From the NCBI GenBank assembly GCA_025454405.1, contig JALOON010000042.1, positions 1 to 25,333 on the forward strand: a stretch of 25,333 nt of DNA, written 5' to 3'. This DNA is from Oscillatoriaceae cyanobacterium Prado104 (GTDB taxonomy: Bacteria > Cyanobacteriota > Cyanobacteriia > Cyanobacteriales > Microcoleaceae). Of the stretch, positions 1 through 25,333 are shown in pieces. How positions within the stretch are numbered: the stretch's first letter is position 1; every line of letters starts with the position of its first letter. The position numbers and the translations under genes were made by a program. The notes beneath the pieces were generated by a model. The model did not search any database. It had not been told where the DNA came from and worked only from the letters and a program-made list of their open reading frames with translations.

Positions 1-621
1 GACCACGGTATTCTTGCCGAAGAATCCGGCAAATTAGGCGATGCAACTAGCAAATATTTGTGGGCGATCGATCCTTTAGACGGTACGACTAATTACGCCC
101 ATCAATATCCTTTTTGGGCAGTTTCGATCGGACTTTTAATCGCAGGTGTACCGCAAGTTGGAGTAGTTTTCGATCCGTTTCATAACGAATTATTTCGTGC
201 CGCTAAAGGAATGGGCGCTACCCGCAACCGACGGGCGATCGAAGTTTCCCAAAACTCGGAATTGAAAAGAAGCCTGTTAGTTACCGGTTTTGCTTACGAT
301 CGGCGCGAAACCACCGACAATAACTATGCCGAATTCTGCCACCTCACCCACCTCACCCAAGGCGTGCGGCGCAGCGGATCGGCATCCCTAGATCTGGCAC
401 ATGTAGCCTGCGGTCGCGTAGATGGCTACTGGGAACGCGGACTTTCCCCTTGGGACGTAGCAGCCGGCGTACTCATCGTCTCGGAAGCCGGAGGTAAAGT
501 TACAGCTTACGACAGCAGTCCCTTTGAGATGGATTCCGGTCGGGTTTTGGCAACTAACGGTCGCATTCACGCCGAACTCAGCAGCGCCCTGCAGCAAGTT
601 CCTCCCTTATCGGCTTGGTAG
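1..621 (+). CDS. Inositol monophosphatase (IMPase/SuhB) family phosphatase, 5' end cut by the window edge
   Basis: Frame 1 is open from nt 1 into ORF 58..621. Motifs ILAEESG and WAIDPLDGTTNY (metal-binding DPLDGT) and the C-terminal GVRRSGSASLDLAHVACGRVDGYWE are typical of the IMPase fold. Stop at 619-621. Confidence 0.8.
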   Translation, partial: DHGILAEESGKLGDATSKYLWAIDPLDGTTNYAHQYPFWAVSIGLLIAGVPQVGVVFDPFHNELFRAAKGMGATRNRRAIEVSQNSELKRSLLVTGFAYDRRETTDNNYAEFCHLTHLTQGVRRSGSASLDLAHVACGRVDGYWERGLSPWDVAAGVLIVSEAGGKVTAYDSSPFEMDSGRVLATNGRIHAELSSALQQVPPLSAW

Positions 622-708
622 CGGCCCGCACTCAGGGATCGGCAATACTACGGGGGTCACAACCCCTTAACTAAGGCTAAATTAAAGAATAGTGGCAAGC
701 CCGGCAAA

Positions 709-737
709 CAGTTGACAGTTGACAGTTGACAGTTGAG
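709..737. repeat. (CAGTTGA)4 heptamer tandem repeat
   Basis: cagttgacagttgacagttgacagttgag, read directly. The same family occurs at 3422-3471 and, reverse-complemented, at 9678-9710. Confidence 0.9.
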
Positions 738-843
738 GGCGATGTTTTTGGGACGGGGAGTTCAACCGAGTCCGAAACACAATCCGCCACCCCGCAGGCG
801 GGGGCTTGAGACCCTTGATATTTGGTAAGGAATAGTAAGCATT

Positions 844-1803
844 ATGTCTTTTGAAGCAACAAAAGGACTGTTCAAGTTTGATTTTACAGACCAGCACGCC
901 ATCTTAGGAGTTCCCTTGGATGCGGAATTCAACGACATCCGCAAGCGGTACATGAAAATCGTCCGCCGCTTGCACTCGGATACTTGCCCTTTTGAAGACG
1001 AAGCGGACAAGGATTGGGCGAACCAATTTTTATCAAAAGTGGTCAACCCGGCCTACAATAAATTCTCCAAAGACAGCGATCGCAAGGAATACAGCCTGCT
1101 GTTAACAGCGATTGTCAAGCGCGTCGCTAAAGAACAGCCGATAATGCAAGTCGAAAGCAATGCAGCCAAGCAGTTAGCTAGCGCAGCAGATTTGCAAGCA
1201 GCTTACACGACGGCAGTTCTCAAACTCGCTGACAAGCAATACGAATCCAAGGAACAAGCCCTGGAGGCGATCGAGCAGATTAGCGAGCTTAACATGGTTT
1301 ACCTGCTGCGCAAAGAGCAAAGAGGCGGCGGCGTAATTTCAGTCCAGCAGCCTGCTGCCGCAAAACCCGCAGCCCCAGCCAACCCCGCCCCCGCAGCCGC
1401 AGCCGCCAAGCCGGTCGCCCAGCCAGCCGCTGCCCCTGCTGCACCGCCACCGCCACAGCCCAAACCCATAGTTTCTGTGGCAGAACAATCTTGCGGTCGA
1501 GCTCAAGGATTCATGGACAGCAAAAATTACGCCAAAGCAACTTTGGAGTTGAAAGAAGCCCTGAAGCGCGAACCGAAAAATAGCAAGGCTCACGCTATGT
1601 TAGCCATGTGTTATTTTCAACAAGGTCAAGCCACAATGGCTAAACTTGAAGTCCAAAAAGCTTTGGCATCAGACCCTCAAGAACCGACGGCTTTAGAAGT
1701 TAAGAAAAAACTGGAACAGCCCGCTGCTGGGGCTAAAGGCAAAAAAGACGAAAAACCGGGCGGATTTTTTGGAAGTTTGTTTGGCGGAGGGAAGAAAAAG
1801 TAG
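844..1803 (+). CDS. J-domain-like protein with Pro/Ala-rich linker and C-terminal TPR-like repeats (HPD replaced by HSD)
   Basis: N-terminus DQHAILGVPLDAEFNDIRKRYMKIVRRLHSD resembles a DnaJ J-domain helix II/III, but the tripeptide is HSD rather than HPD. The middle is a low-complexity AAKPAAPANPAPAAAA linker. The C-terminus (KNYAKATLELKEALKREPKNSKAHAMLAMCYFQQGQ) is TPR-like. ATG start. Confidence 0.55.
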   Translation: MSFEATKGLFKFDFTDQHAILGVPLDAEFNDIRKRYMKIVRRLHSDTCPFEDEADKDWANQFLSKVVNPAYNKFSKDSDRKEYSLLLTAIVKRVAKEQPIMQVESNAAKQLASAADLQAAYTTAVLKLADKQYESKEQALEAIEQISELNMVYLLRKEQRGGGVISVQQPAAAKPAAPANPAPAAAAAKPVAQPAAAPAAPPPPQPKPIVSVAEQSCGRAQGFMDSKNYAKATLELKEALKREPKNSKAHAMLAMCYFQQGQATMAKLEVQKALASDPQEPTALEVKKKLEQPAAGAKGKKDEKPGGFFGSLFGGGKKK

Positions 1804-2079
1804 GTGGCATTTTACCAGCACAATTTAAATAGTTGCAAGATTGAAAATAGGTGAACGGAGTAAGAACGGACAAGAAAATTAATAATTGATGGCACTTGAA
1901 TTTGTTAAAGTCGAATGCGGAAATTGTAGCGTTCGGCTTTAACCTGTTCATCTAAGGTTGAGGTTTTAACTCCCATTTGATGCGAGAGGCAAGGACAAAA
2001 ACTTTGGCGATCGAGCAAAAGACAGGAGTAGAGATGGGCGATCGATCCGAAAGGGCGATATTTAAGCCAGATTTGGTAT

Positions 2080-2180
2080 AAAATCTAAAATCTAAAATCT
2101 AAAAGACTCTGCCACCGAAAGCCCAGCTTTCAACGGCAACAATTCCCAATCTAAAATCTAAAATCTAAAATCTAAAATCC
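2080..2180. repeat. Two (AAAATCT)n heptamer arrays (2080-2104 x3 and 2148-2180 x4.5) flanking the hisZ promoter region; the second abuts the hisZ ATG
   Basis: taaaatctaaaatctaaaatct and aatctaaaatctaaaatctaaaatctaaaatcc, read directly. The hisZ ATG is at 2183. Confidence 0.9.
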
Positions 2181-2182
2181 AC

Positions 2183-3421
2183 ATGGTTCACCAACCTCCA
2201 TCGGGTGCAAGAGATTTATTACCCCTTGACGTTGCCCAAAAAATTTCGATCGAACGCCGCTTGCAGGAAGTGTTTCACCGCTGGGGCTATCACCGAATTA
2301 TTACTCCGACTTTAGAAAGGCTGAAAACTTTGATGGCCGGAGGCGCGATCGACCGATCGACCCTAATTCAATTCCAAGATGCCGAAGACGGAGAATTAGG
2401 GTTGCGATCGGAATTAACAGCTTCGATCGCCCGCGCGGCTGCGATGCGAATGGCCGGGACTTCTTGGCAACCCCAGCGCCTCTACTACAACGCGAATGTC
2501 TTCCGCAAAGATCCCGATCCCGGCAGCGGCGGCCAGCAGGAATTCTATCAAGCTGGCGTGGAGTTGTTGGGCGCGGGAGGAACAGTCGCGGATGCAGAAA
2601 TATTGTTGTTGCTGTCGGAATGCTTGCAGATTTTGGGAATTGACGGCTGGCACTTGGTGGTGGGCGAAGCAGGGTTGACTGCCAGTTTGTTAGAAGCTTT
2701 TGAGCCTAATTTGCGGGAAAAAGTTCGAGAGGCAATTGCCAATCTCGATCGCATTGCTTTGGAAACTTTGCCGCTGTCACCCGCAATGCGAGACAGGGCG
2801 ATGCTGTTATTTGACTTGCGCGGCCGCCCGGAAGATGTGCTGCCAATTGTAGCGAATTTAGATTTAGATGCGACGCAGCAAACAGCATTAAACAATCTCA
2901 AATCCGCGATCGAATTGCTGCACAAATGCCAGTCAAAAATCCCCAATTTGCAATCTCAAATTCACCTCGATTTGAGTTTGATTCAAACTTTTGATTATTA
3001 CACGGGAATCGTGTTTGAAGTCGTCAGCAGCAGCCAGACGGGACAGCGAGTTTTGGGACAGGGGGGACGGTACGATCGACTGTTGGGACTGTTCGACCCG
3101 CAGGGGCAAAATGCCCCCGGCATCGGGTTTTGCCTGAATATTGAAGATTTGCACCAAATTTTGCTCGCCGAGGGTCAGTTGCTCAAGGAAACCCCTCCTA
3201 GCGAATGGTTGGTAGTGCCTGTGACTGCTGATGCGGTGGCGGCTGCTTTTGCCTACGCCCGCAAACTCCGAGATTCTACTCATTTAGTTCGGGTAGAAAT
3301 AGATTTGGAAATGCGCGAAAGTCCTGAAGAGGCAAGGGAATACGCGCGCGATCGGCGAATTGCTCAAATTGCTTGGGTAAATGTCGAAGGGTTCCCAACA
3401 ATTGAAAGGGTAAATAGTTAA
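2183..3421 (+). CDS. hisZ: ATP phosphoribosyltransferase regulatory subunit HisZ (HisRS paralog)
   Basis: Class-II aaRS/HisRS-like motifs are present: PSGARDLLP at the N-terminus, GGQQEFYQAGVELLG (motif-2-like but without the catalytic Arg, as in HisZ) and GQGGRYDRLLG (motif 3). At 412 aa there is no anticodon-binding domain signature. Confidence 0.7.
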   Translation: MVHQPPSGARDLLPLDVAQKISIERRLQEVFHRWGYHRIITPTLERLKTLMAGGAIDRSTLIQFQDAEDGELGLRSELTASIARAAAMRMAGTSWQPQRLYYNANVFRKDPDPGSGGQQEFYQAGVELLGAGGTVADAEILLLLSECLQILGIDGWHLVVGEAGLTASLLEAFEPNLREKVREAIANLDRIALETLPLSPAMRDRAMLLFDLRGRPEDVLPIVANLDLDATQQTALNNLKSAIELLHKCQSKIPNLQSQIHLDLSLIQTFDYYTGIVFEVVSSSQTGQRVLGQGGRYDRLLGLFDPQGQNAPGIGFCLNIEDLHQILLAEGQLLKETPPSEWLVVPVTADAVAAAFAYARKLRDSTHLVRVEIDLEMRESPEEAREYARDRRIAQIAWVNVEGFPTIERVNS

Positions 3422-3471
3422 TAGTTGACAGTTGACAGTTGACAGTTGACAGTTGACAGTTGATAGTTGAC
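3422..3471. repeat. (AGTTGAC)7 heptamer tandem repeat immediately after the hisZ stop
   Basis: tagttgacagttgacagttgacagttgacagttgacagttgatagttgac, read directly. Confidence 0.9.
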
Positions 3472-3774
3472 TATCCCCATCCCCCAATTGAAAATCGACA
3501 ATCGATTGACAGCCAACAGCTAGGTAATTAGAAATTGGGAATTTGTTAAAAATTAATAAGTGTGGTATGATGTAGGCGATCGCGAGCAGATTAAGTAGGA
3601 AGCTGTCAATAAACCTTAAGGCATAACAGAATGTCGGGTGATCGCGCTATCTGCGATAGTTTTGCTTCAGTCTGTTACGCTCGCAAATGACAAACTTAAT
3701 GTATTTTCCCACCCATCAAAAATCCTACATCCAAAACCCACAATTCGCAATCAAAAATCCAAAATCTAAAATCT

Positions 3775-3899
3775 AAAATCGAATATTCGCCAATCGAAAA
3801 TCCTCAATCGAAAATCCAAAATCCAAAATCTAAAATCGAATATTCGCCAATCGAAAATCCTCAATCGAAAATCCAAAATCCAAAATCTAAAATCGAATC
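3775..3899. repeat. 57-bp tandem duplication x2 (+11 bp partial third copy) built from AAAATCN heptamers, ending at the ferredoxin start codon
   Basis: Unit aaaatcgaatattcgccaatcgaaaatcctcaatcgaaaatccaaaatccaaaatct at 3775-3831 and 3832-3888. Then aaaatcgaatc, then ATG at 3900. Confidence 0.85.
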
Positions 3900-4127
3900 A
3901 TGGCTCATACTATTGTTACGAATACTTGTGAAGGGGTTGCTGATTGCGTCGGTGCTTGTCCGGTAGCTTGCATTCACCCCGGTCCCGGCAAAAATACCAA
4001 GGGTACTGATTGGTACTGGATTGATTTTGATACTTGTATAGACTGCGGAATTTGCTTGCAAGTATGTCCGGTTGAAGGCGCGATCGTCCCTGACGAAAGG
4101 CCCGAATTGCAGCAAACTCCTAAATAA
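3900..4127 (+). CDS. Small 2x[4Fe-4S]-type (7Fe-like) ferredoxin
   Basis: 75 aa with CEGVADCVGACPVAC (C-x5-C-x3-CP) and CIDCGICLQVCP (CxxCxxCxxxCP) cluster motifs. ATG sits immediately after a 57-bp tandem duplication. Confidence 0.8.
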   Translation: MAHTIVTNTCEGVADCVGACPVACIHPGPGKNTKGTDWYWIDFDTCIDCGICLQVCPVEGAIVPDERPELQQTPK

Positions 4128-4174
4128 AAATTTCGATCGCCCGTTGCAATTCATCCCAAAAAATTGACTGGAAA

Positions 4175-4957
4175 TTATCCAATTCGATCCAATAACTGCC
4201 GCATCCATTCGCGATCGACCTCACTAAATGCAGGTGGCGGTGGAGACTGGGTATAGTCGATCGACAAATCGTACCCTGCTTCATCGTAGATAGCATTCAA
4301 AGCAGCTTGTAAATCGAGAACTGCATCGGCATCAGGTTCTCGTAACGGAACGGGAATTGTAGGAAGAATATCCTGTAACGTCAATGTCCAAAGGTCAATA
4401 ACTCCCGATCCAGCGCGGGTGAGAGAAATTAAGTAGGGTACTGAAGGAATGCGCAGATAATTCAACGGACGGGTTCCCCTGCGCAACAAATCAATTTCAA
4501 TTAAATGGACGTTAGCGTTATAAAGACGCTGGCGTTTTTTGCGGTAGTCCGTGATATTTGGTTCGCGCTTGTTTGCAGGGGAAAGAATTTCGATACAGGA
4601 TACCAGTACATTGTTCGCTGTATCCCTAATCTCAACAGTAGGGATGCGAACTGCAACGGGCTGCATGACAGGAAGCGTCAGTGATGCGGGAGTTGTGGCA
4701 ACATTTGACAAGCGGTTTGGTACTTCTCTAGTGTTGCGGTTTTGCGGTATTTGCAACACTTCTACATCGGGATAAAGGATACCAATTTCATTCTCAAAAG
4801 AACTGTCTTCCACTACATAAATTTCCAAACGGGCGACATATTTGGGGCGTAACTGCGGTGCGAGAAAAGCACGAATTTTGCTCGCCAAGGCGTTATGTAC
4901 GTCCGGCCACAATGCGGCTTCGAGGTAGGGGTCCATACCGGGGAAAGGGGAAGGCAT
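4175..4957 (-). CDS. DUF4058 family protein (Uma2-like, putative PD-(D/E)XK nuclease fold)
   Basis: N-terminus MPSPFPGMDPYLEAALWPDVH is the hallmark of cyanobacterial DUF4058 paralogs. The internal YPDVEV...IEILSPANK...YRKKRQRLY...HLIEIDLL resembles the Uma2/DUF820 PD-(D/E)XK core. Confidence 0.7.
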   Translation of the reverse strand: MPSPFPGMDPYLEAALWPDVHNALASKIRAFLAPQLRPKYVARLEIYVVEDSSFENEIGILYPDVEVLQIPQNRNTREVPNRLSNVATTPASLTLPVMQPVAVRIPTVEIRDTANNVLVSCIEILSPANKREPNITDYRKKRQRLYNANVHLIEIDLLRRGTRPLNYLRIPSVPYLISLTRAGSGVIDLWTLTLQDILPTIPVPLREPDADAVLDLQAALNAIYDEAGYDLSIDYTQSPPPPAFSEVDREWMRQLLDRIG

Positions 4958-5078
4958 TTTTTAGAAACTTACTAATTGCCGTTTTCAAGTAGATTTTGCT
5001 ATTAGCTTTTGATGCTTGCGTCTATTTTGGCACTGGTTTCACTCAAATGTCTAGAATACTTTAGGAATTACCCAAAAA

Positions 5079-5184
5079 GTTGGTAGTGGGGACTTCAGTC
5101 CTCAAAGGACTAAAGTCCTCACTACCAACCAGGTTGGTAGTGGGGACTTCAGTCCTCAAAAGACTAAAGTTTTCACTACGAACC
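5079..5184. repeat. Tandem pair of ~52-bp palindromic elements (gttggtagtgGggacttcagtcctcaaaggactaaagtcctcactaccaacc); MITE/REP-like
   Basis: Copy 1 at 5079-5130, copy 2 at 5131-5184. Each folds into a compound hairpin (ggtagtg..ggact / agtcctcactacc) with an inner agtcc/ggact stem. Related fragments occur at 13780-13806 and 25018-25057. Confidence 0.8.
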
Positions 5185-5231
5185 TGTAATTGCGAACCTG
5201 TAGTTACGAAACAGATCGTTGGAAAAAATTT

Positions 5232-6272
5232 CTAAGTATCTGATATCAGAGGAAAGTTATCAGTTGCCAAAACTAGTCCGTTTTTGAGAGTTGCGATCGC
5301 CCCTGCTTGAGGAATACTTTTAATTAGTGCCAGCCCTTTTTCTGCACCGAGAACAAACGCAGCAGTAGACAATCCATCCGCTTCCATACCGCTAGATGCT
5401 AATACTGTAACGCTGGAAAATTCTTGTGGCGATTTACCCGTATGCGGATCGAAAATATGATGGTTAATGCAGTCTTCGCTGAATTTCGTTGCGTAATCAC
5501 CGGAAGTGGCAATAAATTGATTTTGTGGCTGTACAAATCCTAGATTTGCATTCATTTGGCGGGGGTTTTGAATGCCGATTTTCCAAGGAATTCCGGCTGC
5601 TTTTTGTCCCCAACTGCCGATTTCACCTGTATCTAGCAAAGCATTCTCAATGCCGTAGTTTTTAAGTACCGCAAGAACTCGATCGCTCGCAAAACCTTGT
5701 GCGATTCCGTTTAAAGTAATTGCCATTCCCGACTGAATAAATTGGATGCGTTTTGCGGATACTTCCAGATTGTTCCAGTTTACCAATTGCCTCGCTCGAT
5801 CGATTACTTCCCCTTCAGGCAACTTTCCTAATTTCTCAGCTTGCGCGCAAGCTTCCCACAAAGGCTGCACCGTGATATCAAAAGCACCGCCACTCAATTC
5901 TGAGAGATTTTGAGCGCCATGCAATACTTTCACTAAATCGGGATGGGGTAACTCCAGCCAGCCCTGACGATTCAGTTGGCTGACTTGACTTTCGGGGCGG
6001 TAAATGCTCATCAACTGTTCGATGCGATGCACTTCTCGCAGGGCTGCCGCGATCGCAGATTTAGCAAGATTAACATCCTCATGTACTGCGGTAATCGATA
6101 CATTCGTACCCATAGCGTAGGAAGTATCTCGTACCAATTTTAATCCGGTTTTTTCCCATGGTATAAAACTTGTTTGCTTTCCACCTAAGCGATTGATTAG
6201 CCCGCGCCCGCACAGCATCACGATCGCTCCTGCAGAGGCCATCAAAACTTTCCGACGCGCGATCGAATTCAT
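5232..6272 (-). CDS. apbE: FAD:protein FMN transferase ApbE, probably Tat-exported
   Basis: ApbE family motifs YAMGTNVSIT, GGAFDITV and SGDYATKF. N-terminus MNSIARRKVLMASAGAIV looks like a twin-arginine signal. It lies directly downstream of an FMN_bind-domain gene on the same strand. Confidence 0.8.
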   Translation of the reverse strand: MNSIARRKVLMASAGAIVMLCGRGLINRLGGKQTSFIPWEKTGLKLVRDTSYAMGTNVSITAVHEDVNLAKSAIAAALREVHRIEQLMSIYRPESQVSQLNRQGWLELPHPDLVKVLHGAQNLSELSGGAFDITVQPLWEACAQAEKLGKLPEGEVIDRARQLVNWNNLEVSAKRIQFIQSGMAITLNGIAQGFASDRVLAVLKNYGIENALLDTGEIGSWGQKAAGIPWKIGIQNPRQMNANLGFVQPQNQFIATSGDYATKFSEDCINHHIFDPHTGKSPQEFSSVTVLASSGMEADGLSTAAFVLGAEKGLALIKSIPQAGAIATLKNGLVLATDNFPLISDT

Positions 6273-6424
6273 ATTTTTTCCTCCTAATTTTAATTATTGG
6301 TAACTGGTGTCAATCGTTGGGTTGTAGCGGTTTTTTGAGAGTTACTGCTTTACTGGTTCCTAGGCTGTGCCTGGGAACCCAGATCTAGAGGCTCTGCCTC
6401 GCGTACTTTCAGGCAGATTAAACA

Positions 6425-7318
6425 TCATTTTTTCACAGCTTTTTGCAGTGCATCTTCAATTGCTAGTAACAATGATTTGCTGGTAGTAGTTGCTCCCGTC
6501 ACCCCGTCCAAATCCACTTTTTGCGCCCTAATAACTTTTCTCGTCACCCCTTCCGCCAGCAGTGGATAAAGAGCCGATCGATTGCTGATAATATCAATCC
6601 GAGTAATTTGATGTTGGGCAACAGTTACATCTACAGCATAAGTAAAGCCGCCTCCTGTTTCTTCCCCCCGATAGGTGCCATCGGCAACAGTTGCTAAATT
6701 TACTGGTGCAACGGGTTGTCGGCGGTAGGATTGCAAAACGACATTTTGCTGGTACAGATATAGGGCAACTGCGATCGCCACTACCGCGCCAATTACTAAT
6801 GTTGCCTTGCGATTAATTTGCAAGGGCTTTTTGCGCGTTCCCCACGGTTTAAACACAGAAATTACTACAACTGAGATTAAGATTGCCAACTCTAACCAAG
6901 TCCATCGAATCGTATTTGAAACAGCTTGCAGGTATGCCGGATCGCTTAGCGCATCAAGTCGCAAAGCATCGGAGATTGCAGCCATGCTGTTAATGGCTGG
7001 AGTTGAAATCGCCGTAATAAAAAAGCCAAAAAAGAAGATGATTGCCCACTTCAGCGCTATCCAATGAAATTTGAATGCACCCCAATTAGTGAAGAGTGAA
7101 AAGCACAATCCAGTATACAAAAAGCCAAACATGGCATTGGTAACAGCATAGTCGTGGATGTAGAAAATCGTGCGATCGATCGCGGCTAATTCGTCGCCAT
7201 TTTGAATGCCTGCTTTTGCGTGTACCAGCAACAGCATTGCCACCAATCCACCCACCCAAATTGTTGCTAACAAAATATGAATGCTCAGCAGGATGCGTCT
7301 AGTCGTCGGATTGAACAT
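6425..7318 (-). CDS. Polytopic membrane protein with C-terminal extracytoplasmic FMN-binding (FMN_bind) domain carrying a flavinylation motif
   Basis: Roughly 5 hydrophobic TM segments in residues 1-200. The C-terminal ~80 aa has the FMN_bind signature DLDGVTGATTTS (ApbE target motif D-x-x-[ST]-G-A-T), encoded at about 6479..6514. An apbE gene is adjacent. Confidence 0.7.
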   Translation of the reverse strand: MFNPTTRRILLSIHILLATIWVGGLVAMLLLVHAKAGIQNGDELAAIDRTIFYIHDYAVTNAMFGFLYTGLCFSLFTNWGAFKFHWIALKWAIIFFFGFFITAISTPAINSMAAISDALRLDALSDPAYLQAVSNTIRWTWLELAILISVVVISVFKPWGTRKKPLQINRKATLVIGAVVAIAVALYLYQQNVVLQSYRRQPVAPVNLATVADGTYRGEETGGGFTYAVDVTVAQHQITRIDIISNRSALYPLLAEGVTRKVIRAQKVDLDGVTGATTTSKSLLLAIEDALQKAVKK

Positions 7319-7349
7319 CTTGTTCGTACTCCTGACAAACTGATAGGAT

Positions 7350-7856
7350 ATGACAATATTGTGTCATTATGACAGGATACTGTCAAGTATGGTCGAGCAA
7401 CAAATTTATTCTCCGGCTGGCGAGGCGTTTACCGAATTGGTGTTGGAGATATTTCGGGTGAATGGGTGTCTGTTGGCTGAGGGCGATCGCATGACAGCCG
7501 ATTTAAACTTAACCAGCGCTCGCTGGCAGGTGATGGGCGCGATCGGGCGCGAAGCGATACCAGTGGCGCAAATTGCGCGCAAAATGGGGCTGAGGCGGCA
7601 AAGCGTGCAACGTCTGGTGGATATTCTGGCGGGTGAAGGGCTAGTTGAGTTTAAGCCCAATCCCGAGCACCAAAGGGCGAAGCTAGTAAAACTGACAGAA
7701 ATTGGGTGGCAAAAGCTCGATCGAATCAATCAAATAGAGGTAGGTTGGGCGAACAATATTAGCCGTGAAATGGATGTTGAAAAATTAAAGAATGCTGTTG
7801 AAATATTGCAGCAAATTCGCAAACATTTGACAGCTTGTGGGAGTTGTGAGTTGTGA
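7350..7856 (+). CDS. MarR family transcriptional regulator; true start probably ATG 7389
   Basis: Winged-helix MarR core ARWQVMGAI...VAQIARKMGLRRQSVQRLVDILAGEGLVEFKPNPEHQRAKLVKLTEIGWQKL. The first 13 codons of the track ORF overlap operator-like palindromes at 7351-7385, so the in-frame ATG at 7389 (MVEQQ...) is more plausible. Confidence 0.75.
   Translation: MTILCHYDRILSSMVEQQIYSPAGEAFTELVLEIFRVNGCLLAEGDRMTADLNLTSARWQVMGAIGREAIPVAQIARKMGLRRQSVQRLVDILAGEGLVEFKPNPEHQRAKLVKLTEIGWQKLDRINQIEVGWANNISREMDVEKLKNAVEILQQIRKHLTACGSCEL
7351..7385. promoter_or_regulatory. Array of alternating TGACA/TGTCA half-sites; candidate MarR operator in the divergent promoter region
   Basis: Read directly: TGACAatattgTGTCA (7351-7366), TGTCAttaTGACA (7362-7374) and TGACAGgataCTGTCA (7370-7385). 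They sit between the divergent FMN_bind/apbE operon start (7318) and the marR start. Confidence 0.5.
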
Positions 7857-7899
7857 GTTGAGGGTTGAGAGTTTTGAGTTGAGAGTTGAGAATAATTCT

Positions 7900-7964
7900 G
7901 AGTTTTGAGTTTTGAATTTTGAATTTTCTTTAACTCAAAACTCAAAACTCAACATTCAAAACTC
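7900..7964. terminator. Long imperfect hairpin from inverted heptamer arrays, (GAGTTTT)n loop (AAAACTC)n; bidirectional terminator candidate between convergent genes
   Basis: 5' arm gagttttgagttttgaattttgaatttt, loop cttta, 3' arm actcaaaactcaaaactcaacattcaaaactc. It lies between the marR stop (7856) and the stop of the minus-strand ATP-grasp gene (7973). U-rich on both strands. Confidence 0.5.
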
Positions 7965-7972
7965 CTTACCCA

Positions 7973-9490
7973 TTACGTTTCTCGATCGAGCACTTTGACA
8001 ATCTTGTTATAAATTTCTTCTGCTTCTTGCTGCGAATTGCCAATACTTGTCAGTCCCAATTTGCCAAACTCCGACAAACAGCCCATTAAATGAAAAATAG
8101 TCCCCGTTTCCGTACCCGTATCAAAATGCAGTTGATTGTCAGCAATAATATCCATTAAATCGTTCGGCAACAATCCCCGATAGCGCTCTTTTTTTAAATT
8201 GTCGGAAGCTACATAATATTTAGGACGCCCCTGCAGGCTGTAAAACAATCCTGTAGAGCGATCGTACCGACCGTTTGTTAGCAGTTTTAATGCCATAAAA
8301 GGATGAGTTGTACCTCCCTTCCGCAAGTTAATTTCTATTGCTTGAATATCCCACTTGCCATCAGCTTGCTGCACCGCCACAAAATCAACTCCAAACCTCT
8401 CTAAAGCGCCTTTTTCTGATAATTTTTGCCCTACTTTCCAACCCAATTCTTGCAGCGCTATCCGATAGGATTCATCCGCAGGAAACCGACAGCCCAGAAA
8501 AATTTGACCGTCGGGACCTCCTAAAATCTGGTCGTGAGTGGAAAGAATTTCGACTTCGCCACTGGGGAGAACTCGACCTTGAACGCTGGGCGATCGCTTG
8601 TTTTCTCCTTCGATAAATGCTTCGGCGATCGCCCCTAATTCCGGTATCCTGCTGCTGAAATTTTCCCATTTTTCTCCGGCTGCTTGAAAGCGCAAATTTG
8701 GTAAATAATCGGCGATTGCTTTTACCTTGTCTCGATCGGATGTACCCGCAATAGTTTTCAGTTCTAAAATAGCATTACCTTCGCCTGAGAAACCTTCATT
8801 TAGCTTAATTACAATCCTCTGCAAATCCGGCTGTCTTTGCCACAATTGAGCTGCCGCTAATGCTAAATCTCCCACATTCCAAACTAACTCCGAACCGTCG
8901 GGATAAGGCACGCCAGATTCTGCAAAAATTTGCCTGCTACCGCTTTTTGTTCCCCAATACAACAAATCTGGATCGCTGGCCCATAAAGGGATGCCCAATT
9001 TAACAGATAACTCGCGTTCTAAAGGCGTCGAGTTGTAACAAATCATATAAGATTTTGTCGGTCGCACTGCTTGGCGAATGCGTTCCATCAAGCGGGGGCG
9101 TTCTAAGATTTTTTGAGTGAGAGATTTCGCAGAAGCATCGTAAGTGGAAAATAATAATAGTCGATCGCGCGCGTGCGAAAATGGAATTCCCGGCAGCAGT
9201 TGCAAGTAATAATCAATTATCATGGGATGCAGCGGCTCGGAAGTCATGTAAATTAAGCGGGTGCGGGGATTTCGCAGGCGAATTAACGAGAATAAATGCC
9301 GTTCCTCGTAGTGGTGCGCGCCGGGGATTTTCTGCATTTCTTGCTGGTCTAAAGTGAGGGAGGGAATGACCATAATGTCGCAATCTCCGCTATCAAATTC
9401 TTCGATCGCCTGCCAGCGTTCTCGAAGTTCGCTTTGCAGGTTGCGAAATTGCAGAACGGTTTCTAAAGGTGAATTCGTTAACTCTAGCAT
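7973..9490 (-). CDS. ATP-grasp fold ligase with N-terminal pre-ATP-grasp-like domain (possibly PGM1-like peptide/carboxylate-amine ligase)
   Basis: ATP-grasp signatures are present: IVIKLNEGFSGEGN (Lys plus flexible Gly loop), AIAEAFIEG and FGVDFVAVQQADGKWDIQAIEINLRKGGTTHP (E-x-N Mg site). The family-level name is an inference from memory. Confidence 0.6.
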   Translation of the reverse strand: MLELTNSPLETVLQFRNLQSELRERWQAIEEFDSGDCDIMVIPSLTLDQQEMQKIPGAHHYEERHLFSLIRLRNPRTRLIYMTSEPLHPMIIDYYLQLLPGIPFSHARDRLLLFSTYDASAKSLTQKILERPRLMERIRQAVRPTKSYMICYNSTPLERELSVKLGIPLWASDPDLLYWGTKSGSRQIFAESGVPYPDGSELVWNVGDLALAAAQLWQRQPDLQRIVIKLNEGFSGEGNAILELKTIAGTSDRDKVKAIADYLPNLRFQAAGEKWENFSSRIPELGAIAEAFIEGENKRSPSVQGRVLPSGEVEILSTHDQILGGPDGQIFLGCRFPADESYRIALQELGWKVGQKLSEKGALERFGVDFVAVQQADGKWDIQAIEINLRKGGTTHPFMALKLLTNGRYDRSTGLFYSLQGRPKYYVASDNLKKERYRGLLPNDLMDIIADNQLHFDTGTETGTIFHLMGCLSEFGKLGLTSIGNSQQEAEEIYNKIVKVLDRET

Positions 9491-9505
9491 TGCATTTTAC
9501 CTACT

Positions 9506-9577
9506 GGGAAAGAGAGGGAGAGTGGGGGAGGGGGAGAGGGGGAGAGGGGGAGAGAGGAAGAGGGGGAGAGGGGGAGA
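9506..9577. repeat. (GGGGAGA)n polypurine heptamer tandem repeat (~10 units) between the GT39 and ATP-grasp genes
   Basis: gggaaagagagggagagtgggggagggggagagggggagagggggagagaggaagagggggagagggggagaa, read directly. It is followed by (ATCCGTG)3 at 9634-9660 and (CAACTGT)5 at 9678-9710. Confidence 0.9.
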
Positions 9578-9677
9578 ATTTTTCTTTCTTCCTTCTGACG
9601 AAGAACGAATGACTCAAGAAATACGGATAATTCATCCGTGTATCCGTGTTATCCGTGTCGTGCCTTCCTTCTTCCTT

Positions 9678-9710
9678 CAACTGTCAACTGTCAACTGTCA
9701 ACTGTCAACT
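9678..9710. repeat. (GTCAACT)5 heptamer repeat, reverse complement of the AGTTGAC family, directly after the GT39 stop
   Basis: caactgtcaactgtcaactgtcaactgtcaact, read directly. Confidence 0.9.
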
Positions 9711-9713
9711 ATT

Positions 9714-11330
9714 TTAAGCATCCCACCGCACTCGAAAAAGTCTGGCATATTCCAATATAGGCTCTAACCGGCGTTGGTATTCCTGCAAGGCCGATCGCAA
9801 CTTTTCGGAAGGCCGGAACGCTAGAGGATTCGTATATTTTCTTACCGTATCGATATCTGGCGACTGACTCAGCAGCAGCAATCGCACATCTTTATCCAGC
9901 AGATAACTTAAAGATAGCAAATCTCCCATGTTTGTAAAATCGTTGCCCCGATCGCTAATTACAATTGTATCTTTAATCGATCGATTAGCTATCGCTTCTT
10001 TGTTAATATATCCGGCAACTTGTGCGTTAAAATAGCTCAAGTCTTTGCTCCACCAAGTATTAGAAAAAGCACTGGCAGTACATGATGCTATGCTGGCTGC
10101 AAACACCGCTGATACAATGATTTTTCCGAACGACTGCCGGCTTTTGATGGTGCTGGCAAGCCAGCCTGCAACTGCTAGCTGCACTCCCGGAAAACAAGAA
10201 ACCAAATAGCGACTGACGGCCGATCTCTTGCCTCCCATAATTATATCCGGTAAAGCTAATATTAGAAAAGGTACAAAAATCGATGTTACAACAAACAGCC
10301 AAGTTGCAGTGTTAGTGTGGCGGCACATTTGGTAAAGTGCGACGGCAATTAATAGCAAAAACGGCACTCTCAGCAGGTAAGTCCAGATATTATCAAATCC
10401 AAAATCGAGGTCAAAAAATATGGCTGTAAAACTGAGAGTCCACAATTTGCTAAGGAAAGGCAAACCGGGGGCGACTCGCGTCCAATCTGTCGTAGCTTCG
10501 GCGCGTTGGAGGTTGGTTGCCAGCACGTAAATCCAAGGCACGTACAAAATTAAACCCGCTGTTACTGCTAAGAAAAACTGGGAATTGATGATGTGTCCTT
10601 GTACTTCCTTTCTTTTGACAAACAACCAATATAAAATTACAAAAGCCCCCTGTCCGATTAATGTTAAGCTGAAGAATGGATGAGTGTAGAAACCAAGGGC
10701 GATCGCCAGCGCATAAAACACCCAATTATACCATTTTTGCAACCGCACTGCTCTCAACAACAGCCAACTGCTGCCGATAACTGTTACTGTTAGCAAACTG
10801 TACTGTCTTGCTGTCTGAGCGAACAAGATATCGAAGGGAGATAAAGCTAACAGGGCTGTTGCTAATAAAGAAGCTGAACTTGAGGCAAAAAGTTCTTTCG
10901 CTAAAGCGTACATTAAAGGTAAAGACAGCAAGCTCAGTAGCGCTGGCAAAGTGCGGGATGCTGTTAGAGAACTGCCAAATTGCTGCATCCAAAATCGAGC
11001 CATGAGAAAGTATAAAGGTGGATGCTGCGGGTCTTCCAACGCGAGGGAATTAATTGTATCTGCTGCGGTACTTCCCGGTTTTATCTGTTGGTATTTCTGC
11101 AATTGGGGAGCAGGAAAGATACGGTTTTGGAAAAGTTCGTCATCGATTTCTTGTCGGGTGAAGCCAGCCGCCCGGAGCGAGGTGTAAGCTTCATCATGCC
11201 AGTAAAGTTTGCGATCGAGCTGGAAAAAGCGAAATCCGATGCCTAATAAAATAACAGCAATTAATAGACTTATAAACCATCGTTGGTTTGGGCGGTCTAT
11301 CGAATTATTTCGCTCAGTTGTAGGTGCCAT
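9714..11330 (-). CDS. Glycosyltransferase family 39 (PMT/ArnT-like, GT-C) polytopic membrane glycosyltransferase
   Basis: About 12 predicted TM segments. The first-loop motif YWHDEAYTSLRAAG (DE catalytic pair) is typical of GT39/ArnT-like enzymes. 538 aa. Confidence 0.7.
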   Translation of the reverse strand: MAPTTERNNSIDRPNQRWFISLLIAVILLGIGFRFFQLDRKLYWHDEAYTSLRAAGFTRQEIDDELFQNRIFPAPQLQKYQQIKPGSTAADTINSLALEDPQHPPLYFLMARFWMQQFGSSLTASRTLPALLSLLSLPLMYALAKELFASSSASLLATALLALSPFDILFAQTARQYSLLTVTVIGSSWLLLRAVRLQKWYNWVFYALAIALGFYTHPFFSLTLIGQGAFVILYWLFVKRKEVQGHIINSQFFLAVTAGLILYVPWIYVLATNLQRAEATTDWTRVAPGLPFLSKLWTLSFTAIFFDLDFGFDNIWTYLLRVPFLLLIAVALYQMCRHTNTATWLFVVTSIFVPFLILALPDIIMGGKRSAVSRYLVSCFPGVQLAVAGWLASTIKSRQSFGKIIVSAVFAASIASCTASAFSNTWWSKDLSYFNAQVAGYINKEAIANRSIKDTIVISDRGNDFTNMGDLLSLSYLLDKDVRLLLLSQSPDIDTVRKYTNPLAFRPSEKLRSALQEYQRRLEPILEYARLFRVRWDA

Positions 11331-11348
11331 AATTTGCTTGATTGAAAC

Positions 11349-11542
11349 AAAAAAACCGGGGTTTTGGTAGAATTGGCGGGTTGCAGCGAAATATTATCTC
11401 GAAAAACTCGGTTTCTGGCTACCCGAAGCGCGACAGCGCGATCGATTAGAAGCTTGCAGGATGCTCGATCGATTGAGAAACCGGGTTTCTGTGCGAAAAA
11501 TACGGTTTTGTTGCAAAGTCTTTGCCAGAAACCCGGTTTCTG
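11349..11542. repeat. Four copies of a 15-17 bp palindrome (CA)GAAACC-N-GGTTTC(TG) in the GT39/recA divergent intergenic region
   Basis: aaaaaaccggggtttt (11349-11365), gaaaaactcggtttctgg (11401-11418), gagaaaccgggtttctg (11475-11491), cagaaacccggtttctg (11526-11542). Spacings are 52/73/51 bp. Confidence 0.6.
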
Positions 11543-11738
11543 ACCCGCAGCGACTCGATTTGAAATCGACCCCCACAGCAAAGCCCAAATATATAGTAAT
11601 TCTAGCTGCTGCCCGATCGCGGTATGTTGCGTCGCTGCGATATGGTGCGGTGCGTCGCCATTATCCAGTTGCCAACAACCAGGACTGTGGCAGCGGCAGA
11701 CCCTACTGTTGTTGAAACTCTTACAGTGAAAGGCTTTT

Positions 11739-11776
11739 CCCTTCTTCCTTCTTCCTTCTTCCTTCTTCCTTCTCCC
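11739..11776. repeat. (TTCTTCC)5 polypyrimidine heptamer tandem repeat
   Basis: cccttcttccttcttccttcttccttcttccttctccc, read directly, about 120 bp upstream of the recA ATG. Confidence 0.8.
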
Positions 11777-11879
11777 AGCAAGATAAAGATTTCTAAATCA
11801 AATCGCCCAGAACCGGCCGCCCCCCAAAATACCTGTTAACATACGTGTTGTACAGTTAATCAACAAACTCCGCGAGGGG

Positions 11880-11893
11880 TGTACCCGCGTACC
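11880..11893. promoter_or_regulatory. GTAC-N4-GTAC palindrome (cyanobacterial LexA-box-like) 5 bp upstream of the recA start codon
   Basis: tGTACccgcGTACc resembles the cyanobacterial LexA consensus RGTACNNNDGTWCB, with one deviation at the D position. Location is 11880-11893; recA ATG is at 11898. Confidence 0.3.
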
Positions 11894-11897
11894 GCAA

Positions 11898-13028
11898 ATG
11901 GCAAAAAAAGACACATCACCAAAAACTGGGACTGAAGACGTTGCAAAGCAAAAAGCCCTCAGTTCGGTACTGCAACAAATCGAGCGCAGCTTTGGTAAAG
12001 GCGCAATCGTCCGTTTGGGAGACGCCACTCGGATGAAGGTAGAAACGATATCCACAGGCGCGCTGACGCTGGATATCGCTTTGGGAGGGGGCTTGCCCAA
12101 AGGCCGAGTGATCGAAATTTACGGTCCGGAAAGTTCCGGTAAAACCACTCTAGCCTTACACGCGATCGCGGAAGTACAAAAATCCGGCGGGATCGCCGCC
12201 TTCGTGGATGCCGAACACGCCCTCGATCCCACCTACGCCTCGGTTTTGGGCGTTGATATTGAAAATCTGTTAGTTTCGCAGCCCGACACCGGGGAAATGG
12301 CTCTGGAAATTGTCGATCAACTCGTGCGTTCCGTTGCTGTAGATATTGTAGTAGTTGACTCCGTAGCGGCCCTGGTTCCCCGCGCTGAAATTGAAGGCGA
12401 CATGGGCGACTCTCACATGGGCTTGCAAGCGCGCTTGATGAGCCAAGCTTTGCGAAAAATCACCGGTAACATCGGCAAATCCGGCTGTACGGTAATTTTC
12501 CTCAACCAATTGCGGCAAAAAATCGGCGTAACCTACGGCAACCCCGAAACAACAACCGGCGGTAACGCTCTCAAATTTTATGCCAGCGTGCGGCTCGATA
12601 TCCGCCGCATTCAAACCTTGAAAAAAGGCTCGGACGAGTACGGCAACCGCACTAAAGTTAAAGTTGCAAAAAATAAAGTTGCTCCGCCTTTCCGCATTGC
12701 TGAATTTGACATTGTATTTGGCAAAGGTATTTCGACTTTGGGCTGTCTGACTGACTTGGCCGAAGAAATGGGAGTAATTACTAAAAAAGGTTCTTGGTAC
12801 AGTTACAACGGCGATAACATCGCTCAAGGTCGAGACAATGTAATTAAGAACATGGAGGAAAAACCGGAATTTAGAAATCAAATCGAGCAGCTAGTAAAAG
12901 AAAAACTGGCTACTGGGGCTGTGGTTTCGGCTAATTCTGTGGCTCCTGTCGATGACGTTGATGATGATGAGGACGATGTTGATGATGTTGATGCTGAGGT
13001 TCTAGAAGATTTGGACGACGAAATCTAA
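11898..13028 (+). CDS. recA: Recombinase RecA
   Basis: Unambiguous: [34 protein letters not shown] (Walker A), [20 protein letters not shown]-like L2 region, and an acidic [10 protein letters not shown]-terminal tail. Confidence 0.95.
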
Positions 13029-13063
13029 GTTTTTTAGCGAGCTGCAATCTGTAGTTATCTGTA

Positions 13064-13092
13064 GGTGCGCAGCGCGCACCTTACTCATTTTT
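13064..13092 (+). terminator. Rho-independent terminator of recA
   Basis: GGTGCGCagcGCGCACC perfect 7-bp GC stem followed by ttactcattttt. It lies 36 bp after the recA stop. Confidence 0.6.
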
Positions 13093-13105
13093 CACCAGAT
13101 TAGCG

Positions 13106-13481
13106 ATGCTAATTATAGAACCTTCTGGGAAGACCATTGGCTTAGATGTTGGACTGAAGGAATATTACACCGATTCGGATCTGGATTGAATACTTTGGCA
13201 AAGTATTTGAGAGAGTAACAGTTGCGGTAAATCCGCAATATACCAGCCAAGAATGCTCTAACTGCGGTGAAATTGTCAAGAAAACGCTATCCACAAGAAC
13301 TCACGTTTGTAAATGCGGTTGTATTCTTGACAGGGATTTTAATGCAGCTAGAAATATCCTGAGTCGAGGATTGAGTACGGCGGGGTACGTCGGAACTTTT
13401 GCATTAAATGCAAGTAACGCTTTGGGAGAATTGACCTCTACTCTAGTTGGAGAAATCCAATCAGAGCAAGTTAGCTCGTAG
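13106..13481 (+). pseudogene. Degraded IS200/IS605-family tnpB (OrfB) relic: N-terminally truncated, internally deleted and frameshifted
   Basis: Frame A (13106..13189) gives MLIIEPSGKTIGLDVGLKEYYTDSDLD*, a RuvC-I-like motif. Frame B (13185..13481) gives EYFGKVFERVTVAVNPQYTSQECSNCGEIVKKTLSTRTHVCKCGCILDRDFNAARNILSRGL, the TnpB zinc ribbon plus RuvC-III DRDxNAAxNI. About 150 aa between the two pieces and the N-terminal third are missing. No tnpA. Confidence 0.7.
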
Positions 13482-13796
13482 AACAAAGAATCCCCGCGCG
13501 TTTACGCGCCCGGAGTGTCAATTTTCACCTGTTCGCAATCTTGTATGGTACTCTCTTGCTACCCCCTTAAAAAGGGGGGCAGGGCAGGGCGGATTTATTG
13601 TTGCGAAAAGAAATCAGCAGACCTTGAAACCTCGTTCGAGCTTGATTGTTCGCGATCGATTAAGTCAACGGAGCAATCGGCTTCACGGAATTTCTCTGGC
13701 GACCATAAATCCCCCCTGCTTTTTAAGGGGGGCAGGGGGGGATCTAAGGGTTTGAAAAAACGCTTTAGTCCCGATCTTTGAGGACTGAAGTCCTCA

Positions 13797-14879
13797 CTAC
13801 GAACCCAATCTAAAAAGATCCGCAAAAACCGCATTTCCTTCCATTATTCTACTCGCATCCGGCGAATCGCAAGCTACCAAAAGCGCTTTCTCCTCTCCCA
13901 AATACGGAAACAGCGACAACCCCTCAGCATTGTCCGTACCAACTTTAAAAGGCAAGTCAAACAATGCCTCCAAATCTCCTCCATTTTGCCCGGTAATGCT
14001 GTCTCCTTCTCGCCCTAAAATTCCCCTCAGCCGAAACACCGTCATCTCCCCAGATACAGTCATCGTCGGCCCCGCCAAAGCAATCAAATCTTCCCCATGC
14101 CAGCAAAATTCTCGCACTCCCAAACCGCTCAAATCCACAAAATGTTTTTTGTACGATTTCCCTCCTTTTCCAATCTCCTTAAGCTTCAAAACTCCCGCTT
14201 TTGCCTCTTCAATTTCTAGTTCTAAAATTATCGCCCACCCCCGCAATACCGGCCCGCGCAAACCGAGAAAAATTCGATCGCCCTTTACCGCCAACCCTTC
14301 AATATCAAATCCATTTTCTTTACTCGGAATTGGCACCGATAAATACAACCCGAGATGGCTGTCATTTTTCAGCACATCTGTCAGCAAACTTCCCGTTTCA
14401 GTTCGCTGCAAGCATCCCGCTGTCAGTTGAATTTCGGGATTGTCTGGATGGGAAATTGACTTGTGTAAAATTCCATCTTTTATCGGGATGCGCGCCAGCA
14501 AATAGCGGTTGACATCTGTCTCGATTTGTGCTAATCTTTCGATATCTTTGTCGGCGTCTTTGCCTTTAGCTTTCTTGCGTTTTGTGCTGTGAGAACCGAC
14601 CAGCCACAGATAATTGTTGCTGAAATCAATGCCTTCGATATCGATTTCGCCTTCTCCCGACAGTTCGAGAAAATCGGCAATCGCAAATCTTTGATGTTTT
14701 CCAAAAACATGAGGCGCAACAGGCGACAAACGCTCGATCGAAGTTGTTTCGTCGGAACCCAGCCACAAATTCCCGTCTGGAGTTAAGGCAACAGCAGACA
14801 AATCTGCAATAATATCGGCGGCTTCGCTGTTGAATTGCAGGAGCAGGCGACCTAGCAAAAAAGATTCTGACATAATCAT
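13797..14879 (-). CDS. Conserved hypothetical protein (DUF3616-like by recollection; probable beta-rich fold)
   Basis: A long ORF with good coding character. The track ORF starts at a TTG (14888); an in-frame ATG at 14879 or 14873 (MIMSESF / MSESF) is more likely. No catalytic motif recognised. The family name is from memory only. Confidence 0.55.
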   Translation of the reverse strand: MIMSESFLLGRLLLQFNSEAADIIADLSAVALTPDGNLWLGSDETTSIERLSPVAPHVFGKHQRFAIADFLELSGEGEIDIEGIDFSNNYLWLVGSHSTKRKKAKGKDADKDIERLAQIETDVNRYLLARIPIKDGILHKSISHPDNPEIQLTAGCLQRTETGSLLTDVLKNDSHLGLYLSVPIPSKENGFDIEGLAVKGDRIFLGLRGPVLRGWAIILELEIEEAKAGVLKLKEIGKGGKSYKKHFVDLSGLGVREFCWHGEDLIALAGPTMTVSGEMTVFRLRGILGREGDSITGQNGGDLEALFDLPFKVGTDNAEGLSLFPYLGEEKALLVACDSPDASRIMEGNAVFADLFRLGS

Positions 14880-14920
14880 TTGCACCAATACTGCGATTAT
14901 GGTAAGTGATTATAGCCAAG

Positions 14921-15007
14921 GTCTGCTGGGGAATTCATGACACCCAAAGTCCGCTGGGGAATTCATGTTACCCAAAGTCCGCCGGGGAATCAATTCCCCG
15001 TCTCAAA
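14921..15007. repeat. 28-bp tandem repeat x about 3 (gtcYgcYggggaattcatgNNacccaaa) in the divergent promoter region
   Basis: Units at 14921-14948, 14949-14976 and a degenerate copy at 14977-15007. Hairpins follow: agtcctcttccagaggact (15083-15101) and caggggttttcaacccctg (15114-15132). Confidence 0.7.
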
Positions 15008-15311
15008 GCGAAAGTCGGTTAAAAACCGACTGAAAACTCCAACCAAAAATTCAAACCAAAAACTCAAACACATACACTATTCAGTCCTCTTCCAGAGGAC
15101 TTTAGCTTTGAGACAGGGGTTTTCAACCCCTGGCGGACTCTCGGGCTGACGGGTAGACCTCCCAACCGCAGCCAGCAGTCAACATTCCGCAAACCGAACC
15201 TCCCGAGGCGGATAACACCCTAATTCAAACATTAACATCTCCATTACATTTCGTTACGATAAGGACAATGAGAGAAAAAAATCTCGGCAATAATATGAGA
15301 GGTAGCCAAAA

Positions 15312-16415
15312 ATGAACGGTACATTTCGCGTCGGCAACCTGTTTGGAATTCCCTTTTATGTCAACGTATCTTGGTTTTTAGTTCTGGGTTTAGTAACGTG
15401 GCAGTACGGCGGCCGACTGGCTTTCCTGTTTCCCGCACTCGGCCCTCTAGCACCTTGGCTGTTGGGATTTTTCGCAGCGCTGCTGTTATTTGCTTCCGTC
15501 TTAGCCCATGAATTAGGACACAGTTGGGTAGCTATCAAACAGGGAATTGGCGTGAAATCTATTTCGCTATTTCTGTTTGGCGGGCTGGCTAATTTGGAAA
15601 GAGAATCGAAAACCCCAGCCGAAGCATTTTGGGTAGCCATCGCAGGCCCCCTAGTCAGCCTGTTTCTGTTCGGTTTGCTAAGCGCGATCGCGATTTTCGT
15701 CCCCCTACCCGGCCCGGCAACCGCCATTGTCGGACTATTAGCTTCCATTAACTTAGTCCTGGCTTTATTTAATTTAATTCCCGGCTTGCCTCTAGACGGT
15801 GGCAACATCCTCAAAGCCCTCGTTTGGAAGATTACCGGAAACCCTTACAAAGGTACAGTTTTTGCCAGCCGCGTCGGTCAAATTATCGGTTGGATCGCGA
15901 TCGTGACAGGCCTTTTCGGCAGTATCTGGAACTTAGTAATCGGCTGGTTCTTGCTGCAAAATGCAGGTCAATCCGCACAGTATGCTACAGTTCAAAATCA
16001 GCTTGCGGGACTGACAGCAGCAGACGCCGTAACTTCCGAAAGCCCGATCGTCCCGGAAAACTTATCTCTCAGAGAGTTCGCCAACAATTTTGTTATTGGC
16101 AAAACTCACAACTGGCGCAAGTTTTTAGTTACAGATGATTCGGGACAATTAGTAGGGGCGATCGAACTTGAGGATCTCAAAACTATTCCTACCGGTAATT
16201 GGCCGCAAGTTTTAGTTAAAGAACTTACCAAGCCGATGGAATTTTCCACCACAGTCAAACCAGAATTATCTCTCCTCGAAGTTGTCACTCTCCTCGAACA
16301 GCATAAAGTCCAAGAACTCCCCGTTGTTCGCGACAATGGCGTCCTCGTCGGACTTGTAGAAAAAGCTGAAATTATCCGCTTGCTGCAAAGACGCGCTGAA
16401 GCTAACCCCGCTTGA
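15312..16415 (+). CDS. Site-2 protease (M50) family zinc metalloprotease with C-terminal CBS pair
   Basis: HELGH zinc motif inside a TM helix, a second motif NLIPGLPLDGG (LDG), multiple TM segments, and the C-terminal ~120 aa reads as a CBS pair (LVGAIELEDL...VVRDNGVLVGLVEKAEI). Confidence 0.8.
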   Translation: MNGTFRVGNLFGIPFYVNVSWFLVLGLVTWQYGGRLAFLFPALGPLAPWLLGFFAALLLFASVLAHELGHSWVAIKQGIGVKSISLFLFGGLANLERESKTPAEAFWVAIAGPLVSLFLFGLLSAIAIFVPLPGPATAIVGLLASINLVLALFNLIPGLPLDGGNILKALVWKITGNPYKGTVFASRVGQIIGWIAIVTGLFGSIWNLVIGWFLLQNAGQSAQYATVQNQLAGLTAADAVTSESPIVPENLSLREFANNFVIGKTHNWRKFLVTDDSGQLVGAIELEDLKTIPTGNWPQVLVKELTKPMEFSTTVKPELSLLEVVTLLEQHKVQELPVVRDNGVLVGLVEKAEIIRLLQRRAEANPA

Positions 16416-16444
16416 GTCCCCAGGACTGCAGACCAATAACATTC

Positions 16445-16487
16445 AACCCCCCGACCTATCCCTAAAAAAATGGGCGATCGGGGGGTT
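16445..16487 (+). terminator. Hairpin after the S2P gene (10-bp GC-rich stem, long loop); weak terminator candidate
   Basis: AACCCCCCGA...TCGGGGGGTT with a 23-nt loop. A T-run (tagctttt) lies only 10 nt downstream. Confidence 0.3.
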
Positions 16488-16584
16488 AACTGTAGCTTTT
16501 AAAATGAAAATCTGCAATTATACGATCGGTAGCAAACTAAGGCGATAATTATTGCAGTATTTTCATTAACAAAGCGAGGACGCT

Positions 16585-17973
16585 ATGCCATCCCAGGACT
16601 TTTCGTCTCCACCCAAAACCAAAGAGTCAAAAGTTCTGCCTTCTCTGACTGACAAAATCTTGCCTGCAGAGCCCGCAGCCCGATCGCCAGCTAACACAAA
16701 CTCTTCAGAACTCAGTATTTACCAAGCTCAAGATATCATTTACAAATTTTTTCTGCACCACATTAATAACTCTGCCCCCCAATTGGTTTGGCAAGAATTT
16801 AAAAATTTGTTTATAGAACTTATTGCCCCGGTAGATCCCAAATTAATTCAAGCAATACATACTATAATTTCATTTGATAGCCAGTTAGAATTTAATAACT
16901 TGTTCAAACGCTGCTGTTACATTTTATTAAATAACTGGGTCTCTCACAGGCAGTACCAATTTGCTCTAGACTTAGTTACAATTATCAGCGAGCGCAGTCA
17001 GAGCGCACCCGACGCAGACAATTCTCTCAAATCTCTCAGGCTGTGGCTTGCCAACTTTGTCAGCAGCGCAGACTACGAAGAAATCCAAGCGTTTGTATCC
17101 AAGTACGACACCCAACAGCAAACTCACTGGACTTCTCGCTACGAACCTTATTTGCTAGTCAGCCGGTATCTCGATGCTACCAGCAGCCACGAAGAGCGCG
17201 AAGCTGCTAAACTTCAGTCGCAGCAGCTAAAAGATAAGTACAAGTTTGAACTGGCAATGTACACATCTCGATCGCAGTCCGCTGTTTTCAGATCCAAAAC
17301 TTACCACAACCCGACTCTTTTAGGAGATGAAACCCTGCGTTTGATCAAAATAATTTTGGTAAACCGGGGTTCGTTAAGCTATCCCAGCTTGGCAAAGATT
17401 TTTTTAAATCAAAGTCAATATGTTACTTACAAACAGTTTAAAGAAAGCCTGATTAAGTATTTGTTTTATTATGCAGAACATACTGATTTTATGGAGAGAA
17501 TCCAACGAAAATTGCTCGAAAATTTAGAAACATTGTATCGCGACAATGATGGTGAAATTGTTAACAGCAGCCTACAGTTCCGAACCTGCAACCACATCAT
17601 CAAATGTTTGACAGTGGAAAATACAGGAGAACCTTCAGCCTTATTTTTAATCTTTTTCAGCCATCTCAATCCATTAAGTCTCGCAATTTTGTTACTGAAA
17701 TTAGTTTTAATTTCTCCCAATTCTCGAACGAATTTAGAACTTTATTTAGCCCGATTAATCCAATACCATCAAGAGCATTCGGCGATCGACTGTCAGTGGC
17801 TGATTAATTTTTTAGAAATCTGTCAGATCGCCCTAACTATTTACGGAGAAAACGTTCAATACAATTTGGTGAATATGTCCGAAAACAATCTGGACGATCG
17901 GCTAATAGTTGACCTGAATAATTGTCGGGTTTTTTCTCAGCAGAAAAAGAGCCGAAAAGAAGTTGACAGTTAA
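16585..17973 (+). CDS. Hypothetical protein, markedly AT-rich relative to neighbours, one C-terminal hydrophobic segment
   Basis: 462-aa ORF with an ATG start. No recognisable motif. Composition is visibly lower in GC than the flanking genes. There is a hydrophobic stretch ALFLIFFSHLNPLSLAILLLKLVLI near residues 350-375. Confidence 0.6.
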   Translation: MPSQDFSSPPKTKESKVLPSLTDKILPAEPAARSPANTNSSELSIYQAQDIIYKFFLHHINNSAPQLVWQEFKNLFIELIAPVDPKLIQAIHTIISFDSQLEFNNLFKRCCYILLNNWVSHRQYQFALDLVTIISERSQSAPDADNSLKSLRLWLANFVSSADYEEIQAFVSKYDTQQQTHWTSRYEPYLLVSRYLDATSSHEEREAAKLQSQQLKDKYKFELAMYTSRSQSAVFRSKTYHNPTLLGDETLRLIKIILVNRGSLSYPSLAKIFLNQSQYVTYKQFKESLIKYLFYYAEHTDFMERIQRKLLENLETLYRDNDGEIVNSSLQFRTCNHIIKCLTVENTGEPSALFLIFFSHLNPLSLAILLLKLVLISPNSRTNLELYLARLIQYHQEHSAIDCQWLINFLEICQIALTIYGENVQYNLVNMSENNLDDRLIVDLNNCRVFSQQKKSRKEVDS

Positions 17974-17978
17974 GAAAA

Positions 17979-18055
17979 GTTTTGAGTTTTGAGTTTTGAG
18001 TTTTGAATTAAAAAATGTCTTTAACTCAAAACTCAAAATTTAAAACTCAAAACTC
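17979..18055. terminator. Second inverted heptamer-array hairpin, (GTTTTGA)n loop (TCAAAAC)n; bidirectional terminator candidate
   Basis: gttttgagttttgagttttgagttttgaat / loop taaaaaatgtctttaa / ctcaaaactcaaaatttaaaactcaaaactc. It lies between the convergent stops at 17973 (+) and 18070 (-). Confidence 0.5.
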
Positions 18056-18069
18056 CCGATTTCCCAATT

Positions 18070-21000
18070 TTAGTCTGCATTTTCCGCAGTTTCTATTTCC
18101 CTAACTAAATTGAGAATTTGATGATATTCAAAATTAGACAGATGCTTGTCAAGAATTCGGGCAAAATCATCGCGATTGCTCCGAATTTCCTCGATTTTCT
18201 CAGCAATTAAATCGAAGTCTGCATTGCGAATTGCCTGTTGCATCTGGCTCGTCCATTCTCGCGAAAGTTTGGGCTGCGATTCAAGTACAAACGTTGCAGT
18301 AGCAGTATTCGAGAAACTTTCCGAGCCAACAGTTGAATTCTCAAATACCTGATTTAGATTGAGTACCGCACTCCCAGCTTCAATTTTAGATAAGTCTAAA
18401 ATTTGATTGATTAGTTGCAGCAGTTGTTCTCCGTTGCGACGAATAATTGTAATTTGTTCTTGTTCTTCGGGGGTTAAATTAGGACTGGGCTGCAATAATT
18501 GAGCGAAGCCGAGAATGGCATTGAGAGGAGTTCGCAGTTCGTGGGTCATATTAGCGAGAAAGATGCTTTTAGCTCGATCGGCCGCTTCTGCTGCTTCTTT
18601 TGCTTGTTTGAGTTCTTGTTCTGCCTGTTTGCGATCGCTCGTATCAAGGATGACGCCGTGCCAGACAATATCTCCATTTTCGCGAAGTTCCGGCCGGGAA
18701 AAACCTTGCAGCCATTTGAGTTTTCCCGATGCTGTAAAGATCCGCCATTCGTGAGAAAATGGTTCGAGATTGGTTGCGCTTTTGACAATTGCCTCGAAGT
18801 GACTCGCCCGATCGTCCGGGTGCATTTGTTCGTAAATTAAACATGAATCATTCATAATTTCCTCCGGTTCCAATTCTTGAATTTCCCGGCACCGCGGACT
18901 GATATATTCCATCACGAACGAGCCGTCGCTGCGCCGCACGAAAATGTAAAGTTCTCCCGGAACAGTAACAGCTAATTTTTGAAACAAAGCCTCGCTTTTT
19001 TTCAAAGCTAATTCAGCCTGTTTGCGATCGCCAATATCAAACCCAAAGGCAAAAACAAAGTCAAAATTGCCATCTTCATCCAACACCGGCGTGCCGTGCC
19101 ACTCTGCTAGCAAAATCCGCCCGTCTTTAGTCTGGATGCGGTGTTCGTTAACTGTTTGCTGGCCCGCAACTACGCGCTCGAAAACCGACATTAAGGTAGC
19201 TCGATCGACCTCGGGTACAAATGTCTCTAAGTAATCTTGACCCATAATTTCCTTGGCAGTATAGCCCACAGCTTGCAGCATGCTGCGGTTCGCCAGCAGG
19301 ATTTTGCCCCCAGCGTCGAGCGCTACAAAAAAAATCGGCGAATTTTGGATAACATTTAAGTTGAAATCCCGTTCTTTGCGAATAATTTTTTCAGCTTGCT
19401 TGCGTTCCTCAATTTGGAGTTCCAAGCGGGAATTGATTTCAGCTAGTTCGATCGTCCGCAAGGTTACTTCATTCTCCAGGCGGCGGTTGTAATCTGCCAA
19501 TATTTGTTCTGCTTGTTTGCGCTCGGTGATATCTTGAAACACGATAAGTACATAAATAACATTGCCACCCGCATCAAACATCGGCTGCGATCTCACTTGC
19601 AAGCGAATCACTTTCCCATCTCGGCGCAGATCCATATCTTCAATGAAGGTTTCTTTGCCCATCACGGCGCGTTCAAAGGGCGAATCTTCGATCGGGTACA
19701 GCCTATCGGTTCCGGCTACATAAAGCTGATAAGTTTCTGAGAGTTCTTCAGGAGTTGTAGTTGCTACCGCCGCTTTACCGGTAATCTCTCCTCCGGCTGA
19801 ATTCATAAAAATAGTGCTGCCGCTGGGAGTCAGGGCTACCACCCCAACGGGCAAGCATTCTAACAGCTTGGCAAATTTTTCTTCGCTGGCGGCCACAGCT
19901 TGAAAGGAGTTTTTCAGTTGTGCCACCATCTCGTTAAAAGATTGCGCTAATTCCCCCACTTCATCGGTGCGACTTACCGCCACAGTGCGATCGAAATTCC
20001 CTTTAGCAATATCTTTGGCTGCTTCGTTGAGGCGCAGCAGCGGCAGAGTGATCCATCTCGCAGCCAGCACTCCGGAGACCGTCGATACTACCAGCGCCAG
20101 CGCGCACAGTAAAATTGTAGTGCGGGTATTGCGGTTAATTTCGGCCATGAAATCGGATTCGGGAACTACGATCGCGATCGACCACTTCAAGCCGTAGTTG
20201 TTAGAAAACGGCACCACTTCCAAAAAATAACGCTGCCCTGCTGCGGTAAATTGCAGTTGCTGCCGTTTCTGCATCTTGTCGAAGCCCTGAAAATGCGAGT
20301 GCAAATACTTAGCAGCAGTGCGAATTAAGGGTGTCTGGCTGTCTAAAACATGCAGGCGCTGCAATTCTTGCTTTCCGGGAACCTGTTTGAAGGGGGAGTC
20401 CCGACTCGAACTCGCTACCAACAGTCCCGAGTGTTCGATCGCAAAAATTTGTCCTTGTTGGCTGAGTTTAATTTGATGCAGAAAATTTTGAATTTCTGAG
20501 AGGGAAAGATGGACTGCGCAAACTCCCAACAGTTTACCGGTGCGATCGCGAATTGGTTGAGTTGCAGCAATAAAAATAGTACCCGGAGTAAAGCCCGGAT
20601 AAATGCTCGTCCATGTAGGTTTATTAGTTGCCACAGCTTCTTTGTACCAGGGGCGTTGGCGGGTACGGTAGACTCTCGGTTCGATATTTAATTGCCGCCC
20701 GCGATCGCCGGAATCGTCGGTAGCGTAGTAAACATTCCAAAAGTTGTTCGCTCTGTTGGCAGTGACGATTTGCAAGCTATTATCTTTTTGGTTGCGCCAC
20801 ATCCCGAGATATTCTCCTGTTTCGGCACCTAAGGAAATCCATTGAATGCTTTTAAATGTTTGCATTTGATGCCACAGGAATCTCTCGGACTGCGGCTGGG
20901 GCTGTTCTAAATTGAAGTTCAATTCACCGCGGGCGATCGCGGCCGAGTTGAGTTGATTTGCCAAGTATGCTGTTTCTAGAAAATTCGTCAGCTTTTCTTC

Positions 21001-21192
21001 GATTCTTTTGCTAGCCTCACCCATTAATTGCTGGGCGAGGTTTTCCACTGCTTTTTGCCCGTTGCAAACGGAGAGATAGCCGATTAACCCTACCGTCCCG
21101 CCAATTTGCAACACAAAAGACGCGACGAGAACGAAGCGCAAGGGGATTTTTTTCGGTTGTTTGGCAGCGCGGCTTGTTGAGAAAAGCGACAT
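18070..21192 (-). CDS. Multi-sensor signalling protein: TM, dCache_1 periplasmic domain, TM, HAMP, 3x PAS/PAC, HisKA. It lacks a HATPase_c catalytic domain.
   Basis: Periplasmic RPWYKEAV... dCache motif. HAMP is [40 protein letters not shown]. Three PAS units end [18 protein letters not shown] and DTSDRKQAE. The H-box is [21 protein letters not shown]. The final ~120 aa carry no N/G1/G2 ATP-binding boxes. Confidence 0.85.
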
Positions 21193-21526
21193 GGGCAGCT
21201 AACAGAGTGCTATCTACCACTTTAGCTGATAGTTTTATTTAATACTTTCCCCGATATCCTCAGCAATATTTGTCTGGCGCATTTACAGTTTTCCCATGGA
21301 AAATCCCTCGCTTAGCTTTACAGATGTAGCGAGGGCTGAGAATAGGTATTCTCGAAAAATACGAGCGGTGGCTGCGGCGATCGATCGAGCCATTGCCATC
21401 TATTAAAGAGATACTGTTTGGGCGCGCCTGAGAGACTGTCCGGCGTGAGAACTTACAGCGATAACAGAGCCGACTCTTTTCAACAAGTCCAGGCCCGAAG
21501 TCACCGCAAGTAGTGAATGTTTGCGC

Positions 21527-21916
21527 TTAGGCCGCTTCTTCTTCGCGATCGATTTGACGCAAGTGAATGTGTTTGCGTCCCAAAGAGATTTCAAATTCAT
21601 CTCCCGGCTGGAGTTCCATTTGCTTGGTATAAGCTGCTCCAATCAGTAAGTTGCCGTTAGATTGAACGCTAATCCGATAGCTTGCCGAGCGTCCGCCGCG
21701 TCCGTTGCCATTTTGCTTGCCATCTAGCTGAATGCCTTCTGCATCAATTAAGGCATTCAGGAATTTCATCATGTTTACCCGTTCTACCCCGTTTTTGGTA
21801 ACGGTGTAGTAACCGCAGGCCCTCGCTTTTTCTTCCTTGGTAAGGTTCTCTAGGTCTTTAACCTTCTTGATGAGAGCTTCGCCTTCGAGGGGTTCGATAT
21901 TTTTCTTTTTAGCCAT
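21527..21916 (-). CDS. Cyanobacterial AbrB-family transcriptional regulator (cyAbrB/CalA-like)
   Basis: 129 aa. N-terminus MAKKK...ARACGYYTVTKNGVERVNMMKFL and a C-terminal AbrB/SpoVT swapped-hairpin domain (GDEFEISLGRKHIHLRQI) match the cyAbrB architecture. Confidence 0.7.
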   Translation of the reverse strand: MAKKKNIEPLEGEALIKKVKDLENLTKEEKARACGYYTVTKNGVERVNMMKFLNALIDAEGIQLDGKQNGNGRGGRSASYRISVQSNGNLLIGAAYTKQMELQPGDEFEISLGRKHIHLRQIDREEEAA

Positions 21917-22193
21917 CTACTGAGTCCTGAAATATTCAACTGGTGTACGGTTTTTTTCTCGGTTCGGTTGGGGTTTGTGAGTTTTGCTTGGACCGAGAAG
22001 TTTAGCTTTATAGCTGGTCGTAAAACTATATTACACCGATCGGCTTGAATGTTAACCACTATTATCAAAATATTTTTAACAAATGCAGTCTTTCTTGAGG
22101 AGTAGCCGGCTGCAAGCGAACCATCTCCAAACTCGCTAGCATAAGCTATCAGCTATCAGCTAGCTGCTCCTTTGCCCCCGATCTTAAAATCCG

Positions 22194-22637
22194 ATGAAGT
22201 TAACCAGACGCGGACACTACAGTGTCAAAGCTCTACTGGATCTAAGTTTGCAACCTTGCTTCGGTCCGACATCAGTGAAATCGATCGCGAAACGACAGGA
22301 GTTACCGGCTCCGTATCTCGAAAAATTGCTGATTGAAATGCGACGAGCCGGTTTAGTCCAATCAGTTCGAGGTTCCCAAGGAGGGTATCAATTGGCTCGC
22401 GAACCCGCTCAAATCTCTTTAGGACAAATCTTAGAGGCTGTAGGCGAAACTATTGAACCTTTACCCCGACATTCTCCTGACGCTTCCTGCGCCGAGGACT
22501 GGGTAACATTCAGTTTGTGGCACAGACTTCACAAAAAACTTGCCCAAGCGCTGTACAGTATTTCCCTTGAAGACTTATACTATGATGTCCGCAGTTGGCA
22601 AGCGGCTCTGGGAGAAGAAACGAGCTTTATCATTTGA
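22194..22637 (+). CDS. Rrf2 family transcriptional regulator (IscR-like, only two Cys)
   Basis: N-terminal HTH MKLTRRGHYSVKALLDLSL...SVKSIAKRQELPAPYLEKLLIEMRRAGLVQSVRGSQGGYQLAR is canonical Rrf2. It has only two Cys (QPCFG, DASCAED), so probably no Fe-S cluster. Confidence 0.8.
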   Translation: MKLTRRGHYSVKALLDLSLQPCFGPTSVKSIAKRQELPAPYLEKLLIEMRRAGLVQSVRGSQGGYQLAREPAQISLGQILEAVGETIEPLPRHSPDASCAEDWVTFSLWHRLHKKLAQALYSISLEDLYYDVRSWQAALGEETSFII

Positions 22638-22814
22638 TACCTTTAATACTGACACTGCCCCTGCATACTTTCTGCCGGATTTGCAGCATTCACTCGTTTT
22701 TTCGCCCGCGATCGCATCCCGATAAGTTTGATGTCACTGTCTGCTGTCTCGAATCCGATGCAATATCTCGATTTGGCGATCGTACCTATTGCCAGTGTTA
22801 GTTGGCAGCAGCAC

Positions 22815-22940
22815 CGGCACTTGCTTGGGAGCGAAAGTAATCCGGGCGGTGCAAATCGTTACGATCGGATGAAAGCCTTCACCTGCAAAGCTTTCAATCT
22901 CAGCGACCGCATCGAAGCCAGCAGGCGCTGACTGTGGAGT
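22815..22940 (+). ncRNA. Candidate cobalamin riboswitch in the cobD leader (needs a covariance-model check)
   Basis: GGGAGCGAAAGUAAUCCGGGCGGUGCAAAUCG (22826-22858) resembles the conserved GGGAA...AAUCC..GGUGC..AAUC core. AGCCAGCAGGCGCUGAC (22916-22932) resembles the B12 box (AGYCMGGAGACCKGCC). It lies 27 nt before the cobD ATG at 22959. Confidence 0.35.
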
Positions 22941-22958
22941 TTGACACAATATTTAACG

Positions 22959-24074
22959 ATGGCAGATGAATTTGCTGTTTTAGTTTTGGCGTCGGTATTG
23001 GATTATTCGATCGGCGATCCTTGGGGTTGGCCGCATCCCGTGCGAGTCATGGGTTGGGCGATCGACCGCTACACTCGACTTGTCTTTAATATATGGAATA
23101 ATCCCCCAACCAAAATGTCAGTCGCCCGCAATAATCCTGCCAACGATCCGGCTGCTGGGGACAACAATCTCGCTGACAAGACGGCTGCACGCCAGCTTCG
23201 ATGGGCCGGTACAATACTGGCGATCGGACTGATTCTAGGCAGTTATACTGTCAGTTGGTCGATCGTCCAAGCTGCTAGTTGGGTGCATCCTCTTTGCGGT
23301 ATTGCCCTGCAGAGCATTTTACTGGCAAGCTGTTTTGCCGGTCGCAGTTTGAGGGCAGCAGCCCGAGACGTACTCGCACCTTTAAATGTTGGAGATTTAG
23401 TCAAGGCGCGAGAACGCTTGAGTTTTTACGTCGGTAGGGATACTGAAAGCTTATCTGAGGCAGAAATTCTGCGGGCATTGTTAGAAACGGTAACAGAAAA
23501 TGCAGTAGATGGCGTGACGGCACCGCTATTTTATGCCCTGGTTGGGTTCGCTCTCCCGCATCTATTATTAAATGTTACCGATGGGCAGATCGCCCCGGAC
23601 TCGATCTGGGCGAGCGCGATCGTTCCTTGCGCGATGGCTTATAAAGCAGCCAGCACGCTAGATTCTACGGTTGGCTACAAAGAACCGCCTTACACAGATT
23701 TAGGATGGTTTAGCGCCAAACTAGAAGACGTGCTGACTTGGCTTCCTTGCCGCTTAACAGTAATAACTTTAGCTGTTTTATCTGGCAAACCGATTTATGT
23801 TTGGAGGATGTGTCAGAGAGATGCAGTAAAAGATGTCAGTCCCAATTCCGGTTGGAGCGAGTGCGCCTACGCTGCCATCTTGGGAGTGCAGCTAGGAGGT
23901 ACAAATTATTATCGCGGAATTATCAAACAAAAACCGCTGTTAGGCGAATCGATTCACCCCATCGCCCCGGAACGAATCGATCGAGCTTTGCAATTAACCC
24001 GCTATTGCTTTCTTATTTGGTTGGGATTATCCTTGCTGGTTTATGGAGCTCTGAACGCACGCACAGGTATGTAG
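22959..24074 (+). CDS. cobD: Adenosylcobinamide-phosphate synthase CobD/CbiB (membrane)
   Basis: CobD N-terminal motif VLDYSIGDPWGWPHPVRVMGWAI plus several TM segments. The track ORF begins at a TTG (22941); ATG 22959 (MADEF) is preferred. There is an unusual ~45-aa hydrophilic insertion (NNPPTKMSVARNNPANDPAAGDNNLADKTAARQ). Confidence 0.8.
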   Translation: MADEFAVLVLASVLDYSIGDPWGWPHPVRVMGWAIDRYTRLVFNIWNNPPTKMSVARNNPANDPAAGDNNLADKTAARQLRWAGTILAIGLILGSYTVSWSIVQAASWVHPLCGIALQSILLASCFAGRSLRAAARDVLAPLNVGDLVKARERLSFYVGRDTESLSEAEILRALLETVTENAVDGVTAPLFYALVGFALPHLLLNVTDGQIAPDSIWASAIVPCAMAYKAASTLDSTVGYKEPPYTDLGWFSAKLEDVLTWLPCRLTVITLAVLSGKPIYVWRMCQRDAVKDVSPNSGWSECAYAAILGVQLGGTNYYRGIIKQKPLLGESIHPIAPERIDRALQLTRYCFLIWLGLSLLVYGALNARTGM

Positions 24075-24158
24075 TTGCGCTCGATGACTCAAAATCAATT
24101 TCTGAATGCCCGTGCATTGCAGACCCAACTCCATCAAAAATCGCCAATCGCAAATCGC

Positions 24159-24197
24159 TCGATCGTGCCAGAACGAATTTGTTAAGCTTTGCAGTTA
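24159..24197. repeat. 38-bp direct repeat, copy 1 (cgatcgtSccagaacgaatttgttaagctttRcagtta); copy 2 at 24379-24416 contains the pyrR start region
   Basis: Copy 1 tcgatcgtgccagaacgaatttgttaagctttgcagtta. Copy 2 ccgatcgtcccagaacgaatttgttaagctttacagtta, ending at the pyrR ATG (24416). Both are flanked by (AATCGCC)/(AAATCGC) heptamer runs. A second pair of ~41-bp repeats sits at 24249-24289 and 24315-24355. Confidence 0.8.
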
Positions 24198-24415
24198 ACT
24201 CGGTTTTCTTTGGTATGAGTGCGCGCTTAACTGCAATCTCAAATCTATAATCGCCCGCTCCTGTGTTGCGTCGCCGTCCCAAAACAATCGAAAATAGCAA
24301 ATAGCAAATCGCAAATCGCCCGCTCGTCAGTTGCGTCGCCGAGCGAAATTAATCGCCAATCGCCAATCGCCAATTGCCCGATCGTCCCAGAACGAATTTG
24401 TTAAGCTTTACAGTT

Positions 24416-24949
24416 ATGAGTAAAATCATCGAAATTCTATCCCCGGAAGAAGTGCGGCGCACGCTTACCCGCATGGCTTCCCAGATTGTTGAAAAATCTG
24501 GCGATCCGTCAGAGTTAGTGCTGCTGGGAATTCATACTAGAGGAGTACCTTTAGCTCAAATTTTAGCTGCTCAAATTGAAGTTCTCGAACAAACTAAAGT
24601 ATTCGTGGGCGCTTTGGATATTACGTTTTACCGAGATGATTTGGATCGAGTGGCGATGCGGACGCCTGCCAAAACAGAAATTCCTTTCGATTTGACTGGG
24701 AAAACGGTTGTGTTGGTAGATGACGTTATATATAAAGGAAGAACGGTACGGGCGGCTCTAAATGCGGTAAATGAATACGGGCGACCGGAGAAAATTTGGT
24801 TGGCGGTGTTGGTCGATCGAGGTCACCGAGAAGTACCGATCCATCCCGATTTTACGGGTAAAAAGCTGCCGACAGCGCAGGAAGAACAAGTTAAAGTATA
24901 CGTTCAAGAACTTGACGGTCGCGATCGCGTGGAGTTAATTAAAGGTTAA
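24416..24949 (+). CDS. pyrR: PyrR, pyrimidine operon regulator / uracil phosphoribosyltransferase
   Basis: Type-I PRTase PRPP motif [21 protein letters not shown] and a PyrR-like N-terminus [27 protein letters not shown]. The track ORF begins at TTG 24374; the ATG at 24416 matches PyrR length (~178 aa). Confidence 0.8.
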
Positions 24950-25017
24950 TCGAGTTTGGTTAATCAACCTTTCATATCATGTCCGATCGAGCGACAGCAA
25001 TCGGATTTGTTCGTAGT

Positions 25018-25057
25018 GCGGACTGAAGTCCGCAACATACTGCGGACTTCAGTCCGC
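25018..25057. repeat. Perfect 16-bp inverted repeat (gcggactgaagtccgc / gcggacttcagtccgc) 70 bp after pyrR; hairpin / possible terminator
   Basis: Read directly. The 8-nt loop is aacatact. It belongs to the GGACTGAAGTCC palindrome family also seen at 5079-5184 and 13780-13795. Confidence 0.7.
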
Positions 25058-25136
25058 AATACCAGCCATTTTGGTTGCGATCGCTCGGACACCATATAAT
25101 AGCAAATCCCGATTTACTACCCCCTTAATGAGCAGG

Positions 25137-25333
25137 CTAATTTCTCCCTCTCCCCCCCTCTCCTCCTCTCTCCCTCGATCTATCCCTGTTGGTCATATCC
25201 TGCAAAACTTGTTCGAGGGTATTCGCTTCTTGAGTCTTTCCTTGCTTTCTATATAAATCCCTAGCTCTTTTCACCGACTCCACTGCATCTGACATTCTAT
25301 TTTGCGCGAACAGCACCTGACCCAACATATAAT
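25137..25333 (-). CDS. Partial ORF running off the window end; TPR-like helical C-terminus followed by a repeat-encoded RERGGEGGRGRN tail
   Basis: LGQVLFAQNRMSDAVESVKRARDLYRKQGKTQEANTLEQVLQDM reads as a TPR helix pair. There is no in-frame stop upstream before the window edge. The last 12 codons lie in the (GGGGAGA)-type polypurine repeat, so the true C-terminus is uncertain. Confidence 0.3.
   Translation of the reverse strand, partial: YMLGQVLFAQNRMSDAVESVKRARDLYRKQGKTQEANTLEQVLQDMTNRDRSRERGGEGGRGRN

What the first reader, a model, noticed from the sequence alone, without database searches (positions are those of the whole stretch)
5232..7856. MarR-controlled two-gene module: FMN_bind-domain membrane protein plus ApbE flavin transferase
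The minus-strand pair 6425..7318 (a membrane protein with about 5 TM segments whose C-terminal FMN_bind domain carries an intact D-L-D-G-V-T-G-A-T flavinylation motif) and 5232..6272 (ApbE with an RR signal) has the architecture of an extracytoplasmic flavoprotein together with its dedicated FMN transferase. The hairpin-containing 150-bp gap argues for co-transcription. A MarR regulator is transcribed divergently from a promoter region carrying three overlapping TGACA/TGTCA palindromes. The N-terminal membrane domain matches none of the canonical FMN_bind partners I can recall (NqrC, RnfG, PepSY-type reductases), so this may be an uncharacterised membrane redox device, possibly a stress- or ligand-induced extracellular electron transfer or reductase module in a cyanobacterium.
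Basis: partly seen in the sequence, partly recalled or inferred. Interest (0 to 1): 0.6.

Follow-up and report, generated by a model that had tools for sequence, protein, structure and literature searches.

The report
MarR-controlled membrane flavoprotein with ApbE
A cyanobacterial operon encodes a membrane protein whose outward-facing domain is built to carry a covalently attached flavin, together with the enzyme that attaches it and a repressor with a conserved DNA operator; the membrane part is an uncharacterised four-helix bundle (DUF2269-like) not yet described as a partner of such flavoproteins.

Summary
6425..7318(-) encodes a 297-aa protein with a DUF2269-like four-helix bundle, a fifth TM helix and an outward-facing FMN_bind domain with an intact, conserved flavinylation motif (DGVTGATTTS, Thr277). 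5232..6272(-) is a Tat-signal ApbE flavin transferase. A MarR regulator is transcribed divergently.

Corrections and additions:
- MarR starts at 7389 (155 aa), not 7350. This leaves a 70-bp control region.
- That region holds two tandem TGACA-N6-TGTCA palindromes. The same operator sits in front of three more MarR homologues of 58-62% identity in unrelated genomes. Two of those are divergent from canonical DUF2269 genes.
- apbE lies directly downstream in 12 of 44 non-redundant family loci. These include all six loci at least 50% identical to the window protein, two further ones being cyanobacterial.
- MarR is not conserved beside the flavoprotein gene in the one other cyanobacterial locus with readable upstream DNA, which has TetR and fasciclin genes instead.
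- The membrane domain matches none of the published flavinylation-associated membrane classes. It lies between DUF2269 and HemJ/UPF0093.

Its one invariant His and most invariant residues face the cytoplasm, so the electron path is unresolved. I read it as a stress-derepressed membrane redox module. It is a new variant of a known kind. Donor, acceptor and cofactor are inferred, not shown.

The parts
6425..7318 (-). Gene for the 297-aa membrane flavoprotein: DUF2269-like four-helix bundle (residues 1-165), TM5 (about 170-199) and an extracytoplasmic FMN_bind domain (200-297)
   Evidence: ORF. Pfam hits. 43-sequence alignment. AF2 model with pLDDT 92.5. Topology.
6824..7318 (-). Four-helix membrane bundle (residues 1-165). 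Invariant residues are H14 (codon 7277-7279), T77, G80, W86, K90, W91, S154 and K157-P158-W159, all at the cytoplasmic face. D117 on the outer face is invariant only in the FMN-fused subfamily.
   Evidence: Stand-alone 4-TM relatives end right after KPWG. Relatives give sub-threshold hits to both DUF2269 and UPF0093/HemJ.
6428..6721 (-). Extracytoplasmic FMN_bind domain. The flavinylation motif DGVTGATTTS is at 6479-6508, and the predicted FMN-phosphoester site is Thr277 (codon 6488-6490).
6273..6424 (-). 152-nt spacer with a hairpin (6355-6379) and a strong AGGAGG Shine-Dalgarno sequence 8 nt before the apbE ATG
   Evidence: fold z-score -2.1. The hairpin is unique in the window and matches no Rfam family.
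5232..6272 (-). ApbE FAD:protein FMN transferase with a twin-arginine signal
   Evidence: Pfam 249.8 bits. PDB 5mgy at 121.9 bits. RR motif conserved in orthologues.
5069..5176 (.). Two tandem 54-nt hairpin units downstream of apbE, probably the 3' end or terminator of the operon
7319..7388 (.). Divergent control region. Operator 1 is TGACAATATTGTGTCA (7351-7366) and operator 2 is TGACAGGATACTGTCA (7370-7385), 19 bp apart centre to centre. A -35-like CTGACA lies at 7332-7337 for marR. A minus-strand TTGACA (7386-7381)-17-TG-CACAAT (7363-7358) promoter-like site serves the flavoprotein gene. Both lie inside the operators.
   Evidence: The same architecture is seen in L136, L133 and L137. In 914 kb of loci fetched up to the motif occurs only beside these MarR genes.
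7389..7856 (+). MarR-family repressor, 155 aa
   Evidence: Pfam. Public gene call of 155 aa. 1527 homologues. Alignment A3.

Best explanation
This is a MarR-repressed operon for a self-contained, ApbE-matured membrane redox protein.

Shown by sequence analysis:
- The 297-aa protein is anchored N-in by a conserved DUF2269-like four-helix bundle plus a fifth helix.
- This places an FMN_bind domain with an intact flavinylation site (Thr277) on the outer face of the plasma or thylakoid membrane.
- The co-encoded Tat-exported ApbE is of the kind that attaches FMN to such sites.
- The MarR subfamily has a conserved double 16-bp operator that overlaps both divergent promoter-like sites.

Inferred:
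- In the absence of its ligand, MarR dimers occupy both operators and shut off both promoters.
- A small-molecule or redox signal releases MarR. The neighbourhoods of homologues point to quinone- or electrophile-type stress.
- ApbE then flavinylates Thr277.
- The covalent FMN exchanges electrons with the bundle. The bundle is not a passive anchor. It binds a membrane-phase partner, most likely a quinone/quinol or a b-type haem held by the invariant His14 site.
- The protein thereby moves reducing equivalents between the membrane pool and an extracytoplasmic substrate.
For: - Domain calls and the conserved motif.
- A confident model with the two domains packed together, pTM 0.88.
- Topology.
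- An FMN_bind fold like the flavinylated domains 8p2a and 8p2b.
- ApbE directly downstream in 12 of 44 loci in two separate clades. ApbE and flavoprotein identities fall together: 59/70, 44/57, 49/52 and 45/50 %.
- A Tat motif conserved in ApbE orthologues.
- Extracytosolic flavinylation is otherwise rare in cyanobacteria (PMC8238504). This explains why the transferase travels with its substrate. Four HIP1 sites within the module argue that it is native to this genome.
- The bundle is under selection in its own right. It has invariant residues (H14, W86, K157, P158) shared with stand-alone DUF2269 proteins. Stand-alone versions are widespread.
- The same bundle carries other outward modules: a His/Met-rich tail in metal-resistance neighbourhoods, and an FGE-sulfatase domain.
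- Related four-helix families act in redox or metal handling. HemJ is a b-type haem protein (title cited). PuuD is DUF989 fused to cytochrome c. Some CopD proteins carry cytochrome fusions.
- Regulation: the operator is conserved in L136, L137 and L133 and in more distant plasmid homologues.
- The same MarR subfamily is divergent from tandem DUF2269 genes in two genomes. It lies near DUF2269, ABM monooxygenase, ABM-cytochrome b561, DJ-1 and SnoaL genes on plasmids.
- Unrelated MarR genes flank membrane-only relatives in Synechocystis plasmids.
Against: - No cofactor is demonstrated for the bundle.
- Only one His is invariant. It and most invariant residues lie at the cytoplasmic face, opposite the FMN domain. 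No complete electron wire across the membrane can be drawn.
- DUF2269 scores just below Pfam's cut-off. Links to HemJ and CopD are sub-threshold.
- 32 of 44 loci have no nearby apbE and no conserved redox partner.
- The 152-bp gap with a hairpin could allow separate regulation of apbE.
- No expression or biochemical data exist.
- The MarR ligand is unknown and the subfamily has no conserved Cys.
Confidence: 0.6

Rival explanations
1. Flavin-dependent metal (Cu/Fe) reductase coupled to a CopD-like metal-handling bundle. The outward FMN reduces Cu(II) or Fe(III), and the bundle passes the ion on through His14.
For: - hhalign places H14 on E. coli YebZ His154 within a shared H-x6-W-x-GG motif. 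The H154A mutant abolishes Cu uptake (PMC11923076).
- Relatives carry a GGGMHHH tail. They sit near multicopper oxidase, Metal_resist, DUF305 and OEP genes.
- One relative is followed by an LTXXQ/Metal_resist gene.
- One relative is fused to an FGE-sulfatase domain.
- Flavinylation systems linked to iron uptake are already known (PMC8238504).
Against: - The hhalign probability is only 6.6%.
- YebZ His154 is reported near the periplasmic side, whereas H14 is at the cytoplasmic face here.
- The second CopD His is absent.
- The window has no metal genes, and neither do most of the 44 loci.
- The window MarR's CxxC tail is an accident of a heptamer repeat.
Confidence: 0.15
2. The bundle is only a membrane anchor or scaffold. 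The flavinylated domain is a periplasmic electron shuttle served by unlinked partners.
Against: A single helix would be enough for an anchor. Instead the bundle has 11 invariant residues in the FMN-fused family, and several of them are shared with stand-alone DUF2269 proteins. D117 on the outer face is invariant only when FMN_bind is present. The high pTM implies a fixed interface between the two domains.
Confidence: 0.15
3. Redox sensor. The FMN redox state outside the membrane is relayed through the bundle to its conserved cytoplasmic face, which signals to a partner.
For: - The invariant residues cluster at the cytoplasmic face, opposite the flavin.
- Four Calditrichia-type loci have a 7TMR-DISM plus SpoIIE phosphatase gene directly upstream.
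- An ECF sigma/anti-sigma pair is divergent in one relative.
Against: No cytoplasmic output domain is present. No signalling partner is found in the window or in most loci. Stand-alone bundles have no sensor module at all.
Confidence: 0.08

Closest known systems
ApbE-flavinylated FMN_bind proteins fused or linked to membrane electron-transfer modules (MsrQ-like, PepSY-like, DUF4405, NapH-like, DsbD, Nqr/Rnf-like; Meheust 2021 PMC8238504, Huang 2024 PMC11334425)
   Same: An extracytoplasmic FMN_bind domain with an [S/T]GA[S/T] site. A co-located, signal-bearing apbE. A membrane partner, here in the same polypeptide, as in the MsrQ-FMN_bind fusions.
   Different: The membrane partner is a DUF2269-like four-helix bundle with one invariant His. 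The cytochrome classes have six TM helices and two bis-His haem sites. DUF2269 and PF10027 do not appear in the text or the held supplements of either paper.
DUF2269 (PF10027) stand-alone membrane proteins
   Same: The N-terminal domain aligns along the whole 150-position model. H14, W86 and K157-P158 are shared. In two genomes canonical DUF2269 genes have the same MarR subfamily and the same operator as divergent partner.
   Different: The score is 0.5 bit under the Pfam cut-off. The window protein adds TM5 and FMN_bind. Close relatives also score on UPF0093/HemJ. DUF2269 itself has no known function, and only two papers mention it.
PuuD urate oxidase (DUF989 membrane domain plus cytochrome c; PMC4562309) and HemJ protoporphyrinogen oxidase (UPF0093, haem b)
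   Same: Small helical membrane domains distantly related to DUF2269 (sub-threshold UPF0093 hits). PuuD is fused to an outward electron-transfer domain, so FMN_bind here would take the place of cytochrome c.
   Different: No significant sequence match of the window protein itself. The substrate is unknown. PuuD has about eight helices.
CopD/YebZ copper importer with CopC (PMC11923076)
   Same: A four-helix core with an H-x6-W-x-GG helix. It works with an outward-facing partner domain. Cytochrome-fused variants exist.
   Different: The hhalign probability is 6.6%. The His lies on the opposite membrane face. There is no CopC gene and no second His.
MarR-family repressors with divergent target operons (E. 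coli MarR, B. subtilis MhqR-type quinone regulators; the latter from my own knowledge)
   Same: A winged-helix MarR_2 domain. Palindromic operators overlap the -35 and -10 elements of divergent promoters, with likely autoregulation.
   Different: This is a distinct subfamily with a TGACA-N6-TGTCA double operator at 19-bp spacing. Its ligand is unknown and it has no conserved Cys.

Membership tests
FMN_bind ApbE substrate | Pfam PF04205 at or above the gathering score | tested here: met
   27.4 bits against a cut-off of 22, residues 228-292. Fold match to 8p2a and 8p2b.
FMN_bind ApbE substrate | Conserved [S/T]GA[S/T] flavinylation motif | tested here: met
   T274-G-A-T277. G275 and A276 are invariant, and T277 is at least 90% conserved with Ser otherwise.
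FMN_bind ApbE substrate | The domain lies outside the cytoplasm | tested here: met
   Prediction only. Positive-inside counts over 43 sequences give loop 4 a net charge of +5.8, with five helices before the domain.
FMN_bind ApbE substrate | Covalent FMN actually attached to Thr277 | not testable with these tools
   Needs co-expression, then UV fluorescence on SDS-PAGE or mass spectrometry.
ApbE FAD:protein FMN transferase | Pfam PF02424 match and homology to solved transferases | tested here: met
   249.8 bits. 5mgy at E 3.4e-34, with the TSGDY and ADGLSTA segments aligned.
ApbE FAD:protein FMN transferase | Export signal | tested here: met
   SIARRKVL followed by a hydrophobic stretch. An RR motif is present in all module-linked orthologues.
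DUF2269 (PF10027) | Pfam gathering score | tested here: inconclusive
   27.5 bits against 28, E 3.7e-6, covering model positions 2-150 of 150. Several homologues are precomputed as PF10027.
HemJ / UPF0093 (PF03653) | Pfam or NCBIfam match | tested here: not met
   No hit for the window protein. Only sub-threshold hits of 17-27 bits against a cut-off of 34.2, in membrane-only relatives.
CopD (PF05425) | Profile match and two conserved His residues | tested here: not met
   hhalign probability 6.6% against YebZ. Only one invariant His.
Published flavinylation-associated membrane classes (MsrQ-like PF01794, PepSY-like PF03929/PF16357, DUF4405, NapH-like, DsbD, NqrB/RnfD-like) | Pfam match of the membrane domain to one of these families | tested here: not met
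   No such family appears at E up to 0.1. The domain has four helices and one His, not six helices and four His.
MarR family repressor | MarR winged-helix domain | tested here: met
   MarR_2 at 48.4 bits and MarR at 31.6 bits. Matches to solved MarR structures.
MarR family repressor | Palindromic operator in its own or the divergent promoter, conserved among orthologues | tested here: met
   Two sites in the window against 0.02 expected. The same double site is present in L136, L137 and L133. Single or double sites are present in plasmid homologues.
MarR family repressor | DNA binding and release by a ligand | not testable with these tools
   Needs EMSA or footprinting and a ligand screen.

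The most novel reading that the evidence does not exclude
DUF2269-type four-helix bundles are a previously unrecognised class of cofactor- or quinone-binding membrane redox proteins. Together with a dedicated MarR subfamily (double TGACA-N6-TGTCA operator), they form a widespread stress module. The FMN_bind/ApbE fusion in this cyanobacterium shows that function by attaching an outward electron-transfer domain. This would add a further membrane partner class to flavinylation-based extracytosolic electron transfer, in a phylum where that chemistry is nearly absent.
Probability: 0.35. Interest if true: 0.7.

Novelty: new variant of a known kind. Interest (0 to 1): 0.55.

Why it matters
Covalent flavinylation by ApbE is a major route for moving electrons outside the bacterial cytoplasm. 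The catalogue of membrane partners is still being built, and cyanobacteria are reported to be strikingly poor in such systems.

This module gives a functional lead for DUF2269, a widespread membrane family with no known role. It does so in two ways. It shows DUF2269 fused to a redox domain. It also links DUF2269 to a MarR subfamily whose operator can now be predicted.

A membrane-only relative paired with a MarR gene sits on plasmid pSYSG of the model strain Synechocystis PCC 6803. The hypothesis is therefore testable by genetics.

Tried and rejected
- **C-terminal CGSC of the window MarR as a redox or metal sensor: rejected.** It is encoded by the first units of a GAGTTGA heptamer array and is absent from homologues.
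- **Riboswitch or known RNA in the 152-bp spacer or the control region:** only sub-threshold hairpin-type miRNA hits, all outside those regions.
- **Universal apbE adjacency: rejected.** It holds for 12 of 44 loci. An ApbE HMM found nothing more.
- **Conserved MarR next to FMN-fused orthologues: not found.** Other regulators are present there: TetR, an ECF sigma factor, or none.
- **MacB-type ABC/HlyD transporter as a partner:** present after apbE in the Burkholderiales clade and in two Calditrichia-type loci (L007, L060). An ABC ATPase alone is present in L008. It is absent from the window and from most loci. I treated it as lineage-specific.
- **Recent horizontal transfer: not supported.** GC content and HIP1 density resemble the flanks.
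- **Profile search meant for the bundle alone:** it kept the FMN_bind columns, so multi-FMN proteins contaminate the list. Family size is therefore only approximate.
- **The HemJ paper (PMC6093240):** it could not be read. Only its title is used.
Full report
**Observation.** The window holds the three genes at the stated coordinates.

- The 297-aa product of 6425..7318(-) scores on Pfam FMN_bind: 27.4 bits against a cut-off of 22, on residues 228-292.
- Its N-terminal 158 residues align along the entire DUF2269 model: 27.5 bits, E 3.7e-6, half a bit under the cut-off.
- The product of 5232..6272(-) is an ApbE at 249.8 bits. Its best solved relative is the FAD:protein FMN transferase 5mgy.
- The 7350..7856(+) ORF is a MarR_2 protein.
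- The identical flavoprotein is on record as 'FMN-binding protein [Oscillatoriaceae cyanobacterium Prado104]'.
- The window is HIP1-rich, with 19 GCGATCGC sites against 0.59 expected. Four of them lie inside the module, so the module looks native rather than recently acquired.

**The flavoprotein.**

- An alignment of 43 homologues (30-70% identity) shows G275, A276 and T278 invariant. T277 is Thr in at least 90% and Ser otherwise. This fits the [S/T]GA[S/T] ApbE site (motif definition from PMC8238504).
- AlphaFold2 on that alignment gives pLDDT 92.5 and pTM 0.88. The helices are 4-34, 41-76, 85-125, 127-156 and 170-199, followed by a three-strand/helix domain.
- Net charges averaged over the 43 sequences are +2.2 (N-terminus), +2.1 (loop 2) and +5.8 (loop 4), against +0.2 (loop 1) and -1.7 (loop 3). 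The topology is therefore N-in, with the FMN_bind domain outside, as flavinylation by an exported ApbE requires.
- The ApbE has a twin-arginine motif (SIARRKVL). Every orthologue linked to this family also has one, for example LSRRKFLM and ITRRKVLL.

**The membrane domain.** It is not one of the published flavinylation partners. Those are Nqr/Rnf, Nqr/Rnf-like, NapH-like, MsrQ-like, PepSY-like, DsbD and DUF4405. Neither paper nor its held supplements mentions DUF2269 or PF10027.

- Only two papers in the library mention DUF2269 at all. One reports a distant HMM-HMM similarity to DUF989, the membrane domain of the cytochrome-c-fused urate oxidase PuuD.
- Stand-alone four-helix relatives of 165-180 aa end right after the KPWG motif. 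They occur in Pelotomaculum, Chlorobium, Bacteroidota and Synechocystis plasmids.
- These relatives score sub-threshold on both DUF2269 and UPF0093, the HemJ family.
- H14, W86, K157 and P158 are invariant even against canonical DUF2269 proteins.
- In the FMN-fused subfamily, T77, G80, K90, W91, D117, S154 and W159 are also invariant. D117, on the outer face, is invariant only when FMN_bind is present.
- hhalign against E. coli CopD (YebZ) aligns H14 with His154 in a shared H-x6-W-x-GG helix, but at only 6.6% probability. His154 is essential for Cu uptake and is reported near the periplasmic side (PMC11923076). Here the His is at the cytoplasmic face.
- The same bundle also carries other outward modules. 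One is a TM5 plus GGGMHHH tail, found in neighbourhoods with multicopper oxidase, Metal_resist, DUF305 and OEP genes. Another is an FGE-sulfatase domain.

**Linkage to apbE.** I combined genome, metagenome and exact-protein look-ups. This gave 47 non-redundant full-length loci, of which 44 have enough downstream DNA to judge.

- Twelve have apbE immediately downstream. An ApbE HMM found no others within the flanks.
- The twelve fall in two clades. One contains all six loci at least 50% identical to the window protein: W, L052, L033, L034, L050 and L035. The other is a high-GC Burkholderiales-type clade.
- L052 and L033 are HIP1-rich, so they are cyanobacterial.
- ApbE identity falls in step with flavoprotein identity.
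- In relatives the two genes overlap or are up to 15 bp apart. This supports an operon.
- The 152-bp spacer in the window is the exception. It has an 11-bp-stem hairpin without a T-run, and a strong AGGAGG site before apbE.
- Two tandem 54-nt hairpin units follow apbE.
- Extracytosolic flavinylation is 'strikingly underrepresented in Cyanobacteria' (PMC8238504). This fits a transferase that travels with its single substrate.
- Beyond apbE no neighbour is broadly conserved. A MacB-type ABC/HlyD set follows in the Burkholderiales clade and in two Calditrichia-type loci (L007, L060). A 7TMR-DISM plus SpoIIE phosphatase gene precedes the flavoprotein gene in four loci.

**Regulation.** The public gene call (155 aa) and the homologue alignments place the MarR start at ATG 7389. 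This leaves a 70-bp intergenic region.

- The region holds TGACAATATTGTGTCA (7351-7366) and TGACAGGATACTGTCA (7370-7385). These are the only two TGACA-N6-TGTCA sites in the window, against 0.02 expected.
- A minus-strand TTGACA-17-TG-CACAAT promoter-like site for the flavoprotein gene lies inside these palindromes. So does a plus-strand CTGACA-17-AATATT site for marR.
- The MarR belongs to a large subfamily of 1527 homologues at E up to 1e-10.
- In the four independent contexts I could inspect at 58-100% identity, the same double operator precedes the MarR start codon, with a 3-bp linker. The sequences are:
  - L136: TGACAGCATCCTGTCA-TTA-TGACAGGATGCTGTCA
  - L137: TGACAGTATACTGTCA-TCT-TGACAGGAGGCTGTCA
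  - L133: aGACAGCATACTGTCt-TAT-TGACAGCATACTGTCA

- In 914 kb of loci fetched up to that point, the exact motif occurs only beside these genes.
- In L136 and L137 the divergent partner is a pair of canonical DUF2269 genes. In L133 it is a SnoaL-like gene.
- More distant plasmid homologues (40-46% identity) keep TGACA-N6-TGTCA boxes. They neighbour ABM monooxygenase, an ABM-cytochrome b561 fusion, DUF2269, DJ-1/PfpI and unannotated small genes.
- Unrelated MarR genes also flank membrane-only relatives on Synechocystis plasmids pSYSG and pSyn7338-1.
- MarR control of a DUF2269-type protein is thus a recurrent arrangement. The FMN-fused gene in the other informative cyanobacterial locus, however, has TetR and fasciclin genes upstream instead.
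- The subfamily has no conserved Cys. The window protein's CGSCEL tail is encoded by a heptamer repeat. A ligand-type signal is therefore more likely than thiol sensing.

**Mechanism.**

- Shown: the anatomy, the topology prediction, the conserved flavinylation site, the exported ApbE, the operator and its conservation.
- Inferred: MarR represses both promoters until a ligand arrives. ApbE then loads FMN on Thr277. The flavin exchanges electrons with the bundle, which I take to be an active quinone- or haem-binding element rather than an anchor.
- The detoxification and redox character of the MarR subfamily's partner genes points to quinone- or electrophile-type stress. This is association only.
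- The main unresolved point is geometry. The invariant residues of the bundle face the cytoplasm, and only one His is invariant. A complete transmembrane wire cannot be drawn.
- Rivals not excluded: a metal reductase/importer, a mere anchor, and a redox sensor.

**Verdict.** It is a new variant of a known kind: an ApbE-flavinylated extracytosolic protein with an undescribed membrane partner, under a MarR subfamily with a predictable operator. Interest is moderate at 0.55. The anatomy and regulation are solid. The chemistry is open.

Noticed in passing
window 7841-7964: Heptamer (STRR-like) arrays GAGTTGA x7, AATTTTG x5 and AACTCAA x5 lie between the convergent marR and ATP-grasp genes. They are mutually complementary and form a long imperfect hairpin. 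The first units encode the non-conserved CGSCEL tail of MarR.
   Followed up: yes
window 708-736, 3416-3471, 3715-3898, 9677-9710, 11740-11773, 17978-18055, 24286-24378: Many further intergenic heptamer arrays (ACAGTTG, AGTTGAC, ATCCAAA and others), including a 180-bp array at 3715-3898. An 8-mer array AGAGGGGG x8.4 lies at 9511-9577.
   Followed up: partly
window 5069-5176: Two tandem 54-nt units, each a hairpin with 24-nt arms, downstream of apbE. Rfam gives only sub-threshold miRNA-like hits.
   Followed up: partly
window, whole: The HIP1 octamer GCGATCGC occurs 19 times against 0.59 expected, which confirms a cyanobacterial host genome.
   Followed up: yes
window 3900-4127 (+) and 4175-4957 (-): A 75-aa 2x[4Fe-4S] ferredoxin ORF converges on a DUF4058 gene, which scores 254 bits and has no known function.
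   Followed up: no
window 7973-9490 (-) and 9714-11330 (-): An ATP-grasp ligase of the PGM1/BesA type (NCBIfam BesA 154 bits, far below its cut-off) lies next to a PMT_2 glycosyltransferase. They may be a small modification cassette.
   Followed up: no
L138 (Synechocystis PCC 6803 plasmid pSYSG 21810-22985): A 171-aa membrane-only relative of the bundle (WP_011153796.1) is divergent from an unrelated MarR regulator (WP_011153797.1). This gives a genetically tractable model for the family.
   Followed up: partly
L043-L049 (P0055, P0053): Relatives of the bundle carry a fifth helix and a GGGMHHH-type tail. They sit beside BNR_2, TetR, multicopper oxidase, Metal_resist and DUF305 genes.
   Followed up: partly
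L143 1900-2394 (Ralstonia solanacearum megaplasmid): A MarR-subfamily homologue is divergent from a 164-aa protein that combines an ABM monooxygenase domain with a C-terminal cytochrome b561 fragment. A second MarR plus small-gene pair lies next to it.
   Followed up: no
L007, L060, L065, L075: A 7TMR-DISM plus SpoIIE (PP2C) membrane phosphatase gene lies 8-218 bp upstream of the flavoprotein gene in four Calditrichia-type loci.
   Followed up: partly

Follow-up and report, generated by a model that had tools for sequence, protein, structure and literature searches.

A GT-C glycosyltransferase gene and a PGM1/BesA-type ATP-grasp ligase gene of Oscillatoriaceae cyanobacterium Prado104 are probably neighbours through clade-level gene order only

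Introduction

In Oscillatoriaceae cyanobacterium Prado104, a gene for a putative membrane glycosyltransferase (hereafter GT) lies directly upstream of a gene for a putative ATP-grasp ligase. A preliminary description, made from the sequence alone, considered the two as a possible glycoconjugate or peptide modification pair. Does this arrangement reflect a shared pathway or only a shared position? The comparison presented here indicates that the GT and the ligase are probably functionally independent genes, neighbours only via clade-level gene order, and that the spacer between them is ordinary repeat DNA. Their independence is inferred from comparative genomics.

Results

Layout of the locus

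The window, i.e. the whole stretch of DNA analyzed (25,333 nucleotides), contains the following relevant features.

11393..11421, minus strand: promoter-like site, candidate GT promoter (consensus scan only)
9714..11330, minus strand: GT gene, predicted GT-C fold membrane glycosyltransferase (PMT_2), 538 aa (open reading frame list and Pfam)
9491..9713, no strand: intergenic spacer, 223 bp, 62% tandem arrays
9677-9710: TCAACTG array, 4.9 copies (TRF)
9664-9678: CTTCCTT array, 2.1 copies (TRF)
9634-9658: ATCCGTGT array, 3 copies (TRF)
9623..9639, minus strand: weak terminator-like hairpin within the spacer (consensus scan)
9511-9577: AGAGGGGG array, 8.4 copies, period 8 (TRF)
7973..9490, minus strand: ligase gene, predicted PGM1/BesA-type ATP-grasp carboxylate-amine (peptide) ligase, 505 aa (open reading frame list and Pfam)
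7836..7984, minus strand: strong hairpin that covers the ligase stop codon and continues 3' of it (folding against shuffles, inverted repeats)
7350-7856, plus strand: MarR gene, convergent with the ligase gene

The GT gene is upstream and the ligase gene downstream; the coordinates, the common strand and the 223-bp gap given in the preliminary description were all borne out. An open reading frame of 137 aa that crosses the spacer on the plus strand (9354-9767) results from the G-rich repeat and does not represent a gene.

The upstream gene encodes a predicted GT-C membrane glycosyltransferase

The GT matched Pfam PMT_2 with 53.9 bits (cut-off 26.1; E=3.2e-14). Its AlphaFold2 (AF2) model was of high confidence (pLDDT 92.7, pTM 0.92) and all 32 PDB structures retrieved with it by Foldseek at E<=0.001 were GT-C enzymes, among which ArnT (5f15), of nearly equal length, aligned with TM scores of 0.54/0.53. 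According to this model, the GT is a multi-pass protein of GT-C fold whose closest likeness is ArnT. Pfam and structure comparison agree on the ArnT/PMT-like membrane glycosyltransferase that had been proposed. With ArnT (GT83), PMT (GT39) and STT3/PglB (GT66), which are GT-C glycosyltransferases using polyprenyl-phosphate-linked donors, it shares the fold, the PMT_2 domain and an acidic D-E pair after the first transmembrane helix; it differs from them in sequence, being only 11-17% identical to any solved GT-C enzyme. PDB sequence searches gave no significant match, even with the family profile, for which the sole GT-C match was Pmt4 (E=0.96, not significant), and the structural ranking placed STT3 and ArnT above the Pmt chains. 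"Glycosyltransferase family 39 protein" is only the name given to the GT by NCBI, and no NCBIfam model matched it.

The acidic pair belongs to a WHDE motif (residues 44-47) that directly follows a helix at residues 14-35. In an alignment of 30 family members E47 is invariant and D46 is at least 90% conserved. By analogy, this segment would be the first extracytoplasmic loop of the protein, its sidedness being inferred. An alpha/beta domain occupies the C-terminus (residues 450-538 approximately). The best 120 homologues of the GT all come from the Microcoleus/Tychonema clade, followed by relatives of 53% identity or less. The family is large (1192 cluster representatives at E<1e-30), and those few of its close members that bear a name are from cyanobacteria. 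The GT is probably a lineage-restricted paralogue within a large family of GT-C membrane glycosyltransferases. As in ArnT, PMT and STT3, it would take a sugar from a polyprenyl-phosphate carrier and pass it to a lipid, glycan or protein acceptor at the periplasmic face of the membrane, a transfer that the D46/E47 motif of the first periplasmic loop would serve.

The downstream gene encodes a predicted PGM1/BesA-type ligase

A Pfam match to ATP-grasp_IQCH (75.4 bits, cut-off 27) places the ligase in the ATP-grasp superfamily, and a second one to PGM1_C (48.3 bits, cut-off 22.5; E=7.2e-13) points to a particular branch of it. In searches of the PDB with the ligase sequence and with its profile, the only match was BesA (8yi6; E=2.3e-46 and 5.9e-49, respectively), ligase residues 37-497 aligning with BesA residues 7-453. 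BesA serves the beta-ethynylserine pathway of Streptomyces as its L-propargylglycine--L-glutamate ligase. The PGM1_C domain and this full-length similarity to a characterised enzyme identify the ligase, at the sequence level, as a PGM1/BesA-type enzyme. It is no BesA equivalog, as it scored 154.1 bits with the corresponding model (NCBIfam NF042917) for a cut-off of 750. Neither query retrieved a PDB chain named PGM1, and the relationship of the ligase to PGM1 is therefore distant.

The preliminary description of this protein as an ATP-grasp carboxylate-amine ligase is supported by the ATP-grasp_IQCH match and the BesA homology. The family suggested for it, ATP-grasp_4, was not among the Pfam matches at E<=0.01 and gave way to the PGM1/BesA branch. 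The N-terminal domain is of alpha/beta type, and no pre-ATP-grasp family was among the matches at this threshold either.

Motifs WG(T/S)KSG, HDQ(I/V)L, RFPADE and (I/V)EINLRK occur in both the ligase and BesA, while a Gly-rich segment that is invariant in the cyanobacterial proteins (NEGFSGEGNA) falls in a gap of the BesA alignment. Residues K229, E386 and N388 are invariant in 16 ligase orthologues and aligned with identical residues in BesA. From general knowledge of the superfamily, we take the lysine of the central domain (K229) and the C-terminal E-x-N (E386/N388) to be nucleotide/Mg-binding. ATP-grasp enzymes form amide bonds through acyl-phosphate chemistry and, on the same general grounds, this chemistry between amino acids is presumably common to the ligase and BesA. 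An AF2 model of the ligase built from 13 close orthologues (pLDDT 55, pTM 0.38) was too poor and was therefore not used for a fold search.

The ligase, named "peptide ligase PGM1-related protein" by NCBI, is a stand-alone gene which is highly conserved across filamentous cyanobacteria: its orthologues are 72-77% identical across orders (Nostocales, Leptolyngbyaceae and others). Orthologues are also present in Cylindrospermopsis and in Trichormus azollae. Both of these genomes are reduced, T. azollae being a genome-eroded symbiont of Azolla. Literature searches yielded neither a paper on PGM1-like ligases from cyanobacteria nor a published function for this clade, and nothing on the BesA structure or on all2348-2350, the locus tags guessed for PCC 7120.

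The sequence contains neither a signal peptide nor a membrane segment, suggesting a soluble, cytoplasmic PGM1/BesA-type ATP-grasp enzyme. From what is common in the superfamily, it would most likely convert a carboxylate of one amino acid or peptide to an acyl-phosphate, to which the amine of another amino acid or peptide would then be coupled. High conservation, stand-alone position and presence in Cylindrospermopsis and T. azollae together indicate a housekeeping-type role, which would be common to filamentous cyanobacteria and independent of the GT.

The spacer is rich in ordinary intergenic repeats

The spacer had been described as consisting entirely of simple repeats, with a G-rich array of 7-bp units. 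Tandem arrays found by TRF cover 139 of the 223 bp only, and the G-rich array has a period of 8 (AGAGGGGG, 8.4 copies). Such arrays are frequent in the window, where they cover 18.1% of intergenic bases versus 1.4% of coding bases and occur in 11 of 17 spacers; in a census of the window's repeats, the CAACTGT unit was found at three loci (the GT-ligase spacer, 708-736 and 3423-3463). We take these arrays to be the STRR (short tandemly repeated repetitive) heptanucleotide repeats of filamentous cyanobacteria. Like STRR, they are tandem units of 7-8 bp, intergenic, present at many loci, and with one unit at several sites; the units in the GT-ligase spacer differ even between closest relatives, with which the spacer cannot be aligned. 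An Rfam search of the spacer gave no match and its RNA fold was weaker than that of shuffled sequences (z=+1.77), on which grounds a structured RNA or riboswitch was rejected. The spacer repeats are genome-wide STRR-type intergenic repeats rather than a conserved element. They imply no function here, except where inverted arrays form hairpins between convergent genes. The spacer would then be ordinary fast-turnover intergenic DNA filled with STRR-type short tandem repeats, which would occupy most spacers of the Prado104 genome.

Transcription signals were evaluated by consensus scans and folding. The site upstream of the GT (TAGCCA-17-GATAAT) matches 9 of 12 consensus positions and its -10 hexamer ends about 60 nt before the start codon, which makes it a candidate GT promoter. 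The scan of the 223-bp spacer yielded no sigma-70-like promoter. The hairpin at 9623..9639 has a 7-bp stem with 3 GC pairs and a poor T tract, and it is weak evidence for a terminator, since the region holds no more such sites than expected from shuffles. The sole strong terminator-like structure of the pair lies 3' of the ligase. It arises from an (AGTTTTG)n array pairing with a reverse-complementary one (inverted repeats I1-I7, I9) and folds with an MFE of -43.9 kcal/mol (z=-6.05), which none of 200 shuffles equalled. It is probably a bidirectional terminator common to the ligase and the convergent MarR gene. Sub-threshold Rfam miRNA matches at this position are artefacts of the repeat hairpin. 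With no promoter-like site in the spacer and a strong terminator-like structure only after the ligase, co-transcription by read-through from the GT promoter is possible in this genome.

Adjacency of the two genes stops at the border of one clade

The GT adjoins the ligase on the same strand in 67 of 67 loci of the Microcoleus/Tychonema clade (ligase at least 80% identical) and in none of 72 loci from elsewhere among the cyanobacteria (where the ligase is 63-78% identical and no less than 1.7 kb of upstream sequence is present). As a control, the unrelated recA gene is kept as a neighbour in 52 of 54 clade loci, and the GT-ligase adjacency is therefore no stronger than background synteny. Outside the clade, the 84 ligase loci fall into 33 different neighbourhood groups, the annotated contexts (PCC 7120, Trichocoleus, Leptolyngbyaceae, Phormidium and Dapis) all differ and the named genes in them are housekeeping genes. 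Among 55 dereplicated immediate neighbours no Pfam family occurs more than twice, and a same-strand open reading frame is found within 120 bp of the ligase in 4 (upstream) and 5 (downstream) of the 84 loci.

Within the clade, the ligase is the better conserved of the two, with a median identity of 86% against 79% for the GT. Judged at the locus, the two genes are not kept or lost together: Tychonema bourrellyi retains only a GT remnant (aa 457-535) beside an intact ligase of 506 aa, and the ligase of many lineages has no adjacent GT. Nor is the distance between them short and conserved, since it varies from 56 to 1975 bp in 55 relatives (median 359) and, in M. vaginatus FACHB-2002 (L052), a TnpB element (5e-73) is inserted between them. 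The proposed modification pair does not withstand these observations: synteny ends at the clade border, the ligase outlives the GT, and it groups with named PGM1/BesA peptide ligases. Characterised members of that group act on amino acids or peptides, no glycan role being reported (PMC8939145, PMC8341276).

Could the pair nevertheless be a lineage-specific module, co-transcribed in Microcoleus/Tychonema, in which an amino-acid or peptide moiety made in the cytoplasm ends on a glycoconjugate built by the GT? The invariable same-strand adjacency within the clade and the signals of the Prado104 locus described above are consistent with it, as are the carbohydrate-active genes that lie in the vicinity of the ligase in a few lineages elsewhere (GT4 in L073, L074 and L068, GlgA in L073, GH57 in L084). 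A general carbohydrate link of the ligase was rejected, given that none of these families recurs beyond the frequency mentioned. Against the module stand the equal conservation of recA, the loss of the GT in T. bourrellyi, the tolerated TnpB insertion and the strong constraint on the ligase in many lineages without an adjacent GT. Furthermore, at least 38 of 77 clade loci carry, according to consensus scans, a conserved promoter-like element (CTGACA-17-AATAAT) at positions -55 to -27 relative to the ligase ATG. Finally, the catalytic site of the GT would, by analogy, face the periplasm, while the ligase needs ATP and is predicted to be cytoplasmic. We consequently regard such a module as very improbable.

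A related view is that the ligase was captured into one transcript with the GT in this clade, and especially in the present sub-lineage, the two enzymes jointly making an amino-acid- or peptide-decorated envelope glycoconjugate. Its basis is that, in the window locus, L001 and L002, repeat arrays have replaced the promoter-like block which precedes the ligase in most relatives. The literature searches brought up no ATP-grasp/GT-C pathway of this kind, and we hold this capture to be very improbable. Independence of the GT and the ligase is therefore the reading we retain.

Other possible partners of the ligase

The similarity of the ligase to PGM1 and BesA could also mean that it tailors a natural product (a RiPP or an amino-acid antibiotic), with a precursor or non-proteinogenic amino acid made locally. 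In Streptomyces cirratus, the pheganomycin peptide ligase PGM1, itself an ATP-grasp enzyme, couples a carboxylate with the amine at the N-terminus of a peptide; its substrates are a non-proteinogenic amino acid and ribosomal peptides (PMC8939145). BesA comes from the Bes cluster, whose pathway glutamylates propargylglycine (PMC8341276). The PGM1_C domain and the full-length BesA homology speak for such a role. In contrast to these systems, the ligase is devoid of bes-type neighbours, and no precursor-peptide gene, pheganomycin-type or other biosynthetic cluster, or recurrent small open reading frame adjoins it in any of the 33 neighbourhood types. Its score is far below the BesA equivalog cut-off, and its conservation across orders and presence in Cylindrospermopsis and T. 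azollae are atypical for a specialised-metabolite gene, so that a tailoring role seems very doubtful.

Least probable of all is that the true partner of the ligase is DUF711, a same-strand gene located 12-48 bp downstream of it, or overlapping it by 11 bp, in L085, L086 and L088 (with 2OG-Fe_Oxy_2 and HpcH_HpaI genes nearby in L085 and L088), as it adjoins the ligase in just 3 of the 72 loci outside the clade and in none of the 70 within it, was searched for in the window and not found there, and yielded no functional work in the literature.

Discussion

The neighbourhood of the GT and the ligase appears coincidental and carries little weight, and both genes are already named by family in public databases. 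What deserves attention is the ligase itself, a stand-alone gene whose clade is preserved at 72-77% identity across cyanobacterial orders. The question of its function is separate from that of the GT. If its substrate were identified, for instance in Anabaena PCC 7120, an as yet undescribed conserved step of amide-bond formation in cyanobacterial metabolism could come to light.

Gene layout and family assignment

As the preliminary description stated, two same-strand genes lie 223 bp apart; both are on the minus strand and the gap is exactly of that length:

9714..11330, minus strand: glycosyltransferase (GT) ORF, 538 aa, upstream
7973..9490, minus strand: ligase ORF, 505 aa, downstream

The families proposed were also correct; the analysis gives Pfam PMT_2 and a GT-C fold for the GT, and Pfam ATP-grasp_IQCH and PGM1_C for the ligase. 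In NCBI the upstream product is already called "glycosyltransferase family 39 protein" and the downstream one "peptide ligase PGM1-related protein". Small corrections aside, the observation stands, and both proteins are uncharacterised members of known families.

PMT_2 was the only Pfam family matched by the GT (53.9 bits against a cut-off of 26.1), and no significant match came from NCBIfam or from PDB sequence searches, a 30-member family profile included. The AlphaFold model obtained from the 30-member family alignment was confident (pLDDT 92.7, pTM 0.92). When it was compared to the PDB with Foldseek, all 32 matches at E<=0.001 were GT-C enzymes (STT3/PglB/AglB, ArnT, Pmt4, Pmt1-Pmt2, ALG9/12, DPY19 and AftA), EmbA/B/C falling just short of this threshold, so the predicted fold is GT-C. 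The best size-matched structural match was ArnT (5f15; TM 0.54/0.53). Its CAZy family may be GT39 or GT83. The first helix is followed by WHDE, a motif in which E47 is invariant and D46 nearly invariant across the family. By analogy with ArnT, PMT and STT3, the GT would use a polyprenyl-phosphate donor and pass its sugar to an acceptor on the outer side of the cytoplasmic membrane. The family is large (1192 cluster representatives at E<1e-30). The best relatives outside the Microcoleus/Tychonema clade are only 52-53% identical; one named relative is from Chroococcopsis/Chlorogloea.

For the ligase, the sole solved relative found by sequence search was BesA (8yi6; E=2.3e-46, residues 37-497; 5.9e-49 with a profile). 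The ligase is not a BesA equivalog, because it scores 154 bits with the corresponding model, whose cut-off is 750. K229, E386-x-N388, RFPADE and HDQIL are invariant in the orthologues and match in BesA, which is consistent with an active enzyme. The AF2 model was poor (pLDDT 55) and was set aside. The characterised relatives have amino acids or peptides as substrates: PGM1 couples a peptide with a non-proteinogenic amino acid (PMC8939145), and the BesA pathway includes glutamylation of propargylglycine (PMC8341276). Judging from these two enzymes and the ATP-grasp superfamily, the ligase would be cytoplasmic and ATP-dependent, converting a carboxylate to an acyl-phosphate that would then be joined in an amide bond to an amino-acid or peptide amine. 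Orthologues with 72-77% identity occur in Nostocales (PCC 7120, Calothrix, Anabaena), Leptolyngbyaceae, Trichocoleus, Dapis and Chroococcidiopsis, and the gene is also carried by Cylindrospermopsis and Trichormus azollae. The PCC 7120 orthologue is encoded on the minus strand at 2830757-2832373 of BA000019.2.

Synteny of the GT and ligase genes

Loci around ligase orthologues were collected from genomes (78), metagenomes (80) and exact-protein look-ups (11, L079-L089), and the GT was scored by tblastn with that of the window as query. It was present at 67/67 loci where ligase identity was 80% or higher (Microcoleus, Tychonema and mis-named MAGs; hereafter the clade) but at none of the 72 where ligase identity was 63-78% and the upstream sequence reached 1.7 kb or more. 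The proposal of a functional pair modifying a glycoconjugate or peptide is unsupported. The unrelated recA gene is retained beside the GT at 52 of 54 clade loci, so at this depth the GT-ligase adjacency does not exceed background synteny. Outside the clade, the 84 ligase loci fell into 33 neighbourhood groups, no Pfam family was seen more than twice among the 55 dereplicated immediate neighbours, and a same-strand ORF within 120 bp was seen upstream at 4/84 and downstream at 5/84 loci. The ligase thus stands alone in genomes.

A DUF711 (UPF0210) gene lies directly 3' of the ligase on the same strand in three non-Microcoleus genomes (L085 7632-8795, L086 7616-8764 and L088 6603-7751), with a gap of 12-48 bp or an 11-bp overlap; in two of them, 2OG-Fe_Oxy_2 and HpcH_HpaI proteins are encoded nearby. 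These are only 3 of 72 non-clade loci.

The two genes are also separable within the clade. Tychonema bourrellyi FEM_GT703 keeps its 506-aa ligase intact, but all that is left of the GT, between the ligase and recA, is a remnant (aa 457-535). In two MAGs (L003 5995-7598 and L066 6058-7594) the GT is broken across reading frames, and these may be pseudogenes or assembly errors. In M. vaginatus FACHB-2002 a TnpB insertion (L052 6447-7853; RNA-guided endonuclease of 468 aa, NF040570, 5e-73) parts the two genes and widens the spacer to 1975 bp; among 55 intact pairs the median spacer is 359 bp and the extremes are 56 and 1975 bp. Median identity in the clade is 90% for RecA, 86% for the ligase and 79% for the GT.

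The spacer and transcription signals

The spacer had been described as consisting wholly of simple repeats. Arrays in fact make up 62% of it, and Tandem Repeats Finder called four:

9511-9577: AGAGGGGG x8.4, period 8
9634-9658: ATCCGTGT x3
within the spacer: CTTCCTT x2.1
9677-9710: TCAACTG x4.9

Such arrays are not peculiar to this spacer. They cover 18.1% of intergenic versus 1.4% of coding bases in the window and occur in 11 of its 17 spacers, the CAACTGT unit being found again at 708-736 and 3423-3463. Short tandem intergenic repeats (STRR) are known from filamentous cyanobacteria, and we take the spacer arrays to be STRR. The spacer could not be aligned even with that of the closest relative (ligase 95% identical), whose units are GATTTTA and AATTACC. 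No Rfam family matched it, and its RNA fold was less stable than shuffled controls (z=+1.77). A 137-aa ORF across it (9354-9767, plus strand), in which the G-rich repeat reads as GEGERGRGGERKRGRGGE, was rejected as a repeat by-product.

In the otherwise hypervariable clade spacer, a conserved block lies directly 5' of the ligase start. It holds a 10/12 sigma-70-like CTGACA-17-AATAAT at -55..-27 at no fewer than 38 of 77 clade loci. Promoter-like sites of the two genes:

L012 (a clade locus) 7946-7974: promoter-like CTGACA-17-AATAAT, 27-55 nt 5' of the ligase start
11421-11393 (window): candidate GT promoter, from the scan

Conservation of this block despite the variability around it argues for a promoter of the ligase's own in the clade. 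The block is gone from the window and its two closest relatives (L001, L002), where repeat arrays take its place; scanning the 223-bp spacer of the window gave no promoter-like site and only a weak terminator-like hairpin (9639-9623). Read-through from the candidate GT promoter may thus occur in this genome, and mainly for this reason we keep a slim probability for a GT-ligase module specific to the lineage. The differing predicted compartments, and the differing distributions and evolutionary rates, of the two proteins fit independent roles.

At 7836-7984, where the ligase gene ends, lies a strong hairpin (-43.9 kcal/mol, z=-6.05, 0/200 shuffles as stable). The convergent-gene spacers 7857-7972 and 17974-18069 each consist of an (AGTTTTG)n array and, after it, the reverse-complement array (CAAAACT)n, the latter spacer also folding into a hairpin (z=-9.30, 0/200 shuffles as stable). 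These long hairpins are why the inverted heptamer arrays appear to build bidirectional terminators. Sub-threshold Rfam miRNA matches at the same arrays were discarded as spurious products of the repeats.

Other features of the window

Downstream of the ligase are three further genes:

5232-6272, minus strand: ApbE flavin transferase, downstream of the fusion gene
6425-7318, minus strand: DUF2269 membrane / FMN_bind fusion protein
7350-7856, plus strand: MarR regulator, divergent, starting 31 bp from the fusion gene

These genes do not follow the ligase at any of the 78 related genome loci, so synteny breaks at the ligase 3' end. As a functional unit, in which an FMN-binding protein would be flavinylated, this group is more plausible than the GT and ligase. 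Between the DUF4058 gene and ApbE, at 5079-5184, a 54-bp unit that itself holds an inverted repeat, GTTGGTAGTGGGGACTT...AAGTCCTCACTACCAAC, occurs twice (92% match).

Between recA and the GT, the palindrome GAAACCSGGTTTC occurs twice in 64 bp (11477-11489 and 11528-11540; 0.05 expected by chance), with a degenerate third copy at 11404-11419. RecA (gene 11898-13028) has an acidic, D/V-rich, low-complexity C-terminal tail, encoded with a period-3/15 repeat at 12947-12997; its length and sequence vary among relatives, for example (VDD)n in the M. vaginatus FACHB-2002 locus.

The point of lasting value is the function of this strongly conserved, stand-alone cyanobacterial ligase of the PGM1/BesA type.

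Follow-up and report, generated by a model that had tools for sequence, protein, structure and literature searches.

A HisKA-family sensor of Microcoleaceae that lost its catalytic domain by an in-frame deletion and is held by purifying selection

The 25,333-nucleotide stretch of cyanobacterial DNA analysed here (the window) contains a gene whose product resembles a sensor histidine kinase up to the dimerization domain, and ends without the ATP-binding catalytic (CA) domain. An earlier note on this DNA had offered two readings: a recent truncation, that is, a pseudo-kinase, or a genuine sensor that acts as a phosphatase, by phosphotransfer only or as a scaffold. The locus thus raises the question of whether the gene is a decaying kinase or a sensor that works without being one. 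Its features are as follows:

18070..21192, minus strand: complete coding sequence of the CA-less sensor, 1040 aa (ORF list; intact ORFs in relatives)
21070..21144, minus strand: predicted N-terminal transmembrane helix, aa ~17-41 (hydrophobic stretch of 25 residues)
20362..21051, minus strand: dCache_1, extracytoplasmic sensor domain, aa 48-277 (Pfam PF02743, E=1.7e-15; PF22673, E=3.9e-10)
20056..20124, minus strand: predicted second transmembrane helix, aa ~357-379 (hydrophobic stretch of 23 residues directly N-terminal of HAMP)
19912..20064, minus strand: HAMP domain, aa 377-427 (Pfam PF00672, E=3.4e-17)
18613..19887, minus strand: three PAS domains, aa ~436-860 (three stretches each for PAS_4, PAS and PAS_9; two for PAS_3)
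18373..18573, minus strand: HisKA (DHp), dimerization and phosphoacceptor domain, aa 874-940 (PF00512, E=2.6e-22)
18541..18543, minus strand: codon of the phosphoacceptor His884, in the motif H-E-L-R-T (H-E/D-x-x-T/N), read from the sequence
18357..18358, minus strand: approximate junction of an in-frame deletion, aa 945/946 (ortholog alignments and coordinates)
18277..18357, minus strand: low-complexity linker, predicted to be disordered, aa 946-972 (AF2 pLDDT <50 over aa 939-974)
18085..18276, minus strand: conserved C-terminal helical tail module, aa 973-1036 (alignment, profile search, AF2)
17978..18054, no strand assigned: TTTTGAG/CTCAAAA heptamer-repeat hairpin (inverted repeat of 35 nt, 91% complementarity)

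The upstream modules and the canonical H-box announced by the earlier note were all recovered, as Pfam found dCache, HAMP, three PAS domains and HisKA; the NCBIfam model TIGR00229 also matched three stretches of the PAS region. In the AF2 prediction the HisKA region is a helical hairpin. The H-box comprises 13 residues (aa 882-894) including His884, and the DHp domain with a phosphoacceptor His expected of a HisKA-family kinase (EC 2.7.13.3) is present. His884, Glu885 and Thr888 of the H-E/D-x-x-T/N motif, as defined in PMC3510030, are all kept, and H-E-L-R-T does not vary across the aligned orthologs.

Beyond HisKA the resemblance to a kinase ends. About 100 residues follow this domain, rather than the 120 counted previously, and the N, G1, F and G2 boxes of a CA domain are not found C-terminal to the DHp. 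Pfam, run on the full-length protein, on its last 173 aa and on its last 90 aa, gave no match to HATPase_c (PF02518) at E<=10, and NCBIfam likewise returned none for the sensor. A degenerate HATPase_c in the tail is ruled out by these searches together with a local CA profile, which found no CA-like sequence in the six frames of the 25-kb window, and with tblastn of the window using the CA domains of two orthologs, which gave no match. The absence of the domain is further borne out by ortholog alignment (see below). The product cannot autophosphorylate in cis.

A catalytic domain encoded separately next to the gene is no solution either, because a convergent 462-aa gene ends at 17973 and the 96-bp spacer 3' of the stop codon leaves no room for another ORF, as had been noticed before. 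A Pfam scan detected HATPase_c or REC in 0 of the 19 larger ORFs of the window. The spacer is occupied by the heptamer-repeat hairpin, with a folding energy of -38.2 kcal/mol (z=-8.5); it lies between the two convergent genes and is probably a bidirectional terminator. Short tandem heptamer repeats are present in many intergenic spacers of the window, and an Rfam scan of the window gave no match.

When the protein was compared with its relatives, the loss turned out to be an in-frame deletion of the CA domain with a single origin, orthology being established by synteny. PF02518 is missing from the top two of the 120 best homologs listed (88% and 81% identity, 1037-1038 aa) and present in roughly the next 48 (68-72% identity, 1111-1229 aa). 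At the same locus, 24 orthologs from Microcoleus, Tychonema and Lyngbya, about 1200 aa long, carry HATPase_c, in the order HisKA, HATPase_c, linker and a helical tail of ~60 aa. Full-length orthologs such as P0003, P0004 and P0033 (1194-1229 aa) share with the window protein the locus, the dCache-HAMP-3xPAS-HisKA region and the C-terminal tail, with 68-72% identity over shared residues; however, they have a complete HATPase_c between HisKA and tail. From the window protein these 184 residues (aa 948-1131 of P0003) are missing, in frame, and the single gap spanning the CA domain is the only large alignment difference. Since its tail aligns with the post-CA tail of the orthologs, the truncation proposed by the earlier note gives way to an internal excision of the whole CA domain, after which the DHp helix runs straight into the post-CA linker.

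Four CA-less sequences, 80-88% identical, form one monophyletic clade that is sister to the 24 CA-containing orthologs. They derive from independent assemblies or projects: the window, ENA/JGI Ga0394881 together with Logan SRR13020431, JAAUPF01 and GCA_051652045. The gene order CobD, Rrf2, AbrB-like, histidine kinase, Sll1247-like, M50/CBS is found at CA-less loci (the window, L001 and L008) and equally at the CA-containing loci L009, L029 and L036, while at L004 the Sll1247-like gene is absent. The breakpoint can be placed to within a few codons. It does not coincide with the heptamer repeat, a coincidence that the earlier note had proposed to check: about 285 nt separate the deletion point (~18357/18358) from the stop codon downstream of it, and the repeats occur window-wide, so that a tie between deletion and hairpin was rejected. 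A deletion driven by flanking direct repeats was also discarded, as in 16 of the 17 extant orthologs with a CA domain the two junction regions share no direct repeat of at least 7 nt. To judge from the sequences, microhomology at the junction may have been of the 'LN/VN' type alone.

Is the remaining gene functional? The ORF is intact in the relatives L001, L008 and L003 (1037-1039 aa), and whole-gene dN/dS within the CA-less clade is 0.20-0.25 at dS 0.26-0.51, not above the median of the CA-containing clade (0.31). A gene drifting neutrally over dS 0.5 should have gathered ~67 nonsense substitutions; none was observed (P ~1e-29). The CA-less sensor is a functional gene held by purifying selection, and not a pseudogene. 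With dN/dS about 0.2, the gene is not decaying, and the loss is not recent, as the deletion is common to four lineages separated by dS 0.26-0.51. True pseudogenes of the same ortholog do exist in other lineages (L032 and L030 are frameshifted, L025 is truncated). Because it has been inactivated repeatedly, the ortholog is dispensable in some backgrounds.

The conserved tail deserves separate consideration. AF2 modelled it as a bundle of three to four helices (pLDDT 86), and its family has the consensus LPxEWxxxLxQAxxxADxDLIxxLIEQIRxxNxxLAxxLxxxxxNFEYxKILxLI, which the window tail matches throughout. An exhaustive search with a tail profile matched 349 protein clusters, whereas word-indexed homolog searches returned fragments alone. 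In 140 of 148 representatives the tail lies at most 12 aa from the C-terminus; the module, of ~60 aa, is located after HATPase_c in the full-length orthologs and after REC in many hybrid kinases. The complete tail-bearing proteins checked are histidine kinases, mostly hybrid, and the known breadth of the tail is the filamentous cyanobacteria. Hence, the earlier description of an unknown helical domain stands in that the tail is helical and belongs to no named family; however, it is not peculiar to the window protein, but recurs widely, and unannotated, at the C-terminus of cyanobacterial (hybrid) histidine kinases. The features of an HPt domain (a four-helix bundle with a conserved phosphorylatable His) were not found in the tail, and tblastn of its consensus against plasmids gave no match. 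Most stand-alone 'tail-only' and 'REC-tail' proteins were set aside as gene-call fragments of hybrid kinases that start inside REC. A second CA-less protein, P0223, has the architecture REC-HisKA-tail and is unrelated to the window sensor.

Altogether, we consider it rather likely that an ancestral loss of CA by one deletion produced a selected CA-less sensor that signals through its DHp as a phosphatase or phosphoacceptor. The original protein was an orphan membrane sensor kinase with the order dCache, TM, HAMP, 3xPAS, DHp, CA, linker and helical tail. One in-frame deletion of ~184 codons, which dates to the shared ancestor of a small clade of Microcoleaceae, removed exactly the CA domain; DHp helix 2 was thereby fused at its end with the post-CA linker, and the tail stayed in frame. 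Signalling would then proceed via the intact DHp, with its His884 and H-E-x-x-T motif: the sensor domains may govern how a response regulator that owes its phosphate to a different donor is dephosphorylated, or the output may be a reverse or trans phosphotransfer onto His884. The protein would be a signal-gated negative regulator or phospho-sink instead of a kinase; that it still signals without being one is probable. The phosphatase, phosphotransfer-only or scaffold sensor of the earlier note agrees with the evidence, although as a functional assignment it reaches further than what is demonstrated.

Published work bears on this proposal from both sides. The H-E-x-x-T motif carries the phosphatase activity of HisKA proteins, and in EnvZ and NtrB the DHp domain alone suffices for it; in model kinases, however, this activity is strongly stimulated by the CA domain (PMC3510030), and when EnvZ was reduced to its DHp and expressed in mammalian cells, phosphatase activity was not seen (PMC8971529). 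For proteins of the 'HisKA, no HATPase' kind, too, a role as phosphatase or phosphoacceptor has been suggested (PMC5847659). The sensor has no candidate substrate, because no cognate response regulator was found in the window or in related loci, 23 kb of L001 included. Conservation of the H-box over four sequences that are 80-88% identical also has little power to tell catalytic from structural constraint.

A different possibility, which we regard as unlikely though worth considering, is that the sensor is a subunit phosphorylated in trans: in a heterodimer or complex with a CA-containing paralog, or with a separate ATP-binding protein, His884 would receive phosphate and pass it to a response regulator. 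Retention of His884 and of the adjacent Glu885, which is needed for kinase chemistry (PMC3510030), is consistent with such a role. Potential partners abound in Microcoleus, where many dCache-HAMP-PAS-HisKA-HATPase paralogs exist (P0110, P0111 and P0113, for example), and the conserved tail, being present on hybrid kinases too, could serve as a docking element. However, neither the window nor the 23 kb of L001 contains a gene for a CA-only protein or a paralogous kinase, and the CA-less MAG JAAUPF01 yielded one locus alone in a species-representative scan that would miss divergent paralogs. In addition, DHp domains usually homodimerize in a specific manner.

Quite improbable in our estimation is a sensor or scaffold independent of phosphorylation, making protein contacts via PAS, DHp or tail as DivL and PsmA do, with the His as a structural relic. 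Histidine pseudokinases with roles other than phosphorylation are known (PMC12963549), and the sensor part is selected just as strongly (dN/dS 0.19-0.24), with selection on the tail as well (0.24-0.65); the linker (aa 946-972) has values of 0.3-1.0. Nevertheless, in known pseudokinases of the DivL/PsmA type it is the His or the phosphatase motif that has been lost (PMC12963549), whereas here H-E-x-x-T is intact and HisKA, with dN/dS 0.05-0.22, is the most constrained region of the gene.

It is improbable that the tail serves for docking and tethers two-component proteins as partners, and that the CA-less sensor is trans-phosphorylated by a tail-bearing hybrid kinase or controls it. If so, the result would be a naturally split, multi-sensor kinase complex. 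To our knowledge, this wiring principle has not yet been described for two-component systems.

A non-functional allele heading for decay is very improbable: the catalytic domain is gone, and the inactivated copies in L032, L030 and L025 indicate that loss is tolerated, but four ORFs of 3.1 kb have stayed intact over divergences of up to dS 0.51, the low dN/dS and the lack of nonsense substitutions argue against neutrality, and the deletion preserves the reading frame exactly and follows the domain boundary. Collapse of the CA-coding segment by an assembly or sequencing artefact is hardly credible, as the only circumstance in its favour is the unspecific one that the related sequences are metagenome-derived, while four divergent sequences from independent projects share the junction and, with no direct repeat flanking the CA domain in 16 of 17 orthologs, there is no obvious cause for such a collapse.

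The reading that we favour, a selected sensor signalling through its DHp, has implications beyond this locus. HisKA sensors without an ATPase domain are routinely mis-annotated as kinases, and we know of none that has been characterized. The sister clades described here offer a natural, polarised comparison, in that one locus holds this orphan sensor with its catalytic domain in one clade and without it in the other. Because such clades exist and the CA-less form is under selection, phosphatase, phosphoacceptor and scaffold roles can be distinguished by direct test, and the pair provides a test bed for a natural DHp-only sensor.

How does the protein compare with known systems? Spo0B and ChpT have a DHp-like four-helix bundle with a phosphorylatable His and no kinase activity of their own, and shuttle phosphate between receiver domains. 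They are soluble proteins devoid of sensor domains, in which a CA-like alpha/beta domain persists in degenerate form. In the window protein, by contrast, nothing is left of the CA domain, the C-terminal module consists of helices throughout, and predicted transmembrane segments and Cache, HAMP and PAS domains are present; it is not a phosphotransferase of the Spo0B/ChpT type. DivL and PsmA are likewise conserved, kinase-like sensors whose autokinase activity has been lost, and are functional (PMC12963549). However, what is gone in them is the phosphoacceptor His or the phosphatase motif, while a CA domain persists in degenerate form. The window protein is the reverse, with His884, Glu885 and Thr888 present and the CA fold absent, and does not belong with these pseudokinases. 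The isolated DHp domains of EnvZ and NtrB are also HisKA domains without CA, and reportedly suffice for phosphatase activity in vitro and in vivo (PMC3510030); yet they are laboratory truncations without sensor input, with a weak activity that was not reproduced in one heterologous system (PMC8971529), whereas the window protein is natural and keeps its full sensor array.

The closest counterpart is an already described class, to which the window protein belongs: the non-enzymatic, histidine kinase-like 'HisKA, no HATPase' proteins of Galperin et al. 2018 (PMC5847659), listed in P2CS as 'possible incomplete histidine kinases'. Their proposed roles are phosphoacceptor, phosphotransfer or phosphatase, all without experimental test (PMC5847659). 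Like the window protein, with its dCache_1, HAMP and three PAS domains, its HisKA with the His and its absent HATPase, they combine N-terminal sensors (PAS and others) with a HisKA domain and a conserved His. The described examples are, however, mainly archaeal and end at HisKA, whereas the window protein is cyanobacterial and retains a conserved module beyond the point where its CA domain used to end. Moreover, because syntenic CA-containing orthologs are known, its loss of the CA domain can be both dated and polarised.

The sensor protein encoded in the window (1040 aa) keeps its dimerisation and phosphoacceptor domain (DHp, HisKA) and lacks the catalytic ATP-binding domain (CA, HATPase_c, PF02518). 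The features discussed are the following:

18070-21192, minus strand: ORF of the CA-less sensor, 1040 aa (ORF list)
aa 48-277 of the sensor: dCache_1 (Pfam)
aa 377-427: HAMP (Pfam)
about aa 440-850: PAS, three stretches (Pfam)
aa 874-940: HisKA (Pfam, E=2.6e-22)
between aa 945 and 946, about nt 18358/18357: deletion junction (ortholog alignments)
18085-18276, minus strand: helical tail module, ~60 aa (family profile)
about 17978-18055, between convergent genes: heptamer-repeat hairpin TTTTGAG/CTCAAAA (-38.2 kcal/mol, z=-8.5)
16585-17973, plus strand: convergent gene, 462 aa, no match in the Pfam copy searched
21527-21916, minus strand: cyanobacterial AbrB-like regulator (PF14250), 334 bp upstream of the sensor gene and on the same strand

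An earlier note had described a sensor without HATPase_c but with a canonical H-box, and was right on both counts. Pfam gave no HATPase_c match at E<=10 in the whole protein, its last 173 aa or its last 90 aa, and the matches to all NCBIfam kinase models end at about aa 950. Local CA and REC profiles, run against all six frames of the window, detected neither domain, tblastn of two ortholog CA domains against the entire window found no match, and the 19 larger window ORFs scanned with Pfam contain no HATPase_c or REC. The protein has no CA domain of its own and cannot bind ATP that way. His884 lies within the motif H-E-L-R-T, which matches the HisKA consensus H-E/D-x-x-T/N; in this consensus the acidic residue is assigned to kinase activity, T/N to phosphatase activity (PMC3510030). 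A C-terminal stretch does follow HisKA, although the 120 residues claimed for it were slightly too many: about 100 aa were counted.

Among the 120 best matches listed for the window protein, the two closest, P0001 (88% identity, 1038 aa) and P0002 (81%, 1037 aa), are devoid of PF02518, and the domain is present in all of the next about 48, which are Microcoleus and Tychonema proteins of 1111-1229 aa with 68-72% identity. When the three short proteins were aligned with the long ones, whose CA domain the earlier note had proposed to check, one block gap was seen, spanning that domain. The last ~90 residues of the window protein are matched in this alignment to the part of the long proteins downstream of HATPase_c, a part that reads ...PKVSPEWTSNLKQAVRxADFDLIAxxIEEIRS...NFDYQKILDLIAEIEL. 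Because a single gap covers the CA domain and the tail aligns with the post-CA segment, the loss is an internal in-frame excision that matches domain boundaries, not the C-terminal truncation considered before. Relative to the ortholog P0003, residues 948-1131 (184 aa) are missing, with a breakpoint uncertain by a few codons. In 16 of 17 extant orthologs the CA domain is not flanked by direct repeats of at least 7 nt, a result that points to no particular mutational mechanism.

The gene does end at a heptamer-repeat hairpin, as had been noticed: the 96-bp spacer after the stop codon holds an inverted repeat with 35-nt arms (17978-18054). The excision is unrelated to this hairpin, and its junction does not coincide with the repeat. 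The hairpin is one case of a window-wide feature, as short heptamer tandem repeats of a kind known from filamentous cyanobacteria occur in many spacers (708-736, 2079-2179, 3423-3471, 3715-3898, 7841-7964, 9677-9710, 11740-11773, 17978-18055 and 24286-24378). Some arrays are reverse-complementary, e.g., 7841-7964 (GAGTTGA/AACTCAA) and 17978-18055 (AGTTTTG/AACTCAA). The tandem-repeat output for 5079-5184 / 9511-9577 comprises a 54-nt unit present twice (92% matches) with an internal palindrome, GTTGGTAGTG...CACTACCAAC, and a separate octamer array, (AGAGGGGG)x8.4.

The order CobD, Rrf2, AbrB-like, histidine kinase, Sll1247-like and M50/CBS protease is common to the window and the CA-less loci L001 and L008, and is identical at the CA-containing loci L009, L029 and L036; L004 matches minus the Sll1247-like gene. 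Given this conserved order, the CA-less and CA-containing genes are true orthologs at one locus. The L001 homolog of the convergent 462-aa gene carries precomputed Sll1247_N/Sll1247_C (PF27130/PF27138); an Sll1247-like gene occupies this position at most orthologous loci, is absent from the L004/L005 group and was not found in L013. The AbrB-like regulator is 97-100% conserved, and its adjacency to the sensor gene is kept at all orthologous loci examined.

When one genome per GTDB species was scanned, 29 orthologous loci emerged, only one of them CA-less (L008, MAG JAAUPF01). A neighbour-joining tree was built from 28 intact sequences over 1001 shared columns; the window, L001, L008 and L003, which are the four CA-less sequences (80-88% pairwise identity), form one clade in it, sister to the 24 CA-containing orthologs. 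Since a CA domain is present in more remote homologs and in almost all other tail carriers, the ancestral state was CA-containing, and a single deletion in the ancestor of the CA-less clade explains the data. L008 (JAAUPF010000010.1) is titled 'Richelia sp. CSU_2_1'; its locus genes are 87-100% identical to those of the window and its nearest relatives are Microcoleus and Tychonema, so the taxonomic label looks doubtful.

The retained tail had been called a helical domain of no named family, and this description stands. In a structure model of aa 852-1040, a prediction proposed earlier for the C-terminal part, the DHp helical hairpin is intact, the linker (aa 939-974, pLDDT <50) is disordered and the tail forms a helical bundle; no sequence match was found in Pfam, NCBIfam or PDB. 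Weak matches to the XPC-binding domain, in 10 of 61 members, are probably compositional. The module is widespread: an exhaustive profile search (E<=1e-3) gave 349 clusters at 50% identity, with the consensus LPxEWxxxLxQAxxxADxDLIxxLIEQIRxxNxxLAxxLxxxxxNFEYxKILxLI, and the module ends at most 12 residues from the C-terminus in 140 of 148 representatives (P0137-P0283). Those complete tail proteins that were checked proved to be histidine kinases, most of them hybrid; HisKA-HATPase_c-REC-tail is the commonest architecture, followed by HisKA-HATPase_c-tail. Short 'tail-only' or 'REC-tail' proteins are mostly gene-call fragments that start inside the REC domain. P0223, a metagenomic protein (JGI/ENA; 324 aa, REC-HisKA-tail), is likewise without HATPase_c, and its H-box, SHELRTP, is intact; as it is unrelated, the CA-less HisKA-tail arrangement has more than one origin.

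With its sensor array, a DHp bearing H-E-x-x-T and the tail retained, the protein would signal through DHp without kinase activity. Its most likely role is that of a signal-gated response-regulator phosphatase or phospho-sink, because HisKA phosphatase activity resides in DHp, which by itself suffices in EnvZ and NtrB (PMC3510030), and because a phosphatase role has already been proposed for proteins of the 'HisKA, no HATPase' class (PMC5847659). Three caveats apply: the CA domain stimulates DHp phosphatase activity (PMC3510030), mammalian cells expressing only the DHp of EnvZ showed no such activity (PMC8971529), and no cognate response regulator is encoded near the sensor gene (19 larger ORFs; REC profile, whole window). 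A paralog or a separate ATPase might phosphorylate the protein in trans, but none is visible. A scaffold role independent of phosphorylation, as in DivL or PsmA, is less likely: in those proteins either the His or the motif has been lost (PMC12963549), while both are intact here.

The view that the gene is a decaying pseudogene is contradicted by its evolution. Nei-Gojobori dN/dS for the six pairs inside the CA-less clade was 0.20-0.25 for the entire gene at dS 0.26-0.51 (sensor part 0.19-0.24, HisKA 0.05-0.22, tail 0.24-0.65), with a median of 0.31 among CA-containing orthologs. All these CA-less comparisons post-date the deletion; hence, constraint has not been relaxed. Stop-creating changes make up 4.3% of possible point substitutions in the ORF, and a neutral path of dS 0.5 should have brought about 67 nonsense changes, against none observed (P about 1e-29). 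The CA-less gene is under purifying selection, most strongly in DHp. True pseudogenes exist in other lineages as independent inactivations of the ortholog, and they do not resemble the CA-less gene: L032 (4001-6826) has several frameshifts, a partial CA deletion (NKG...QKG) and loss of aa ~298-446 (end of the Cache region, second TM helix, HAMP); L030 (3977-7657) has two frameshifts; and L025 (3977-6556) has a truncation at about aa 846. Loss of the gene is thus possible elsewhere, yet the window's clade has retained it. An assembly artefact is excluded, as the four CA-less sequences come from independent projects.

Without a CA domain, the protein is not a canonical histidine kinase. It differs from Spo0B/ChpT in having sensor domains and no CA-like fold, and it is not a pseudokinase of the DivL/PsmA type. 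It agrees in every respect with the 'HisKA, no HATPase' class, which has been described but is experimentally untested (PMC5847659) and is termed 'incomplete HK' in P2CS usage (bioRxiv 10.64898/2026.02.27.708494). For specialists, the CA-less sensor is a useful natural experiment more than a surprise: its value lies in clean evolutionary polarity, with CA-containing syntenic orthologs in sister species, in selection demonstrable after CA loss, and in a retained unannotated tail module.
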